Positions 1-64,000 of a stretch of DNA of 64,000 nucleotides are shown here, in pieces. Below the pieces are notes generated by a model. That model searched no databases, was not told where the DNA came from, and worked only from the letters and a program-made list of their open reading frames with translations. Within the stretch, counting starts at the first letter, position 1, and each line of letters starts with the position of its first letter. Made by a program: the position numbers and the translations under genes. The DNA is from a virus. Lineage: Duplodnaviria > Caudoviricetes. Location: IMG/VR virus record IMGVR_UViG_3300047400_000324, positions 11,757-75,756 of that record; one strand, given 5' to 3'.

Positions 1-1137
1 AGTTTTTATGAAAAATATGCGCCGTCTTGGTTAGGTGGAAAAGAAGCTCCTAAACAAACAGATGCAACCCCTTCTGATGCTGGAGGAGGTGGAGATCAAA
101 TATCTAATATACTTGCAACTATACGATCTAAAGAATCTAATACAGCTGGTGGATATAAAGCAAAAAATCCAAATTCTTCTGCTTCAGGCGCTTATCAGTT
201 TTTAGATGGAACATGGCAAGCTTTGACAAAAAAATACAATATAGGTACAGAATATCAACATGCAATGGATGCACCTCCTGAAATACAAGATGCTGTTGCT
301 AGAAATCATGTAAGCGATATATTAAAACAGGTCAATGGAGATGTATCGAAAATACCTATAGTTTGGTATACAGGAAATCCACAAGGAAAATCTAATGCAG
401 TAAGCCAGGAAGTAATTTTAAAATACCAACAAGAATGGATGGCAAATTACAGTAAATTGGGAGGTGGAGAACAGATTGCCGATGCTTCTAAACCTAGCGA
501 GGCAACAAAGACTGGTGGAAAATTAACTACTCAATCTGGAATTTCATTGGAAGGTGTCGATCCCAATGTTGTTGCTGGTGTTGAAAAAATTCAATCTGCA
601 TTTGGAAAAAATCTAGTTATAAGCAGTGGCGTTAGAACTTCAGCAACTCCAGGAGTAGGCGGACAAGATCCACATCAAAAACATGCAGCGGTAGATATTT
701 CTTATAAATCTAGTGGTATAGGTGAAAATGATATAAAAACATTGGCTTCGCTTGCATTGAATGCTGGATTTACTGGTATAGGGTTGGAAGATACACATTT
801 ACATTTAGATAATTCGCATGCAGTAAAAACATTATGGGGTCAAGATTATCATTTTGGTTCTGCTCCGGAATGGGCAAAAACTATGACAGATTGGGGAAAT
901 GCTGGTGTAAAAATGGCAAGTGCACCAACTTCTGGTCAACAATTGAGCGCACAATCCGGTAGAATAGAAGCATCCGAACAAGCAGCTATGGCAAATCAAA
1001 CTACAAATATGACCATGAATTCTCAATCGCAAACTTCTCCAAATCCACCGGTTTTAAATAATAATTCATCGAACTTTCAAGATATTTCTATAATGACAAG
1101 ATTGCAACAAACTTTCCCACAAGCATGGGCAGCATAA
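1..1137 (+). CDS. 5'-truncated baseplate/tail-associated protein with lytic transglycosylase-like and peptidase M15-like domains
   Basis: Frame is open from base 1 (SFYEKY...ATIRSKESNTAGGYKAKNPNSSASGAYQFLDGTW), an SLT/lysozyme-like ES...GAYQF motif. Later ISSGVR...HQKHAAVD...GFTGIG...HLHLD resembles M15 Zn-peptidases. Confidence 0.7.
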   Translation, partial: SFYEKYAPSWLGGKEAPKQTDATPSDAGGGGDQISNILATIRSKESNTAGGYKAKNPNSSASGAYQFLDGTWQALTKKYNIGTEYQHAMDAPPEIQDAVARNHVSDILKQVNGDVSKIPIVWYTGNPQGKSNAVSQEVILKYQQEWMANYSKLGGGEQIADASKPSEATKTGGKLTTQSGISLEGVDPNVVAGVEKIQSAFGKNLVISSGVRTSATPGVGGQDPHQKHAAVDISYKSSGIGENDIKTLASLALNAGFTGIGLEDTHLHLDNSHAVKTLWGQDYHFGSAPEWAKTMTDWGNAGVKMASAPTSGQQLSAQSGRIEASEQAAMANQTTNMTMNSQSQTSPNPPVLNNNSSNFQDISIMTRLQQTFPQAWAA

Positions 1138-1141
1138 ACAA

Positions 1142-3388
1142 ATGGCAAGAAAACCGAAAGAAGCAATAACTCCCGATACCGATATAAGCAACTTCTCTCC
1201 TGAAGTTCAGAAAAGATTAAGAGAAGAATTGGACAAATATTTGTCCGATAAATTGGCTATGGAAACTAAACCAGCATCACAAGATGATAATATCATATCT
1301 GTAGATGAAAATAATTCAGACAATCTATTGAAAAAAGTTTCAATAGAAAAAGAAATAGAACAACATCCAAAAACTATAGAAGAATCTTTAGAAAAAGAAA
1401 TAGATTTAGCCGAAAAAGAAGACGAAATACAAGAAAACGAAAGTGTTCTTGTTGTAGACGATTCTCAACATCCTCCGAAAATAAAAAAAGCGAAATTGCC
1501 AGAAATTGTTAAAAGAGGTAGAAAAAGAAAAGAAGATAATAGACCTATTTTGCAAAGAATGGCATCGGATTTATATGCAACTCTTTTTCCAGGTATCAAA
1601 GATACAACGGATTATATCGGCAAAACTTCTAAAATAACAAAATCAGATGGATTAGGTTCGGCATTAAAAACTGCTGGGCCCGATTTATTTTCTACATTAT
1701 TCCCAGATATAGCAAAAGTATTTAAATATTTCAAAAAAACAGAGGATGATAAAAAAGAACAAGATTCAGAATCCTCATATAAAGAATTTGCATCGCAAAG
1801 ACCTATAATAAATGCGTTAAATCAAACAAATCATAATATATTGTCTTTGAATGATAATTTAACAGACAGTTTGAATAATAGTAAAAAAATTACTTCATTA
1901 TTGCAAAATATTTTAGAATCAATGGATTCCATAAAACCCAATTCTTCGAATTTAAATTTACCGGATTTACTAGGTGGGGGAAGTTTTCTTACAGATTTAT
2001 TAGGATTAGGTAAATCGACTCCGAAATCTGGTAATTCTTTATTATCTAATGGATTATCACGTGGAAAAGACATTATCAGTTCTTTATTTAGATCACAAGC
2101 TGTAAGAACTTTATCGACAGTTGCAACTGAAAATGCATTGCCAGCTTTATTAGAAACACTTGCCGCTGGTGCTGCTACTATTTTTGCAATAAAAGGAGCA
2201 TTTTATTTAGCGGATAAATTGACACCAGAAAATGAAAAGGGAGCTATTACAAATCCTATTTCTTTATCTTTAATATCGCAAACACCAGAGAAATATAAAA
2301 TTAAAATTTTAACCGATAGTTTAAAGGAAGATGGATTTATAAAGGATAGAGAATATACAGTAGACGATATATTTAAAAAATATAATGTTAAACCAGAAGA
2401 ACGAGAATCTTTTTTAAAATCGCTTATCGACAGTAAAGATGTACAAATCAATTCTCCAATATCTTTAACAAATATAGAAGATGATATAAAGAAAAAATCT
2501 ATAAAATTGACGAATGATGTAATTGAGTCGAACGCCGATTTAAAAAATCACAATCTTGCAAAATTACAAGATTTTCTCGTTGATTTAGCAGAAAATTTTT
2601 ATAAATCTAGATTATATGATACATCGGCAGAAACAGAACTAGCATTGCCAGAATTTAAACGTTATATGACTGAAGAAGGTTTAAAATTTCTAAAAATAAC
2701 ACCAGCAACATCAACAACATCACCAGCAACACCAGCAGAAACAACGCCTACAGCAACACCAACAACACCAGCAGAAACAACTTCTACAACACCACCAGCA
2801 ACACCATCAGCAACACCAGCAGAAACAACGCCTAATACTGAATCCAATGTCCGCAAAGAATCATTTAAAATTGGTGGGGAAACAATTTCAAAGGGTAATA
2901 AATTATCGTCAATTCAAATATCGGCGATTCGCGCTGCATTACAAACAAATCCAGAAAATAGAAATTTATATCCAGAATGGGTTATAAATCAATATAATGA
3001 ACAAATTAAAAATGCAACCCCAGTAAAACCGCCGGAAGCACAAACTAAACAATCTCCAGCAGCAACACCAGCAGGAACAACGACTACAACACCATCGGGA
3101 GCACAAACTAAACAACCACCAGCAGCAACACCATCATCAGGTGCACCTAAAACAGGTCCCGCATTGAAAACACAATCGGAATCGTACGATCAATCTAAAA
3201 GACCGACACCACCACCTTCAACAGCTTCTCCTCCTGTAGGAGAAAGTGGAAAGGGTGGCGGTGCCACAACAGGTGCTAAATCTCCAACAGACATGGGCGA
3301 TCCAGGAAATGTTGAACCGCCCAATGCCGCTGAAAGATTTAAAGAGTTGTTTAAGTCATTTTTTGATTATAGCAAGATACCCACTTAA
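1142..3388 (+). CDS. Large virion structural protein (baseplate hub/tape-measure-like) with Pro/Thr/Ala-rich C-terminal repeats
   Basis: 748 aa ORF following the tail hydrolase gene and converging on gene 32, a position typical of T4-like hub genes. Function is inferred from synteny only. Confidence 0.45.
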   Translation: MARKPKEAITPDTDISNFSPEVQKRLREELDKYLSDKLAMETKPASQDDNIISVDENNSDNLLKKVSIEKEIEQHPKTIEESLEKEIDLAEKEDEIQENESVLVVDDSQHPPKIKKAKLPEIVKRGRKRKEDNRPILQRMASDLYATLFPGIKDTTDYIGKTSKITKSDGLGSALKTAGPDLFSTLFPDIAKVFKYFKKTEDDKKEQDSESSYKEFASQRPIINALNQTNHNILSLNDNLTDSLNNSKKITSLLQNILESMDSIKPNSSNLNLPDLLGGGSFLTDLLGLGKSTPKSGNSLLSNGLSRGKDIISSLFRSQAVRTLSTVATENALPALLETLAAGAATIFAIKGAFYLADKLTPENEKGAITNPISLSLISQTPEKYKIKILTDSLKEDGFIKDREYTVDDIFKKYNVKPEERESFLKSLIDSKDVQINSPISLTNIEDDIKKKSIKLTNDVIESNADLKNHNLAKLQDFLVDLAENFYKSRLYDTSAETELALPEFKRYMTEEGLKFLKITPATSTTSPATPAETTPTATPTTPAETTSTTPPATPSATPAETTPNTESNVRKESFKIGGETISKGNKLSSIQISAIRAALQTNPENRNLYPEWVINQYNEQIKNATPVKPPEAQTKQSPAATPAGTTTTTPSGAQTKQPPAATPSSGAPKTGPALKTQSESYDQSKRPTPPPSTASPPVGESGKGGGATTGAKSPTDMGDPGNVEPPNAAERFKELFKSFFDYSKIPT
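2701..3135 (+). repeat. Intragenic imperfect tandem repeats encoding TPAETT and AQTKQ(S/P)PAATP units
   Basis: acaccagcagaaacaac occurs three times in 2728-2830; cacaaactaaacaa..ccagcagcaacacca occurs twice in 3040-3135. Confidence 0.85.
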
Positions 3389-3400
3389 GATTGAAAAATC

Positions 3401-4330
3401 TTATCGACTGAGCTTTTGGAAAAACTTCAAATCGGTATCGTCTTCATCATCGTCATTCGATGATGCCATTTGACGAGTCGGCTTGGAATTATTCCAAGGA
3501 GCATCTTCATCCTCATCGTCAGAAGAAGTCCTCTGAGCCGCTGCCATTCTAGATGCTTGTGGAGTAGGCTTTCCGTTGTCATTCAATCCAAGAACACGAT
3601 TCAATTTTGCCTTCAATTCATCATAAGACTTGAAATTGGAAGGAGCAAGGAAAGCTTGCAATGAATGTTCTTGCTTCCAAATAGCTTCCATTTGTTCATC
3701 GTCATCGAACAGAGGCGAAGGATTTGCAAATTCTGACTTATCATAATTGCGATATCCTTCTACATTTCGAATCTTAAGTTTAAATGTAGCACCAGTCCAA
3801 AGATCGAATGGATTCATAGGATCTTCATCAGCAAATTGTGGATTCATTGCTTCATTCAACTTATCGTAAATCTTCTTTCCAAACTTGTAAAGCCGAACTG
3901 TTCCATTGTTTTGAGGATTTGCTTGATCTTGAATGATATAAATGTTTGAAATGAAATTGAGTTTACGCTTTTGATCGCGAGCTTGCTTACGTGTGGGAGA
4001 ATTATCATCGTCCGACATGTTCCAAAGCTTCGAATTCAATTCCCCACAAGGATCAGGCTTATTGATCGTTGTAAGAGAATTTTCGATATACCAAAGACCA
4101 GTAGGTCCCTTGAATCCATGTTCCCAAACACGAACAAACGGAACTTCTTCATCTCCAGGCGCAGGCAAAAAACGAATGGACGCAAATCCATTCCCAGCCT
4201 TATCTACATCCGGATACCAAAAACGTTCGTCGCGACCTGTTTCTTGATTTGTATTGAGCTTCGCCAATTCAGCAGTCAATTGGCCAAGCGAACTAGAACC
4301 AGAGTTCTTTTTAAGCGCAGAAAAATCCAT
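3401..4330 (-). CDS. 32: Single-stranded DNA-binding protein gp32
   Basis: DERFWYP.VDKAGNGFASIRFLPAP, HGFKGPTGLWYIENSLTT, YKFGKKI and an acidic C-terminal tail. Confidence 0.97.
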   Translation of the reverse strand: MDFSALKKNSGSSSLGQLTAELAKLNTNQETGRDERFWYPDVDKAGNGFASIRFLPAPGDEEVPFVRVWEHGFKGPTGLWYIENSLTTINKPDPCGELNSKLWNMSDDDNSPTRKQARDQKRKLNFISNIYIIQDQANPQNNGTVRLYKFGKKIYDKLNEAMNPQFADEDPMNPFDLWTGATFKLKIRNVEGYRNYDKSEFANPSPLFDDDEQMEAIWKQEHSLQAFLAPSNFKSYDELKAKLNRVLGLNDNGKPTPQASRMAAAQRTSSDDEDEDAPWNNSKPTRQMASSNDDDEDDTDLKFFQKLSR

Positions 4331-4340
4331 TTTATACTCC

Positions 4341-4391
4341 TGTATATTAGTATATGATTGTATAATTAGTATGTGATTGTATAATTAGTAT
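4341..4391 (-). repeat. About 2.6 copies of a 19-nt AT-rich repeat in the gene 32 leader
   Basis: attagtat(a/g)tgattgtata at 4346-4364 and 4365-4383, partial copy from 4384, immediately upstream of the SD (GGAG). Confidence 0.85.
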
Positions 4392-4411
4392 TTGGATCAT
4401 CGATCCAAATA

Positions 4412-4419
4412 TATTTATA
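4412..4419 (-). promoter_or_regulatory. T4-type late promoter TATAAATA upstream of gene 32
   Basis: Exact TATAAATA on the minus strand; the cognate gp55 sigma factor is in the window. Confidence 0.75.
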
Positions 4420-4430
4420 ATGAGATTGAA

Positions 4431-4523
4431 TGGTGGGAGTGGTAAGAGTCGAACTTACAATGTTTACCATATAGGACGCGATTTACAGTCGCGGGATGCA
4501 CACGCCATAGCATCAACACTCCC
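4431..4523 (-). tRNA. tRNA-Tyr (GUA)
   Basis: Acceptor GGGAGTG/CACTCCC-A-CCA, anticodon arm CGCGA-CTGTAAA-TCGCG, long variable region, T loop TTCGACT. Confidence 0.9.
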
Positions 4524-4534
4524 TCAATAATTCC

Positions 4535-4562
4535 AATATATCGTATATTTTGTATATGTCAA
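4535..4562 (-). promoter_or_regulatory. Sigma70-like promoter for tRNA-Tyr
   Basis: TTGACA-N16-TATATT just upstream of the tRNA. Confidence 0.6.
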
Positions 4563-4564
4563 CA

Positions 4565-4741
4565 TCAATTTTGATATATACCATAGAAAATGATGTATTT
4601 AACCTCTACAATATTGAATAAATCTTCAGTTAAGATTTCAGAAACATAATTTTGAATATGCAAGCAAATTAGATCATTGAGTCTATCAATGAAATAATCG
4701 CAATTATCGATATTGCATTTTACGGATTTTGGTTTTTTCAT
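4565..4741 (-). CDS. Small hypothetical protein (58 aa, not in the ORF track)
   Basis: MKKPKSVKCNIDNCDYF...; its ATG overlaps the phoH stop (ATGA coupling). Confidence 0.45.
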   Translation of the reverse strand: MKKPKSVKCNIDNCDYFIDRLNDLICLHIQNYVSEILTEDLFNIVEVKYIIFYGIYQN

Positions 4742-5505
4742 AATGGCTGTATTTCACCCAATTCTTCTAATCGTTCTCTTTCTAGCAAATATTCTTTCAC
4801 TATATCGCCGCGAACAATATCTTTACTAGTAAATTCAATTGTATTGAAAGAATTCATATTTCTTATTACTTTAAAAAAATCGCCGAATCCTGATTCTTCT
4901 TTTCTTGGATTCAAATCGTTCTGTTTAACATCTCCAGCTATAATTACTCTGCATTTTTTTCCAATGCGAGTAAAAACAGAATTTATTTCAGAAGCAGTCA
5001 TATTTTGCAATTCATCGATAAACACAACAGAATTGTTTACAGTAATGCCTCTAACAAATGAAGTGGTCACAAATTCTACTAAATTCTTATTCTTTAAGAA
5101 ATCATAAGCATCTCCACGTCCAAATATTTCTGAAAATATAGAATAATATGGAGCTTCATAGACTTTCGATTTTTCACGATTTGATCCTGGAAGAAATCCC
5201 ATATCTCTTGTAGGAACTACGGATCTGACAATCAACATTTTTTCATAATCTTGTTGCTGCAATATACAATTCATACCCATATAAGCAGATAGAAAAGATT
5301 TACCGGTACCAGCAGTACCAACAAGCAACAAATTTTTTCCAGATTTCCAAGAATCAAATGTTATTTCTTGATTTTTTGTAAGAGGTTCTATGAATTTGAG
5401 ATCGAAATGAAGTTTTTCGAATATATTTTGTTGAGAATTTTCATTCGATACCCTTTCCTGTCTTTGTTGTCTTCTTTCTTTTCTTGAAATTCTTTTAGTA
5501 GTCAT
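4738..5505 (-). CDS. phoH: PhoH-like ATPase
   Basis: GTAGTGKS Walker A, IVRSVVPTRDMGFLPG, FVRGIT, DELQN, GDVKQNDL and DIVR motifs. Confidence 0.95.
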   Translation of the reverse strand: MTTKRISRKERRQQRQERVSNENSQQNIFEKLHFDLKFIEPLTKNQEITFDSWKSGKNLLLVGTAGTGKSFLSAYMGMNCILQQQDYEKMLIVRSVVPTRDMGFLPGSNREKSKVYEAPYYSIFSEIFGRGDAYDFLKNKNLVEFVTTSFVRGITVNNSVVFIDELQNMTASEINSVFTRIGKKCRVIIAGDVKQNDLNPRKEESGFGDFFKVIRNMNSFNTIEFTSKDIVRGDIVKEYLLERERLEELGEIQPL

Positions 5506-5515
5506 GGAATCCTAT

Positions 5516-5764
5516 TTAAAAATCATTGATGGTGCTTTTTGTCAATCCTCGTGAATGTGTCTTTTTGATTTCACGCAATCTATCACGAAAAGCATCATCT
5601 GGTTTACGTAAACCCATTCTAATACTATCTCCTAGAGCTGGAGCCTTCACTATTTGTTGTTGTATATGTTTATTCTTTTTTAAATATTTATCTCGTTCAG
5701 CAATACTCATCATTTCTTGCACAATATCGCCAGTTTCTGTGTTCAAAAATGTGTATATTGGCAT
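5516..5764 (-). CDS. Conserved T4-like small protein (FmdB-like N-terminus, MPIYTF)
   Basis: MPxYxF.N..TG pattern common next to phoH in T4-like phages. Confidence 0.6.
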   Translation of the reverse strand: MPIYTFLNTETGDIVQEMMSIAERDKYLKKNKHIQQQIVKAPALGDSIRMGLRKPDDAFRDRLREIKKTHSRGLTKSTINDF

Positions 5765-5767
5765 AAT

Positions 5768-5968
5768 TCAATACTTGCAATTTCTATAACTGAAAAAATC
5801 TTCTTCATCGTCAATATCCATAAGTCTGTCTACGTTTTTCGATCTAATCAAATTTCGCATACGTTTTTCGAATCGTTTCTGTTTACTCTGCATATGATTT
5901 ACACCATAATCATCGCCATAATCATCGTATTGAATACGGCGATCGTCTCTGCTTCTAGATTTTCCCAT
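5768..5968 (-). CDS. Hypothetical protein
   Basis: In-operon ORF; its start abuts the upstream stop. Confidence 0.6.
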   Translation of the reverse strand: MGKSRSRDDRRIQYDDYGDDYGVNHMQSKQKRFEKRMRNLIRSKNVDRLMDIDDEEDFFSYRNCKY

Positions 5969-6391
5969 TTAAATAAGCCCCGGAAATGCTTTATTGATGA
6001 TATCTTTTGTTACACCTGGATATGGCAAATTTTTGTCTTTCATGTGCAATAACAATTTTGCATCGTCTTTATCTACCGATTCTAACAATTCGATGAACAA
6101 AGATTCTCTACGAATTTGTTTCAAATTTGGATTTCCATTTTTTGTAAACAAATATAAACGTCTATATTCCGAATACAAAATATTTTGCTGATCCACCAAA
6201 TCGTTTTCTTTATAGGGCGGATTTCCTTCAGGCAGCTGCCACTCAATCGATGGATCGAGAGCACCTTTCAAAATACCACGAAGAACGTTGCTATCGTTTT
6301 GCCTAAGCCAACCAATACGCATTTTTTCGTCTTTTATTTCTGAAGCCTTTTTCAGTATTTCGCTTATACCAAGTTTCATTTTTTTACACAA
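5969..6391 (-). CDS. Conserved T4-like hypothetical protein
   Basis: W.LPEG.PPY and RE.LFI.LLE pattern typical of the gene following rnh in T4-like phages. Confidence 0.7.
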   Translation of the reverse strand: MCKKMKLGISEILKKASEIKDEKMRIGWLRQNDSNVLRGILKGALDPSIEWQLPEGNPPYKENDLVDQQNILYSEYRRLYLFTKNGNPNLKQIRRESLFIELLESVDKDDAKLLLHMKDKNLPYPGVTKDIINKAFPGLI

Positions 6392-7238
6392 AGTCTCCTA
6401 TATTTTCTGTGAGATTTCTTAGTCTATTAGCAATAAAATAGTTCAACAAGTTTGGACTTTTCTTATTTTCTTGATTATCAAAGCTTTCCATAACTTGAAG
6501 TTTGATTCTATTAGGTATTTGAGATAAATCGATAAGTGTTTTATTGCGAGTATAATTTCTAAAACATTCATGATCGAATTTACCAATCAAATTTGTATTC
6601 ATCAATGCATCCATTCGTTTTTTAGTGAGAGGCTTCTGTCTTTCGTTTATAACAAAACAATTGTCAGAAGACAAAACGTTTGGAATACCATCGCTTACGT
6701 CGCCCTTCAAAATATGTTCTTCCAAAAATTTATCAGGATCATTGCATTTTATATATTTCTTCAAAACCGGATTATATTGTGTTACATTTATGTATTTTTG
6801 AAGTTGTTGAAAATCTTTGTCTCCGCTTAGAATAAGAATTTTCTCCGAAGTATTTCCAAATTCTTCACAAAGAGTTCCAATGATATCGTCAGCTTCCGCC
6901 GATTCAATATCGATAATTCTATAAGGAAAGTTTTCCTTCAATTCAGAACGAATTTTGTTCAGACATTCGAAAATATCTTTCCAATTCAATTCGGATTCTG
7001 TCTGAGATTTCTTGCGATTTGCTTTATAATAAGGAAAGACATGCTTGCGCCAGTAATTTCTGTTGTCGCAGGCAATAATCAATTCACCGTATTCGTCGGC
7101 AAACTTAGTTTTATACATACGAATAGAATTCAATACCATATGTCTTACCATTGGTTCATCTATCCGAGCATTTGTATGATTTCCAAGTTGTGCCATAATA
7201 TTCGATAACATAACTTGTGAAAAATCGAGAATAATAAT
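6384..7238 (-). CDS. rnh: RNase H / 5'-3' exonuclease (T4 Rnh family); probable ATT start at 7238
   Basis: DNRNYWRK..FPYYKANRKK, AEADDIIG, ILSGDKDFQQL, GDVSDGIPN. The family N-terminus IILDFSQV lies upstream of the ATG at 7211. Confidence 0.93.
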   Translation of the reverse strand: MIILDFSQVMLSNIMAQLGNHTNARIDEPMVRHMVLNSIRMYKTKFADEYGELIIACDNRNYWRKHVFPYYKANRKKSQTESELNWKDIFECLNKIRSELKENFPYRIIDIESAEADDIIGTLCEEFGNTSEKILILSGDKDFQQLQKYINVTQYNPVLKKYIKCNDPDKFLEEHILKGDVSDGIPNVLSSDNCFVINERQKPLTKKRMDALMNTNLIGKFDHECFRNYTRNKTLIDLSQIPNRIKLQVMESFDNQENKKSPNLLNYFIANRLRNLTENIGDFV

Positions 7239-7256
7239 AACACTTACTCCATAATA

Positions 7257-7646
7257 TCAATTAGAATTATCGGCATTTTTGTTTATAATAATTGAAAGAT
7301 TATCTGTCAATTTTAAATTGCCTTCATCGTCCTCATCGAAAAAACTGGTCGATATAATCTGAAGAGGATGACCTAAACTATAACATTTCAATAAAAAAGA
7401 CCTGATAGATTCTACAATCAGACATCCATCTTTATATAAAGATGGATCGCTATCGATGTTTGGATAGAATCCTAATACCGATAAACTATTGAAAAGCATA
7501 GGCAATACTGCATCAATACTTTCTTGAATATGAATGAATCTAAGATTTTCGATGTTATCGCAAATTTCCTCTTCACTAAGATGTTGAGTGATCTTAGACT
7601 TAGGATTACCTGGAAATTTTATAATGTTGTCGATAATATCATTCAT
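7257..7646 (-). CDS. Hypothetical protein
   Basis: 129 aa ORF preceded by TTGACA-N17-TATATT (7654-7682). Confidence 0.65.
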   Translation of the reverse strand: MNDIIDNIIKFPGNPKSKITQHLSEEEICDNIENLRFIHIQESIDAVLPMLFNSLSVLGFYPNIDSDPSLYKDGCLIVESIRSFLLKCYSLGHPLQIISTSFFDEDDEGNLKLTDNLSIIINKNADNSN

Positions 7647-7689
7647 GATTAGTAATATAACACTTATTTTTTACACTGTCAATCATTAT

Positions 7690-8268
7690 TTATAATACCA
7701 GAGAATTTTTATTCAAAGAATTTAAATATCTCATTTTTTGAGATATAGAATGCAATATCATCATATGAGTATCTTCAACAACTCCATAATTTGCAGAAGG
7801 AATATGAATAGAAACATCTGCAATTTCTTTTGCTTCTCCACCGGTAAATCCAGTAAGAGCAAAAGTCTTCATTCCTTTTGCTTTTGCCCTATTCAAACCA
7901 TTTATAATATTCTTTGAATTGCCGCTTGAAGAAATAGCAATTGCAATATCGTCTGAATTCGCGCCAATAAAATCCAATTGTTGCGAAAATATTTCATGGT
8001 ATCCAATATCGTTTGCTATAGCTGTGATCAAAGGCATATTTGAAGATAAACTCACTGCCTTGACTCTTATACCGGTATCGAGTCTTACGCCTTTGGATAT
8101 ATCGCATACCCAATGTTCGGCAATTGCAGCAGAACCACCATTTCCAAACAAATATACTGTAGGATTTCCTGACAATATCGAATTATACAATGTATCTACC
8201 GATTCTGCATTGACAAAATGCAATGCAGATGAAATGTTTTGTCTATAAGTTTCAAAATTTGTAATCAT
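7690..8268 (-). CDS. gmhA: Phosphoheptose isomerase (GmhA-type SIS protein)
   Basis: GNGGSAAIAEH, TAIANDIGY..IFSQQL, ISSSGNSKNI, LTGFTGG, VEDTHM. Confidence 0.88.
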   Translation of the reverse strand: MITNFETYRQNISSALHFVNAESVDTLYNSILSGNPTVYLFGNGGSAAIAEHWVCDISKGVRLDTGIRVKAVSLSSNMPLITAIANDIGYHEIFSQQLDFIGANSDDIAIAISSSGNSKNIINGLNRAKAKGMKTFALTGFTGGEAKEIADVSIHIPSANYGVVEDTHMMILHSISQKMRYLNSLNKNSLVL

Positions 8269-9239
8269 ATTGTTATAGCGGAGCTTCCCATATCTGTAAA
8301 ATTGAAGTGAAATCTTCTATATTCTTTCATTTTCGATTTAACGCTATCTTGATATTTTTGTGGCACATAAAATAACATATATCCACCGCCACCAGCACCT
8401 AACAATTTACCTCCCAATGCACCAGCAGACATTGCAGTTTCATACATATCGTCTATATGTTCATTTGTAATATTTGGTGCCAATTCTCGTTTCAATATCC
8501 ATCCTTCATGCAACAACGATCCAAAATCGTCAATCTTATTGTGCTTAAGATAATCGATAGATTGTTTTGCCAATTCTACCATGATTTTAGTATTTTCAAA
8601 GGTTTTACTGTTGGTTGAAATCATGTTTACTTGATTGGACAATATGTCGGATGTTTTTCTTGTAATTCCTGTATTGTAACACAATAAATTTTCATTCAAT
8701 GTTTTAATATTCGAAGTTTTCATTCCCAATGGAATAACTTCTACACCATCGTTATAAAAATGCATTGCATTGAATCCACCATATGCCGCAGCATATTGAT
8801 CCTGTTTTCCAATGGGTTCTCTACATTTTTCAATTTCGATATCGCAAGCCATTTCAGCCAAATCTTTTTTATTATAATCGTATTTCAAATGATTATAAAT
8901 TCCATTGATTAAACCTACAGTATAAGACGAACTTGAACCTAAACCAGAACCATTTGTCGTTATATCAGAAAAACTTACAATTTCTATATTCGATTTGACG
9001 TTGAAATGCTTCAATATTTCCTTAGCACGAGTATGCTTTACATTTTCAACATCATTTACTTGTTCGAATTCTGAATATATAACCTTTATATGTCTAGGTT
9101 CGCATTTGTTTATGGCAATTTGAATATGTTTATTTATAGATGTAGATACTACCAATCCTGGCGATTTTTCAAAAAATGCTGGAATGTCACTTCCTCCACC
9201 AAAAAATGACAATCTCAATGGAGTTTTCGTAACAATCAT
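8265..9239 (-). CDS. hddA: GHMP kinase, D-glycero-alpha-D-manno-heptose-7-phosphate kinase-like
   Basis: TPLRLSFFGGGSD, GSGLGSSSS, IGKQDQYAAAYGG, GGKLLGAGGGGY. Confidence 0.88.
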   Translation of the reverse strand: MIVTKTPLRLSFFGGGSDIPAFFEKSPGLVVSTSINKHIQIAINKCEPRHIKVIYSEFEQVNDVENVKHTRAKEILKHFNVKSNIEIVSFSDITTNGSGLGSSSSYTVGLINGIYNHLKYDYNKKDLAEMACDIEIEKCREPIGKQDQYAAAYGGFNAMHFYNDGVEVIPLGMKTSNIKTLNENLLCYNTGITRKTSDILSNQVNMISTNSKTFENTKIMVELAKQSIDYLKHNKIDDFGSLLHEGWILKRELAPNITNEHIDDMYETAMSAGALGGKLLGAGGGGYMLFYVPQKYQDSVKSKMKEYRRFHFNFTDMGSSAITI

Positions 9240-10255
9240 CGGCGATTTGTTGTGCTATATGAAAACATCATTTTTGGAATGTTTCTGTTTTCAGGATTTG
9301 GATATATGGAAAGCAATTCCTCAAGCATATCTTTCCATTGATCCGCTATTCGATTTGCATTGTACCTGTAATTGGCATATCCCTTTTGCAATTGCAATTT
9401 GCTTTCCGGAAAATTTTTATTTTGTATAGCCAATATAGCATTTTCCAACTTTTCATAAAACATTCTAGCATGCAACTGTTGATCCGCATGGAATTGATAC
9501 ATTTCTGTTAAATTTCCGGATGTATCCGATAGTCCAGCCAAATTGGGATGCACGCAAATACATCCAGATGACATTGCTTCTATCAAAGACCTTGAATTGC
9601 ATTCCATCCATATGGATGGATATGAAAAAATATCAGCGGCGGCAACAGTTTTTCTAACTTCTTCATTTGCAGCATAGCCATGATATACAATTTGCGGGTG
9701 TTGCCTGCAAGTTTCATATAAAGGCTCGTATTGCTTATCCATTTCTTCCCATCCATAAATTTTGAAACTAGAAAATACATCAAGATGGATATTGGGATAT
9801 TTCTTGGCCAATTCGACAAAAACGGGAACAAGTAATGACAAACCTCGTTGAGGAGTCGAAGTATAAACAAGACGAATTTTACCATCGTTTGGCTTAGCAT
9901 CTATAATTTCTTTTTCTGTAAATGGAACTATTGGTGTATCTAAAACAATCAATTTATTGGTTGGTTGTATATTTAACTTAGACAAAAACGAATTATATTG
10001 CCAATTTCCACAAAAAACAATTTTATGAAATCTGTCTTGACTTGTTTTTTCTTTAAGATGATTTGTTTCAGGATCTTCCGGGAGATCATGTAAATGATAT
10101 ATACGGATTTTATCATCATTTAAATGAGTAACTCTAGATGGAATGATTTGGAAATCTTCTAGTAAATCAGTTGGCAATAATGATTGCAATTGGCGTGATA
10201 CTTGTTCAGTACCTCCATTAGATTTCTCTTGCATTTCTGTGTAATAAAAACCCAT
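9236..10255 (-). CDS. GT-B glycosyltransferase (GT4-like)
   Basis: YTSTPQRGL, YPSIWMECNSRSLIEAMSSG (E-X7-E-like motif). Confidence 0.85.
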   Translation of the reverse strand: MGFYYTEMQEKSNGGTEQVSRQLQSLLPTDLLEDFQIIPSRVTHLNDDKIRIYHLHDLPEDPETNHLKEKTSQDRFHKIVFCGNWQYNSFLSKLNIQPTNKLIVLDTPIVPFTEKEIIDAKPNDGKIRLVYTSTPQRGLSLLVPVFVELAKKYPNIHLDVFSSFKIYGWEEMDKQYEPLYETCRQHPQIVYHGYAANEEVRKTVAAADIFSYPSIWMECNSRSLIEAMSSGCICVHPNLAGLSDTSGNLTEMYQFHADQQLHARMFYEKLENAILAIQNKNFPESKLQLQKGYANYRYNANRIADQWKDMLEELLSIYPNPENRNIPKMMFSYSTTNRR

Positions 10256-10328
10256 TTTTAAAAAAACTCCATTTTATAATCAGCTAATATGAAAAGATGG
10301 CACTTTGATAGATGTAGAAATTAAAACA

Positions 10329-11297
10329 TCATATTTTTCTATACTCCATCGCAGAATTTATCATATAATCTAAATCGTCATGCAAATAATTGAAACCAGT
10401 TTCACGGATAAATTTGTCATTATTTGCCACAAGATATTGTGGATCACCTTCTCTTCTAGGACCAATTTCTGTTTTTATATTTCCAACCAGTTCTTGAAAT
10501 TTATTCACGATTTGATTTACAGAAAATCCTTTAGAAGAACCTAAATTGTATGAGTTGAAATAAGGAAATTCTGTTTGTCTTAAAATATTATCCATGTGTA
10601 TCATAGCTCTTGCAATATCGATAACATGGACATAATCTCGTATGCAAGTACCATCAGGTGTCATATAATCGTTGCCATTTATAATAAATGTTTCAGAATT
10701 TTTATAACAATCGATAAGTCTATTTAAAATGTGAGGAGTATTTGGCAATTGTCCTACATCTTCATATGCGCCTGCAACATTGAAAAATCTAAATGCGACA
10801 GATTTCCAATTCATTTTATCGTAACATGACCGAATCATTTGTTCGGTCATAAGTTTCGATAATCCATAATTGTTTGGAGGAACAAGAAAACTTATATCTT
10901 CATAACAGGCAATATCTGTTATAGCATATGTTGCGGCAGTACTTGCAAAAATAAACCTTCTATCTTTACCAATATTATTCATGAGCGATGTAGTTTTAGC
11001 AGTATTGTTATTGAAATAAAGCAAAGGATCGAAAGCGCTTGGTCCCAAAAGACTCGATGCCGCTAAATGAAAAACTGTAGCATCTTCAAATCTATCTAAA
11101 ATCGCATTGGTACGAGTGCTTTTTATATCGCACAAAAAGGATTCATCTACATATTTATTTCGTTTATCGTAGATATCGTATACCGATCTTGAATCGGTAT
11201 CTATACCAACAACATAGTAATCGTTTTCTTTGAGAAGTTTGGTCAATACATTTCCAATATAACCAAAATAACCAGTAACTATTGCACGTTTTTCCAT
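10329..11297 (-). CDS. galE: NAD-dependent epimerase, UDP-glucose 4-epimerase-like
   Basis: VTGYFGYIG, FASTAATY, YGLSK, FRFFNVAGA, DGTCIRDYVHV, YNLG, RREGDP. Confidence 0.88.
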   Translation of the reverse strand: MEKRAIVTGYFGYIGNVLTKLLKENDYYVVGIDTDSRSVYDIYDKRNKYVDESFLCDIKSTRTNAILDRFEDATVFHLAASSLLGPSAFDPLLYFNNNTAKTTSLMNNIGKDRRFIFASTAATYAITDIACYEDISFLVPPNNYGLSKLMTEQMIRSCYDKMNWKSVAFRFFNVAGAYEDVGQLPNTPHILNRLIDCYKNSETFIINGNDYMTPDGTCIRDYVHVIDIARAMIHMDNILRQTEFPYFNSYNLGSSKGFSVNQIVNKFQELVGNIKTEIGPRREGDPQYLVANNDKFIRETGFNYLHDDLDYMINSAMEYRKI

Positions 11298-11300
11298 AGA

Positions 11301-11915
11301 TTATTGAATCTCATTCACTTTTGTATAAGTAGCATTTATACTAGTATATCTACCATATTCAGAAATAATATCAGAGCGTATGAATCCATATTTTGAAAAA
11401 ATATCGTTCCACCAAGTTTCTTCTTTCAATGTTACATGATAATTTTCATCAGGAAATGTTGCTATACCAACAATAAAATGACCATTCATATTGAGATGAT
11501 TGTTTACATTTATAAACAATTGATGCAAATCTTTTTCATATATATGTTCTAGAACATCGAACGCCGAAATTGCATCGAATTTTATTATTTGTTCAGAATC
11601 ATCTACAATTTTAAATGGTTTAGTTATATCTGCCGTAAAAAGATTATGGGGAATATTATTCCATTCTCCAGTTTTATTCTTAAATCCATAATCGCTACCA
11701 TCTATGCCAATTGCAAAAATATTATTTTTTATAAATTGCGATACAAATCCACCACCGGCACAACCCAAATCCAAATATTTCATGTTTGGGCCCAATTTAC
11801 GAATCAAATTTCTAACATATAAACCGTTTTTTGTATTATCTTGTTTAGTTCCCTTTGGATTTGTATGATCATAGCTTTCACATGCTATTGGAAAATCTGT
11901 CAATAATTTATGCAT
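11301..11915 (-). CDS. Class I SAM-dependent methyltransferase
   Basis: YLDLGCAGGGFV motif I; FDVLEHI. Confidence 0.85.
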   Translation of the reverse strand: MHKLLTDFPIACESYDHTNPKGTKQDNTKNGLYVRNLIRKLGPNMKYLDLGCAGGGFVSQFIKNNIFAIGIDGSDYGFKNKTGEWNNIPHNLFTADITKPFKIVDDSEQIIKFDAISAFDVLEHIYEKDLHQLFINVNNHLNMNGHFIVGIATFPDENYHVTLKEETWWNDIFSKYGFIRSDIISEYGRYTSINATYTKVNEIQ

Positions 11916-12318
11916 TTTTTATCCTTTCTCTAAGTTCCGAAGAACTCCATCCATGTTCACGGGAAAAATAAATCAATCCAATTCCCTTATTTTTACAAAC
12001 GTTTTTGCCGGTAAATTCATTTGAGTTATAATCGTCTCCAAGGAATCTTAAATGTATATCGGTAGTAATCAATATATTGATTAAATCTTTTTCCGTATCA
12101 TAAGGAATAATATCATCGACATATTTTGTAGATGATAGTTGCAACCATCTTTCATATAAACTTTGAATCGGTTTATTCTTTTCTGGTCTTTCTATAGATG
12201 GATCGCTATGCAAACCAACTATAAGACGATTGCATTTCATTTTGCATGATTTAAAAAGAGAAATATGCCCTGGATGAAGTAAATCGAAAGTACCGCATGT
12301 AAAACCAATAGTAGTCAT
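11908..12318 (-). CDS. HIGH-family sugar-phosphate nucleotidyltransferase (TagD/HldC-like)
   Basis: GTFDLLHPGH, LIVGLHSD, KPIQSLYER, GDDY, SSSELRERI. Confidence 0.88.
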   Translation of the reverse strand: MTTIGFTCGTFDLLHPGHISLFKSCKMKCNRLIVGLHSDPSIERPEKNKPIQSLYERWLQLSSTKYVDDIIPYDTEKDLINILITTDIHLRFLGDDYNSNEFTGKNVCKNKGIGLIYFSREHGWSSSELRERIKNA

Positions 12319-12329
12319 TTTTTTTATTT

Positions 12330-12719
12330 TTAAGCCTTACGATTGATAAATCGCTTCTTTATATTCTTAGCTTTGAAATATTCACGAACTAACTTTTCAA
12401 CAACCGAACTGTCATATTCTTTGCAAGAAAAAACATCCAAATACAATTCATTCAATTCATTTACAAAATGACAACAGATATTGCTTGTTTCAATAAGTTG
12501 AACCAGCGTAAATCCAGCTTTGTCTCCACTGCCAAAATCTACAATTTGTGGTTCCCCATAAGCTACCATATCGATATCGTTTACCAATTGCTTAGCAAAA
12601 TTATAAACATTGGTATAATTCGTAATCAATTCATAATCGCATTCAGATGCATCTATGATAGTGTGATATCCCCACCAAGATTGTTTTTGTGTTTCAGTCA
12701 TCAACTTAATTCCCATCAA
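12330..12719 (-). CDS. speD: Pyruvoyl-dependent S-adenosylmethionine decarboxylase-like proenzyme (copy 1)
   Basis: GYHTIIDASEC, AGFTLVQLIETSNICCHF, YLDVFSCK. Confidence 0.8.
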   Translation of the reverse strand: MMGIKLMTETQKQSWWGYHTIIDASECDYELITNYTNVYNFAKQLVNDIDMVAYGEPQIVDFGSGDKAGFTLVQLIETSNICCHFVNELNELYLDVFSCKEYDSSVVEKLVREYFKAKNIKKRFINRKA

Positions 12720-13006
12720 TAATTATCTATAATTTGAACATAAAGAACGCTATCTATACGAAACGATCTCCAGCCATTTGCTACAACATCCCAAGCTGCA
12801 ATGACATCTGGATTTTTAACATGAAAATCATTTTCTTCACGTTGTTCTTCTAAATTTCTTTGATAAAGTTCTGGCAACAAATGTGTTTGTAGAGTACAAC
12901 GCATTATGCGTTGTTCACCATTTACTTTAGTAAAATGAACTTCAATAACATGTTCACGAAGGTCCTTAAGCAAAGTATCGCGTGAATACTGACCACTTTT
13001 CATCAT
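12716..13006 (-). CDS. Conserved phage SH3-like beta-barrel protein (DUF2693-like)
   Basis: VHFTKVNGEQRIMRCTL ... AWDV...GWRSFR. Confidence 0.7.
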   Translation of the reverse strand: MMKSGQYSRDTLLKDLREHVIEVHFTKVNGEQRIMRCTLQTHLLPELYQRNLEEQREENDFHVKNPDVIAAWDVVANGWRSFRIDSVLYVQIIDNY

Positions 13007-13021
13007 ATTATATATCCTTAT

Positions 13022-13282
13022 TTATTCAGTAAGAAATACTTCTGTAGAATTGGCATGATTCAATGAAATATGTTCATTCAATTCTGTATAACCGCCAATA
13101 TAAAATCCATCGATAACAATTACTGGAAAGGATTTTGCAGATGGAAATTTAGAAAGCAGTATTTCTCTCGTAAAATCTTTACCAAGTTTATATTCCTGAA
13201 AGGAAATATTATTTTCTATCAATAGAAATTTGGATCTTGTGCAATAATTGCAATTATCCTTTGTGTATAGTTCGAATTTCAT
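13022..13282 (-). CDS. Glutaredoxin
   Basis: CNYC active site; SFPVI.IDG.YIGGY. Confidence 0.92.
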   Translation of the reverse strand: MKFELYTKDNCNYCTRSKFLLIENNISFQEYKLGKDFTREILLSKFPSAKSFPVIVIDGFYIGGYTELNEHISLNHANSTEVFLTE

Positions 13283-13773
13283 TACGAAATAGCCTCTGTA
13301 CCGCCAGCTCCAACAACAGTATATCGTTCGTTGTAATTGGAAAGTTCGGCAAAATAAGAAGTAAATTTGCTCACGGCTTCTTCAAAAGTCTTTGCCCAAA
13401 CAAGGCGTTCTTGTTCAGCAAATACAGAATCAGATCCAATTGCATCTCTTCGAACTCTGCCCTTTATAAGGAAAAGAGTATTGAAAGAATCTTCATTTAC
13501 TGCCGGCAAGGCAATCATATTTGGTGTAGCTACTGGGTCAGTATCTGGTATAGAATTCTTTGGCTTCAGAGGATACTTCAGTCCCTTATTCCAAGGAACT
13601 TTCTTAGGTTTATCCGATTCTACATTTACATTTGCAGTTCCATTCATAACCGCAGTATAAAGAGCATCGTTATCGCCCTCTGTTTCATAATCGAATTCTC
13701 GTGGAGAATTTTCTACTTTAGTTTCTTCTGGCATAATGTACCTCATTATTTTTTTGAATAATTTCAACTTCAA
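13282..13773 (-). CDS. Hypothetical protein
   Basis: In-operon ORF; the true start may be downstream of 13773. Confidence 0.6.
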   Translation of the reverse strand: MKLKLFKKIMRYIMPEETKVENSPREFDYETEGDNDALYTAVMNGTANVNVESDKPKKVPWNKGLKYPLKPKNSIPDTDPVATPNMIALPAVNEDSFNTLFLIKGRVRRDAIGSDSVFAEQERLVWAKTFEEAVSKFTSYFAELSNYNERYTVVGAGGTEAIS

Positions 13774-14290
13774 CTTTTGCTACTCCTTTATCGATAAGAC
13801 CTAGGAGTTTGGCCGAAGATTCACTTAAATCGAATTCACGACCTTTTATATATGGTCCTCTATCGTTTACACGAGCAATGACCGTTATACCTGTATTTAT
13901 ATTCATAAATCTAACCATTGTTCCAAATGGAAGAGTTTTATGTGCTACAGTAAATGCATGAGGATTATATCTCTCACCGCTCGCAGTAATTCCACGTTGT
14001 TTATACCAAGATACGTAAACAATACGTGTTGTTTTTGATTTCCTATTTACAATAGGATGAGCATTTAACGGCACAATAGTTGCAACCGATTTTGGCTCTT
14101 CTGACATTGAAGCCTTCGAAGTCTGGGCAGTAGCATCTAAAGATGCTGTTTTTATAACTGTGGTATCGACTTGCTGGTCGATAATTGCAATCGCTTTCGT
14201 TTCATAAACGTTGGTGTTTTTAACAGAGTCACCAACAACCCCCAAAGTAGTGCCCAAACCTAGAAGACCACAACAAATGGTCTTAAACAT
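13718..14290 (-). CDS. rlpA: RlpA-like (DPBB) lytic transglycosylase with signal peptide
   Basis: SWY...TASGERYNPHAFTVAHKTLPFGTMVR...RVNDRGPYIKGREFDLSESSA. Confidence 0.88.
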   Translation of the reverse strand: MFKTICCGLLGLGTTLGVVGDSVKNTNVYETKAIAIIDQQVDTTVIKTASLDATAQTSKASMSEEPKSVATIVPLNAHPIVNRKSKTTRIVYVSWYKQRGITASGERYNPHAFTVAHKTLPFGTMVRFMNINTGITVIARVNDRGPYIKGREFDLSESSAKLLGLIDKGVAKVEVEIIQKNNEVHYARRN

Positions 14291-14317
14291 TGGTTTGTCT
14301 CCTTTTATAATATATAT

Positions 14318-14797
14318 TTATGCTGCCGCTTGCAGTTCCTTAAATCTATCGGCAGCGGCAGAGGCTGCAAATGCAGCAGGTTTTACAACAGGTTTAATAT
14401 TGCATGTTCCAACAATATATCCTATTGCTTGTTGAATGACACACGATGAACCTCTTTGTTCATCTGGATTTAAATCGAGATGTATTTCCGTATACCGTTC
14501 TCCTATCGATGATTTTATTTTTTCATAAAATTCGACTACTTTATAAACCTCCTTCATCAATCTTATAGAAGGTTTTCCTGGTCTTACATCATAATCCATT
14601 TCTCTAGTTACTTCACCAAATATTTTAGCGCCGCGATTGCCATCTATATGTATAACAGCAACCGTCGCATAATCTGCCATCCATTTATTTTTATATCTAA
14701 ATCTTTCTGAATCGCATCCTATGTATATCTTAGAATTTGCAGACGAGGCTGCAATATAAGATGTGACTTGATTTATATCTAATGAGTTCATAATCAT
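14318..14797 (-). CDS. YkuK/DUF458 RNase H-like protein
   Basis: KIYIGCDS, RLMKEV, EIHLDLN, KP.AFAASAAADR. Confidence 0.75.
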   Translation of the reverse strand: MIMNSLDINQVTSYIAASSANSKIYIGCDSERFRYKNKWMADYATVAVIHIDGNRGAKIFGEVTREMDYDVRPGKPSIRLMKEVYKVVEFYEKIKSSIGERYTEIHLDLNPDEQRGSSCVIQQAIGYIVGTCNIKPVVKPAAFAASAAADRFKELQAAA

Positions 14798-14801
14798 GAT
14801 A

Positions 14802-15227
14802 TTATATCAGTTTATGTGAATTGTCAACAAAAATTTTTCTCAAATGCGATCTATGAACTTTTACAAAAATCCAATCGTTGTAAAATTTATCGGATTCCAA
14901 AACTTCATATTCAAACTGAAATTTTGCTTCAATATAGTTCATTTCACCACGAGTCTTGCACAATCTAAGAATAGTTCTAACAAATTTATTTTCGCCAACA
15001 GATTTGACTTCTTCAATTAAATATTTATTAGACCCCCAATATTTTTTCCAATCGGAATCAACTAATATTCTTTTTTTCTTGCCCTTTATTTGTTTCGTTT
15101 TTTTGAATTTCAACATTTTTTTACCAATATACATTTTGCCAGTATCGATACGAGAAATCATATAAACAAAACCTATGTAAGGAACAAGTTCAGCCTCATC
15201 TATTTCCTTTCCTTTGTATATCCACAT
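14802..15227 (-). CDS. GIY-YIG-family endonuclease-like protein
   Basis: GFVY.I.....GKMYIGKK, SDWKKYWGS, FYNDWI. Confidence 0.65.
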   Translation of the reverse strand: MWIYKGKEIDEAELVPYIGFVYMISRIDTGKMYIGKKMLKFKKTKQIKGKKKRILVDSDWKKYWGSNKYLIEEVKSVGENKFVRTILRLCKTRGEMNYIEAKFQFEYEVLESDKFYNDWIFVKVHRSHLRKIFVDNSHKLI

Positions 15228-15268
15228 ATTGAGAGTTCCATAATATATCTCTCAATATTTATATTTTT

Positions 15269-16378
15269 TTATAACGATAGATTTTCAAATGTATTGTTAT
15301 CTACATCTTTCTTGATACCACCAATAATATATGAAATAATTTGGGTTTCTTGAGGTGCCACTTGAATTTCAGCTCCACTTATCCATTTTCCTGTCCATGG
15401 AAGAGGATTGGAACCTGTTTTATAAATTTGTGGCAATCCTAAACTTTGCATCCTCTTATTGACAATCCATTCCACATATTCATTAAGAAGTTGTGAATTC
15501 AACCCTATCATAGAACCATCTTTAAAAAGATAATCCGACCATTTCTTTTCTTGTTCAGCCGCAGAACGAAACATTTCAATGCATTCATCCCTTGTTTCTT
15601 CTTTGATTTTTATAAATTCTTCATCATCGACAGGAAGAATTTTTAAAATCTGTTGTGTTCCAGCAAGATGTAGATTTTCATCCCTGCAAATCAATTTAAT
15701 GATTTTAGCATTTCCTTCCATTTTCTTAAGTTCAGCAAAAGCCCAAGAACAAGCAAAACTCACATAAAATCTAATACCTTCTAAAATGTTGACAGACATC
15801 AATGCCAACCAAAGAGCTTTTTTATGCGAATATGAAGATACCGAAATATTCGAATATGCATTCAAAGAACTGTTAAAATAAATCAAATCATCATAATATC
15901 TGCTAATATCGTTAGCACAATTTACAATTTCTTGAATATCCAAGATTCCATCCAATATTTCTGAAGGATCGGAAAATACATTACGGATAATATGTGTATA
16001 GGACCTAGAATGCACAGATTCACTGAAAGTCCATGCAGTCAACCAATTTTCCATTTCCGGAATAGAACAAATAGTCGAAAATGCCATCGTTGGCGCACGG
16101 CCTTGAACTGAATCCAAAAGAATTTGACGTTTCAAGTTACTGGTAAAAATATGTTTTTCATGATTTGTTAATGCACGAAAGTCTTTAATATCGCGAGTCA
16201 AATCTACTTCTTCAGGAACCCAGAAAAAACCCATAGAAGTTCTAGTCAATTTTTCTAAAAATGGATATTTTTGTTTATCGAATCTAGCAATTGTAGGTAT
16301 ACCAGATGTATCGAAAAACATCTTCGATTTCATATGATCTTGTTTATTTGTAGAATCGAATACACCGTTGAACATCAC
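15269..16378 (-). CDS. nrdB: Ribonucleotide reductase class Ia beta subunit
   Basis: FFWVPEEV, LDSVQGR, ESVHSRSY, LEGIRFYVSF, RDENLH, VAPQET. Confidence 0.97.
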   Translation of the reverse strand: MMFNGVFDSTNKQDHMKSKMFFDTSGIPTIARFDKQKYPFLEKLTRTSMGFFWVPEEVDLTRDIKDFRALTNHEKHIFTSNLKRQILLDSVQGRAPTMAFSTICSIPEMENWLTAWTFSESVHSRSYTHIIRNVFSDPSEILDGILDIQEIVNCANDISRYYDDLIYFNSSLNAYSNISVSSYSHKKALWLALMSVNILEGIRFYVSFACSWAFAELKKMEGNAKIIKLICRDENLHLAGTQQILKILPVDDEEFIKIKEETRDECIEMFRSAAEQEKKWSDYLFKDGSMIGLNSQLLNEYVEWIVNKRMQSLGLPQIYKTGSNPLPWTGKWISGAEIQVAPQETQIISYIIGGIKKDVDNNTFENLSL

Positions 16379-16575
16379 AGAAGAATTCCTTCAATTTCTT
16401 TATTGTCTATTTTTTCCAAACAATGTTCTGGAACAGAAACTTTTATATTATCGACCATTACAAGACATTGTGAACTCCGTGAAAAATGTATATCCATTAT
16501 TTTTCCAAATGTTCCTATAAAATAAAAATCATCCACCATCAGCTTTACTGCATCTCCGATTTTTAAATTTTGCAT
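16375..16575 (-). CDS. Hypothetical protein
   Basis: Small ORF between nrdA and nrdB, coupled to the nrdB start. Confidence 0.55.
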   Translation of the reverse strand: MQNLKIGDAVKLMVDDFYFIGTFGKIMDIHFSRSSQCLVMVDNIKVSVPEHCLEKIDNKEIEGILL

Positions 16576-16592
16576 TTAAAATTTTCCTACAT

Positions 16593-18869
16593 TTATATTG
16601 TACAAGAATCGCAATTTTCATCATCTTCCAACTCATCTTTATCCAATTGAATTTCTCCAGCTGAATCGTTTGTGTTGAAATAATATAATTGTTTTCCACC
16701 ATATTTGTAGAACATAATTATATGTTTTATGAGTTCTGATAACGGAAGTTCTTCATTTTCATAAAATTTTGGATTGTAACTTGTATTTACAGATATTCCC
16801 TGATCGATAAATTTTTGAAGAACCGCACAGATTTTCAAATATCCTTCAGGACTTTTTTGATCCCACAATAAATCATATTTATTTTTCAATCTACGAACAC
16901 CAGGAACAACTTGTTTTAAAACACCATCTTTAGAAGTTTTAATAGACACAAGCGCTCTAGGCGGTTCGATTCCATTTGTGCTGTTGCTTACCTGGGCGCT
17001 GGTCTCAGCCGGCATCAATGCCATCAAAGTAGAATTACGAATACCAAATTGTTTTGCTATCGATTTTAAATTATCCCAATCCATATAATAAATTGGATCT
17101 ACCAATTCATCTACCTCTTTCTTATATGTATCTATAGGCATAATTCCCATAGAATATTTCGTCTGATTCGACAAATTGCAAGCTTCTTTTTCAGAAGCAA
17201 GATCGACAGATGCTTTAATAAGATAATAAGACCATGCCTCTGCATATTCGTGAATTTTTTGCAAGCCTTCTTTTGTAATATTTTGATATGTCAAATCATT
17301 TTTAGCCAACCAATAAGCCAAATTGATTATACCTATACCAAGCGGTCTTCTATTATAAGTGCTTAATTGCGCCGCTACTATTGGATAATTTTGATAATCC
17401 AATAATTCATCCAAAGCTCTTACAGATAAATTGCACAAACGTTCAAAATCTTTTGGATGTTTAATTTTGCCCCAATTTATTGCTGAAAGCGTGCATAGGC
17501 TTATTTCGCCTGATGGATCGAATAAACTATTCAATGGTTTCGTGGGCAAATCCACTTCCTGGCAAAGATTCGATTGACGAATAGGTGCAATATCTTTAAT
17601 AAATGAACCATGATCATTTGCATGATCTACATTTTGCAAATAAATTCTTCCAGTATCTTTTCTTTCTTGTATAAAAATAGAAAACAAATCGATGGCAGGA
17701 ACAGACTTCTTTTTTATATTAACATCATTTTCATATTTTGTATACAATTCTCTAAATTTATCTACATCGATAAAAAATGATTCATATAAATCAGGAACGT
17801 CGTGAGGGCAAAACAGTGTAATATTTCCATTGGATAACAACCGTTCATACATAACTTTATTGAATTGAATTGAATAATCCATATTTCTAACACGTGTTTC
17901 ATCAGTGCCCTTATTGTTCTTAAGCACCAACAAATCTTCTATTTCTGCATGCCAAAACACTGTATGAATTGTTGCAGATCCGCCTCTAACTCCTCCTTGA
18001 GAACAACTTTTAGTTGCAGATTGAAACAGTTTATAGTATGGAATATTTCCTTCGGATGTAGCATCGCCCTTTCTAACTTGAGAACCAACCGCTCTAATAG
18101 AACCAGCGCCAATTCCAATACCAGCTTTTTGACTTACATATTTGATAATAGAACTAGAAGCTGCTATAATTGAATCCAGAGAATCGCCGGCTTCAATTAA
18201 AACGCATGAAGAAAATTGACGTTGTGGTGTCCTCAATCCTGCCATAATAGGAGTAGGTAATGATATTTCAAAATTGGAAATAGCATCATAAAAGTCTTTG
18301 ACATATTTGAGTCTAATTTCTTTGGAATATCGTTGAAACAAAGTCATAGCTATAAGCATGAAAGCCATTTGCGGCGTTTCATAATATTTTTTTGTGGCAC
18401 GATTTTTTACAAGATATTTTCCACGAAATTGTTCCATTCCTGCATATGCAATATTGTAATCACGTGAATGATCTATTTGTTTATTCAACCAATCTATATC
18501 GTTTTTATCATAATTTTTAAGAATACTATTATCGTAATATCCTTCATTTACGACATTTTCTATATGATTATAAAGATCGATTGGTTCTTGTGAATTATAA
18601 ATTTCTTTTCGAAGATTTGCATTGATCAATCTAGAAGCAACATATTGATAATTGGGCGTATCTTCGCTTATCAATTCGGCAGAAGCCTTGATTAAAGTTT
18701 CATGTATATCTTTTGTTTTGATTTTATCATAAAATTGAACATTGGATTTCAATTCAATAAGACTTTCAGAAACTCCTGTAAACCCTTCGCATGCCCATGA
18801 AGTGACTTTATGAAACTTATAAAGATCAAGAGGTTCAATTTTTCCATTACGTTTTGTTACATTTATCAT
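16593..18869 (-). CDS. nrdA: Ribonucleotide reductase class Ia alpha subunit (with ATP cone)
   Basis: VTKRNG ATP cone, QFSSCVL, SNLCQE, ALMPAETSA, C-terminal CDSC. Confidence 0.97.
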   Translation of the reverse strand: MINVTKRNGKIEPLDLYKFHKVTSWACEGFTGVSESLIELKSNVQFYDKIKTKDIHETLIKASAELISEDTPNYQYVASRLINANLRKEIYNSQEPIDLYNHIENVVNEGYYDNSILKNYDKNDIDWLNKQIDHSRDYNIAYAGMEQFRGKYLVKNRATKKYYETPQMAFMLIAMTLFQRYSKEIRLKYVKDFYDAISNFEISLPTPIMAGLRTPQRQFSSCVLIEAGDSLDSIIAASSSIIKYVSQKAGIGIGAGSIRAVGSQVRKGDATSEGNIPYYKLFQSATKSCSQGGVRGGSATIHTVFWHAEIEDLLVLKNNKGTDETRVRNMDYSIQFNKVMYERLLSNGNITLFCPHDVPDLYESFFIDVDKFRELYTKYENDVNIKKKSVPAIDLFSIFIQERKDTGRIYLQNVDHANDHGSFIKDIAPIRQSNLCQEVDLPTKPLNSLFDPSGEISLCTLSAINWGKIKHPKDFERLCNLSVRALDELLDYQNYPIVAAQLSTYNRRPLGIGIINLAYWLAKNDLTYQNITKEGLQKIHEYAEAWSYYLIKASVDLASEKEACNLSNQTKYSMGIMPIDTYKKEVDELVDPIYYMDWDNLKSIAKQFGIRNSTLMALMPAETSAQVSNSTNGIEPPRALVSIKTSKDGVLKQVVPGVRRLKNKYDLLWDQKSPEGYLKICAVLQKFIDQGISVNTSYNPKFYENEELPLSELIKHIIMFYKYGGKQLYYFNTNDSAGEIQLDKDELEDDENCDSCTI

Positions 18870-18881
18870 TTTTGATCTTTC

Positions 18882-19043
18882 TTATTTCTTTATATGTGTA
18901 TTCGAAGAATTGTCAAGAAAAAAATCGATTATATCTATAGCTAAGCTGACTATATTTGCATATTCAAATTTTTTATCGGCAGTCAATTTATCTTCAAGTA
19001 GTTTCATTCTCTCAATATGTTTGTTTATAGTATTTGAGTTCAT
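18882..19043 (-). CDS. Small hypothetical protein (53 aa, not in the ORF track)
   Basis: MNSNTINKHIERMK...HIKK*, with GGAG upstream. Confidence 0.45.
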   Translation of the reverse strand: MNSNTINKHIERMKLLEDKLTADKKFEYANIVSLAIDIIDFFLDNSSNTHIKK

Positions 19044-19087
19044 TAGTTCTACTCCAAACTAAATTGAGTAGAACTATTTAATATTAC

Positions 19088-19765
19088 TTAATTCGCAAAA
19101 ACATCTTTGAGAAATGAAAAATTGTTTGAAAGTTGAGAAGCTGCGCTTACAGCAACTTCCCGATGTTCTTTTTGTGTTGATTTATCGCATCTGAGCATAC
19201 AATAGTGAATCCAGCTTCTTAGAGATCCATTCATATACATTCTCGATAAAGTCAAACCTTCTGGCAAAACAGTTCTTGCTTGTTCTTTAGCTATACCATT
19301 GGATATAGCCCATGCATATGCCTTTTTAGATACATTGATAGCATCCGTTTGAATTGCATTCCAATTCAATTGCAATTCTTTATCGTCTGTATCAAAACTG
19401 TTTTGCCGATTTTTTACATCCTGCAATCTAGCTTCTCGTAAAGTAAATCCAAGATCGTTTACTGGATCTGCATATCTTTGACTGAATTCCTGAAAACTAA
19501 AACTGCGATGTCGCAAAATCTGCCGAGCAATATCTCTAGTAGTATTAATTTCCATAACAACATTGACCATTTCGAAAATCGACCAATGATTGTTTTTAAT
19601 ACAATATTTCAAAAGCTTATCGGACGTTTGAGTATTCATTTGATTTGAAGGATTTGAAACCCTAGCACAATACGCAATAAAATCATTTGCATTCATTTGC
19701 TTATTTGTTATAGGGTCTACAATCAAAGGTTGGCTGATAGATATAATTTTAGCCATATTATTCAT
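19088..19765 (-). CDS. thyX: Flavin-dependent thymidylate synthase
   Basis: HWSIFE, RQILRHRSFSFQEFSQRY, ARTVLP, GSLRSWIHY, TQKEHR. Confidence 0.96.
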   Translation of the reverse strand: MNNMAKIISISQPLIVDPITNKQMNANDFIAYCARVSNPSNQMNTQTSDKLLKYCIKNNHWSIFEMVNVVMEINTTRDIARQILRHRSFSFQEFSQRYADPVNDLGFTLREARLQDVKNRQNSFDTDDKELQLNWNAIQTDAINVSKKAYAWAISNGIAKEQARTVLPEGLTLSRMYMNGSLRSWIHYCMLRCDKSTQKEHREVAVSAASQLSNNFSFLKDVFAN

Positions 19766-19985
19766 TGTTGATATCTTTATCCTTCAAAATATCCAAATGA
19801 TTTCCAATAGAATCATTGAAAGGAAGAACATATCCAATCGCTCTTAGAAAATCGGTATATTCTTCTAGTGCTTGAATCCAAGTAATTCCATTATCCGATT
19901 TTAGAGAACCAAAAGATACCGATACATTCCGGTTATTTTCATATTCATCATCAAGGCCTTGATACTCGTAAAGGTGCATTCCCAT
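19758..19985 (-). CDS. Hypothetical protein
   Basis: In-operon ORF; FLRAIGY pattern. Confidence 0.6.
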   Translation of the reverse strand: MGMHLYEYQGLDDEYENNRNVSVSFGSLKSDNGITWIQALEEYTDFLRAIGYVLPFNDSIGNHLDILKDKDINNE

Positions 19986-19988
19986 AAT

Positions 19989-20195
19989 TTATTTCTCCTT
20001 CTTTATATGATTGTATTTTTTTTCAGCACGCTCTGCTGATTCTATCAATGTTTGCCGAAGACCTATTTCACAAAAAATCTTTACAGCATCTGGACTCATT
20101 TTGAATTTAATCAAAGCATCTCCAGATTCCAATTCTTCGATATCTTCAACTTCTATCGATAAATCTTCTAATGTAATTTTATCATGATAACTCAT
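19989..20195 (-). CDS. Hypothetical protein
   Basis: MSYHDKITLE...; start chosen at the internal ATG (the track start is 20222). Confidence 0.55.
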   Translation of the reverse strand: MSYHDKITLEDLSIEVEDIEELESGDALIKFKMSPDAVKIFCEIGLRQTLIESAERAEKKYNHIKKEK

Positions 20196-20400
20196 TCCGT
20201 TTTCTCCTGTTGTCAAATTCACTGCAAAATAGTTTCAATAGATTCGAATTTCTAGAATATTCTTGTGTCATACTTATAAAGAATCCTCCATTGTCTCTAT
20301 CGTCATCGTCTGCACCGTGTCTACCTTCCAACACAGCATAAAGATATTCTTGGTCTTTCAACTTCATTGTATTGTTTTTATTTTTTCTAATCATCATCAT
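20182..20400 (-). CDS. Hypothetical protein
   Basis: ORF directly after the primase gene, with SD AGGAG. Confidence 0.5.
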   Translation of the reverse strand: MMMIRKNKNNTMKLKDQEYLYAVLEGRHGADDDDRDNGGFFISMTQEYSRNSNLLKLFCSEFDNRRKRNELS

Positions 20401-20404
20401 TCTC

Positions 20405-21433
20405 CTATGCTTTACTCCAATTATTCAATTCGAATTTAGCCTTTAGATCACGATATGTATGAGTATCGATAACATATTTAATGAAGTCAGAACTCAATCC
20501 AGACAATATCATATCGTTTACGTCCTTCGACATCATATTCGATGGCCATATACACACATTATAACCATTCATTATAGCTTTGTCAATCTTTTTTCTTGTG
20601 TCTATCGATCTAGGTTCATTGTCATACACTATTACTAAATTTTCTTTAGGAAAATCGGAAATTGCTGATATCAAATCGCCACCAGCAGTAGCAATAGAAT
20701 TAGGAATAAACATCGAATCGATTGGACCTTCGAAAACATAAGTTTTCTTTTTAAGATCGACTTTATCCAAACCATAAATCTTCGGTATTTCATCATCATA
20801 AACAATTGTTATATAACGCATGTTATCTGTTTTAGATAAAGCCCTACCTTGAAATGCATGCAATTTATCGTTATTGATAAATGGAATTATCAATCTCGGT
20901 TCGTCTCTTTCAATAGAGTTTTCTGAAAATTTATTCGGAATAAAGGAATTTACCCATGTAAAAAACTTTGGACAATAAAAAAGCTTTGCATGATACAGAT
21001 TAGGTATCTTTCTACTCTCTATAAATATTTTGCATGTATGATTGTATTTAAGCTGGCTTATCTTTTTGAGGTTAGATAGAGGACCAGTCTTTACGTAAAG
21101 AGGAACTTTCAGTTTAGCAATCAAATCTTCTAAACCAGATTCAATGCGTTTTTCTTTACCTTGTTCTTTCAACTTCTCTAAGACATATTCATGATGAAGC
21201 GATTGATCGATTTTATATAAAAATTTATCGAATGTATTGGTAATACCACAATTATGGCAATGATATATTGTATTGCCTTTTTTCTCGTAAATATAACCTC
21301 TTGCTTTATTTTTATTCGTTGCAGAATCACCACACAAAGGACAAGAAAAGTTGAATAGTGTTCCACTTTTTCTTTTATAATTGTTGAATCTATTTGAAAC
21401 TAAATTAATATATTTCTGATCTATCCAATTCAT
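20405..21433 (-). CDS. 61: DNA primase gp61
   Basis: Zn finger CPLCGD...HCHNC, AFQGRAL, TOPRIM VFEGPIDS, DNEPR, KDVNDM. Confidence 0.96.
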   Translation of the reverse strand: MNWIDQKYINLVSNRFNNYKRKSGTLFNFSCPLCGDSATNKNKARGYIYEKKGNTIYHCHNCGITNTFDKFLYKIDQSLHHEYVLEKLKEQGKEKRIESGLEDLIAKLKVPLYVKTGPLSNLKKISQLKYNHTCKIFIESRKIPNLYHAKLFYCPKFFTWVNSFIPNKFSENSIERDEPRLIIPFINNDKLHAFQGRALSKTDNMRYITIVYDDEIPKIYGLDKVDLKKKTYVFEGPIDSMFIPNSIATAGGDLISAISDFPKENLVIVYDNEPRSIDTRKKIDKAIMNGYNVCIWPSNMMSKDVNDMILSGLSSDFIKYVIDTHTYRDLKAKFELNNWSKA

Positions 21434-21507
21434 TTATAAACTCATATTATTTTTTCATGTCAATACTGATTATACAGTCTTTGGATAAAATGTCAATATA
21501 TATTTTT

Positions 21508-21858
21508 TTATTTGAAAATTAATTTATTGAGAATTGGATTGCCTAACCACGAAAATAAAGCCAATGCACCGGCAGCCATCCATATATATTTTTGAAGAAC
21601 TTCAATTTTTACTTTTACGTTGGAATAATCTTTTTCCATATTGGAAAATATTTTTTCAAAATAATCTTTCAAGTCTTTAAATTTTGCATCTACTTCATCG
21701 CGTCTTTTTTCTAAGGATGCACTAAGAGTGTCCGCCGCCTTTTCTTGAGTATCTAAACGTTGTTCATGGACTGCTAACATTTTAGACAAATCGGCAGAAA
21801 CTGTTGCCAATCTTTGTATGGCATCGTCTATTTTATAAAATCTAGATTCCTCGTCCAT
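21508..21858 (-). CDS. Coiled-coil protein with C-terminal transmembrane segment
   Basis: LAVHEQRL coiled coil followed by YIWMAAGALALFSWL. Confidence 0.6.
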   Translation of the reverse strand: MDEESRFYKIDDAIQRLATVSADLSKMLAVHEQRLDTQEKAADTLSASLEKRRDEVDAKFKDLKDYFEKIFSNMEKDYSNVKVKIEVLQKYIWMAAGALALFSWLGNPILNKLIFK

Positions 21859-21865
21859 TTTTTTT

Positions 21866-22045
21866 TTATCCTGTCGGCATTTTTCTTTTTAATGGAAACA
21901 ATTTTCTAAGCTTTGATTTTTCTTTTGTTGGTTGTTTCAATAAAGGATCATATGTATCTATGGGACCAGAACCAGCTGTAGAACTAGAAGTGCCCATACC
22001 ATTCATAGATCCAACAGATTCGGTTTCTTCTATTTTTTCAGCCAT
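21866..22045 (-). CDS. Small hypothetical protein (59 aa, not in the ORF track)
   Basis: MAEKIEETESVGSMNG...GPIDTYDPLL...; overlaps the upstream stop. Confidence 0.55.
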   Translation of the reverse strand: MAEKIEETESVGSMNGMGTSSSTAGSGPIDTYDPLLKQPTKEKSKLRKLFPLKRKMPTG

Positions 22046-22430
22046 TGTTTATTTTCCTTAAAGCATTTATTATTCCTTGATCCATCATTATATCGTCTGT
22101 ATATATTGTATCGTATTTTCCGACACAATTTATAGTTTTGGGCAAAGCATTTATCATCAATAAAAATGGTTTTATATAATGAAAATGATTTTCAAATTTA
22201 AGATACAATATTTTAGCTAAATTTATTCCAAAACAATTATGCAGTGTAATGATATGATTCAATATCAATCTTTCTTTCAATTCACCGCCTTCTTCATATC
22301 TAGTCAATAATTTTTTTATATACTTGATTCTATTCAAGTCTTCCATAAATTCTTCGGTAGATGCAATAGTTATATTATCATATATTTTCGCACAAAAAAT
22401 AATATAATTTTCTTCAGTAAGTTTATCCAT
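22038..22430 (-). CDS. Conserved T4-like hypothetical protein
   Basis: EEFMEDLNRIKYIKKLL.RY...GELKERLILNHII motif. Confidence 0.75.
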   Translation of the reverse strand: MDKLTEENYIIFCAKIYDNITIASTEEFMEDLNRIKYIKKLLTRYEEGGELKERLILNHIITLHNCFGINLAKILYLKFENHFHYIKPFLLMINALPKTINCVGKYDTIYTDDIMMDQGIINALRKINNG

Positions 22431-22432
22431 AC

Positions 22433-22693
22433 TTACCAGGCAAGATTAAGACTGACCTTACCCCATGTGTTGTTCGATACGCAAACATAAAAACTTGTAT
22501 TGTCATAAGCAATTTGACCAGCAATTCCGTTTGCATATCTTGAAACAGGAGCGGTTGTTATCAATCTATCCAAATACTGTGTTTGTATTGTTTTGAGAAC
22601 GGGGGTAGTATCCGGAGTAGAAAGAATAACTACCCTATCGTTCGCTGAATACGTATTTGTGGTCGGTAAGCTCGATATTGTTATTTCAGCCAT
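22433..22693 (-). CDS. Putative virion protein
   Basis: ITISSLP N-terminus and GQIAYD...YVCV..NTW C-terminus, as seen in fibre/structural proteins. Confidence 0.5.
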   Translation of the reverse strand: MAEITISSLPTTNTYSANDRVVILSTPDTTPVLKTIQTQYLDRLITTAPVSRYANGIAGQIAYDNTSFYVCVSNNTWGKVSLNLAW

Positions 22694-22710
22694 AATATAT
22701 TTTCTTTAAA

Positions 22711-23460
22711 TTATACGCCAGGGAATTTGGTATTGTCTGTAGAAGCATCGTTAGCAATAGCAGGTGTTCCATAAGCAGCAGTTTGAGCACCAAGAGAACC
22801 AAATGCTACGAGAGTTTCATAATGAACTCTGCCAGCTCTACCACCAGCCGTTGCTGTAAAATACGTTACTGTTGCATTTCCAGAAGCAGTACCACCGGTA
22901 GAATTTGTTATAGATATATTAGATGTTGGAATTGTTACGTTTGTAAATCCTGCGCCTTTATTTGCAATTGTAAATTGCAAATTTCCACCAGTTGCGTTAG
23001 TTGTAAATGTAATTGAAGCATTTCCGCCGGCTTGCTGGGAAGTTACAACGATAACATCTGTATTATTATAAGCTGTTTGCGTTCCACCATTGGTAGTAAA
23101 ACTGATAATAGAACCAGTTCCTGCTTTTCTTAAATTCCAACCAGCATGCTGCGGCATTTCTGTAGAATTATTTAAAATATTATTTGCCATTTCTGTTGCA
23201 GAAACACCAAATATTCCTACTGTCTGATTTGTTGTAAATGCGCCCGGTGTTGTATTATTGAACATATTGACATCAACAGAAGCTCTGGAACCTGGAGAAG
23301 TATTTCCAAAATGAGCATTCGAACCCATCGAAATTGGTGAAGTTCCATTTCCAGAACCCTTGACCAAAGCAAAAGTACCCAGAGGTGCACCAGTTGTAGA
23401 TTCACGTGTAGTGGTTGAATTGGCTGTTACCGCTTGGTCATTTCTACCGAAAAGTGACAT
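22711..23460 (-). CDS. Putative virion structural protein (Gly/Thr/Asn-rich)
   Basis: MSLFG.ND N-terminus, HAGWNL, GRAGRVHYETLVA pattern of T4-like head/neck-associated proteins. Confidence 0.6.
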   Translation of the reverse strand: MSLFGRNDQAVTANSTTTRESTTGAPLGTFALVKGSGNGTSPISMGSNAHFGNTSPGSRASVDVNMFNNTTPGAFTTNQTVGIFGVSATEMANNILNNSTEMPQHAGWNLRKAGTGSIISFTTNGGTQTAYNNTDVIVVTSQQAGGNASITFTTNATGGNLQFTIANKGAGFTNVTIPTSNISITNSTGGTASGNATVTYFTATAGGRAGRVHYETLVAFGSLGAQTAAYGTPAIANDASTDNTKFPGV

Positions 23461-23677
23461 TTGTATACTCCTAAGTTATTTTTTATATATTTATTATAAT
23501 CGTATTTTCAATCGGAAATGGTATAATCCGAAGTATTTTTATTAGGTGAAAAGCCACTTTGATCTTGGTTTGGACCGCGAATGGGAGCAGAAACCACGGT
23601 TGGTGGTTCCGGCTCCCGTTTTCTTTTATTATTTTTTGACTTTTCTTTGGATTCATGAATCCATTGACAAAAATTTA

Positions 23678-24709
23678 TCATGCAGCTGGTTCTGTTGGTG
23701 TAGAATATTTTGCCATTATTTCTGCATGTCTTCTTTTTGCTTCAATTGCTGCTTTTTCTGCATCGGCATGTGCTTTATCTATATCATATCCAGACTTTTT
23801 CAACGCCGTTGACATTCTTTGCTGTGGTGTCTTGCCAGATTTCAATGGTTGTTTAAAAAATCTTGAAGTTTCCGATACTTCGGTTTCTTCATTGCGTTGT
23901 TTTGCATAATATGCTGCAATAGCTTGTTTAGTGCGTTCTTCTTTTGTCTTACCAGCAAATTTTGGATTCTTAGATTTAACAAAATCATGAATCCATTCCC
24001 CAGCTGAAGATGATTTAGTCAAAACTTCATCTACCTGTTCGACTTCTTCTTTTACAGAATCGCATACACAAGGCGATTCTCCGCACTTCGGACACTTCTT
24101 CGATTTATCTTTCTTTTTCTTATCATCCTTTGAATCTTTATCGTTATCGCCATCATTTACAGCATCGTCTGTTGTGGGATTCAATTCTACTTCCGTCGTT
24201 CCACCTTCCAATTCATCAGACGATTTCTTTAAATCTTTCTTTTCCATAATAGATTTAGCAGCAGCAACAAGACTTGCCGATAAACCAAAATTTGTTGTCA
24301 ATGCCATTGCTTTATCCTCATCGATGATTTTTGTTTTTATTTGAGCTTGTTTAGACAATTTACTGGATTGAGTAGGTTTTGGATCGTTGGGTCTTCCAAC
24401 ATTTTCAATCTTTTCCCTTTTCTCTGAATTAGTTTCTTCTTGTGCCAATTTCAGTGTTTCCTTACTTCTTTTATTCGATTTTTTCGTTCTTTTTTCTATT
24501 TCTTGTTCTCTATTTTTTTCGTTTTCTTTATTTCTCTTTACTATATATTCTTCTTGATCTCTATTTCTTTTAGCACCAACAGAAATACCTGAAGAAGGAT
24601 CATGGCTGCTCATCGATTTTCGTCCTGAGCTGGAGCGATGTCCTTCTATATGATTCTGAGATACAATTTCACTTAAAGATTTCACTTGCTTGTTGCCTTC
24701 ATCATCCAA
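23678..24709 (-). CDS. Highly charged putative head/internal protein
   Basis: Lys/Glu-rich; HDFVKSKNPKFAGKTKEER...AIAAYY motif; candidate (I/L/V)xE cleavage sites. Confidence 0.55.
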   Translation of the reverse strand: MDDEGNKQVKSLSEIVSQNHIEGHRSSSGRKSMSSHDPSSGISVGAKRNRDQEEYIVKRNKENEKNREQEIEKRTKKSNKRSKETLKLAQEETNSEKREKIENVGRPNDPKPTQSSKLSKQAQIKTKIIDEDKAMALTTNFGLSASLVAAAKSIMEKKDLKKSSDELEGGTTEVELNPTTDDAVNDGDNDKDSKDDKKKKDKSKKCPKCGESPCVCDSVKEEVEQVDEVLTKSSSAGEWIHDFVKSKNPKFAGKTKEERTKQAIAAYYAKQRNEETEVSETSRFFKQPLKSGKTPQQRMSTALKKSGYDIDKAHADAEKAAIEAKRRHAEIMAKYSTPTEPAA

Positions 24710-25116
24710 CCAAGTTTTTCGTGTTTATCCAATCTATCTTGAATAAAATTCGATAAACCCATTTTATTAGCAGATTCTGCCAATTTATATGCTTTATTGA
24801 GTTCTTCGATCAATATATTGTTGTCCTTTATCAATTCGACAATCATAAGTTTTGCTTGCGGTATATTTATTTGATCTTCTATAACCGACAATTCAAGATA
24901 TCTATTGAGAGAACCTGGAGCATACGAATTCAAAGTTCTTATACGTTCAGCTATAGAATCTACTGCATCGAATGCATCGGTATATATTGTTTCAAACAAC
25001 CCATGATATTGTGGAAAATCGGGTCCTTCTACATTCCAATGGAATGCATGTGCTTTAAGATAATAAGAGAAAGTGCTTGCTAATACTACTTTCAATTGTT
25101 TTAAAAGATCATTCAT
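24682..25116 (-). CDS. dps: Dps/ferritin-like DNA protection protein
   Basis: YLKAHAFHWNVEGPDFPQYH.LFE.IY....DAVDSIAERIR; HEKLGWM. Confidence 0.92.
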   Translation of the reverse strand: MNDLLKQLKVVLASTFSYYLKAHAFHWNVEGPDFPQYHGLFETIYTDAFDAVDSIAERIRTLNSYAPGSLNRYLELSVIEDQINIPQAKLMIVELIKDNNILIEELNKAYKLAESANKMGLSNFIQDRLDKHEKLGWMMKATSK

Positions 25117-25136
25117 ATTTTCATACCTTTGTTATA

Positions 25137-25310
25137 TTATTCGCCTCCACCACCAGAACTACCGCTTTTTCCGGGTGAATGTTTTTCTATTTTACCATTT
25201 GCCATTCTTATTGGAACTAACGGTGCGGAAACAGTTTCTCTCTTTCCTGTAGTTCCTTTGGGAACAGACAATTCCGAGATGAATTCTTTAAAATTTACCA
25301 AGCGCGGCAT
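25137..25310 (-). CDS. Small protein with capsid-targeting-like N-terminus
   Basis: MPRLVNFKEFISE...; internal ATG at 25310 chosen as start. Confidence 0.55.
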   Translation of the reverse strand: MPRLVNFKEFISELSVPKGTTGKRETVSAPLVPIRMANGKIEKHSPGKSGSSGGGGE

Positions 25311-25987
25311 GACCAATATCTCGCTTTTGTTTTTGGTCCAGGTGTTTCGCAATGGTGTCTAGCCCTAAAGCTTTTTCTTCTGGCGGGAATATGTTTCTTG
25401 ATAGTCATATTAGGATCACCGAAATTTACTTTTTTTATATTTCCGGTAGATGGATCTCTTACATATACTTTAGATTTTTTTACATCGCCTTTTGTGGGTT
25501 TATTCAATGAAACTTCTTTACCGTGATAATCCGCTTCATAAATTCCCAGCGCTTCTTTTACTATTCGTTTTACTATTTTTGCGGTTGTTTGTCCAGGAGT
25601 TTCATTTTTATAAACATTTACCAATGAATCTGTACCGTCCAATCTTGAATCTGGATCATTCGGATTTATCGATTGTGGTTCCGGTGTTTCACTGGTTTTA
25701 CGATGTTTGGATGTTTCATGGGGTTTCTTTATAGGGCGCATATCAGTTTCTTCCGATGCCGATTTGAAATCCGATTCCGTGGGTCTTCCTTTTTCACCAG
25801 GTTTACGCATATGTTCTCCAGAACCTCGTTTTATTCTTTCTCTTTTTGCATGAATATTATCCCATAAACCATGGGTATTTTCCTCTTTCATTCTTTCTTT
25901 CATGTAAGCAGTCATGACTCTTGGCAAACCTTTCTCATCTTTCGGTTTCTTCAATTCATGAGAAAATGGATGTTTAAAATTTTTCAT
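25295..25987 (-). CDS. Conserved T4-like putative head protein
   Basis: GLWDNIHAKRERIK.GSGE.MRKPG and KVNFGDPNM..K..PARRKSFRARHHC..PGPKTKARYWSC. Confidence 0.7.
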   Translation of the reverse strand: MKNFKHPFSHELKKPKDEKGLPRVMTAYMKERMKEENTHGLWDNIHAKRERIKRGSGEHMRKPGEKGRPTESDFKSASEETDMRPIKKPHETSKHRKTSETPEPQSINPNDPDSRLDGTDSLVNVYKNETPGQTTAKIVKRIVKEALGIYEADYHGKEVSLNKPTKGDVKKSKVYVRDPSTGNIKKVNFGDPNMTIKKHIPARRKSFRARHHCETPGPKTKARYWSCRAW

Positions 25988-26007
25988 CGAATTACTTTCT
26001 TTTTTTA

Positions 26008-27861
26008 TTATTTATAATTTTTACGCCATTCATTCAATATATCGTGTGTAAGTAAAGAAATAGTTTCATTTACTTGTTTTTTGGGTTTAGGTTGTTGTCC
26101 TGTTCTAACATCATTATAAAGTTCTTCTGCATGTTCTGGTTTGATATTTGGAGACAATCCTTGACGAAATTTATTGAAATTTCCATTTTTTGCATGTTCT
26201 CTCATTTTAGATGCTGACATACCAGAAACACCTTCTGCATCTGGATCTCTATGACCAGCAGATACAACATTGATTTGTTTGAAGTTGAATTCTTTTCCTG
26301 GTCCATTATATCTATCTAATAATCTTTTGTATTCATCGACTCTATCCGAACCAGCAACCATAGTAACGTGTGTAACACCTTGTTTATGCAATTCCTTTAA
26401 ATGATGCATAAAAGTTGGATTTTCCCTCGTTGCTACACTTATATTTGTATTTGGAAACATTCTTTGTGCATGTTTCAATTTTTGTTCTGGCGATAAAGGA
26501 TTTTTATCTGAATCTTGTGTTCTTGAAAGAACAATAGAATGATTTGCGCCATTCAATCTTGCCAATTCTTTTACTTTATCGACTAAAGCACCATGACCAA
26601 CAGTTGGTGGATTCATTCTACCAAATGCAAATACATGATGCTTTTCTTCTTCGTTTATAGGTGCAATTTCAGATTTATCTGTTTCACCACGACCTCTATT
26701 GTTTGCAAAATTATTTCTTGAAAATTCTGCTCTATCGACCAATTTAGTAGGTCTTCCATTGCGTATTGCAACAAATCCCTCTGGTTTTACAGATTTTCCA
26801 CCCATAGTATGTTCAAATTCAGTTGGATTTCCTAAAGAATTTACGAGAACATCTTTTGCTTTTTGTATATGATGATGCAAATCGAATGCATGACCAAATT
26901 GTTCTTGATTGCCTTCTACATCATTTATAAAATTTCCATAATGTTCTATTTTTCTCTGTTTGGCTGAAGGTGTTTTTACTTTGCTTGCTTCATTGTCTCT
27001 TTTTTGTTTTAGAAATTTTACATATTCTTTTGGATTTGGTGTTGTTCCATCTCTGACGGTTTGATTTATGTATTGTTTCATGTGTTCGGCATGATTGCCT
27101 AATTTTTCCATAGTTTCTGGATGTATTTTTTGATAAGATTCTAAAGCATTTTTCTTATGCAATGCAAATTTACTTTGTGCAGGTTTGGTATAATTGAATG
27201 AATGACCAGAATTTATTTCTGGGTTTACTAAATTTACATCTGGGTGTTGTTTGAATTTGCTGTGATCTACATCGAATCCAGCTTTCATATCTTCAAACTT
27301 TTTACCTTTATATTTTGTATGAACTACAAATCCAATTTGTGAATTAGCAATTCTTTTTCCCATACCAGAATTTTTATGGGCACCATACGTAATAGTATTT
27401 GGAGTAAATTTATACTTATCTCCATCTTTTGTAACGTCGGGTTTTTCATAAAGAAAATCGCCCTGATAAACACCACCTTCATTGGGCATTGTTTTTGGTA
27501 AATGTTTAAGGGCAGCTTTTAATTTTGCCGCTAGCCCAGGAGCATGACCATGATTTTTGTCTATATCTTCTTCTGTATAATTTATTTTTGGATTTTTATT
27601 AAATGCAGATTTAGATGCTACAAAAAATTTACCAGTTTCTGGATGTTTGCCAAATACAACGCTTGGACTACCATCGTATTTTACTGTAATCTTAGATTTT
27701 GATTTTTTGCCTGACAATAAATTATGAGCATCTTCCAATGTAGATGCCGCATGTCCTACACCTTCATCCCCACCATGTATTATATGATCTTCTGCATGTT
27801 CTAAATGCTGAAGTTTATCGACATCCAAGGATTCGGCTAAAAAAGAATAAAAGTTTAACAT
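26008..27861 (-). CDS. Fusion of an ATP-dependent ligase-like N-domain and a HIGH-family nucleotidyltransferase C-domain
   Basis: N-domain VKYDG, QGD, EGFV, KLV; C-domain FGRMNPPTVGH, VAGSDRV, MSASKMR. Confidence 0.7.
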   Translation of the reverse strand: MLNFYSFLAESLDVDKLQHLEHAEDHIIHGGDEGVGHAASTLEDAHNLLSGKKSKSKITVKYDGSPSVVFGKHPETGKFFVASKSAFNKNPKINYTEEDIDKNHGHAPGLAAKLKAALKHLPKTMPNEGGVYQGDFLYEKPDVTKDGDKYKFTPNTITYGAHKNSGMGKRIANSQIGFVVHTKYKGKKFEDMKAGFDVDHSKFKQHPDVNLVNPEINSGHSFNYTKPAQSKFALHKKNALESYQKIHPETMEKLGNHAEHMKQYINQTVRDGTTPNPKEYVKFLKQKRDNEASKVKTPSAKQRKIEHYGNFINDVEGNQEQFGHAFDLHHHIQKAKDVLVNSLGNPTEFEHTMGGKSVKPEGFVAIRNGRPTKLVDRAEFSRNNFANNRGRGETDKSEIAPINEEEKHHVFAFGRMNPPTVGHGALVDKVKELARLNGANHSIVLSRTQDSDKNPLSPEQKLKHAQRMFPNTNISVATRENPTFMHHLKELHKQGVTHVTMVAGSDRVDEYKRLLDRYNGPGKEFNFKQINVVSAGHRDPDAEGVSGMSASKMREHAKNGNFNKFRQGLSPNIKPEHAEELYNDVRTGQQPKPKKQVNETISLLTHDILNEWRKNYK

Positions 27862-28097
27862 TTATACATCTCTATGAAGTTTATATTTCTTATATATTTA
27901 TTTTTTTCTGTTGATATCAAAACTTCTTTTATTATAGCGTCTATATTATCTTTCCAATAATTCAAAAATTTATGAACTTTTGGTATTTCTGGTAAAATGT
28001 CTTCCGTTTGCCATATAAATTCCTGAACAAGACTATAATGTGGAATATAATATAATATATCTATTGTTATCAAATAATTTTTTTTGATAATAAACAA
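27855..28097 (-). CDS. usg: Usg-family protein
   Basis: LIT..ILYY.P...LVQEFIWQ..D..PE.P...KFL.YW...I matches the alphaproteobacterial Usg pattern. Confidence 0.7.
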   Translation of the reverse strand: MFIIKKNYLITIDILYYIPHYSLVQEFIWQTEDILPEIPKVHKFLNYWKDNIDAIIKEVLISTEKNKYIRNINFIEMYKC

Positions 28098-28103
28098 TTT
28101 AAA

Positions 28104-29312
28104 TTATTTTTCGTCGAGTTTTATATTACCAGAGCGACCATTTCCTTTGGGTAATGCAACTCTCATTGGGGGTCCATCGTGATCTAATTCATCGACATGT
28201 TTTGCAGAAGCATTTAATTTGTTATCACCCGATTTAACAAGATAACTTGCTGTGCCTTCAGGACCTTCAAATTTTCCTTCACCTGTAGTAGCTTCTCTTC
28301 TCACAAAACCATTCAATTTTGGATGATCTTCATGAAGTTTATCTAATATAGATTGTGCCTTTTTCCTATGTTCTTCTTGTTCTTCTTTAGAAGCATTTTT
28401 CATATTATTCAAGTGCTTCGACACTGTTTTCATTCTATTCATTATATCATTATGAATTTCTTGTCTTTGTTTTTCATTATGATTACGATAATCGGGGTGT
28501 GAAGATAACATTTGATTTGTGGCATGATGAACGACGGCAGAAGATTCTTCTGGACCAGCAGACATAAGTTGTGATCCACCACCCTTTTTCATTGAAATCC
28601 TAACGCCTTCTGTTCCATCGCCATTTGGATTTCTTAAAACTAAATCAGCTTTCGATGTTGCCGAAGAAGCTCCATATTTTCCCCACAATGAAGATAATTT
28701 AGATTTAGATGCACCTGCAACACTGGCTCTATAACCTTTTTTAACAGCATCTTTCAATTTTGGATGATTACGCAACGCAATAATACTACCTACAGCTGTA
28801 TGCAATTCCTTATGATAGGAATCTTTATGGTCTTCGGTTTTTTTACCACCTGAAAATCCATCATTTTCTGCATTGGAAAAATGTAAAGGATGATTTTTAT
28901 CATTTTTTGCTTTTTCTATTTCTTGATGCAATTTTTCTTCTGTATCTATACCATGATCTATCGCATAATTCCATATTTTTGTATGTGCATGTTCATCATT
29001 GTATGTTGGTGATTTTCCTTTTGGTTTTTTCAATTTACTCATAGGTATGGTTATTTTATTTCCGTCATCTTTACTAACAACAACATGATGAATACCTTTA
29101 TCATCTATTTGATGACTATGCAATGTTACTCTATCTCCAGGATTGAATTCACCAATTTTACTTGATATTTCATGAGTACCATCGCCAGTATGTCTTGAAC
29201 CTCCTGGCAAATATGGTTTAATATATTTTTCATGATCGTAATTAGCTCTATTTCCACTGGATGTCAAATTAGCTTCGGATATAAGAAATTTCAATTGTTT
29301 AGCTGTGATCAT
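28104..29312 (-). CDS. Hypothetical protein, possible PD-(D/E)xK-like domain
   Basis: TSKADLVL...VRISMKKGGGSQLMS; N-terminal FLISE. Confidence 0.5.
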   Translation of the reverse strand: MITAKQLKFLISEANLTSSGNRANYDHEKYIKPYLPGGSRHTGDGTHEISSKIGEFNPGDRVTLHSHQIDDKGIHHVVVSKDDGNKITIPMSKLKKPKGKSPTYNDEHAHTKIWNYAIDHGIDTEEKLHQEIEKAKNDKNHPLHFSNAENDGFSGGKKTEDHKDSYHKELHTAVGSIIALRNHPKLKDAVKKGYRASVAGASKSKLSSLWGKYGASSATSKADLVLRNPNGDGTEGVRISMKKGGGSQLMSAGPEESSAVVHHATNQMLSSHPDYRNHNEKQRQEIHNDIMNRMKTVSKHLNNMKNASKEEQEEHRKKAQSILDKLHEDHPKLNGFVRREATTGEGKFEGPEGTASYLVKSGDNKLNASAKHVDELDHDGPPMRVALPKGNGRSGNIKLDEK

Positions 29313-29316
29313 GGAT

Positions 29317-29943
29317 TCAATGCCTTGTTGTTACTACTATTGTTTTTCTGGTATATGGATTATGTTTAACTAGATGCGAATACAATTTCACATCGGGATG
29401 TTCCAATTTCAATTTAGCAAATTCTTTATGGTTACCTTCATCGTCATCATAAAGATGCACCTCTTTCAATTTATCTCGTTTAATTAAATCCGATAAAACT
29501 CTTCTTTTTCGATCTCCAGTAGATGTGCCTTCTACATTTCCAGCCCTTCTCAAATGTGTTTTATCTATATCTATACCATATCTTTTTAAATGATGTTTGA
29601 CTGCCAGTTTATCGTCTAAATCCGATCTAGCTGTAAGTATTTCTGTTCTATTTCCTCTTTGGCGAAGTTTATTCAATCTATTTATCATCGAACGAATTGG
29701 AGTTCCGGATTTACGCAATACTTTTGCAGATTTAAATTCACCAAAATCATATTTGTGACCTAAAGGCAATTTATGTTTATTGAATTCCTGTGTGGTTAAA
29801 CTTCTAACTCTATTACCGTTGCTATCTATAACGTGAATTTTAATTTTATGAGGATCGTGGTGTATCAATGTATCATCTAAATCGAAGAAAAAAGCTTTAT
29901 TTCGTATACCCTCAGTTATAAATTCTTTGAAAGAAATCATCAA
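29317..29943 (-). CDS. HAD-superfamily phosphatase
   Basis: FDLDDTL motif I, ILTAR motif II, K, LYDDD motif IV; N-terminal FKEFITE. Confidence 0.8.
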   Translation of the reverse strand: MMISFKEFITEGIRNKAFFFDLDDTLIHHDPHKIKIHVIDSNGNRVRSLTTQEFNKHKLPLGHKYDFGEFKSAKVLRKSGTPIRSMINRLNKLRQRGNRTEILTARSDLDDKLAVKHHLKRYGIDIDKTHLRRAGNVEGTSTGDRKRRVLSDLIKRDKLKEVHLYDDDEGNHKEFAKLKLEHPDVKLYSHLVKHNPYTRKTIVVTTRH

Positions 29944-29958
29944 AATTTCCTTTCTTTT

Positions 29959-30032
29959 TATAAATAGTTAATACTAGTCGCGGACTGCCATCCCACTAGT
30001 TCTATTGCTAGAGAAAAAAAAGGAGCAACAGC
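29959..30032 (+). promoter_or_regulatory. Late promoter plus structured leader of HNH gene 1
   Basis: TATAAATA 29959-66; ACTAGT-CGC-GGA(CTGCCA)TCC-C-ACTAGT-TCTA; TTGCT/AGCAA hairpin overlapping GGAG. Confidence 0.65.
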
Positions 30033-30611
30033 ATGATTGATATTTATAATTCATCAGATTACAGAAAAATTTTCATGAAAACATATGGTTCTATACCTAA
30101 AGACAAGGACGGTAGATCATATGAAATTCATCATATAGATGGAAATAATTCAAATAATTCTCCAGAAAATTTGAAAGCTGTTTCTATAGAAGAACATTAT
30201 TATATTCATTTGTCTCAAGGTGATTATGGCGCTTGTTTATTAATATCAAGTAGAATGACTACAACACCAGAAGAAAAGAGCAATTTGGCTAGATCTCATG
30301 TCATTAAACAACTTGAAGAAAATAGACATCCATGGAAAACAGACTCATATCGTGAATCTCAAAGACTAAGAGCTTTATCAGAAAATAATCCATTTCTTGG
30401 AGGTGAAATTCAAAGAAAAAGTAGTAGAAAACGTGTAAGGGAAGGCACACATCATCTTTTAGGCGATAAAACAAATTTTAATATGATTAAAGAAGGTAAG
30501 CATCCATCTCAAAAAATATGGACATGCGAACATTGTGATATTATCGGTAAAGGAACAACTAATTATATTAGATGGCATGGTAATAATTGCAAAAAATTAA
30601 TAAAAAAATAA
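30033..30611 (+). CDS. Free-standing HNH homing endonuclease
   Basis: YEIHHIDGNNSNNSPENL..VSIEEH...H; C-terminal CEHC...WHGNNC; antisense to its neighbours. Confidence 0.9.
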   Translation: MIDIYNSSDYRKIFMKTYGSIPKDKDGRSYEIHHIDGNNSNNSPENLKAVSIEEHYYIHLSQGDYGACLLISSRMTTTPEEKSNLARSHVIKQLEENRHPWKTDSYRESQRLRALSENNPFLGGEIQRKSSRKRVREGTHHLLGDKTNFNMIKEGKHPSQKIWTCEHCDIIGKGTTNYIRWHGNNCKKLIKK

Positions 30612-30636
30612 GTGTCTGGAGTTTCCTCCAGACACT
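30602..30636 (-). terminator. Intrinsic terminator
   Basis: 11-bp stem AGTGTCTGGAG/CTCCAGACACT with GAAA loop, then TATTTTTTT on the minus strand. Confidence 0.85.
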
Positions 30637-30745
30637 CGATAAATTTGCAGCAATGTCGAGCGGAACCCCACCGTTATTCTCAACTATTCCTCAGATTGAT
30701 CTGCTTTGCCACTGCGTCCTAGAAACGCTAATGCTGCTTGAGATT
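30612..30745 (-). ncRNA. Candidate structured small RNA
   Basis: Bounded by TATAAATA (30747-54) and the terminator; several complementary segments; no credible minus-strand ORF. Confidence 0.5.
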
Positions 30746-30765
30746 CTATTTATATTTTTAAGATT

Positions 30766-30969
30766 TTAGAAATAAGAATTTTTAGGTGGATTTAGAAAAA
30801 AACTTGGAGTCCATCCATCAAATCCAGATCCATTATTCAACGATGTCTTTAAAATTTGTGCATCCCATTCATCCTCGCATTGCATTATATTTTGTTCAGT
30901 ACGACTTTCAAAAATTTCATAGATATCGTTATCGTCCACATTTCGTTTAATCATATAATTCATTTTCAT
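30766..30969 (-). CDS. Conserved T4-like small protein
   Basis: LNNGSGFDGWTPSFF motif; located downstream of gene 41. Confidence 0.7.
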   Translation of the reverse strand: MKMNYMIKRNVDDNDIYEIFESRTEQNIMQCEDEWDAQILKTSLNNGSGFDGWTPSFFLNPPKNSYF

Positions 30970-30975
30970 TTTCTC

Positions 30976-32178
30976 CTATGCAAATCCTTCAAATTTCTTA
31001 GAAAATTTAGACCTATTTTGAAAAAATTCATTATCTCGTTGACCATATTCTGTTTTATCCATAATTGGAATGTCGTCCTGTATATTCTCCTGTTCTGTTT
31101 GATCTACATCGTATAATTTCATTTTCGATCTATCGATACCGATAACAAATCGGCGATTTTTAGATAAATCGCTGTATCTATTTTTAAGTTGTTTTACCAT
31201 AATTTGATTGAACGATTCTAACTGTTCATTGCTAATAAGAGCAAACATCAAATCGGCAGTCGCAGGTAATCCGAAACTTTCCGAAACATCTGTCAAAACG
31301 ACATCGGACGACGCATACCCACTTCTTGTTGTTTGTGTAGCTGTAACTATAGGAAGATCGTGTTCAACAGCTAAACCACGAAATTCTTCCGCAATAGCCT
31401 TTACATAAGTATAACTATTTACCGACGCGGTATATTTTACTCGGCTAGAAGCACAAATATTGAGATAATCGATATAAATGATATCTGGAATAAAATTCTT
31501 TTTCAATTTCAATTCATTCAATAAATGTCTGAAATTTGCTGCACCAGCAGTAGACGTTGGATATTCTTTGATAATAAGCTTACCAACAGTTTTCTTTTTT
31601 ACCCTATCGATTTTTTTCATGAAAGAATCTTTTGGAACGGTTTCAATTTCATCCAAAGACATATCCAATAGATTTGCATCGATACGTTCTGCAATTCTTT
31701 CTTCAGCCATTTCCATAGTAATATAAAGAACATTTTTACCATCAAGCAAATTGCTAGCGGCAAAATGACACATCGCAAGACTTTTCCCAACACCGGTATT
31801 ATGGCTTGAAATTCCATTAGTATAATATCTATGATTTTCATGTTCTACATTAATATCTACGATAGGAATTATATTGCCGGTATAACGAACAGCTCCCCTT
31901 TCAAATCCATTTTTTGTTAAAAAATTTGCATATTCAATTTTAGATAATTGTAGCGCGCTTATCCATCCATTATCAGTTTCAAATAAATGTTCTGCATTGC
32001 ATAATACAGATTCACTATTATTTTCCAACTGAAGGCTGTATTCTTCATAAATTCCCTTATCGATAAAGAAATTTACTCCTACCCATCCATCGGGAGAATC
32101 TACTTCAATTTCATAATTTTCTTCTAACATGGTTTTTATTTTACTGATAGGGATTTCAATTTCAGTCCAAATTTTCAT
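30976..32178 (-). CDS. 41: gp41 helicase C-terminal part fused to a 127-aa C-intein
   Basis: SD AGGAG before MKIWTE (32178). Intein blocks CNAEHLF and VDINVEHENHRYYTNGISSHN, then TGVGKS (rest of Walker A), YITMEMAEE, IYIDYLNI, ATQTTR, SESFGLPATAD. Confidence 0.92.
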   Translation of the reverse strand: MKIWTEIEIPISKIKTMLEENYEIEVDSPDGWVGVNFFIDKGIYEEYSLQLENNSESVLCNAEHLFETDNGWISALQLSKIEYANFLTKNGFERGAVRYTGNIIPIVDINVEHENHRYYTNGISSHNTGVGKSLAMCHFAASNLLDGKNVLYITMEMAEERIAERIDANLLDMSLDEIETVPKDSFMKKIDRVKKKTVGKLIIKEYPTSTAGAANFRHLLNELKLKKNFIPDIIYIDYLNICASSRVKYTASVNSYTYVKAIAEEFRGLAVEHDLPIVTATQTTRSGYASSDVVLTDVSESFGLPATADLMFALISNEQLESFNQIMVKQLKNRYSDLSKNRRFVIGIDRSKMKLYDVDQTEQENIQDDIPIMDKTEYGQRDNEFFQNRSKFSKKFEGFA

Positions 32179-32192
32179 TAAAAAATTTCTCC

Positions 32193-32265
32193 TATAAATA
32201 ATATTGTAGATCGCGATGCTACCAACATCCATCTACTCTAACGTCTGAAAAGGAGACATCAGCAA
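32193..32265 (+). promoter_or_regulatory. Late promoter plus structured leader of HNH gene 2
   Basis: TATAAATA 32193-200; GTAGAT-CGC-GATG(CTACCAA)CATC-C-ATCTAC-TCTA; GTCT/AGAC hairpin overlapping GGAG. Confidence 0.65.
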
Positions 32266-32901
32266 ATGTATTTACGCATTTATAATAATCTATGTTCATC
32301 AAATTGTCAACGAAAAGAATTGTGGTTGCCAGGTTCTGGTATTCATAGACATCATATATTACCAAAACATATGGGCGGATTGGATGAAGATAATAATTAT
32401 ACATATCTATATCCACGCGAACATCAAATAGCACATTTTTTATTATGGAAAATATATAAAAATCCAAATGATCTTAGATCAATGCATATGCTTGGTGCAA
32501 AATTAACTATTTCACAGAGAAAAATTGTAGGCATTTGGTGTAGAGACAACAAAATAGGAATTCATGGTTCTTCCTCTGAAAATAGAAAACAGTGGGCTTT
32601 AAAAGGATTAGAAACACAAAAAGAATCAAATAATAAAAAAACATTTTATTATTGGTCTACAGAAACTGGCAGAAAAGAACGATGTGCTTTGGGGGGAAAA
32701 TCTGGTTCTAAAACACAAATAAAAAATAAAATTGGTATATTCGATTCTAATAAAAGAACTGAATATGCTAAACTTGGCGGACAATCATTGAAGGGAATGA
32801 TTTGCGTAACCAATGGTATTCATAGAACTAGAATTAAACCTCATTTATTAGATGAATATGTGTCAAATGGTTATCGTTTAGGATTTACTCTTTTTTCCTA
32901 A
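32266..32901 (+). CDS. Free-standing HNH homing endonuclease between the split gene 41 halves
   Basis: HRHHILPKHMGGLDEDNNYTYLYPREHQIAH.LLWK. Confidence 0.9.
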   Translation: MYLRIYNNLCSSNCQRKELWLPGSGIHRHHILPKHMGGLDEDNNYTYLYPREHQIAHFLLWKIYKNPNDLRSMHMLGAKLTISQRKIVGIWCRDNKIGIHGSSSENRKQWALKGLETQKESNNKKTFYYWSTETGRKERCALGGKSGSKTQIKNKIGIFDSNKRTEYAKLGGQSLKGMICVTNGIHRTRIKPHLLDEYVSNGYRLGFTLFS

Positions 32902-33520
32902 ATCTTATTCTAACTTTTGTATCTGGATGAACACATCCTGCCAATATAACATTCAATGTCTTTCTAGAAAGCCCGCCTTTAGTGATAAGATTCATGTATT
33001 CCAGATTGAAAGGCATTTTTGCTTCTTTACGATGATAAAAATCGTAACGAGTTTCAGCGTCTTCCAAAAAACTATGACCAATATTAGAATCGAAACTTAC
33101 AGCCAGAGCATCGGATAAAATCTGTGGTATTGCGCCTTTATCATATTTGCTATTTTTATTATCCAAAATTTGAATAGAATCCATAATAGCATTATAAACG
33201 GCTTTTTCTTGACAAAATTTTTCTGTTTTTTCTACAAGCCAATCTACTTCTGTTTTAGGATCATAAGAGAGTTGATCTATGATATCTTTGCACATATCAT
33301 GAATTGGTTGACTTATACCAGTTTTTGAATTCATTTCAACTTCAATCGCTTCCTTTGATGGAAAGCGATTGAATTTGTTTACATAATTTTCAATCAATTC
33401 AAAAATAATTTTGTCGGAAATATCATGAAAATATTCCGATTTTAGAAAAGGTATTACTTTGCGTGCATAATCGTCACGATTTATAATATTACCAAAAATT
33501 ACTTGTTCAAAAGACGCCAT
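32885..33520 (-). CDS. 41: gp41 helicase N-terminal part fused to a 16-aa N-intein
   Basis: gp41 N-terminus (RKVIPFLKSEYF, EKFCQEKAVYNAI, VSFDSNIGH); ends NVILAG-CVHPDTKVRIRFRKKE*. Confidence 0.92.
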   Translation of the reverse strand: MASFEQVIFGNIINRDDYARKVIPFLKSEYFHDISDKIIFELIENYVNKFNRFPSKEAIEVEMNSKTGISQPIHDMCKDIIDQLSYDPKTEVDWLVEKTEKFCQEKAVYNAIMDSIQILDNKNSKYDKGAIPQILSDALAVSFDSNIGHSFLEDAETRYDFYHRKEAKMPFNLEYMNLITKGGLSRKTLNVILAGCVHPDTKVRIRFRKKE

Positions 33521-33752
33521 GCAACCTCCAGGTTGTTTTATCCAATCTTATATTTCCATTTACAAAATTTTTTGCAATACTTTCCATATAATCCATGGAT
33601 TTATTCGTAGTCAAAATACTGTCGAAGAGAATTTCATCTTTATAAAAATCTACATAATAATTTCCATTCCATAAAACAATGCAAGATTTCAAAGAATCTT
33701 TTAAATTGATAAATCTATTTAATTCAACTTCATTCTGATCTATCTTCATCAT
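33507..33752 (-). CDS. Hypothetical protein (gp40 position)
   Basis: Between uvsX and 41; start placed at the ATG overlapping the uvsX end. No gp40 similarity recognised. Confidence 0.5.
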   Translation of the reverse strand: MMKIDQNEVELNRFINLKDSLKSCIVLWNGNYYVDFYKDEILFDSILTTNKSMDYMESIAKNFVNGNIRLDKTTWRLHGVF

Positions 33753-34776
33753 GGAGCATTTCCACCAATCCTGTAGAGTATTTGTTTCTAATCCATTCAG
33801 CGAAATTTGTTTCTTCAAAAATCGTTTTCCAAAATTCATTATTGTCTATAATCTCCGCAGCACGATATTTCTTATCCATCACTTCACCAGTTTCTTGATT
33901 GACTCTTGCATACCAACCAACACTTGGCTTTGTAATAAATTTGCCCTCTAATGCCAAATCCAACATTCCAGAACAACGATTGATTCCTGAATCATATGTT
34001 ACTGTAATGGGAATTTTAGATTTTTCTTTGACATAACGGGACTTTTCAATGCTGATAACAAAATGATAACCAACAATTTCTTTATCGTCTTTTTCTTGCT
34101 GACGACCAATAATCCAAATATTGTCAGCCGAATAATATACGCCAGTTCCTCCACTTACTACAGGTTTTGAATACATTTCTTGTGTCATATAGACATGATT
34201 TACCACAACCATAGGAATATCTTTCATGGTTAAATGTGGTGTTAACATTCTAAACAAAGATTTGAGTTGTTTTGCGCGTGACATATCGGCTGCCGAATTT
34301 TGTTTCATGGCATCTTCAACTTCTTTCTTCGAAGCTAAATTGCCAATAGAATCAATAATAATCATAACTTTATCGTCGCGCTTGATTTCATCCATTTGTT
34401 TCATAATATCGAATTTAAGCTGTTCGATATCAGTAACAGGTGTATGAATTACAGATTCTTTTGGTACACCGAACATATCGAAATACGATTGAGGCGTGCC
34501 AAATTCCGAATCGTAAAACAAAACAACACCATCGGAATATCTTTTAAGAAAAGCAGATGCCATCAAAAGACTAAATGCTGTTTTAAAATGCTTCGAAGGA
34601 GCAGCCAAAACAGTCAATCCGGGGGTTAAACCACCATCTATTCTACCTGACAATGCTACATTGATCATAGGAATGGCAGTCGGAATCATATCCTTTTTAC
34701 CATAAATCTTAGATTCTGTCAAGATAGCCGTATGTGACACGGTACTGTTTTTTATCAATCTTTCTTTTAAAGACAT
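33730..34776 (-). CDS. uvsX: RecA-like recombinase UvsX
   Basis: APSKHFKT, FYDSEFG, DSIGNLASKKE, SGGTG.YYSAD. Confidence 0.96.
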   Translation of the reverse strand: MSLKERLIKNSTVSHTAILTESKIYGKKDMIPTAIPMINVALSGRIDGGLTPGLTVLAAPSKHFKTAFSLLMASAFLKRYSDGVVLFYDSEFGTPQSYFDMFGVPKESVIHTPVTDIEQLKFDIMKQMDEIKRDDKVMIIIDSIGNLASKKEVEDAMKQNSAADMSRAKQLKSLFRMLTPHLTMKDIPMVVVNHVYMTQEMYSKPVVSGGTGVYYSADNIWIIGRQQEKDDKEIVGYHFVISIEKSRYVKEKSKIPITVTYDSGINRCSGMLDLALEGKFITKPSVGWYARVNQETGEVMDKKYRAAEIIDNNEFWKTIFEETNFAEWIRNKYSTGLVEMLHDEDRSE

Positions 34777-34836
34777 ATTTTATAACTCCTATTTTTTATA
34801 TCATATACTATCGAATATAATCTGTCAATACAAATT

Positions 34837-35049
34837 TCACAATTTATTCATTTTGTCGATAAAATCGTCAATGCTTTGTATACGCTGTTTTGCTGGCCAG
34901 TTTATAATATCTTTGTCTGGATTGCTTTTTAAATTGTTCAGCAAAGGCATAATCATTTTTTTCAACGTGTCAAGTTTAGAAGTATCTTCTACAGGAACTT
35001 TCACTTCAAACGTTTTCTTATCGTGAAATGTGAATCCAAAATCGTCCAT
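34837..35049 (-). CDS. Conserved T4-like small protein
   Basis: MDDFGFTF...PLLNNLKSNPDKDII.WP motif; ATG at 35049. Confidence 0.7.
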   Translation of the reverse strand: MDDFGFTFHDKKTFEVKVPVEDTSKLDTLKKMIMPLLNNLKSNPDKDIINWPAKQRIQSIDDFIDKMNKL

Positions 35050-35057
35050 ATTATTTC

Positions 35058-37583
35058 CTATCCAAAGAAAGATTCTAATGTATTTGTTTTTTCTAAACTC
35101 CAATCTATAACTTCTACTATAGATTGAATTGGATCTACAAATGCTTTTTGAAATTGCAATTCTTTGTTTATACAATGGTCTAAATTGAATTCTGTCGGCA
35201 GAGAATCCAATATAGTTATAACGTTTTCACGCAATGGATTTGGCATTGACAGATATGCAAATTTAACTTTATCGCCGTCGCCAATCATTTGATATTGATT
35301 ATGTAAATTTTTCTTATCAATCATGTTATTGTATAATAGAGCACCGCGAACATGAATTGGTGTGCCTTTGGCATATATATTATGTTTGTCTTTATATTTA
35401 TTCATACCTTTCATACCACGAGGAAAGGCTATATCCAAAAAAGACATTTTCATAAATTCTGTTTTAAAATCTGCTATATATTTTTGAAACGTTTCTTCAT
35501 CTTCGTTCATAATTATTTTAAGCGATTTTTTAATTGCGTCTCTGCACGATTTTGGTGTAGAAGACCTAACCGCTTCAATACCCATGATTTTCAATTGTGG
35601 TTCTGAAAATCTTACTCCTTCGATATCCAAGGCGTTTAGAATATACATCTTTCTTGCTTTCCAAATGCCTTTATTCGCTATAGTTTCACGTTTCATGAAC
35701 ATCTTTTGCTGATAAGCATGCATATATTCAGATAAATCTGTATAAGACCGATTTATCATATTTTGAATTTTTGTGCTGCAAAATTTATCAAGGCAATCGA
35801 CGATATTGGATATATTTGTTTTATCGTTTGCATCGATGCCAAGACGTTTAACCAATGGTTCCATATTGATATAAACAGAATCTGTATCGGATGCAATAAC
35901 ATAATCCAAATCTTTTGTTTTCAAAAGATCGTTGAAATATCGATTGAATTCTTTTTCAATCCAACGAATTGACAATTGACCAGACATAGTTATAGCTTCA
36001 GCCAAATCAAAGTCGAACCATCGAAAATATTCATTTGCCAACGCGCCGTATGCCGAATTCAATTGTATCTTTTTTGCTAATTGAAGATTGTGATATTTTG
36101 CAATATCGTTTGAAACTAGGCGTCTTTGTTCGATTTCTTCCTCTGGAATTGTTTCAAGTTTTTTCTTAACATCAAGCATTTTCTGTTTATAAACAGATCG
36201 ATCATTATAAAATTTTTCCATCAATGCTGGAAGAAAACCTTGTTTTTCTCTGTTGAAAATTACACCGTTTGCAGCGCGTATCAGTCCATCGTTTTCTATT
36301 TCAAATCTTTTTTCCAAAAGAGAATCGATTGATGGAAAAGTTTCTGAACGACTTATTTTCGTTTCCGGCGATATATTATATTGCATGATCAAATGTGGAT
36401 AGAGAGAGGTCAAATCAAAAGAAACTACCCAATTTGTCAATCCAACTTTTACATCTTTCACATATCCACCAACAAGTGAATTATTGAAATTTTTCTTTTT
36501 GAATTGAGGAATAACAATACATCTATCCAACAAGAAATTGTGTATAATCACATCCCAAGGTCTAACAGTTGTCATTGTATCGTTATAATTTACTTTTGCA
36601 TCATATGCAAAAACAATTACTTGTTCGATAAATTTTAGTTTTTGTTCAAGCATATCGATAAGTGTAACGTCATGGATGTTATAATCAATAAACAAATCAT
36701 GATTTTTCTTATAAAGATCATCGAGCGATTTATAACCAGAAGAAGAATAATCTACTTTCTTTTCTCCAAGTTCTTTTTCAGCAATCGCATCCAATTTATA
36801 AGATTCTTGTTGTTCGAATTTGAATTTTTTATAAAGATGCAAATAATCTAAAATATTGATACCTGCTGGAATAAAAGTTTGACAATCTTTGTCGTGTATA
36901 TTGACAGTTCTTTCTTCCAAGAATCCCCATGGAGACAATTTGTTTGCTTCATGATTTCCAAGAACATTACGAATTCTGTTGACAATATAAGGCAAATCGA
37001 AAAATTCGATATTCCAACCTGTCAATATATCTGGCATGTATCTGCCAGATTGCCATATTTTAATAAAATTATTGAGAAGATGCCATTCATCTGCACATTT
37101 TATATAATTCACTTTATCCGATTTTACTGTATATTCTCCCATGCCAAGAACCACTTTCTCGCCTTTGCGAGACATAGTAATAGCAGTAATTTCTTTATCG
37201 GCTTTTTCTATATCGGGAAAACCATCGTCCGATCTAGTTTCAATATCCAATGAAATAACATTGATTCTATCGACATCATAATTCATTTCCGGAAATTTAT
37301 CTCTAATATAAACATAATGAAATAAATTGAATCCAAAGATTTCAACATTCGATACATCGCTGTATTGTTTGATAAAATCTTTAGCTTCATGAATGTTATC
37401 GAAATCTATTTTATCTACTGGGTATCCATCGAGAGTTCGATAACGTGTATCCGTTTTACCGGTAGATTTTATAAAAAGATATGGCTTATAATCTACGGTT
37501 TCATTCACTCTTCTACCATCTTTATAACCACGATAGTATATTTTATTTCCACGCGTAAAAACGTTTGTATAAAATTCAGACAT
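35058..37583 (-). CDS. 43: Family B DNA polymerase gp43
   Basis: Exonuclease motifs DIET, GWNIEFFD, YNIHD; polymerase motifs SFDLTSLYP, KIQLNSAYG, SDTDS. Confidence 0.98.
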   Translation of the reverse strand: MSEFYTNVFTRGNKIYYRGYKDGRRVNETVDYKPYLFIKSTGKTDTRYRTLDGYPVDKIDFDNIHEAKDFIKQYSDVSNVEIFGFNLFHYVYIRDKFPEMNYDVDRINVISLDIETRSDDGFPDIEKADKEITAITMSRKGEKVVLGMGEYTVKSDKVNYIKCADEWHLLNNFIKIWQSGRYMPDILTGWNIEFFDLPYIVNRIRNVLGNHEANKLSPWGFLEERTVNIHDKDCQTFIPAGINILDYLHLYKKFKFEQQESYKLDAIAEKELGEKKVDYSSSGYKSLDDLYKKNHDLFIDYNIHDVTLIDMLEQKLKFIEQVIVFAYDAKVNYNDTMTTVRPWDVIIHNFLLDRCIVIPQFKKKNFNNSLVGGYVKDVKVGLTNWVVSFDLTSLYPHLIMQYNISPETKISRSETFPSIDSLLEKRFEIENDGLIRAANGVIFNREKQGFLPALMEKFYNDRSVYKQKMLDVKKKLETIPEEEIEQRRLVSNDIAKYHNLQLAKKIQLNSAYGALANEYFRWFDFDLAEAITMSGQLSIRWIEKEFNRYFNDLLKTKDLDYVIASDTDSVYINMEPLVKRLGIDANDKTNISNIVDCLDKFCSTKIQNMINRSYTDLSEYMHAYQQKMFMKRETIANKGIWKARKMYILNALDIEGVRFSEPQLKIMGIEAVRSSTPKSCRDAIKKSLKIIMNEDEETFQKYIADFKTEFMKMSFLDIAFPRGMKGMNKYKDKHNIYAKGTPIHVRGALLYNNMIDKKNLHNQYQMIGDGDKVKFAYLSMPNPLRENVITILDSLPTEFNLDHCINKELQFQKAFVDPIQSIVEVIDWSLEKTNTLESFFG

Positions 37584-37637
37584 TCAAAATACCCTCAAAT
37601 ATACATATACAATATCATAAGGTATTAAAAATGTCAA

Positions 37638-38252
37638 CTATTGAAATATCACCAAACCGTTGTGATAAAGTTCTTCTCTTTCCGTCAATCCAAGCGTGCC
37701 ACCATTGATTTTCTTAGTAACAGTAATAACATCGTCTAAATCCGAAGGTTCGTTCAAATTGTGTTCATTCCAAAACCAACCAGCACTATGAATAGACCCG
37801 GCAACAGTTCCCATATATTCTACTGCCTCTTCTAAACTCAGATCATTGTCCTTTGCAAATTTGGTATAATTGCTTCTTCCCGTCAGTTGTATAAATCCTC
37901 TACCACGGAAATTATATCCATCGCCGCTGGATTCCGGACCATTTCCCATACGATTTGCATAAACTCTATTTGCAATTTTTTGTGGATTATGCGCGTATTC
38001 ATGCACATCTACACCACGAAAATGTGTCGGAAAAATAACTGCAAGCCTTTCTGGACGATAATTCAAATTTTCTTCTTTGACTCTAAATCCACCAGATTCA
38101 TGGCCACATTGTGCTATAAACATAGCAATACGATTGAGATTGTCTATATTGTATTCTTGCAAAGTCATGTTCAATGGATTCAAAAGTTCATCGATTGCGG
38201 TAATAGGCGTCGATGGAAACATACGTTGCATTTGTTCTTCTGTCACAGGCAT
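37638..38252 (-). CDS. GH19 endolysin
   Basis: FIAQCGHESGGF...EENLNY, FRGRGFIQLTGRSNY, AGWFW, TKKINGG; SD AGGAG before MPVTEE. Confidence 0.92.
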   Translation of the reverse strand: MPVTEEQMQRMFPSTPITAIDELLNPLNMTLQEYNIDNLNRIAMFIAQCGHESGGFRVKEENLNYRPERLAVIFPTHFRGVDVHEYAHNPQKIANRVYANRMGNGPESSGDGYNFRGRGFIQLTGRSNYTKFAKDNDLSLEEAVEYMGTVAGSIHSAGWFWNEHNLNEPSDLDDVITVTKKINGGTLGLTEREELYHNGLVIFQ

Positions 38253-38270
38253 AATAAATCTCCTATTATA

Positions 38271-38303
38271 AAAAGGGGATTGAAACAATTTCAATCCCTT
38301 TTT
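38271..38303. terminator. Bidirectional intrinsic terminator
   Basis: aaaa-ggggattgaaa-caa-tttcaatccct-tttt. Confidence 0.75.
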
Positions 38304-38315
38304 ATTTATTTCATA

Positions 38316-38480
38316 TCAATATTTCGGAAAAAAACCTTTACTCAAAGCAAGAACATCGCATCTATTGATGCCCATATCCTTCAAATCATGGCCGGACATA
38401 TTGGCCAATTGAGCCAATTCTTTCATATTTTTAAAATACGATCGAATTTCCTTTATAGTATCAAAAATTTGTGTAAACAT
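38316..38480 (-). CDS. DUF1127-family small protein (54 aa, not in the ORF track)
   Basis: RSYFKNMKELAQLANMSGHDLKDMGINRCDV resembles the DUF1127 pattern R...EL..LSD..L.DIG..R.D; abuts the hsp20 stop. Confidence 0.65.
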   Translation of the reverse strand: MFTQIFDTIKEIRSYFKNMKELAQLANMSGHDLKDMGINRCDVLALSKGFFPKY

Positions 38481-38974
38481 TAAATCTTCTCCGATGTAGT
38501 CTCTGAGGTTTGCTTTTTGTCTGTAATTTCAATCTTTTTTGGTTTCTTATCTTCTGGAATAATATGATCCAACCAAATCTTCAAGATTCCATTCAGCATT
38601 TCAGCATTGTCAATCACGACATTATCGGCAAGAGTAAATTGTCGAGTAAATGCACGGTTTGCAATTCCCATATGAAGATACTTATCTGCATCTTCCTTTG
38701 TATCGGCAGTTGCATTTCCCTTAATAAAAAGTTTCTTATCTTCTAGTGTAATTTCAATATCTTGTTTGCTAAAACCAGCAACAGCCATTTCAATTACATA
38801 CTTATTATCCGATGTTTTCTTCAGATTGAAAGGCGGATAAGTTGTTGTTGCTGTATTTGCTAGCCATTCGGCATTTTGTTTCAGTGTTTCAGCGATTCTG
38901 TCTGCACCAATAAAAAAACGATCAAAATTGGATGCATCGAACGTAAAAGTCTTCCAATAATTTGTGGAATTCAT
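38480..38974 (-). CDS. Small heat-shock protein (Hsp20, IbpA-like)
   Basis: YPPFNL, IEMAVAGF, YLHMGIANRAFTRQFTLA, A.MLNGILKI.L; SD AAGGAG before ATG 38974. Confidence 0.93.
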   Translation of the reverse strand: MNSTNYWKTFTFDASNFDRFFIGADRIAETLKQNAEWLANTATTTYPPFNLKKTSDNKYVIEMAVAGFSKQDIEITLEDKKLFIKGNATADTKEDADKYLHMGIANRAFTRQFTLADNVVIDNAEMLNGILKIWLDHIIPEDKKPKKIEITDKKQTSETTSEKI

Positions 38975-38980
38975 GTTATT

Positions 38981-39037
38981 TCTCCTTGTTAAGCGAGATT
39001 GAAAAAATATCCAAAACCCATTAGGCATTTTGGATAT
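38981..39037 (-). promoter_or_regulatory. ROSE-like RNA thermometer
   Basis: TCTCGCTTAACAAGGAGA over the SD, plus upstream hairpin ATATCCAAAA/TTTTGGATAT. Confidence 0.55.
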
Positions 39038-39080
39038 ACTATATATAATATAAACCAGTCAAAATGTCAATAAAAAGGTA

Positions 39081-39281
39081 TCAATGATATTTTTTATTCA
39101 ATCTTTCTTCGGAAGTAACCGATAGTTCCCTTGTATATTGATTATAAATATATACTGGTGTAATCAATGCTTCTGAATAAATTTTGCCCTCGTCCAAAGC
39201 CTGTTGAAATATATTGTTGTTTTCATCGGCATTGAGCATAGCATAATTTTTTATTACATATTCTGGTACTATTGCAAACAT
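39081..39281 (-). CDS. Hypothetical protein
   Basis: ORF with GAGG SD. Confidence 0.55.
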   Translation of the reverse strand: MFAIVPEYVIKNYAMLNADENNNIFQQALDEGKIYSEALITPVYIYNQYTRELSVTSEERLNKKYH

Positions 39282-39309
39282 TATTACCTCTTATAATTGG
39301 AAGAAAAAA

Positions 39310-39669
39310 ATGTTGGGGTTATTTGGAATAAATAAATTTACGATGTTTTTAATAGCTTTTGTATTTATCTCATCCGTGTATTATATATGGAAAAAGAATA
39401 TAGAACATGCTGCTTTGATAGAATTCAATAACGCACAAATGCAGCAAACGCTCAAAGATCAAGAAAAATATATACAAGATCAAAAAAGATTGGCTGATCA
39501 GACAATTGAAGCGGTAAATCAAATACAAGCAAACAATGCTAAATTGCAAACAAAAATAGGCAATTTAAATAATATTATAAACACCAGTCAAAATCAATCT
39601 TCTTCGACGATTCTCAAACAAACTTTTGAAAAATTGACAGAAATACAACAAGAAGAAAACAAAAAATGA
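39310..39669 (+). CDS. Putative inner-membrane spanin (Rz-like)
   Basis: N-terminal transmembrane helix followed by a coiled coil; overlaps a downstream lipoprotein gene. Confidence 0.7.
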   Translation: MLGLFGINKFTMFLIAFVFISSVYYIWKKNIEHAALIEFNNAQMQQTLKDQEKYIQDQKRLADQTIEAVNQIQANNAKLQTKIGNLNNIINTSQNQSSSTILKQTFEKLTEIQQEENKK

Positions 39670-39980
39670 AACATATTTTTATCATTTATGCTTTTACCAT
39701 TTTAATGTTACTTTTAGCTGGATGTTCTTCAGAAAATGAAATGATAATATCCCACAAATATACAGTTGTTATGCCTGATGATAGGCTTTTCAATTGCAAT
39801 TCTCCAGATATTTTACCAAATTCAAAAACACTTACAGATGCAGATGTAGCAAAAACTGTTGTAAAACTTTATCAAAACAATGTTCAATGCAAAAGAAGCA
39901 TCGATTCGATAAAAAAATTTCTAGAAGATTCTAAGAAAAATATAGAAGCAGAAGAGTCAAAGGACAATCAACGCCAATAA
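39666..39980 (+). CDS. Putative outer-membrane spanin lipoprotein (Rz1-like)
   Basis: Lipobox LLAGC; two further Cys; ATGA coupling. Confidence 0.7.
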   Translation: MKHIFIIYAFTILMLLLAGCSSENEMIISHKYTVVMPDDRLFNCNSPDILPNSKTLTDADVAKTVVKLYQNNVQCKRSIDSIKKFLEDSKKNIEAEESKDNQRQ

Positions 39981-40186
39981 TGGCGATAAATTGGTCTAGT
40001 ATATACTACAATTGGAGGTGGTGCATATACAGGAGGAGATACATATACTCCAGATGCATAATATGGTGAATATACAGGTGTTTGTACTGCACATCCACTA
40101 CATACAATAAGCACACCAAAAAATACAATCAAATTAACGATAAATTTCATTTTTATTTTCCAAAAAATCGATTGTAGGAATACCAA
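39968..40186 (-). CDS. Small Pro/Tyr-rich lipoprotein
   Basis: Lipobox-like CSGC then PVYSPYY...PPPIVVY. Confidence 0.5.
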   Translation of the reverse strand: MVFLQSIFWKIKMKFIVNLIVFFGVLIVCSGCAVQTPVYSPYYASGVYVSPPVYAPPPIVVYTRPIYRHYWR

Positions 40187-40346
40187 TTACAACATTGGTA
40201 TTTGAAATCCTTTTAGAGAAAGTTACAGCATCTGTAATTGTAGGAAATATCTTTGTTTTTTCAATTGTATATCCATACATATTTGAACCTTTATTTTGGC
40301 AAAGTTCCTGATATGTGCATTTAACAGACATGATTTCAATCTCCAT
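40134..40346 (-). CDS. Hypothetical protein
   Basis: ORF with GGAG SD. Confidence 0.45.
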   Translation of the reverse strand: MEIEIMSVKCTYQELCQNKGSNMYGYTIEKTKIFPTITDAVTFSKRISNTNVVIGIPTIDFLENKNEIYR

Positions 40347-40360
40347 ACGATATTTATAAT

Positions 40361-40720
40361 TTATCGTCTCATTTGGGATATTTCAACCGCAGAATTTTGA
40401 GAAAATACTGGTACCATATTGCTTTTATGCATAATAGCAATACCCACCAAATTTTTACCTGTATATTTGTTTTCTGTTTTTTTCAATCCAGTGATTCCAA
40501 CATTTTCAAAAGATCCTTCTAGAATCTTAGATACAGGTGTTGTGAAAAGAACTGTCGTGTTTTTGCATTTATTGTTTTTAGTTCTTTTTTTGATTTGTGA
40601 AATATGAACGCCATTCTGTTTAAGCCAATTCTCATGATCTTGCTTGGCTTTAATTTGTTTAGTAGAAAGCTTGGATCGGCAAGATCCATTTGTATTGAAT
40701 TTATGGGAAAGAAGCTGCAT
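40361..40720 (-). CDS. Conserved phage hypothetical protein
   Basis: YTG..LVGIAIMHKSNMVPVFS...A.EISQMRR. Confidence 0.7.
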   Translation of the reverse strand: MQLLSHKFNTNGSCRSKLSTKQIKAKQDHENWLKQNGVHISQIKKRTKNNKCKNTTVLFTTPVSKILEGSFENVGITGLKKTENKYTGKNLVGIAIMHKSNMVPVFSQNSAVEISQMRR

Positions 40721-40773
40721 AACATAACTCCATTTATTTCACAAATGCGAATATATCATATATTGAATATATG

Positions 40774-40953
40774 TCAATAACTATATTCGTATTCCATGGA
40801 ATAAATGGATTTACGATGTTTTTGATTTCTCTTATAAAGAGTTTTATCACCAATGACCTTGCTTTTGAAGTTATTCTCTCGCGAGAACAATTCAACAGCC
40901 CTACGACGACGCTTTGGAGCAGAAGGCATATCGAATTTTACAATGTTAGACAT
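40774..40953 (-). CDS. ArfA-like basic peptide (59 aa, not in the ORF track)
   Basis: ELFSRENNFKSKVIGDKTLYKRNQKHRK; SD GAGG. Confidence 0.5.
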   Translation of the reverse strand: MSNIVKFDMPSAPKRRRRAVELFSRENNFKSKVIGDKTLYKRNQKHRKSIYSMEYEYSY

Positions 40954-41030
40954 TTTTGCGATTTCCTCTTCAATTTCAATATATATCTTATATCATCGTT
41001 TACAATGTTTGTCAACCTTTTTTGAAGAAT

Positions 41031-41384
41031 TTATCCGCGTTTTAAAATTTTTATCGATTGTCTTTCTGGTTTATAAAATTCTATAATTTTTGGCAAACTT
41101 GTTTCCGGATCCGAAACGCCACAATAAAATGCATCTATAGCTGCATATCCTTCTTCTGGCCATGTATGAACGGATATATGGCTTTCGGACAATATAATAA
41201 CTCCCGTATATCCACACCCATTTCCAAAATGATGCCAACGTTCTGTTATAATAGTAACACCAGAAAATTTTGCGGCTTCTTTTAAAGCCACCGCTGCCTC
41301 ATCCATATTCCAATAAGGCAAAGAATTTTTTTCACCCCATATATCGAGTATCAGATGTTTTCCTTGAGGAGGTACATTGTGCAT
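41031..41384 (-). CDS. speD: Pyruvoyl-dependent S-adenosylmethionine decarboxylase-like proenzyme (copy 2)
   Basis: GKHLILD, GYTGVIILSESHISVHTWPE.GYAAIDAFYCG. Confidence 0.9.
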   Translation of the reverse strand: MHNVPPQGKHLILDIWGEKNSLPYWNMDEAAVALKEAAKFSGVTIITERWHHFGNGCGYTGVIILSESHISVHTWPEEGYAAIDAFYCGVSDPETSLPKIIEFYKPERQSIKILKRG

Positions 41385-41418
41385 TTCATTTTAAATCCTT
41401 TTATATTAGTTTTTTTAT

Positions 41419-41655
41419 TTATGATTGATAATAGGATTCATATGATACCGTTGTTCTTTTTATCAATCTACCACCACCATTGCATCTAAGACAATTGATT
41501 TGTGTTTCTTTTCTTTTATTTTCATTATAATCTACGGTAACATCGCGCATTTTATATCCAAATCCATGACAATTTGGACATATTACTATTTCTTTAATGT
41601 CATGGGAATTGAAATCTAATGTAGCCATATGTTTATTCAACATGGCATTCCTCAT
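41419..41655 (-). CDS. Small Zn-finger protein (DnaJ-type CxxCxGxG repeats)
   Basis: CPNCHGFG and CLRCNGGG. Confidence 0.6.
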   Translation of the reverse strand: MRNAMLNKHMATLDFNSHDIKEIVICPNCHGFGYKMRDVTVDYNENKRKETQINCLRCNGGGRLIKRTTVSYESYYQS

Positions 41656-41917
41656 TCATTGATTATTGATTGATTTTGGTGGACCAGCACGGTACTGCCC
41701 CGTGTCTTTCTGCGTGCAAAGCAGATGTGCTACCTTTTATCACTACGGGCCCAATTCCTTGATTCTGTCTAGAAAATATTGCAATACAATTTTATGCTCT
41801 CTATTTTCTTTCTTATTCATTTTTTTAACATTTTTTACATTCAATTTATTTATCACTTCAAATTGAAATGCATTTTTCAAAAAAATGGATATAGAATCAG
41901 TCATATGATATCAATTT

Positions 41918-42337
41918 CTATCGAATTTCTTCTGACAATTCTTTATAACCAGCCCAAGAAGGGTGAATTCTATCGTTCTGCAACTTATGCGTAGTAATAA
42001 GCTTATCGCCAAAATTACCAGCAATAGTTTGTACAATATAATTGATATCTGGTTTGCAAAACTTTTCATTGCAGGGAGGCATAATCCAAAATACTCGATC
42101 TGCCTTTACGGCAGACCTCATTTTCATCAATTCATCGTATGTTTTAATGCCTTTATAGTCATTTGTTCCCAAACTGATAACAACAGTATGTGCTGTAAGA
42201 TCCTTATGTTCCCGATCGATGAATTTTTGATTCCATTGCCATGTAGTCCATCCACTCTTTGCATATTCTACGCATTCGGTTTTAACACTATGAGTTCCTA
42301 CAGCAATACTATCGCCCAAAATAATACAGTCCAACAT
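41918..42337 (-). CDS. SGNH/GDSL-like hydrolase
   Basis: LGDSIA, G, SLGTND, DRIHP blocks. Confidence 0.75.
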   Translation of the reverse strand: MLDCIILGDSIAVGTHSVKTECVEYAKSGWTTWQWNQKFIDREHKDLTAHTVVISLGTNDYKGIKTYDELMKMRSAVKADRVFWIMPPCNEKFCKPDINYIVQTIAGNFGDKLITTHKLQNDRIHPSWAGYKELSEEIR

Positions 42338-42339
42338 TT

Positions 42340-42648
42340 TTATTCCTCCGTTTTGGTATAAATGTATGTAACATCGGATCCATATGATGGAACCAACATC
42401 AGTTTTTCCGGCATACCATTTTGATCTTTATTGCCAATATAACCAGTGATAAAAATAGTATCTGGAAATTTGTCAGGTGTAAGTTGCCGAAGGATTTTTG
42501 CTTGATCGTCGCATTTCATCTTAAGACGTTCTATTTCTTTTACAGCATTTGTTATAAGTTTAGTAAAAGCGTTTGGAAGACCACGAACCGATGCCGCTAA
42601 AATAATTTCATGCAATTCATCGATGATATTATTGGTATTTTGCGTCAT
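42340..42648 (-). CDS. Hypothetical protein
   Basis: In-operon ORF. Confidence 0.55.
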   Translation of the reverse strand: MTQNTNNIIDELHEIILAASVRGLPNAFTKLITNAVKEIERLKMKCDDQAKILRQLTPDKFPDTIFITGYIGNKDQNGMPEKLMLVPSYGSDVTYIYTKTEE

Positions 42649-42696
42649 ATCATAGTAGCTTTCACTGAATTATTAAAAGGCAACAAACAAAAATAA

Positions 42697-42773
42697 TGGT
42701 GGAAGCGGTCCGATTCGAACGGACGATAAATCGGTTATGAGCCGACGGCCTTAAACCACTTGGCGACGCTTCC
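42697..42773 (-). tRNA. tRNA with CAU anticodon (elongator Met or Ile2)
   Basis: GGAAGCG/CGCTTCC-A-CCA; GTCGG-CTCATAA-CCGAT. Confidence 0.9.
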
Positions 42774-42829
42774 ATTTATATTATGTCGATAATGTAACAC
42801 GAAAATTTATTCATGTCAACTATTTTATT

Positions 42830-42904
42830 TGGTGCGAGATATAGGGTTTGAACCTATGACATTTTCGGTGTAAACGAAACGCTCTACCACTGAGCTAATC
42901 TCGC
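42830..42904 (-). tRNA. tRNA-Val (UAC)
   Basis: GCGAGAT/ATCTCGC-A-CCA; TTTCG-TTTACAC-CGAAA. Confidence 0.93.
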
Positions 42905-42914
42905 ATAAATTTAA

Positions 42915-42991
42915 TGGTCCGTGCGGCTGGATTTGAACCAGCGACCCCATGGTCCCAAACCATGTATTCTACCAGACTGAACTACGCGCGG
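42915..42991 (-). tRNA. tRNA-Pro (UGG)
   Basis: CATGG-TTTGGGA-CCATG; encoded CCA. Confidence 0.92.
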
Positions 42992-42997
42992 TAATTA

Positions 42998-43085
42998 TGG
43001 CGGAGAGACTGGGATTTGAACCCAGGGAACATTTCTGTTCGGAAGTTTTCAAGACTTCTAGTTTCAGCCACTCACTCACCTCTCC
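42998..43085 (-). tRNA. tRNA-Ser (UGA)
   Basis: GAAGT-CTTGAAA-ACTTC, long variable arm, G73, CCA. Confidence 0.92.
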
Positions 43086-43111
43086 TGAAAACAAAATGAT
43101 TAATGTAGATA

Positions 43112-43187
43112 TGGCGCACCGTCAAGGAATCGAACCCTGCTATTCGGTTTTGGAGACCGATACATCGCCACTAAATGCTTACGGTAC
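43112..43187 (-). tRNA. tRNA-Trp (CCA)
   Basis: GTACCGT/ACGGTGC-G-CCA; TCGGT-CTCCAAA-ACCGA. Confidence 0.9.
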
Positions 43188-43189
43188 TA

Positions 43190-43278
43190 CGGAAATGAGA
43201 GGATTCGAACCTCCGGATCATATTTCTACGATCAACGGTTTAGCAAACCGCCACTTTAAACCACTCAGTCACATTTCC
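43190..43278 (-). tRNA. tRNA-Ser (GCU), no encoded CCA
   Basis: GGAAATG/CATTTCC-G; GCGGT-TTGCTAA-ACCGT; long variable arm. Confidence 0.9.
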
Positions 43279-43292
43279 AGTTTATTCGAATA

Positions 43293-43826
43293 TCAGAACC
43301 GATAGTTTACACCAGCACTAAACACGTGATCTTGCTTGATAGCAGAATTGCTACGATTCATTGGACGAATTTCACGATATCGGGCATCCAATTCAACAGA
43401 TTCCGAAACGGCAATTCTAGTACCTGCGCCAACATCCCAAATAGCCCTTTCAGAATTTGTTGTGCGAATGGTCGAAAGCCCGTTGAATGAATAACCAGCG
43501 CCAGCCAAAACATAAGGTGTTACGACTGTATTGGGAATACGATATTGTACAATTCCGTTTACCATGGCACGATAACCTTCACGATCAGACCGCCACACCT
43601 TGTCAATATCGGCCTCGGCTCGCAAATGCTTTCCAATTTGAAATCCAGCATCTACACCAAAAACACGTTCATTGAAATTGCCGGTCGATGACCCAAGAGA
43701 ACCACCAACATAAGCACCGGTTCGATCTAGATTTACAGAGGTTGGAAATGCTGTATCTGCTGCCATAGAGGCTGCTTGCAATCCAGCAATCATCATAACA
43801 GCCGCACTAATTGTCTTAAAATTCAT
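43293..43826 (-). CDS. Outer-membrane beta-barrel protein (Omp25/RopB/OmpA-TM-like)
   Basis: Signal peptide, GAYVGGSLG, TPYVLAGAGY, DVGAG, ELDARYR, C-terminal GVNYRF. Confidence 0.88.
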   Translation of the reverse strand: MNFKTISAAVMMIAGLQAASMAADTAFPTSVNLDRTGAYVGGSLGSSTGNFNERVFGVDAGFQIGKHLRAEADIDKVWRSDREGYRAMVNGIVQYRIPNTVVTPYVLAGAGYSFNGLSTIRTTNSERAIWDVGAGTRIAVSESVELDARYREIRPMNRSNSAIKQDHVFSAGVNYRF

Positions 43827-43931
43827 TTTTTACATCCTTTACAATTATCAAAAAATAAGCATATTGGAAATGTGGTACAATAATTACCCTATGCTTTAAA
43901 CCACGAATAGGAACCAATATGTTTATATGAG

Positions 43932-43939
43932 TATTTATA
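43932..43939 (-). promoter_or_regulatory. Late promoter for the OMP/tRNA transcript
   Basis: TATAAATA on the minus strand. Confidence 0.65.
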
Positions 43940-43971
43940 CACTATAATGAATGGTTTGTCAACCACAAAAT

Positions 43972-44394
43972 TTATACCAATTCGATTTTATCTCTAACTA
44001 CGTGCAATCTAACTTGTTTCGCATCGGCAATACGTTCTCCTCCAAAACGAAGATAATCTCGCCCTCCATCGACAAAAATGCCTTTATGAGTTCTATAGTC
44101 ATGTCTATATCTACTATAGATAACTTCATCGTCTATCTGTATTCCAGAAAAATCTTCGATAGCACTTATTGCATCGGTGATCATAGAATCACCTTGATCA
44201 GATATATAAAATCCAAACCAATTCGAACCTTGGGGATGAGCCTGTTCGGTATAAAAAACAGCAACTGGAAAATTTACCCATCCACCATATTTGTTTTTCA
44301 AACAACTTTCAAAAACATATGTTGCATTCATTTTGTTTTCTATAATTTTAATGCTTGCATCTTTGAGAAAAGACGATTCATTCAAAATTTTCAT
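43972..44394 (-). CDS. Conserved phage hypothetical protein
   Basis: IYSRYRHDYR....IFVDGGRDYLR. Confidence 0.7.
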   Translation of the reverse strand: MKILNESSFLKDASIKIIENKMNATYVFESCLKNKYGGWVNFPVAVFYTEQAHPQGSNWFGFYISDQGDSMITDAISAIEDFSGIQIDDEVIYSRYRHDYRTHKGIFVDGGRDYLRFGGERIADAKQVRLHVVRDKIELV

Positions 44395-44397
44395 AGT

Positions 44398-45405
44398 TTA
44401 AAATATCTCTCTAAACATAATTTCAAATGCCGCAGCTAAAAATCCAGCAGCAGGAATAGTCAAAATCCATGCAATAAGAATTTCTTGAGCCTTTTTCCAT
44501 TTGACTTTTGGTTCCGATTGACTCGCACCAACTCCAAGAATGGAACCTGTTATAGTATGAGTAGTACTGACAGGTATACCCAATCCACTGGCGATAAACA
44601 ACATCATTCCTCCACCAGTTTCTGCCATAAATCCGCCTCTGGAATCCAACCTAGTAAGTTTGAATCCTAATGTTTGCACAATTCTCCAACCACCGGCAAG
44701 AGTCCCAAGTCCCATTGCAATAAAACTACACCATACAGCCCACATTGGAATATTGCTAGCAGTAGATACAAAACCACTTACAATCAATATCAACCAAATA
44801 ATACCAGCTGTCTTTTGTGCATCGTTCGATCCATGCCCTAAACTATAAAATGCAGCACTGCTTATTTGAGCCCAACGAAAAAAACGCAATTGTTTTTCTG
44901 TAGTTTCAGGCAATAAATTTCTTATAATAGTATTGATACCAGCTCCAAGAATAAATCCGATACAAGGACTAGCAACAATAAAAATAAGAGTTTTTCCCAA
45001 TCCTTCCCAAAGAAGATTATTTGCACCACCAATAGCAACAACAGATCCAATAATACCACCTATCAGTGCATGACTGCTACTTGTAGGTAAACCGAAATAC
45101 CATGTTATCATATTCCAAGAAATAGCACCACAAAGTGCTCCAGCTATAACATAAAGATCGATGGCGCTTGGAACTACAATACCTTTTCCAATTGTAGCGG
45201 CAACTGAAAGATTCATAATAAACATGGAAATGAAATTGCATATAGCTGCCATAACTACAGCTTGAGTTGCCGTCAAAGTTCCAGTTGCAACAACTGTTGC
45301 AATACTGTTTGCGGCATCGTGAAACCCATTTGTAAAATCGAAAATAAGAGCAAGCAATATCAAAGATATCACAATCAATGTTAAATTTGTCATTTTTTCA
45401 TCCAA
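44398..45405 (-). CDS. pit: Inorganic phosphate transporter (PiT family)
   Basis: FTNGFHDAANSIAT, PTSSSHALIG, HGSNDAQK, PVSTTH signatures. Confidence 0.95.
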   Translation of the reverse strand: MDEKMTNLTLIVISLILLALIFDFTNGFHDAANSIATVVATGTLTATQAVVMAAICNFISMFIMNLSVAATIGKGIVVPSAIDLYVIAGALCGAISWNMITWYFGLPTSSSHALIGGIIGSVVAIGGANNLLWEGLGKTLIFIVASPCIGFILGAGINTIIRNLLPETTEKQLRFFRWAQISSAAFYSLGHGSNDAQKTAGIIWLILIVSGFVSTASNIPMWAVWCSFIAMGLGTLAGGWRIVQTLGFKLTRLDSRGGFMAETGGGMMLFIASGLGIPVSTTHTITGSILGVGASQSEPKVKWKKAQEILIAWILTIPAAGFLAAAFEIMFREIF

Positions 45406-45421
45406 TCATAACGTCATTTTT

Positions 45422-45498
45422 TGGAGCTGATTGCCGGTAACGCTCCGGTCCTCTCCAGTGTGGAAAACTGGGGGCCCATCTATCTAGACCAAATCAGC
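45422..45498 (-). tRNA. Atypical tRNA-Gly (UCC)
   Basis: GCTGATT/AATCAGC-U73-CCA; CCAGT-TTTCCAC-ACTGG; T loop AGCGTTA. Confidence 0.65.
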
Positions 45499-45937
45499 GA
45501 ATAATATACTCATAGTTAATAGTTTTTTCATTTTCTTTTAAAAGAACAGCACCATTCGATAAATGGAATCGGCGCGCCATTTCCGTTTTTGGACTCAATG
45601 TGACAAATCTTTTAATATGCGGTTTATTTTTTTGAATGTATTTTACTATATCGAAAATAATTTGTCTACCATATCCTTTTTCATACGACCAGACCGTATA
45701 AAAAACAGCAATTCGCGGTGGATCGGCAAATTCTGGAAATGCATTCAATTCTTCTACAATTGTTGGAATTTGATCTAGATAAGCTACACAACAAATTGCC
45801 AACGGTGCACAAGAATTATCTATTTGAAAAATTTGTTTGCCAAAACTTGTTCTGAATTCATAATCCAATTCAGGTCTTACAGGATCGTCTTTGATATAAT
45901 CTTTGTAATTATTTGGCATTTCACGAAAATGAGACAT
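45494..45937 (-). CDS. Conserved phage protein, possible GNAT fold
   Basis: KDDPVRP, AVFYTVWSYEKGYGR, TLSPKTEMARRFHL.NGA. Confidence 0.55.
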   Translation of the reverse strand: MSHFREMPNNYKDYIKDDPVRPELDYEFRTSFGKQIFQIDNSCAPLAICCVAYLDQIPTIVEELNAFPEFADPPRIAVFYTVWSYEKGYGRQIIFDIVKYIQKNKPHIKRFVTLSPKTEMARRFHLSNGAVLLKENEKTINYEYIIR

Positions 45938-45939
45938 TT

Positions 45940-46131
45940 TTATTTCTTTTTTCTGCCATTACCCTTTTTATATCCAGTGCCAAAAGGAGAATAACCCGTA
46001 ACAACCCAAGAGTTTTTTTGTTTTTTACCGGCTTGATTTGCAACTTTTGTAAAAGAAGCAGTACTGCCATCTTTATATCTTTTAGTTTTTTGTAAGCTTG
46101 ATTTAGAAACAGTTTTTGCCATAATATTCAT
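45940..46131 (-). CDS. Small basic hypothetical protein
   Basis: Lys-rich in-operon ORF. Confidence 0.5.
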   Translation of the reverse strand: MNIMAKTVSKSSLQKTKRYKDGSTASFTKVANQAGKKQKNSWVVTGYSPFGTGYKKGNGRKKK

Positions 46132-46165
46132 TTCTTTTATTGATTAATTTATATAATATATATAA

Positions 46166-46241
46166 TGGTGCCCCTTGTCCGACTCGAACGAACCACCTGC
46201 TGATTACAAATCAGCTGCTCTACCAGATGAGCTAAAGGGGC
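46166..46241 (-). tRNA. tRNA-Thr (UGU)
   Basis: GCCCCTT/AAGGGGC-A-CCA; GCTGA-TTTGTAA-TCAGC. Confidence 0.94.
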
Positions 46242-46244
46242 ATA

Positions 46245-46274
46245 AAGACCAGCTGATATATATCAGCTGGTCTT
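46245..46274. repeat. Perfect 30-bp palindrome
   Basis: aagaccagctgatat|atatcagctggtctt. Confidence 0.95.
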
Positions 46275-46279
46275 GAAAA

Positions 46280-46372
46280 TGGTAGGGAATGGCGGTAACG
46301 ATCCGCCCCGTTGCCCTCATCTAGGACTCTCCCGGGTTTATAAGGCCCAGCCGCACACCTGTGCTATCCCCC
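46280..46372 (-). tRNA. Atypical tRNA-like gene with UAU anticodon and long variable arm
   Basis: GGGGGAT/ATTCCCT-A-CCA; mini D arm GCAC-AGGT-GTGC; loop CTTATAA; V arm GTCCT/AGGGC; T arm GGCGG-ATCGTTA-CCGCC. Confidence 0.6.
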
Positions 46373-46435
46373 ATAATATGGGTGAGAAGTTAACCATGAC
46401 TTCTCGCGCGTTTATTGAGGAACGACCCTTTAATT

Positions 46436-46510
46436 TGGCTTGCCAGGTAGGACTCGAACCTACAACCATTCGGTTAACAGCCGAATGCTCTACCATTGAG
46501 CTACTGACAA
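46436..46510 (-). tRNA. tRNA-Asn (GUU)
   Basis: TTGTCAG/CTGGCAA-G-CCA; TTCGG-CTGTTAA-CCGAA. Confidence 0.94.
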
Positions 46511-46523
46511 TCAAATTCTTTTC

Positions 46524-46600
46524 TGGAGAACCGGGTGAGATTTGAACTCACATAAAACAGGATTTGCAATCCTGCGCCTAAGCCATTCGACCACCGGTCC
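46524..46600 (-). tRNA. tRNA-Cys (GCA)
   Basis: GGACCGG/CCGGTTC-U73-CCA; CAGGA-TTGCAAA-TCCTG. Confidence 0.92.
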
Positions 46601-46609
46601 ATTTTTTAT

Positions 46610-46816
46610 TTATACAACGTCATAAAAATAATACAAATCGAATAAGCTTCCATCCTCTCGAATGGATCGCATGCGTTTGTTCGGATAAGACCTTTGAAGA
46701 TCCCGAACGATCCGATTTGTAACAGATGGATTCTGATTTACACCATTGGTAATGGTGGTAACATGAACCCAGCCGGAACTATTGTCCAGATATTCGATTT
46801 TTAGATCGTCTTCCAT
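46610..46816 (-). CDS. Hypothetical protein
   Basis: ORF downstream of a TTGACA promoter, with SD AAAGG. Confidence 0.55.
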   Translation of the reverse strand: MEDDLKIEYLDNSSGWVHVTTITNGVNQNPSVTNRIVRDLQRSYPNKRMRSIREDGSLFDLYYFYDVV

Positions 46817-46875
46817 TTCATCGCCTTTCTATTTTGTGATCTTATATCACAAATAAAGGTTTGTCAACCATTTTT

Positions 46876-47055
46876 TTAGGCATCCAAATAAATGCCCAAA
46901 ATAGATATCTCCGCTTTAGATAAATCATCGTTGAACCTCGCGGAAGGATAACTAATCCATTGGATGATATGTTCGATCATTTTTTGACGAACTGGATCAT
47001 CCTTAGCCCTCCGTGAAGCCGATTTCAGCTTATCCGTAACAGCCACGATGTTCAT
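46876..47055 (-). CDS. Hypothetical early protein
   Basis: MNIVAVTDKLKS...; start downstream of the promoter at 47089-47117. Confidence 0.55.
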   Translation of the reverse strand: MNIVAVTDKLKSASRRAKDDPVRQKMIEHIIQWISYPSARFNDDLSKAEISILGIYLDA

Positions 47056-47088
47056 AACCAAATATCTCTCTTCGGTTTCGATAAAATT

Positions 47089-47117
47089 CTTATATAACGA
47101 TCCGGATCGAATGTCAA
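47089..47117 (-). promoter_or_regulatory. Sigma70-like leftward promoter
   Basis: TTGACA-N17-TATAAG. Confidence 0.75.
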
Positions 47118-47137
47118 CGATTTTTATATATAAAAAA

Positions 47138-47429
47138 GACATAGCTGATATGCGGATATCAATTAGATATCAGATACCAATGAGATACTAACTGGTATCC
47201 GGTTCAAAGCGCCAAAATATCTAGCGATCTCTCATCGACCTAGACGTGTTACGATACAGCTTGGATGGCTTAGGTCGCCGAGAGAGCGCTATTTTTAGCT
47301 AAGTCATTGATATACAACAAAACTAGATTTATCATCTAATCTAATGATATCAATAACTTAGCTAAAAATGGGCACTATCGTATTGTGGTTTGATAGCTAG
47401 CTATGCATTGTCCGCATATCAGATATGTC
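47138..47429. repeat. Nested inverted-repeat region at the strand switch
   Basis: 19-bp arms 47138-56/47411-29 (1 mismatch); 23-bp arms 47291-313/47347-69 (1 mismatch); interrupted stem 47222-47290. Confidence 0.85.
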
Positions 47430-47439
47430 AGAATTTAAA

Positions 47440-47468
47440 TTGACATTTCATCCATTTTAGGTTATAAC
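47440..47468 (+). promoter_or_regulatory. Sigma70-like rightward promoter
   Basis: TTGACA-N17-TATAAC. Confidence 0.75.
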
Positions 47469-47496
47469 CATTTTATGCAAATGAAGGTACAATATC

Positions 47497-48639
47497 ATGC
47501 CTCCTAAATCCATGCCTAACAAGGCACCAATAAAGGTGCCTAAAACTCGTAAGGTCAAGGCTACCCGTTCGGCTCAATATCTTACCGATCTCAAACATAT
47601 GGGCGAAGAACCCGATGTTGCCGGTAAGACCCTGTTCGGCACCGAGCTTGGGCACGTATTTAGCTGGTACAATTATATGTGCTCGCGTACGGAAGCTCGC
47701 GAATATGTAGAAAATTATCTAAAGTCGCATAAGCGGCAAGCCGATCTTGTGGCTTTTCGAAAAGTGCCAGATGCGTATATCGATACCGTTGCCGCATGGC
47801 AGGCTCGGATCATGATGCGCGGTGGTTCTACCGGATCCGATACGGCTGAAAAGTTTTCCAAACGTTTGGCAGATATGCTCAAACATGGAAATCGCAAATC
47901 TGTCGATACCATGTCCGATTCCAAGCCATCTATCCAAAACAGGATATCCGATAAGATATCCAATACGATTGGTGAATTGGACGAACTTATCGACCAAGAG
48001 GGTTGGACCATCGACGTATATGAATGGCTGACTCAAAAACAGGTCCCGCAAGCTTATGCCAAGCATATTGCTGAATTTTTCAAGCAAACTGCCGATGAAG
48101 CAGTTTTGCTGATCAGCAAAAAAGCTCCGAACGATCTGTTGGAAGGTTATAAATCTTTCAATAAGACAGAACTCAAACAACGTGCAAATTTTTATACAAA
48201 GCTTATCGCCGATTGCGCGCGATATGCCGATGTTGTAAAAAAGAGACGGGTTGTCAATAGGACAAAAAAGCCCATAACCGCCGAAAAGATGCTCAAAACG
48301 TTCAAACATCAAACGGAATCCAAGGAATATAAAATCGCTTCGGTAAAACCCGAAAAAATCCTTGGATGTCAAGAGCTTTGGACATTCAATACTCGCTACA
48401 AGACATTGCATGTTTTTTATGCAAATGGTCCAGCTGGTTTGAGCGTAAAGGGCACAACCATATTGGGATATGATGAAAACAAATCCCGAGGATTCCGAAT
48501 CGGTCGCAAAACCCAAGAATATTTGGGAATGACCCTAAAAGGTGGAGTGAGAAATCTATCGAAAATCATGGCTCTCAAACCATGCACGTTGCAGCATAGA
48601 TGCAATGAGAATACTATCCTGATAAAAGCTGATAAATAG
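47497..48639 (+). CDS. Conserved T4-like early protein of unknown function
   Basis: FSWYNY; IASVKPEKILG..ELWTFNTRYK.L....GLSVKGTTI pattern; GC-richer than the rest of the window. Confidence 0.7.
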   Translation: MPPKSMPNKAPIKVPKTRKVKATRSAQYLTDLKHMGEEPDVAGKTLFGTELGHVFSWYNYMCSRTEAREYVENYLKSHKRQADLVAFRKVPDAYIDTVAAWQARIMMRGGSTGSDTAEKFSKRLADMLKHGNRKSVDTMSDSKPSIQNRISDKISNTIGELDELIDQEGWTIDVYEWLTQKQVPQAYAKHIAEFFKQTADEAVLLISKKAPNDLLEGYKSFNKTELKQRANFYTKLIADCARYADVVKKRRVVNRTKKPITAEKMLKTFKHQTESKEYKIASVKPEKILGCQELWTFNTRYKTLHVFYANGPAGLSVKGTTILGYDENKSRGFRIGRKTQEYLGMTLKGGVRNLSKIMALKPCTLQHRCNENTILIKADK

Positions 48640-48642
48640 GAG

Positions 48643-48882
48643 ATGACAATGAAGAAGATGACAATTTCATTCGATATCGATATTCCGGAGGATAGTTCTG
48701 AACAAACTACCTCCCTGTATATCGAAGAAATTCTATTCAAAGCAGCAGAGAACCATGCACATCAGCTGATGCTGACCGCGTATGAAAAGCTCACTGGCAA
48801 TGAATTGAAAGAATTCTTGAATGAAGAAACACAAATACTAAATCAATTGGAACGAATACGCAACAGCATTACATATTCTTAG
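48643..48882 (+). CDS. Hypothetical protein
   Basis: SD AGGAG; followed by a terminator. Confidence 0.6.
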   Translation: MTMKKMTISFDIDIPEDSSEQTTSLYIEEILFKAAENHAHQLMLTAYEKLTGNELKEFLNEETQILNQLERIRNSITYS

Positions 48883-48890
48883 TGATTTAT

Positions 48891-48916
48891 AAAGGCAGCT
48901 TTGGCTGCCTTTTTTT
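48891..48916 (+). terminator. Intrinsic terminator
   Basis: aaggcagc-tttg-gctgcctt followed by a T run. Confidence 0.85.
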
Positions 48917-48918
48917 AT

Positions 48919-48926
48919 TATAAATA
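48919..48926 (+). promoter_or_regulatory. Late promoter for gene 3
   Basis: TATAAATA about 20 nt before the ATG. Confidence 0.8.
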
Positions 48927-48946
48927 TTGCAATAAGGGGAAAATTT

Positions 48947-49459
48947 ATGGTAGATATATCGAATAAAAACTTTCTTTCGCCACTCAATTTTAAATTTCAA
49001 TTGAAGCGAGCACCACACATCAATTTTTTTCTACAGACGATTAATATTCCATCATTGTCGTTGCCTTCTATAAATGTTTCCAATCCATTGGTCAGAGTTC
49101 CATTTCCTGGCGATCATTTGGTATATGAAGATTTGCAAATATCTTTTCGTGTGGACGAGGATTTACAGGATTACATGGAAATTCACAATTGGTTGAGAAG
49201 TCTGGGAAAATTGAATTATACAGAATATCAATCATTGACCTCCAATGCATCTTATACTGGTCAAGGTATAAGATCGGATATATCTCTTACAATTTTGACC
49301 AGTCAAAAAGTACCTAATTATGAAATTATTTTTAAGGATGCATTTCCCACAAATATATCTTCACTCAATTTTACCACAATGGACGAACAACTGACATATA
49401 TCGAGGCATCTGCTACATTTAAATTTGTTTATTTCGATATAAATGAAATTTCTGGTTGA
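48947..49459 (+). CDS. 3: Tail tube terminator/completion protein (gp3-like)
   Basis: NFLSPLNFKF, PFPGD.L.YEDL.I.F.VDEDL..Y.EIHNWL, FKDAFPT. Confidence 0.8.
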   Translation: MVDISNKNFLSPLNFKFQLKRAPHINFFLQTINIPSLSLPSINVSNPLVRVPFPGDHLVYEDLQISFRVDEDLQDYMEIHNWLRSLGKLNYTEYQSLTSNASYTGQGIRSDISLTILTSQKVPNYEIIFKDAFPTNISSLNFTTMDEQLTYIEASATFKFVYFDINEISG

Positions 49460-49484
49460 CAATGCTGTAAATCGATGTTATAAG
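49456..49484 (+). promoter_or_regulatory. Sigma70-like promoter for the uvsY-uvsW operon
   Basis: TTGACA-N17-TATAAG. Confidence 0.7.
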
Positions 49485-49522
49485 GTGTATTGACACAAAT
49501 AAATATATTATAGGATTATATT

Positions 49523-49960
49523 ATGGATACAGAAGATATCTTTAATGAATGGAAAAAAGATTCAGTATACGATGAAGCTAATTTAGATAAAGAAAGTCTT
49601 AAGACTCCTTCTTTGCATCATAAATATTATATGATGTATATTTCAGAAAAACATAAACTATCTAATCTTGAAACTGAATTGAAAATACTTAGTCATGAGA
49701 AAAAAGAATTTTATGAACAAGGTCATACAGAAGAAACAAAAAAGCTTGGGTGGAAATTGCCACCAAAAGGCATGATACTTAAATCAGAAAGTTTACGCTA
49801 CGTAGAAGCAGACCCTGATATTATATCTCTTTCAAAGAAGATAGGAAGACAATCTGAAAAGGTAGGATTTCTTAATAATATTTTGAATTATTTGAATAAA
49901 AATAGAGGATGGGATATTAAAAACGCTATAGATTTTAAGAAATTTCAAATGGGTGTATAA
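49523..49960 (+). CDS. uvsY: Recombination mediator UvsY
   Basis: EWKKDS..D, SL.TP.LH.KY, YVEADPD, RGW.IKNAIDF.KF; precedes uvsW. Confidence 0.88.
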   Translation: MDTEDIFNEWKKDSVYDEANLDKESLKTPSLHHKYYMMYISEKHKLSNLETELKILSHEKKEFYEQGHTEETKKLGWKLPPKGMILKSESLRYVEADPDIISLSKKIGRQSEKVGFLNNILNYLNKNRGWDIKNAIDFKKFQMGV

Positions 49961-51403
49961 TTGATAGAAGTTGTAAAGATTTGCAAATATAATGAGGTGT
50001 ATGCAAGAATAGAATGCGAACCAAGTACTGCTATGGAAATAGCAGAAAGATTTACGTTTATGGTGCCAGGTGCAAAATTCTCTCCTATGTATAAGAATAA
50101 ACTTTGGGATGGAAAAATAAGAATTTTCAATCCTATGAATCGTTTATTGTATATTGGATTGATTCCCGAACTTGAAAATCTTTGTAACAGCAGAAAATAT
50201 CATATAGAATATGAAATTGAAAATGCAGATATAGAATTTTCATTGCATGAAGCTGAAAAATTTGTAAAGGCTTTAGAACCAAAATATGAACCTAGAGATT
50301 ATCAATATGAAGCATTTGTACATGCAATAAGAAAAAGACGTGCATTGCTTCTTTCGCCAACAGGTTCAGGCAAATCTCTTATCATTTATATGTTAGCATG
50401 TTATTATCAATCTAAAACACTTATAGTTGTTCCAACCACTTCTCTTGTCCATCAGATGGCATCGGATTTCGAAGACTATGGATTTCCAAAAAAACTGATT
50501 CATAAAATTATGTCAGGAGAAGAAAAAGAAACAGATGCTCCTTATGTAATTTCAACTTGGCAATCTATTTTTAAAATGCCAAAACCATGGTTCAAACAAT
50601 TTAAAGTTGTTATAGGCGATGAAGCGCATTTATTCAAAGCAAAGTCTCTTACAGCTATAATGACTAAATTGGATGAATGCAAATATAGATTTGGATTTAC
50701 AGGAACTTTAGATGGGACACAGACAAATAAATTGATATTGGAAGGACTTTTTGGTCCCGTAAAAAGAGTGGCAGCCACTTCTGAATTGATAGAACAAAAA
50801 TATCTATCGGATTTAAAAATCAAATCGTGTCTTTTAAAACATCCAGATGAAACAAAAAAACTATTATATAGATCGGAATATCAAGATGAAATGGATTTTC
50901 TGGTAAAATGCGAAAAGAGAAATAGATTTATAGTCAATTTAGCATTATCTTTAAAGGGAAATTCTATGGTATTGTTTCAATACGTAGAAAAGCACGGAAA
51001 AGTTTTATATGATATGTTGACAAAAGAAGCACCGAATGTTAAAATATATTTTATATCTGGTGGAATAGATAGTCAAAAACGTGAAGAAATTAGAAAAATT
51101 CTGGAAACAGAACAAAATGCAATTCTTGTTGCTAGTTATGGAACTTCAAGCACAGGTCTTAACATTCGCAATTTGTCTAACGTTATATTTGCTAGTCCAT
51201 CAAAATCTCTTGTACGAGTCCTTCAATCGATAGGAAGAGTTCTTAGAATGACAGAATCCAAAGATGTCGCGACTCTTTTTGATATTGGCGATGATATTTC
51301 TTGGAAATCTAGAAAAAACTATACGTTGAATCACTATAACGAAAGATTGGAAATATACAATAAGGAAAAATTTTCATATAAGAAATATGATATACAATTA
51401 TAA
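49961..51403 (+). CDS. uvsW: SF2 helicase UvsW (TTG start)
   Basis: SPTGSGKS, IVVPTTSLV.Q, GDEAHLF, GFTGT, VLQSIGRVLR. Confidence 0.95.
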   Translation: MIEVVKICKYNEVYARIECEPSTAMEIAERFTFMVPGAKFSPMYKNKLWDGKIRIFNPMNRLLYIGLIPELENLCNSRKYHIEYEIENADIEFSLHEAEKFVKALEPKYEPRDYQYEAFVHAIRKRRALLLSPTGSGKSLIIYMLACYYQSKTLIVVPTTSLVHQMASDFEDYGFPKKLIHKIMSGEEKETDAPYVISTWQSIFKMPKPWFKQFKVVIGDEAHLFKAKSLTAIMTKLDECKYRFGFTGTLDGTQTNKLILEGLFGPVKRVAATSELIEQKYLSDLKIKSCLLKHPDETKKLLYRSEYQDEMDFLVKCEKRNRFIVNLALSLKGNSMVLFQYVEKHGKVLYDMLTKEAPNVKIYFISGGIDSQKREEIRKILETEQNAILVASYGTSSTGLNIRNLSNVIFASPSKSLVRVLQSIGRVLRMTESKDVATLFDIGDDISWKSRKNYTLNHYNERLEIYNKEKFSYKKYDIQL

Positions 51404-51417
51404 TTAGAGAGTTTGTT

Positions 51418-51945
51418 ATGGCTAGAAATTATGTGAATAATAAAGATTTTTATGAATCTATAATTAAATACAAAAAAGAACTGATCGAAAAACCAGAAAA
51501 GAAAGTGCCAGATTACATTGGTATCTGTATAAATCAAATTTGCAATAGGCTTTCTTCAAAACCTAATTTTTCTGGATATACGTTCCGTGATGAAATGATA
51601 TCGGACGCATTAGAAAATTGTTTCTATGCTTTACCTAAATTCAATCCAGAAAGAACAAATAATCCATTTGCGTATTTTACACAAGTTGCAAAAAACGCAT
51701 TTATCAGAAGAATAACAATTGAGAAAAAAGAGCAATATACAAAATATAAAAATTTGCAAACTCTTCAATTAGTTGGTCTATCTCAAAATATGTATGGAGA
51801 TAGCGATATACTTTTACATGATAAAAACAACGATGTTGCAAATGAAATTATTGGTTCCTTCGAAACTAAAATGAAATCAAAAAAGAAAATAAAAACAGGA
51901 ATCGATTTGTTTGCCAATGTATCTCTTGATAATTTTAAAGGATAA
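51418..51945 (+). CDS. 55: Late-transcription sigma factor gp55
   Basis: NYVNNKDFY, PDYIG.CI..I.NRLS.KPNF.GYTFRDEMISDA, NPFAYFTQ. Confidence 0.93.
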   Translation: MARNYVNNKDFYESIIKYKKELIEKPEKKVPDYIGICINQICNRLSSKPNFSGYTFRDEMISDALENCFYALPKFNPERTNNPFAYFTQVAKNAFIRRITIEKKEQYTKYKNLQTLQLVGLSQNMYGDSDILLHDKNNDVANEIIGSFETKMKSKKKIKTGIDLFANVSLDNFKG

Positions 51946-51950
51946 TTCAA

Positions 51951-53015
51951 TTGCGTATAGCTTTAATTACCGATACACATTGGGGAGTTAGAAATGACAA
52001 TATGGTTTTTTTGGATGCAAATAAAAAATTTTTGGATGAAACATTTTTTCCGACACTAGAATCGAATTCTATAAATCATATAGTGCATCTTGGCGATATC
52101 GTAGACAGAAGAAAACAAATAAGTTATTTGACAGCCAATCGATTGAGAGAAGATTTTCTAGATAAAATATTGCAAAAAGGTATGACGGCAGATATTATTG
52201 CAGGAAACCATGATTGTTATTATAAAAATACAAACAAAGTAAATGCTCTTACAGAATTGATCGATAGCAGTTATCCAAACATAAAATGTTATATCGATCC
52301 GACAGAAGTGAATTTATTTGGAGCTCCAACACTTTATTTGCCATGGATATGCGAAGAAAATAGAGAACAAAGTATGAGGATGATAAATGAAACAAAATCT
52401 ATTATATGTATGGGACATTTGCAAATATTGGGGTTCGAAATGTTTCGAGGCAGTATTGCGACTCACGGCGAAGATCGTAACATTTTTGATAAGTTTGCTA
52501 TTACTATGTCTGGTCATTTTCATCACAAGTCTACTATTGGCTCTATTTGTTACTTGGGTTCTCATAGTGAGTTTACTTGGTCTGATTACAATGATCCTAG
52601 AGGGTTTCACATCTTCGATACAGAAACACAAGATTTGAAATTTATCAGCAATCCATATCGAATATTCAAAAAAATATGGTATGACGATAGAGAAAAGGAA
52701 TTGGAAGAATTATTGAATTTCGATCCAAATCAATATAATAAAACTATGTTGAAAATTATTGTAACATCTAAGACAAATCCTTATTGGTTCGATTTGTTTT
52801 GCAATAAGATTGAAAAATCAGAACCTATAAACATGCAAATAGTAGAAGACCATTTCAATATAACTGCAAACGATGAAGCTGTAACCGAACAAGCAGAAAG
52901 CACTTTGGATATATTCAAGGAATATATATCGAATATGAATCATTCGAATTTAAATAAAAACAAATTGGAAAACGTTATAATCGATCTATATAATGAGGCT
53001 CAGCTTGTAGCATGA
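51951..53015 (+). CDS. 47: Recombination nuclease gp47 (Mre11/SbcD-like), TTG start
   Basis: DTHWG, HLGD, GNHD, GHL, SGHFH metallophosphoesterase motifs. Confidence 0.95.
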   Translation: MRIALITDTHWGVRNDNMVFLDANKKFLDETFFPTLESNSINHIVHLGDIVDRRKQISYLTANRLREDFLDKILQKGMTADIIAGNHDCYYKNTNKVNALTELIDSSYPNIKCYIDPTEVNLFGAPTLYLPWICEENREQSMRMINETKSIICMGHLQILGFEMFRGSIATHGEDRNIFDKFAITMSGHFHHKSTIGSICYLGSHSEFTWSDYNDPRGFHIFDTETQDLKFISNPYRIFKKIWYDDREKELEELLNFDPNQYNKTMLKIIVTSKTNPYWFDLFCNKIEKSEPINMQIVEDHFNITANDEAVTEQAESTLDIFKEYISNMNHSNLNKNKLENVIIDLYNEAQLVA

Positions 53016-54727
53016 GTGTATTGTTTAAATCCATTCGTTGGAAGAATTTTTTATCCACTGGAAATATATTTACTGAAATCGATTTGTCTGCAACCGGAAC
53101 AACACTTATCATGGGTGAAAATGGTTCCGGAAAATCGACAATTTTGGACGCTATCACTTTTTCTTTATTTGGTAAGCCATTTCGGAATATCAATAAACCA
53201 CAGCTTGTAAATTCAATAATTAGAAAAGATACAATTGTTGAAGTTGAATTTATTATAGGAAAAACAGAATATAAAATAGTTCGCGGAATCAAACCTGCTA
53301 TCTTTGAAGTTTATGTCAATGGTTCTATGATAAATCAAAACGCCGAGATGAGAGATTATCAGGAATTTTTAGAAAGAAATATTCTTAAAATAAATTATAA
53401 ATCTTTTTGTCAAGTTGTTATTTTAGGTTCTGCTTCTTTTGTTCCGTTTATGCAATTGCCAGCTGCTCAAAGAAGAAACATAATCGAAGACCTTTTAGAT
53501 TTGCAAGTTTTTACAACTATGAATACAATTCTAAAAGAAAAAATTCAAATCAATACAAAAAATATACAAGATAAAATAAATGAACAGAATTTGATCAAAA
53601 CTAAAATAACTATGGTCAAAGATCACATCAATGAAATGAATAACAAAAATATTCAATTCATTCGTGAGAAGAAAACGACATTATTGGATTTGAAAGAAAA
53701 AATAAATCAAACAGAAAATGAATGCACAAGTATAAAGAACGAAATAACAGAAAAAGAAAATGGAATAGAAGACGGGAATGCATTTAAGACAAAATTGAGT
53801 AAATTGAACTCGCACAAAATTCAAATGGAATTGAAGATTCAAAACTTCAATAAAAATATCGATTTCTTTCAAAATCATGACAATTGTCCAACATGCACAC
53901 AGAAAATAAGCAAGGAATTTAGTTGTGAGACCATAGATCAAAATTTAGAAGAAATTGTTAAAATAAAAGATGGACTAGATAAATTAGCAGAAATATATGA
54001 AAAAACACAAAATAATCTAACGGTTATTTTGGAAAAACAAAAAGAAATAGATCAATTGAAACACAATCTGTCGCATGAAAAGCTTCGGCTTAAAATGTAT
54101 AACGATCAGGCAAAATCGATACAAAATGAAATAGATAACGCTAAAAACGATATACCAAAAACAACCGATATAAAAATAGTCGATCTTGAAAATGAATTGA
54201 CAATTTTAAGTAATGAATATAATGAATTGCAAGATAATAAATTAGTTCTGTCGGCAGCCGCAACAATGTTGAAGGATGGCGGAATAAAAACAAAAATTGT
54301 CAATCAGTATATTCCTATTATCAATAGGACTATAAACAAATATCTTGGTGAATTCGATTTATTTGTAGAATTCGAATTGGACGAACAATTCAATGAAGTT
54401 ATTAGGTCTAGATATAGAGATGAATTTTCGTATTCTTCATTCAGCGAAGGTGAAAAACAGAAAATAGATTTGGCTATATTGTTTACTTGGAGAACAATTG
54501 CAAAGCTTAGAAATTCTTTAAACACCAATCTATTGATTTTGGATGAAATTTTCGATTCATCGCTTGACGGCAATGCAGCAGACGATCTTCTGAAAATTTT
54601 ACAAACAATAAGTGGCAATTCGAATGTATTTGTTATATCTCATAGAGAAAATTTACATGATAAATTCGAATCTGTAATAAAATTCGAAAAACATAAAAAT
54701 TTCTCAAGTATACAGGAAACACTATGA
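53012..54727 (+). CDS. 46: Recombination ATPase gp46 (Rad50/SbcC-like)
   Basis: GENGSGKS, CPTC zinc hook, FSEGEK, LILDEIFD, VISH. Confidence 0.96.
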   Translation: MSVLFKSIRWKNFLSTGNIFTEIDLSATGTTLIMGENGSGKSTILDAITFSLFGKPFRNINKPQLVNSIIRKDTIVEVEFIIGKTEYKIVRGIKPAIFEVYVNGSMINQNAEMRDYQEFLERNILKINYKSFCQVVILGSASFVPFMQLPAAQRRNIIEDLLDLQVFTTMNTILKEKIQINTKNIQDKINEQNLIKTKITMVKDHINEMNNKNIQFIREKKTTLLDLKEKINQTENECTSIKNEITEKENGIEDGNAFKTKLSKLNSHKIQMELKIQNFNKNIDFFQNHDNCPTCTQKISKEFSCETIDQNLEEIVKIKDGLDKLAEIYEKTQNNLTVILEKQKEIDQLKHNLSHEKLRLKMYNDQAKSIQNEIDNAKNDIPKTTDIKIVDLENELTILSNEYNELQDNKLVLSAAATMLKDGGIKTKIVNQYIPIINRTINKYLGEFDLFVEFELDEQFNEVIRSRYRDEFSYSSFSEGEKQKIDLAILFTWRTIAKLRNSLNTNLLILDEIFDSSLDGNAADDLLKILQTISGNSNVFVISHRENLHDKFESVIKFEKHKNFSSIQETL

Positions 54728-55206
54728 TTTTATTGAAACACACAGATAAAAATTTAAATCAAGTTTCAGAAAATTTCAATTTCAAAGAACCGCCGTTCGA
54801 TCCTATAGAATTTTCACAAGAACTTGTAAAATTTATGTATGATAATAATGGAATATGTTTAGCAGCTCCGCAAGTGGGCATTCCACTCAGAATATTTGCT
54901 ATGCGTGGTTCACCACAAAATTTTGTTGTGTTCAATCCAAAAGTTATTATGCCTAGTAAGGATGAAGTCAGATTGGAAGAAACTTCTATGACTTATCCTG
55001 GTCTTATTATTCCAGTAAAAAGATCGCAACATTGCCGTGTTAGATTTGCAACACCCAATGGTGAAGTTAGAACCGAAACATTTACGGGAATGACGGCACG
55101 CGCTTTTCTACAATCGATGGATTTTTTGGATGGAAAAAAATTCTATGCAAATTCGAATCCAATACATCGTGAAAGAGCTTTCCGGAAATGGAATAAAAAG
55201 AATTGA
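54724..55206 (+). CDS. def: Peptide deformylase homolog with degenerate active site
   Basis: GICLAAPQVG; EETSMTYPG in place of EGCLS; QSMDF in place of HEXDH. Confidence 0.8.
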   Translation: MILLKHTDKNLNQVSENFNFKEPPFDPIEFSQELVKFMYDNNGICLAAPQVGIPLRIFAMRGSPQNFVVFNPKVIMPSKDEVRLEETSMTYPGLIIPVKRSQHCRVRFATPNGEVRTETFTGMTARAFLQSMDFLDGKKFYANSNPIHRERAFRKWNKKN

Positions 55207-55230
55207 CAATTCTATTATACAGTGTATAAT
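55203..55230 (+). promoter_or_regulatory. Sigma70-like promoter
   Basis: TTGACA-N16-TATAAT. Confidence 0.7.
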
Positions 55231-55256
55231 GCATTCATATACATTGGAGATGGAAC

Positions 55257-55796
55257 TTGAATATCTTTTATTTGTCTCATTCCCCTGTGGAATCGGCACA
55301 ATGGATGGTGGATCGACATGTTGTGAAGATGATTTTGGAATCTGCACAATTATTGTCCACTGCACATAGATATTTGGATGGCGTAGAATTTGTTGGTAAA
55401 AGCAAAACTGGACGTAAAAAAACCAGCTGGGTATTGAAAGATGAACGTGAAACAGTTTTGTATGAAGCAACTCATATCAATCATCCTTCTGCCGTTTGGG
55501 TAAGAAAATCTGTAGAAAATTATTTGTGGCTTGTAGAACATTTTCACGCGCTAGGAAAAGAATACACATATCGATATGGTAAAACACATAAATGTTTTAC
55601 TTCAAATTTAAGTTATATGTTGTCTTCACCGCCTAATAATTTGCGAGAATATAATATGACTCTTATGCCGTCTGCTATGGCAGATGAATATAAAATCGGT
55701 ATCAGCCCGATTGAAAACTATCGCAATTATTATAAAAATGGCAAAAAGCACTTACATAGTTGGAAAAATCGTCAACCACCTGATTGGATTAGTTGA
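55257..55796 (+). CDS. Pyrimidine-dimer DNA glycosylase/endonuclease V-like protein
   Basis: MNIFYL...D.HVVKMILESAQLLSTAH, THINHPSAVW, YR.YY...K, W..R..PDW. Confidence 0.8.
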   Translation: MNIFYLSHSPVESAQWMVDRHVVKMILESAQLLSTAHRYLDGVEFVGKSKTGRKKTSWVLKDERETVLYEATHINHPSAVWVRKSVENYLWLVEHFHALGKEYTYRYGKTHKCFTSNLSYMLSSPPNNLREYNMTLMPSAMADEYKIGISPIENYRNYYKNGKKHLHSWKNRQPPDWIS

Positions 55797-55842
55797 CAAT
55801 TATGAGTTTACAATATAATATATGCTGACAATACAATAAATT

Positions 55843-56265
55843 ATGGAGAACAATATGTCAAATGATTGGCCGTATGATATCAATAAAATGCATGAGCATT
55901 ATAAAATATATAATGCTATATCTAAGCTTACCGAAGATAAAGAAAAGCTTCATGCTTTATTGCAATTTCGTATTTCATTTCTTAATGAAGAATTGAATGA
56001 ACTTAAAGATGCTACAAATGCTGAAGATGTTGTAGATGCTTTGATAGATTTGTGTGTTGTGGCCATTGGTACTTTGGATATTTTCGGCATCGATCCGTAT
56101 AAAGCTTGGGATGAAGTTCTTAAGGCTAATATGAATAAAACGCCAGGGGTAAACCCGTCGCGTCCAAATCCTTTAAATCTACCTGACTTAATTAAACCTG
56201 CAGGTTGGTCTGCACCTTCTCATGCCGAAAACCATGGAAATCTTGGAATCATTTTCAATGTCTAA
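55843..56265 (+). CDS. MazG-like all-alpha NTP pyrophosphohydrolase (candidate dCTPase)
   Basis: FLNEELNELKDA, VDALIDL.VVAIGTL, AWDEV.KANM.K, DLIKP.GW..P. Confidence 0.8.
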   Translation: MENNMSNDWPYDINKMHEHYKIYNAISKLTEDKEKLHALLQFRISFLNEELNELKDATNAEDVVDALIDLCVVAIGTLDIFGIDPYKAWDEVLKANMNKTPGVNPSRPNPLNLPDLIKPAGWSAPSHAENHGNLGIIFNV

Positions 56266-56854
56266 AGCATATAAACTTGATGATCTTATTTCTTCCCTTA
56301 AAGGCACGTGCATAGAAATCGATTCTAACGATTATAGAGACGAAATTGATATGCAAGTCGATACAAATTATGTACGGGAAATTAAAAAGTGTGAAAAACC
56401 ACGTTCTAAAGACGAAATATGGAAACATACAGTTGCTGGGTTTTGCGCTGAGAAATCTTTACAAATTATTAATGGGTCACTTGAATCGTATTCCCCCATC
56501 ACAAAAAACGCTGAAGGGCTTTCCTTTTTAAACCGACAAACCGATTTGTTGTACGGAAATACCCAAATTGCAGTTAAATCCAAGTCAAAAAAATATCCGA
56601 TGTTTTATTTGTCTCACAGCCAAATAAGTTCTATAAACCATTTAATTCCACATAATGAGTATATGATTGCTGTAGAATATGTAAATTCTGATCTTAATAA
56701 AAGTGTGTATAAATATAACCCTTTATTTATTGCTAAAACCAAACATATTGTTAAATATATTACTCCGCTTTTTGGCCGCTCCACTAAATGGAGCGGCCAT
56801 CATCTCAATTATCAATTAGGAATTGAAAAAAATGAATTCATCGATCTTAGATAA
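56222..56854 (+). CDS. Hypothetical protein, weak PD-(D/E)xK-like motif
   Basis: AEK...TDLLY..TQIAVKSK; lies inside the DNA-modification operon. Confidence 0.45.
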   Translation: MPKTMEILESFSMSKAYKLDDLISSLKGTCIEIDSNDYRDEIDMQVDTNYVREIKKCEKPRSKDEIWKHTVAGFCAEKSLQIINGSLESYSPITKNAEGLSFLNRQTDLLYGNTQIAVKSKSKKYPMFYLSHSQISSINHLIPHNEYMIAVEYVNSDLNKSVYKYNPLFIAKTKHIVKYITPLFGRSTKWSGHHLNYQLGIEKNEFIDLR

Positions 56855-57203
56855 CAATAATGAACCAATGTCGATTGAAGTGCTCCGTGAATGTATAGAG
56901 TTACAACTTAAGAAATCTCGCGACTATCAAAATCCAACATCTGCTGTTAAACAAGCAGATTATTATCCAAACGGTTGTTTGACGATTCATGATATTATGC
57001 ATACTAAAATGCTTCGGTTGAAGTCCGTCATGGAAGCTTTGCAAAATGATACGGCTTATAAACCAAATTTTGAATCTTTAGAAGATTCGGCAAAAGACCT
57101 GATCAACTATGCCAGTTTTTTTGTATCATATCTTCGTGGCAAAATAGACGGGCAAAGCCAAACGCATGATCTTTTCAATAAGGCCAACAATGAAACAAAA
57201 TAA
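56823..57203 (+). CDS. Nucleotide-modification-associated domain 1 (Nmad1/DUF1599-like) protein
   Basis: LQLKKSRDY, I.DIM..KMLRL, ESLEDS.KDLINYASF. Confidence 0.75.
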   Translation: MKKMNSSILDNNNEPMSIEVLRECIELQLKKSRDYQNPTSAVKQADYYPNGCLTIHDIMHTKMLRLKSVMEALQNDTAYKPNFESLEDSAKDLINYASFFVSYLRGKIDGQSQTHDLFNKANNETK

Positions 57204-57843
57204 AGTATCAGATATTCGTCAGGAATTTCTAAATTTAAAACACAATGAAGAATATATCATTGATAAAACTGGGGTAAAAACTCTTGAAATAATAAATGCA
57301 AATTTTATTGCAGACGAAGATACTATATTTGGACAGGTAAATCAAAACTACATTGAACGTGAAATTCAATGGTATAAATCTATGTCACTAAATGTTAATG
57401 ATATTCCAGGAAACACACCTACAATCTGGAAACAAGTTGCTGATGAAAATGGATATATCAATTCAAATTATGGATGGTGTATCTGGGCTGCAGAAAATAA
57501 AAATCAATATAATAATGTTTTGCAAGAATTGCAAAAAAATATTTTTTCAAGACGCGCTATTATGATTTACACTAGACCCAATATGTGGTATGATTATAAT
57601 CTAAATGGCCGTTCTGATTTTATGTGTACTAATACGGTTCAATATGTTGTTAGAAATAATAAATTGCATTGTATTGTGCAGATGAGAAGCAATGATGCTT
57701 GGGCTGGTTATCGTAATGATCGTTCATGGCAATTGTATGTTCTTAACATGTTAGCATCAGATCTTAATATAGAAGCTGGAAATATATATTGGAATTGTGG
57801 TTCTTTGCATTTCTATGCAAAACAATTTGATCTCATACAGTGA
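57166..57843 (+). CDS. 42: dCMP hydroxymethylase gp42
   Basis: Closely matches T4 gp42: DKTGVKT.EI..A.F.ADE, YI.RE..WYKS.SL, INSNYGW.IW, SRR..MIYTRP.M, DFMCTNTVQY, MRSND...G.RND, WN.GSLH.Y. Likely start MKQNK at 57190. Confidence 0.93.
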   Translation: MIFSIRPTMKQNKVSDIRQEFLNLKHNEEYIIDKTGVKTLEIINANFIADEDTIFGQVNQNYIEREIQWYKSMSLNVNDIPGNTPTIWKQVADENGYINSNYGWCIWAAENKNQYNNVLQELQKNIFSRRAIMIYTRPNMWYDYNLNGRSDFMCTNTVQYVVRNNKLHCIVQMRSNDAWAGYRNDRSWQLYVLNMLASDLNIEAGNIYWNCGSLHFYAKQFDLIQ

Positions 57844-57855
57844 ATGATATAAATT

Positions 57856-58311
57856 ATGTCAATTGATAATTTATCAACGAAATGGACAATCAATTATCTT
57901 GGTTTAGCAAAACATATTGCTGAATGGTCTAAAGATCCTTCTACTAAATGTGGGGCAATTGCAATTGGAAAACATATGCAGATTTTATCTGTTGGATTTA
58001 ATGGATTTCCAAGAAAAATAGAAGATACTGCCGAAAGACTGAATGATCGTCCTACAAAATATTCTTTAATGGTTCATGCTGAAATGAACTGTATATATAA
58101 TGCTACGCTCAATGGCATTAGTTTAGACGATGCAACTATGTTTGTTTATGGATTGCCTGTATGTTCAGAATGTGCAAAAGGTATAATTCAATCAGGCATA
58201 AAAAAAATTGTTGCTAGTTATCCTCCTATTATATCTGATAAATGGAGAGAAATGGGTCAACTTACAAGTCAAATGTTTGAAGAATGTGGTATTGAATATT
58301 ATAGTTTATAA
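57856..58311 (+). CDS. cd: dCMP deaminase
   Basis: SKDPSTKCGA, GFNGFP, HAEMN, PVCSEC. Confidence 0.92.
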   Translation: MSIDNLSTKWTINYLGLAKHIAEWSKDPSTKCGAIAIGKHMQILSVGFNGFPRKIEDTAERLNDRPTKYSLMVHAEMNCIYNATLNGISLDDATMFVYGLPVCSECAKGIIQSGIKKIVASYPPIISDKWREMGQLTSQMFEECGIEYYSL

Positions 58312-59568
58312 TTGAAAGATTTAATAATGGATAAAAAAATAGCTATTATTCTTGGGCGCGGTGTCGAAGGGTGTGGAGTAACAAAAAATGCTATTGAATT
58401 CAATAAATTTTATAAAAATTCATGCATATTTGCAACAGTTGATAAGATTTGGGGCCGTCACAATTCTATGAAATTTGAATATGTTGGATTCAAATGTTCA
58501 GATTTACAATCTGTCAATGATTTAATACATAATATAAATTCAAATTTTGATATTGTTATTTTTTATTCTATTCCTTCAATTAAACACGAAACATCGTGTA
58601 TTAAAAATTTTCTCCATTTAATAGATTCTATTAAATTGCCGAAAACAATGATACAAGTAGATCATAATAATGCATCGCTTCAACGAAATGCAAATTTAAT
58701 AGAAGTATGCAATATGATGGATCAATTATTGACGCATTCTTTAAACGGCGCATTTGCAAATTGGTGTTATTCAAATTCAATCCAAACACCGTTGAATACT
58801 ATGGGAGTAGGATTCAATTATGATTTACATCGTAGCATATGGTGGAAACCAATAGAAGAACAAGATGATCGTCATATAAAATGGATTGGCAGGTGTGCAG
58901 TATGGAAAGGGCCAGTTGAATTAATCAATTTTCACAATGAATGTTTGCGCAAACATTCATTTATTACTACGCTTGAAGGCTTAGAAGCTTCATTAGCATC
59001 TACTATTATAACACATATAAATGGAGATAAAGAAAAACCGCGGGATGTGAATGAATATATTCGTAGCGGAAGACATAAATTAGCACATAATTTATATGGT
59101 AAGGAAAAATATGGAGATGCTCCATGGCTTTACCCCAGTTATATTAATTTAGAATGCATGGAAAGATTGAGTCGTTGCGCGTTTGGTTCTGATTTATATA
59201 ATCTTAAAAAGGAGTATTATGGCAACAATATAGAATATTGCCACGCTGAAGTAATTGCGTCTGGTGCTGTACCTATTTTCCATAAACATTTTGGTGATAA
59301 TGTCATACATAGAAAAACTGGAATTCCATGCACTAAAACATTTTCTGGAACTATATGGTATGATCCAAATAATTTAGAATATACTACCAAGTATATTCTA
59401 AAACTTGCAAAGGATCGTGTAGCAAGGGATGAGTGGCGTGAAACAGCATATGAATTTTGGAAAGAGCATTCTGATGCCAGTATAATCAATAACGATATAT
59501 TGCAAAAATCTTTATCAGCAACACCAAATATTAGAAATCGTTCTTTTGGCATTGAAAGATTCATTTAA
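58312..59568 (+). CDS. agt: DNA alpha-glucosyltransferase (T4 Agt-like)
   Basis: GRGVEGCGVTK (T4 ARGLEGCGVTK), DH, WIGR...WKG, EGLE, Y.N.E..ER.S...FG, EY.H.E...G..P.F.K, RE.AYEF. Confidence 0.88.
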   Translation: MKDLIMDKKIAIILGRGVEGCGVTKNAIEFNKFYKNSCIFATVDKIWGRHNSMKFEYVGFKCSDLQSVNDLIHNINSNFDIVIFYSIPSIKHETSCIKNFLHLIDSIKLPKTMIQVDHNNASLQRNANLIEVCNMMDQLLTHSLNGAFANWCYSNSIQTPLNTMGVGFNYDLHRSIWWKPIEEQDDRHIKWIGRCAVWKGPVELINFHNECLRKHSFITTLEGLEASLASTIITHINGDKEKPRDVNEYIRSGRHKLAHNLYGKEKYGDAPWLYPSYINLECMERLSRCAFGSDLYNLKKEYYGNNIEYCHAEVIASGAVPIFHKHFGDNVIHRKTGIPCTKTFSGTIWYDPNNLEYTTKYILKLAKDRVARDEWRETAYEFWKEHSDASIINNDILQKSLSATPNIRNRSFGIERFI

Positions 59569-60761
59569 TGAAACACGCATCTATCATTCCGCTCATTGGC
59601 GGTGAAACTATCGGTTGTGAATATGCATTTGGGTCTCCGCCAGATTATTTTTTATCGTATGAACCATTTCAATCCAATGATCAACATATTTTAAATTATT
59701 ATAATAAAGAAATACCATATTATTTGCTTGATAAAAATCAAAAATATCCATATAAAGTAGATGTTATTTCAACCGTGTGTCCGTGCGCGGGTTTATCACA
59801 ACTTTCTACGATTGCCGGTGAAAATAATATTGCAAATCGATGGTTATTGGATACTACAAAATTTGTTCTCGAAGAAATGAAACCAATAGTTTTTTGGGGT
59901 GAAAACGCGCCGGGTTTAGCTGGAACAATAGGTAAAGGCATCCGTGATAAACTTTATGCAACAGCTATCGATTGCGGTTATAGTATGACTTTATATCGAA
60001 CGCGTTCTTTGCTGCATGGAGTCCCGCAGATAAGAGAAAGAACTTTTTATTTCTTTTGGCGTGGAAATAAAGTTCCTTTGATAAACTATTTTTCGCGCAA
60101 ACATACACCTATAGAAACTGTTATATGTGAATCTCGTGGAAATACTCAGCAAGAAACTATAAATAAAAATACTCCATCTAAAGATCCGTATTATCGATAT
60201 ATTTTAGAAGTTCTTTTTGACGGAATAACCCATTCAAAATTTTCTGAAATTATAGAACCAAGGGCTGCGGGTGGAAACGATACGCTTTCATATATAGAAA
60301 AACAAAACATTTCATATGCACAACTATCTGATTGGATGCAAATGCATGGCTATGATAAAGAAGCAGCGGCATGCATAAGAAGATATAATAAACTTAATGA
60401 TGGAAAACAGATAATGCGTCGTGGCATTATTGTACCAAAAGATTATATTGGTGCATTTGTTGGGCATCATCCATATTCAGTAACACATCCCATTGAAGAT
60501 AGATTTATTACATACCGTGAAGCTATGACAATAATGGGTTTGCCTGATAATTTTGAATTGATTGAACCAAGAAAAAACGTGAATCATATTTGTCAAAATG
60601 TTCCCGTGCAAACCGCAACGGATATGGCTAATGAAGTTTTAGCATATTTAAACGATAAAAGAACTATGATAGATAGCAGAATGATTTTTCAATATAATCA
60701 ACAAAGGAAAGAAAATATTATAAACACTAATAATGGAACACTTGAGATTTTTTTTAATTGA
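59568..60761 (+). CDS. C5-cytosine methyltransferase-fold protein with atypical motif I
   Basis: CPCAGLS (IV), GENAPGL (VI), QIRERTF (VIII), RFITYREAM.IMGLP (IX), QNVP (X); motif I reads SIIPLIGG. Confidence 0.8.
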   Translation: MKHASIIPLIGGETIGCEYAFGSPPDYFLSYEPFQSNDQHILNYYNKEIPYYLLDKNQKYPYKVDVISTVCPCAGLSQLSTIAGENNIANRWLLDTTKFVLEEMKPIVFWGENAPGLAGTIGKGIRDKLYATAIDCGYSMTLYRTRSLLHGVPQIRERTFYFFWRGNKVPLINYFSRKHTPIETVICESRGNTQQETINKNTPSKDPYYRYILEVLFDGITHSKFSEIIEPRAAGGNDTLSYIEKQNISYAQLSDWMQMHGYDKEAAACIRRYNKLNDGKQIMRRGIIVPKDYIGAFVGHHPYSVTHPIEDRFITYREAMTIMGLPDNFELIEPRKNVNHICQNVPVQTATDMANEVLAYLNDKRTMIDSRMIFQYNQQRKENIINTNNGTLEIFFN

Positions 60762-61203
60762 AAGGTATTATATTATGGCTAATACAGTAAAAGAATATTT
60801 GGATAATCCAAATGGGTTTGATTCTATGATAAAAGATACAAGTTATATTACAAATACTGGAAATATCACCGTTTCAAATAATGTCTGGGGAGTTATTACA
60901 AATACACAGAAGATAAATTTCAACCGAGAAAATATAGGTTTTAAATATAACGAAGATACTATTCTAGATGAAGTATATAAATATATTTGTAGCACATATG
61001 GCGGATATTACGGAAATACCGTTCAAGCACAAGATTTGATCGTTGAATCAGGTCATGCTGAAGGTTTTTATATCGGAAATGTTATTAAATATTCTTCACG
61101 ATATGGAAAGAAAGATGGTTATAATAAAAAAGATTTAATGAAAGTAATTCATTACGCTATATTGGCTCTCAATAATCACAATTTACAACATGAAAAGGTA
61201 TAA
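60733..61203 (+). CDS. DUF3310-like protein
   Basis: FKYNED.ILDEV..YI.STY, GFYIGNVIKYSSRYGKKDG...KDLMKVIHYA. Confidence 0.7.
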   Translation: MEHLRFFLIERYYIMANTVKEYLDNPNGFDSMIKDTSYITNTGNITVSNNVWGVITNTQKINFNRENIGFKYNEDTILDEVYKYICSTYGGYYGNTVQAQDLIVESGHAEGFYIGNVIKYSSRYGKKDGYNKKDLMKVIHYAILALNNHNLQHEKV

Positions 61204-61206
61204 ATT

Positions 61207-62055
61207 ATGGAAATAAATATTTCTGTTGAAGAACTTAGAAAGCGAAAATTATTTCTTGCTGTTCCGATGTATGGCGGACAATGCCACGGAATGTTTGCAA
61301 AATCAGTTGCGGATTTGACTTCTATTTGCACAAGTTATGGTATAGAACTTAGATCGTATTTTTTATTCAATGAATCTTTGATTACACGCGCTAGAAATTA
61401 CTGTGTTGATGAATTCATGCGTTCCGATATGACGCATATGATGTTTATCGATTCAGATATTGGTTTCGATCCGCGAGACGTTTTGGCTCTTTTGTCATTG
61501 CAATCGGACGATTCCGAATACGATGTCATTGCTGGACCTTATCCAAAGAAGTGTATTTCATGGGAAAAGATCAAGTTGGCAGTAGATAAGGGTATTGCCG
61601 ATGAAGATCCAAATGTTCTTGAAAAGTTTGTAGGAGATTTTGTATTCAATCCTAAAAGCGGCGGCGGTCAAATTCGTATAGATGTTCCAGTAGAGGTTTC
61701 TGAAGTTGGAACAGGATTTATGATGACACGAAGGAGCACATTTGAAAAATTCGCTTCAGCATATCCTCAATATAGTTATAAGCCGGATCATGTTAGAACA
61801 GAACAATTCGATGGTTCACGCGAAATTATGCAATACTTTCAAGCAGAAATCGATCCAGAATCCAAGCGTTATCTTTCCGAGGACTATTGGTTTTGCAGGA
61901 AGACTATCGATATTGGTGGAAGAATTTGGTATTGCCCGTGGATGAAAATTCAGCATTGCGGCTCATACATTTTTGGTGGATCACTAATCGATCTGGCATC
62001 AATTGGAGCTCCTGCAACAGCCGATCCATCAATGTTCAAAAAGCCTAAGTCATAA
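61207..62055 (+). CDS. GT-A fold glycosyltransferase
   Basis: LAVPMYGG, ESLITRARN, MFIDSD (DxD), GTGFMM, LSEDYWFC. Confidence 0.82.
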   Translation: MEINISVEELRKRKLFLAVPMYGGQCHGMFAKSVADLTSICTSYGIELRSYFLFNESLITRARNYCVDEFMRSDMTHMMFIDSDIGFDPRDVLALLSLQSDDSEYDVIAGPYPKKCISWEKIKLAVDKGIADEDPNVLEKFVGDFVFNPKSGGGQIRIDVPVEVSEVGTGFMMTRRSTFEKFASAYPQYSYKPDHVRTEQFDGSREIMQYFQAEIDPESKRYLSEDYWFCRKTIDIGGRIWYCPWMKIQHCGSYIFGGSLIDLASIGAPATADPSMFKKPKS

Positions 62056-62122
62056 ATCTGTTTACAATCGATAAAATTTGTGATATGATGTATAAATCAT
62101 CAATTCGTTATGGAGTATATAA

Positions 62123-62797
62123 ATGAAAATTTCATCTGAAACTTTGGATGTTTTGAAGAATTTTTCTTCCATCAATCTTTCTATTTTTGTGAAGCCTGGA
62201 AATATTCTTCGAACTATTTCGCCAACAAAGTCGGTATTTGCTGTAGCGGAAATTCCTGATACATTTGAAAAGCCATTTGGGATTTATAATCTAAGTCAAT
62301 TCTTGGCATGTCTTTCTATGTTTGAAAATCCCATTGTAGATTTTCAAGACGATATGTCTATCATCAGAGATGAAACAACAGATCGAGAATTGGATTATTA
62401 TTATTGCGATGAAAGCACAATTTTGCATGCGCCAGAAACATTGAAAATGCCGGCAATCGATGTGGAATTCGATTTGAAGGGAAATGATTTGGCTAATGCA
62501 TTGAAAGCAATGGGAGTTCTTGGTCTTCCTGAGATTGCAATTGTTGGCGATGGCAATACAATCATGATTGAAGCTTTCAACAGCAAAACTACAAATTCAA
62601 CCACAAAGTCTAATACTTATCGTGTAAAAGTTGGTAATACCGATAAGGTTTTTCGTGCTGTCTTTAGATGCGAAAATCTAAAGATGCCATCTATCGATCA
62701 TCATGTCAGTGTTTCTTCGAAGGGAATCGCACAATTCAAGGGCCCCCTTGTTACTTATTATGTTACTGTTGAAGCGAATTCCTCTAGTTGGGGATAA
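62123..62797 (+). CDS. 45: Sliding clamp gp45
   Basis: MKIS.ETL.VLKNFSSIN..I.VK.G, FGIYNLSQFL, YYV..E. Confidence 0.93.
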   Translation: MKISSETLDVLKNFSSINLSIFVKPGNILRTISPTKSVFAVAEIPDTFEKPFGIYNLSQFLACLSMFENPIVDFQDDMSIIRDETTDRELDYYYCDESTILHAPETLKMPAIDVEFDLKGNDLANALKAMGVLGLPEIAIVGDGNTIMIEAFNSKTTNSTTKSNTYRVKVGNTDKVFRAVFRCENLKMPSIDHHVSVSSKGIAQFKGPLVTYYVTVEANSSSWG

Positions 62798-62803
62798 GCT
62801 ATG

Positions 62804-62831
62804 AGGGAGAGAATATTCTCTCCCTTTTTTT
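62804..62831 (+). terminator. Palindromic terminator-like hairpin
   Basis: agggagagaat|attctctccct followed by a T run. Confidence 0.65.
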
Positions 62832-62846
62832 CTTTAATATGGAGTT

Positions 62847-63788
62847 ATGCGAATGCTTGAACAATTTTTGTTTGTAGAAAAATATCGTCCTAAATGCATT
62901 GCAGATACTATTCTTCCAGCAAATTTAAAATCTACATTTCAAAATTTTATCGATCAAAAAAATATTCCAAACCTAATTCTATCAGGAAGCGCTGGTATTG
63001 GTAAAACTACAGTTGCACGCGCTATGCTTGAAGAACTTGGTTGCGATTATATTATTCTAAATGGTTCTTTGAATGCTGGTATGGATACTCTTAGAAACGA
63101 TATAGCATCTTTTGCTTCCACTGTATCATTTTCTGGTGGTAGAAAATATGTTATTATCGATGAAGCAGATTATCTAAACCACCATGTTCAACCAGCGCTT
63201 CGAAATTTTATGGAAGAATTTTCTCGCAATTGCGGATTCATTCTCACATGCAATTTCAAAAATAAAATCATTTCACCGCTTCATTCTCGATGTTCTGTTA
63301 TCGATTTTGTCATTCCTAACAATATGAAAGCAAAACTTGCAGGACAATTTTTCAAACGTGTTATAAAAATTCTCGATATAGAAAAAATCAAATACGAAGA
63401 AAATGTTGTTGCTGAAGTAATCAATAAGTATTTTCCTGATTGGAGAAGAGTATTGAATGAACTCCAGCGATATAGCGTAAACGGTTCAATCGATTCTGGT
63501 ATTTTAACAAATTTTCAAGATTTATCCATCAAAGAAATATTTGGTTTTTGTAAGACAAAAGATTACGATTCAATTCGCAAATGGATCAGTGAAAATAGCG
63601 ATCAAGATTCTTCTGCTATTTTTGAATCCGTTTATAACAATGCTGAACAATATATGCAAAAACGATCGATTCCAGAATTGATTGTTATTCTATCTGATTA
63701 TCAATATAAAGCTGCATTTGTTGCAAATCATGAAATAAACATGTTGGCATTTTTCGTTGAAATTATGATGCGTTGTGAATGGTTGTAA
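62847..63788 (+). CDS. 44: Clamp loader large subunit gp44
   Basis: EKYRP, GSAGIGKTT, IIDEAD, LHSRC, FPDWRR.LNELQRY. Confidence 0.96.
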   Translation: MRMLEQFLFVEKYRPKCIADTILPANLKSTFQNFIDQKNIPNLILSGSAGIGKTTVARAMLEELGCDYIILNGSLNAGMDTLRNDIASFASTVSFSGGRKYVIIDEADYLNHHVQPALRNFMEEFSRNCGFILTCNFKNKIISPLHSRCSVIDFVIPNNMKAKLAGQFFKRVIKILDIEKIKYEENVVAEVINKYFPDWRRVLNELQRYSVNGSIDSGILTNFQDLSIKEIFGFCKTKDYDSIRKWISENSDQDSSAIFESVYNNAEQYMQKRSIPELIVILSDYQYKAAFVANHEINMLAFFVEIMMRCEWL

Positions 63789-64000
63789 ATGAATATGGAA
63801 AACGAAACTATCAATACTTTATTCGGAACAATAACAATACAAAAGGAAGAAAAAGAACAAAAACAAAATTTTACACCATTCGATTTTATTAAAGATATAA
63901 ATTACGAAAAACAATATTTGTATAGTGAGACGACTAAATCTGAATATAATCCATGGTTGACTAATATATCTATGTCTATGTTTACCGATACTTTGTTGCA
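63789..64000 (+). CDS. 62: Clamp loader small subunit gp62 (3'-truncated)
   Basis: TPFDFIKDIN, YNPWLTN.SMS...DT; follows gene 44. Confidence 0.8.
   Translation, partial: MNMENETINTLFGTITIQKEEKEQKQNFTPFDFIKDINYEKQYLYSETTKSEYNPWLTNISMSMFTDTLL

Follow-up and report, generated by a model that had tools for sequence, protein, structure and literature searches.

Gene content of the locus

The window analyzed here is a stretch of 64,000 nucleotides (positions 11,757 to 75,756) from the IMG/VR record IMGVR_UViG_3300047400_000324, which is 46% complete and comes from an uncultured, T4-like phage. A megablast search of this region found no match among cultured phages. A block of genes on the plus strand, lying between a promoter-like sequence and a terminator-like hairpin, encodes enzymes of nucleotide and DNA modification together with a sliding clamp (positions are those of the window):

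55203..55230, plus strand: sigma-70-like consensus promoter TTGACA-16-TATAAT preceding the genes (12/12 match, by consensus alone)
55843..56265, plus strand: MazG/PRA-PH-like nucleotide pyrophosphohydrolase 1, candidate dCTPase (PF01503, E 9.6e-9; phrog_671)
56823..57203, plus strand: second MazG-like hydrolase (phrog_18404, E 1.5e-13)
57166..57843, plus strand: gp42-type dCMP hydroxymethylase, i.e. 5-hm-dCMP synthase (E 1.5e-78 to the T4 gp42 structure 1b49)
57856..58311, plus strand: dCMP deaminase, cd (PF00383, E 4.3e-16; phrog_174)
58312..59568, plus strand: DNA alpha-glucosyltransferase homolog, AGT (PF11440, 128 bits; phrog_2888, E 1.6e-77)
59568..60761, plus strand: C5-cytosine-methyltransferase-fold enzyme of 397 aa, MT (PF00145, 71.3 bits; AF2; structural alignment)
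60733..61203, plus strand: DUF3310 protein, candidate hm-dCMP nucleotide kinase (PF11753, E 2.2e-8; PHROG "nucleotide kinase" families)
61207..62055, plus strand: GT-A-like (nucleotide-diphospho-sugar transferase-like) conserved protein (phrog_1574, E 1.6e-62)
62123..62797, plus strand: gp45 sliding clamp (PF09116, E 6.6e-16; phrog_223, E 1.1e-65)
62803..62826, plus strand: intrinsic-terminator-like hairpin closing the gene block (10-bp stem, then a T run)

The gp42 homolog of the window retains the motifs DFMC, SND and RND and has D/D/D at the positions of E. coli ThyA residues 143/169/177, a signature of dCMP hydroxymethylases that was read by published criteria (PMC13326640). Both this synthase and the AGT glucosyltransferase of a T4-type hmC pathway are therefore represented in the window, while the dCTPase and dNMP-kinase steps could fall to the two MazG/PRA-PH-like proteins and the kinase-like DUF3310 protein, whose specificities are putative only. 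PRA-PH proteins are enriched on modified-cytosine contigs (bioRxiv 10.1101/2024.12.05.627091), and the second MazG-like hydrolase is kept upstream of gp42 in related loci. The DUF3310 reading frame overlaps the end of MT, and its translation probably begins further in, with the ATG at 60775. The phrog_1574 protein, which shows identities of at most 90% in related loci, has an Atlas neighbor cluster named NDP-sugar transferase. Read from this gene content, the phage DNA would carry sugar-coated hmC and be devoid of unmodified cytosine.

Fold and motifs of the MT protein

MT is confidently predicted to have the DNA cytosine-C5 methyltransferase fold. The AF2 model has a pLDDT of 95.2, and structural alignment of residues 1-361/364 with VIA-align gave Z scores of 25.9 to M.HaeIII (1dct) and 25.5 to M.HhaI, with 275-299 residues aligned over the full length, including the small domain. 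The match to PF00145 is well above the cut-off of 22 bits and begins at residue 55, so that motifs I-II of MT fall outside it. HMM searches against PDB sequences gave matches beginning at about residue 40-50, and in a profile-profile comparison of the MT family with E. coli Dcm motifs IV-VIII alone align. Because the profile matches miss motifs I-III, residue equivalences in the cofactor half were read from where the structural alignments begin and from secondary structure. Four motifs are central to what follows:

59580..59603, plus strand: variant motif I, SIIPLIGG (residues 5-12), in place of FxGxGG
59778..59798, plus strand: motif IV, CPCAGLS (residues 71-77), with the catalytic Cys73 and with Ala74 at the canonical Gln position
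59898..59915, plus strand: motif VI, GENAPG (residues 111-116), with Glu112 and with Ala114 at the canonical Val position
60027..60041, plus strand: motif VIII, QIRER (residues 154-158), Q154-x-R156-x-R158

Motif IX reads RFITYRE (312-318) and motif X reads QNVPV (343-347). The register of motif I, in which I7 and L9 correspond to F7 and G9 of M.HaeIII, was set from where the structural alignment starts, and E32, which stands where the motif II Glu is expected, is its putative equivalent. The first-pass annotation had described the catalytic PC, EN and QxRxR motifs as intact and motif I as reading SIIPLIGG rather than FxGxGG. All three catalytic motifs could be located (Cys73, Glu112 and Q154-x-R-x-R158), and the unusual motif I is confirmed in the reading frame and is kept across the family. 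Taken with the gp42 and AGT matches, these features go well past what chance would give.

MT combines features of two kinds. It shares with M.HaeIII, M.HhaI and other PF00145 enzymes the PC-motif Cys, the motif VI Glu, QxRxR and both motif IX and motif X. By contrast, where canonical C5-MTases have FxGxGG, PCQ, ENV and GN(A/S)V, MT has IPLIGG, PCA, ENA and QNV, and its family differs from them further in having no conserved motif II Glu.

Conservation and distribution of the MT family

Searches for the MT family returned 2391 hits, and conservation was scored on 117 representatives (50% clustering), plus 120 close homologs. The catalytic residues are close to invariant: Cys73 is present in 116/117 representatives, Glu112 in all 117, Asn113 in 115/117, Gln154 in 115/117, and Arg156 and Arg158 in every one. 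The substitutions next to them are also widely kept (Ala74 in 95/117, Ala114 in 113/117), as is Pro115 (108/117). Throughout the family other residues stand in for the Phe and first Gly of motif I, and the residues of the variant motif are retained in their turn, with P8 found in 115/117, L9 in 116/117, G11 in 117/117 and G12 in 115/117. Since P8, L9, G11 and G12 are held at this level, the variant motif is not a product of decay, and the cofactor pocket of the family is, as judged from the alignment, under purifying selection. Position 32, the motif II acid, is acidic in just 32/117 representatives and is preceded by an aromatic residue at position 31; Asp55 of motif III is Asp in 70%.

Cultured carriers fall into at least three groups, namely the TIM5-like cyanophages, Pseudoalteromonas phage XG4 and Bacillus phage G; the homolog is F417_gp080 in cyanophage S-TIM5 and gp301 in phage G. 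The MT family is confined almost entirely to viruses. Unlike canonical C5-MTases, it was never found in a restriction-modification setting or in the genome of a bacterial isolate. It is absent from isolate prokaryote genomes, and the 18 prokaryote loci all lie in MAGs, 12 of them with a D,D,D thymidylate-synthase (TS) homolog in the flank. Three single distant representatives used as queries yielded one related locus between them. The long fused members P0179, P0177 and P0167 lie on short contigs and have C-terminal extensions that gave neither a Pfam domain nor an Atlas neighbor. A literature search found no paper describing the family.

Linkage to gp42-type synthases

TS homologs were found near the family members in 120 of 228 loci, and all are D,D,D, i.e. 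of the gp42 type. Where clade-0 loci extend 7 kb or more to each side of MT, a D,D,D TS is present in 30/30; in other clades the D,D,D genes lie distal and are seen in whole records. Pseudoalteromonas phage XG4 and Bacillus phage G each have a D,D,D homolog, and in the S-TIM5 group the TS keeps Asp177, as dCMP-type enzymes do, but its position 143 is Cys or Ser. For comparison, gp42-like genes have a background frequency of 962/50,697 among cultured phages. No 5-hydroxy-dCMP-type (D169N) synthase was seen beside MT in the loci and records examined.

The first-pass annotation had proposed an alignment testing whether the variant motif I tracks with gp42 and agt. When this was run, the part concerning gp42 was upheld: the IPLIGG-type motif defines the family, and the TS found nearby is D,D,D. 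Homologs with this motif were not found to be common in phages that lack gp42, as a D,D,D synthase is present in 10/10 of the viral records that carry MT and are at least 90% complete. Tracking with agt specifically is not general. In the window the stop codon of agt does overlap the start codon of MT (TAATG at 59566-59570), in line with the coupling of the two genes that had been pointed out; across the family the slot upstream of MT is filled by assorted glycosyltransferase and sugar-nucleotide cassettes. The MT gene lies within DNA-glycosylation cassettes in several unrelated lineages, and a thymidylate-kinase-like gene is found near it in other clades. Comparison of the upstream cassette clusters c11 and c24 with AGT by hhalign gave no relation, and a Pfam search of clusters c11, c22, c23 and c24 gave no match.

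The co-occurrence of MT and gp42 could come partly from transfer of the hmC genes and MT as a single mobile module. In T-even phages the hmC pathway operates without an MT-type enzyme.

A C-terminal tail resembling that of the polymerase

A further difference from canonical C5-MTases is a clamp-type tail at the C terminus of the MT family. Two features of the window are relevant here:

60738..60758, plus strand: MT C-terminal tail T391-LEIFFN397, putative clamp-binding peptide, after a low-confidence linker
35058..37583, minus strand: family-B DNA polymerase, gp43-like, comparator for the tail (PF03104 and PF00136)

The polymerase ends in NTLESFFG, which resembles the TLEIFFN of MT, and tails of this type occur in 2 of the 227 ORFs of the contig, those of MT and the polymerase only. 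Across clades the MT tail co-varies with the polymerase tail. Clamp-type tails are enriched (87/125 versus 61/1765), and their carriers in MT loci are the polymerase, MT, AGT homologs and clusters c11/c31; among the proteins of these loci they are absent from gp42, cd, DUF3310 and epimerase. In T4 and RB69 the C-terminal tail of the polymerase binds the clamp. The tail pattern suggests that MT is likewise tethered to the sliding clamp and acts on newly made DNA. A precedent for recruitment of a DNA-modifying enzyme is that T4 alpha-GT co-purifies with gp45 (PMC13216743).

A possible reaction on nascent DNA and its alternatives

The MT family is found in thousands of environmental phage sequences alongside the genes by which hmC takes the place of cytosine, a setting in which a classical C5-methylase should be idle. 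The reading that we favor, with confidence evenly poised, is that of a clamp-held and catalytically intact MT with a rebuilt cofactor cleft, whose reaction is other than plain SAM methylation. The TLEIFFN peptide, as a tail of the same kind as that of the polymerase, would hold MT on gp45, a binding proposed from sequence similarity; MT would therefore act on freshly replicated DNA, alongside the clamp-tailed glycosyltransferases. There it would flip a cytosine-type base, and Cys73 would attack C6 with the help of Glu112 and of Arg156 and Arg158. The cofactor cleft appears to be rebuilt, with IPLIGG for FxGxGG, no conserved acid in motif II, and Ala replacing the Gln that follows PC and the Val that follows EN. 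It is this rebuilt cleft, together with a C5 position that would already be occupied in the cytosines of the phage, that leads us to favor a reaction that is not plain SAM chemistry.

The suggestion of the first-pass annotation that the enzyme either derivatizes hmC or works with a different cofactor agrees with the rebuilt pocket and with the PCA and ENA substitutions. Put in its most specific form, which we offer tentatively, the family would perform an undescribed DNA-modifying reaction, in which a clamp-tethered MT fold has given up SAM methyl transfer and works on nascent DNA in one of two ways. In the first, the Cys-C6 adduct would let the 5-CH2OH of hmC be exchanged by way of an exocyclic-methylene intermediate, giving a different 5-substituted cytosine. 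In the second, a donor other than SAM would supply a one-carbon unit to cytosines that had not been replaced. If true, a new donor or new hmC chemistry would add a further base modification to the phage repertoire and provide a possible enzyme tool for hmC-specific DNA labeling and sequencing.

Several features of MT are nevertheless compatible with SAM binding: the GG of motif I, Asp55 (in the 70% that have it), motifs IX and X and, in the window protein, E32. Motif I also deviates in the eukaryotic DNMT3 enzymes. It is thus possible, if somewhat doubtful, that MT is an ordinary SAM-dependent 5mC methyltransferase with a divergent motif I, which rides the clamp and methylates stray cytosines or a specific sequence motif, leaving no bare C. 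The complete C5-MTase fold with all catalytic motifs agrees with this, and the clamp tail would suit a scanning "mop-up" enzyme. The dependence on gp42 would be explained as well, as bare C would be harmful only in a fully modified genome, and in the T4-like clade an insert resembling a target-recognition domain shows the same level of conservation as the N-terminal (cofactor) half, which makes a single fixed target plausible. If true, such a clamp-riding "proofreader" of stray cytosines would show a route to complete genome modification and offer a phage counterpart of PCNA-tethered DNMT1. Plain use of SAM, however, does not explain the conserved PCA and ENA changes, and throughout the family motif I has lost its Phe and first Gly, and motif II its acid. 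Moreover, phages with ordinary DNA often carry canonical orphan C5-MTases, whereas in the loci and records examined the MT family is never without a gp42-type synthase, and it does not accompany the 5-hydroxy-dCMP-type synthases, beside which mopping up would be equally useful.

The one-way dependence of MT on gp42 would also be expected if MT were a weapon against C-containing DNA of the host or of rivals, acting by SAM-less C-to-U deamination or by covalent adducts, with hmC conferring immunity on the phage itself, as with the T4 nucleases that cut C-DNA only. C5-MTases deprived of SAM do deaminate cytosine in vitro, and the cofactor motifs of MT are degenerate. We consider this improbable, as the polymerase-like tail points to the replication forks of the phage rather than to host DNA, the remodeled pocket is strongly conserved and not decayed, and the gene sits inside glycosylation cassettes in unrelated lineages. 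A non-catalytic role for MT as a DNA-binding or base-flipping accessory, for instance in presenting hmC to glycosyltransferases, would agree with its translational coupling to AGT and with the clamp-type tails common to MT and the glycosyltransferases; it is very improbable, given that Cys73, Glu112, Arg156 and Arg158 vary hardly or not at all among the 117 representatives, whose identities go as low as about 30%, a constancy unexpected for a non-enzyme. Scarcely credible is an enzyme whose substrates are dCMP, hm-dCMP or the triphosphates instead of DNA, for although the neighbors of MT include nucleotide-pool genes (MazG, gp42, cd and the kinase-like DUF3310) and, in other clades, the thymidylate-kinase-like gene, MT aligns over its whole length, small domain included, with DNA MTases, and it was the restriction of the clamp-type tail to the DNA-acting enzymes of MT loci that led us to reject this as the main reading.

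Relation to known systems

T4 alpha-glucosyltransferase and gp43 are DNA-acting enzymes recruited to gp45, and MT would be placed beside them by the similarity of its tail; we found no description in the literature of a C5-MTase-fold client of a phage clamp. For the chemistry, there is a likeness to the cofactor-free in vitro reactions of C5-MTases on C and hmC, reportedly from the work of Liutkeviciute, Klimasauskas et al., in which a Cys-C6 adduct could exchange or remove the 5-hydroxymethyl group. These are side reactions of normal MTases in vitro, and we know of no natural enzyme dedicated to cofactor-free exchange or removal at hmC.

The TET-associated phage C5-MTases, like MT, sit in gene clusters for glycosylated hmC. 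They make 5mC, which TET then oxidizes to hmC after replication (PMC8256090), whereas hmC in the phage of the window would come from the gp42-type nucleotide pathway. A search for TET/JBP (PF12851), run without a positive control, gave hits in 0/25 records, including 0/10 of the near-complete ones.

A non-SAM cofactor has a precedent within this fold in CmoX, a phage DNA cytosine C5-carboxymethyltransferase (PDB 8yf3; PMC12783734). The CmoA/CmoX route was rejected for MT, as TIGR00740 (CmoA, the Cx-SAM synthase) was found in 0/10 near-complete MT records and not in the contig itself, while control genomes were positive. CmoX resembles MT in being a phage protein of the C5-MTase fold that feeds hypermodification (Z 23.7, E 1.5e-14 to MT), but it is no nearer to MT than ordinary MTases are, and it acts on ordinary C in GC motifs.

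Fold and motifs of the methyltransferase-like protein

The open reading frame at 59568-60761 (+) encodes a 397-residue protein (MT) that PHROGs labels DNA methyltransferase and that matches Pfam PF00145 at 71.3 bits (cut-off 22), the match beginning only at residue 55. An AlphaFold2 model built from an alignment of 117 family representatives (mean pLDDT 95.2, pTM 0.93) has only DNA cytosine-C5 methyltransferases as its closest structural neighbours (Foldseek E ~1e-13). VIA-align matches model residues 1-361 to M.HaeIII chain residues 1-324 (Z 25.9) and 1-364 to M.HhaI chain residues 12-325 (Z ~25). The motifs named in the first-pass annotation (SIIPLIGG, PC, EN and QxRxR) are all found in the protein.

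Motifs of MT
Residues 5-12: SIIPLIGG, variant motif I
Residues 71-77: CPCAGLS, with Cys73
Residues 111-116: GENAPG, with Glu112
Residues 154-158: QIRER, the QxRxR motif
Motif IX: RFITYRE
Motif X: QNVPV

Because the structural alignments begin at model residue 1, opposite HaeIII residue 1 and HhaI residue 12, we infer that I7 corresponds to the motif I Phe, L9 to the first Gly and G11-G12 to the canonical GG. The residue following PC is Ala, where Gln is usual, and the ENV motif reads ENA instead; these smaller residues, Ala74 and Ala114, flank the catalytic Cys and Glu at motif IV and VI positions that presumably face C5 and the transferred group in canonical enzyme structures.

A search of 5.8 billion proteins with MT returned 2391 matches at E <= 1e-5, the best 120 of which are 56-64% identical and all start ...[IV][IV]PLIGG.... 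A word-index-free search of 50%-identity cluster representatives gave 812 matches (246 at E <= 1e-30); hhPLIGG, [CP]PC[AS]GLS, ENAP and QxRxR are present in almost all of the best 150 of these, down to ~30% identity. Judged from these alignments, the odd motif I is family-defining and not decay.

Conservation in the 117-member family alignment
P8: 115/117
L9: 116/117
G11: 117/117
G12: 115/117
S30: 101/117
Position 31, aromatic: 110/117
F34: 109/117
N37: 110/117
Position 38, acidic: 115/117
D65: 110/117
C73: 116/117
E112: 117/117
R156 and R158: each 117/117
Q343: 115/117
N344: 112/117

In canonical C5-methyltransferases a Glu after strand 2 binds the SAM ribose. The equivalent position is E32 in MT and acidic in just 32/117 representatives, and the motif III position, Asp55 in MT, carries Asp in 82/117. 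Since the residues for C6 attack are kept and the cofactor-cleft positions are altered but conserved, the family's catalytic machinery is, to judge by sequence, intact, and its cofactor cleft has been remodelled and since fixed by selection.

A predicted hydroxymethylcytosine operon

MT lies in a promoter-to-terminator block whose genes all read on the + strand, several of them overlapping.

Features of the gene block
55203-55230: consensus promoter, start of block
+ strand: two MazG/PRA-PH-like pyrophosphohydrolases
+ strand: gp42-type synthase (E 1.5e-78 to the T4 gp42 structure 1b49)
+ strand: dCMP deaminase
+ strand: DNA alpha-glucosyltransferase (AGT), overlapping the MT start
+ strand: MT
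+ strand: DUF3310 protein, matching PHROG nucleotide-kinase families
+ strand: conserved GT-A-like protein phrog_1574 (Atlas neighbour cluster named NDP-sugar transferase)
+ strand: gp45 clamp
62803-62826: strong predicted terminator, end of block

The coupling of MT to agt noted in the first pass is borne out by a TAATG in which the stop codon of agt overlaps the start codon of MT. The gp42 homolog has Asp at the equivalents of E. coli ThyA L143, D169 and N177 (D,D,D), which marks 5-hydroxymethyl-dCMP synthases, as opposed to thymidylate synthases (L,D,N) and 5-hydroxy-dCMP synthases (D169N) (PMC13326640). A flavin-dependent thymidylate synthase, ThyX, is encoded separately at 19127-19696 (-), and the gp42-type enzyme is therefore dispensable for dTMP. 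Such separate dTMP and hm-dCMP enzymes fit the 'two thymidylate synthases' of pelagimyophage group C (PMC7029224). PRA-PH, N177D synthase and deaminase together form the published signature of modified-cytosine contigs; because the operon has all three, replacement of cytosine by (glucosyl-)hmC in this phage, whose source record is 46% complete, is a well-grounded reading of the gene content.

Between the two MazG-like genes, and overlapping each, lies a 210-residue reading frame (56222-56854) without Pfam or PHROG family, matched by tblastn (E 1e-5) in only 1 of 73 related loci. As listed, the DUF3310 reading frame starts at 60733 and shares 29 nt with MT; translation more probably begins at the ATG at 60775 (MANTVKEY…). 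The GT-A-like protein (61207-62055) has a DSD motif, and in relatives a Lys-rich C terminus; it is conserved above the level of MT (up to 90% identity among related loci) and always lies directly ahead of gp45.

MT co-occurs with the gp42-type synthase

The first-pass annotation had asked whether the variant motif I tracks with gp42. We gathered 228 MT loci from IMG/VR, metagenome lookups and a cultured-phage collection, their MT proteins forming 18 clusters at 50% identity, and ran a synthase active-site regular expression on them, with thymidylate synthase (TS) genes confirmed by tblastn. The variant enzyme does track with gp42: all 120 matches to the expression fall within confirmed TS genes and are D,D,D, as is the synthase in 10/10 MT-carrying records at least 90% complete. 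In the T4-like clade the synthase lies 2-6 kb upstream of MT in 30/30 loci flanked on each side by at least 7 kb. For clades without an adjacent synthase, whole records were searched, and 9/27 contain a TS homolog (8/9 D,D,D), the remaining records being fragments, nearly all <30% complete. The cultured Pseudoalteromonas phage XG4, which carries the MT family, is also D,D,D; TIM5-like cyanophages have the dCMP-type Asp177 but Cys or Ser at 143, together with annotated DNA alpha-glucosyltransferases. Bacillus phage G gp301 is a distant relative (IFGG, CPCSGLS, ENAP); its gene is 4 kb away from one for an alpha-glucosyltransferase, and the phage has an L,D,N as well as a D,D,D synthase. No D169N synthase was seen beside MT in the examined loci. 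By contrast, a gp42-like gene is found in 962 of 50,697 cultured-phage records. The dependence is one-way: MT is never found apart from a gp42-type synthase, but T-even phages manage without MT.

A restriction-modification methylase was dropped as a reading because the family occurs at only 18 loci in 185,579 prokaryote species genomes, always in metagenome bins, and 12 of these loci are flanked by a D,D,D synthase.

A single in-frame TGA is present in the D,D,D synthase frame at locus L244 (G020:7564-11079), which belongs to a 389-kb record with a provirus classification; a pseudogene, sequencing error or recoding could explain it.

A variable glycosylation cassette beside MT

Related phages fill the deaminase-MT interval with a variable DNA-glycosylation cassette; MT borders this cassette and stays constant while its contents change.

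Contents of the deaminase-MT slot
AGT alone (window)
An unassigned 365-aa protein
A four-gene set
Sets with UDP-galactopyranose mutase, NDP-sugar epimerases, cytidylyl-/nucleotidyl-transferases, or inositol-1-phosphate synthase

MT is again found amid glycosyltransferase and sugar-nucleotide genes on unrelated backbones, jumbo phages (290-425 kb) among them. This variety suggests, from gene content, that diverse sugars or other groups may be placed on hmC.

Examples of interchangeable cassettes upstream of MT are L012:5906-10000, L086:1564-2565, L087:8136-8582 and L192:6208-7410. The slot also holds a weak 5-hmdU DNA kinase match and several proteins without assigned family. A common member is a ~134-aa protein (L024:5527-5931; cluster c20, in many related loci and not in the window) that weakly matches the uracil-DNA-glycosylase superfamily (PF03167, E 0.005).

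A clamp-type C-terminal tail

MT ends ...NGTLEIFFN after a linker of lower pLDDT, and the Pfam-identified family-B DNA polymerase at 35058-37583 (-) ends ...NTLESFFG; only these two of the contig's 227 reading frames of at least 60 aa have such an ending. The two tails co-vary from lineage to lineage.

Polymerase and MT tails by lineage
T4-like lineage: polymerase STLEDFFG; MT NSLETFFN
Another T4-like lineage: polymerase STLEDWFA; MT STLVEYFM
Two other clades: polymerase ...VRTQLF; MT ...KSKNLF, ...NSTCLF
Jumbo clade: polymerase ...QSLLSF; MT ...STLLSF, SALLSF, SKLFNF

The T4-like pattern is present in 87/125 distinct MTs of the T4-like clade versus 61/1765 background reading frames, the latter mainly polymerase, AGT homologs, c11 (an MT-adjacent cluster of no known family) and c42 (weakly matching 5-hmdU DNA kinase); gp42, deaminase, DUF3310 and epimerases of these loci do not carry it. 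The C-terminal tail of the T4/RB69 polymerase binds the gp45 clamp. T4 alpha-glucosyltransferase co-purifies with gp45 (PMC13216743). The simplest reading is that MT would be a clamp client like the glycosyltransferases, active on DNA right behind the fork, which speaks against both a role at the nucleotide level and host DNA as its principal substrate.

AGT homologs and the MT-adjacent clusters c11 (e.g. L149:2213-3310) and c31 (e.g. L077:3019-4263) have polymerase-like, lineage-specific tails reading …TLEEFF or …KSLF, and nucleotide-pool enzymes are without them. The window AGT ending, …SFGIERFI, is a doubtful match.

Possible reactions

The probable clamp tethering of MT, which is encoded within DNA-modification cassettes, would place the enzyme on nascent DNA. 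There MT might use the Cys-C6 adduct to swap or convert the 5-hydroxymethyl group of hmC; ordinary C5-methyltransferases without cofactor show such chemistry in vitro. Alternatively, it could work with a donor other than SAM on cytosines left unreplaced. We put the chance that the reaction depends on hmC in one of these two ways at about even, and favour it because of the one-way dependence on gp42, the rebuilt yet conserved cleft and the probable tether in modification cassettes. A conventional SAM-dependent 'mop-up' methylase is a less likely but serious alternative; in its favour, the GG, Asp55, motifs IX and X and Glu32 of MT itself might still allow SAM binding.

CmoX is a phage re-tooling of the C5-methyltransferase fold for another cofactor (PMC12783734), but the MT family is no nearer to it than to any other methyltransferase, and CmoA is absent from 10/10 near-complete MT records and the window's own contig, control genomes giving matches. 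A search for TET/JBP genes, run without a positive control, found none in 25 MT records.

Novelty and unusual members

A literature search found no description of the MT family; a survey of pelagimyophages mentions, for one group, only 'two thymidylate synthases and a dCMP deaminase' (PMC7029224). The fold and catalytic core are known, and what appears new is that they are joined to the hmC pathway and a clamp-type tail.

Some family members (P0209 at L264, P0179 at L265, P0177 and P0167) are long fusions, 598-1462 aa in length. A C-terminal CXXC zinc finger is present in one, and the other extensions have no recognisable domain; their short Tara/JGI contigs may be eukaryotic or giant-virus sequences.
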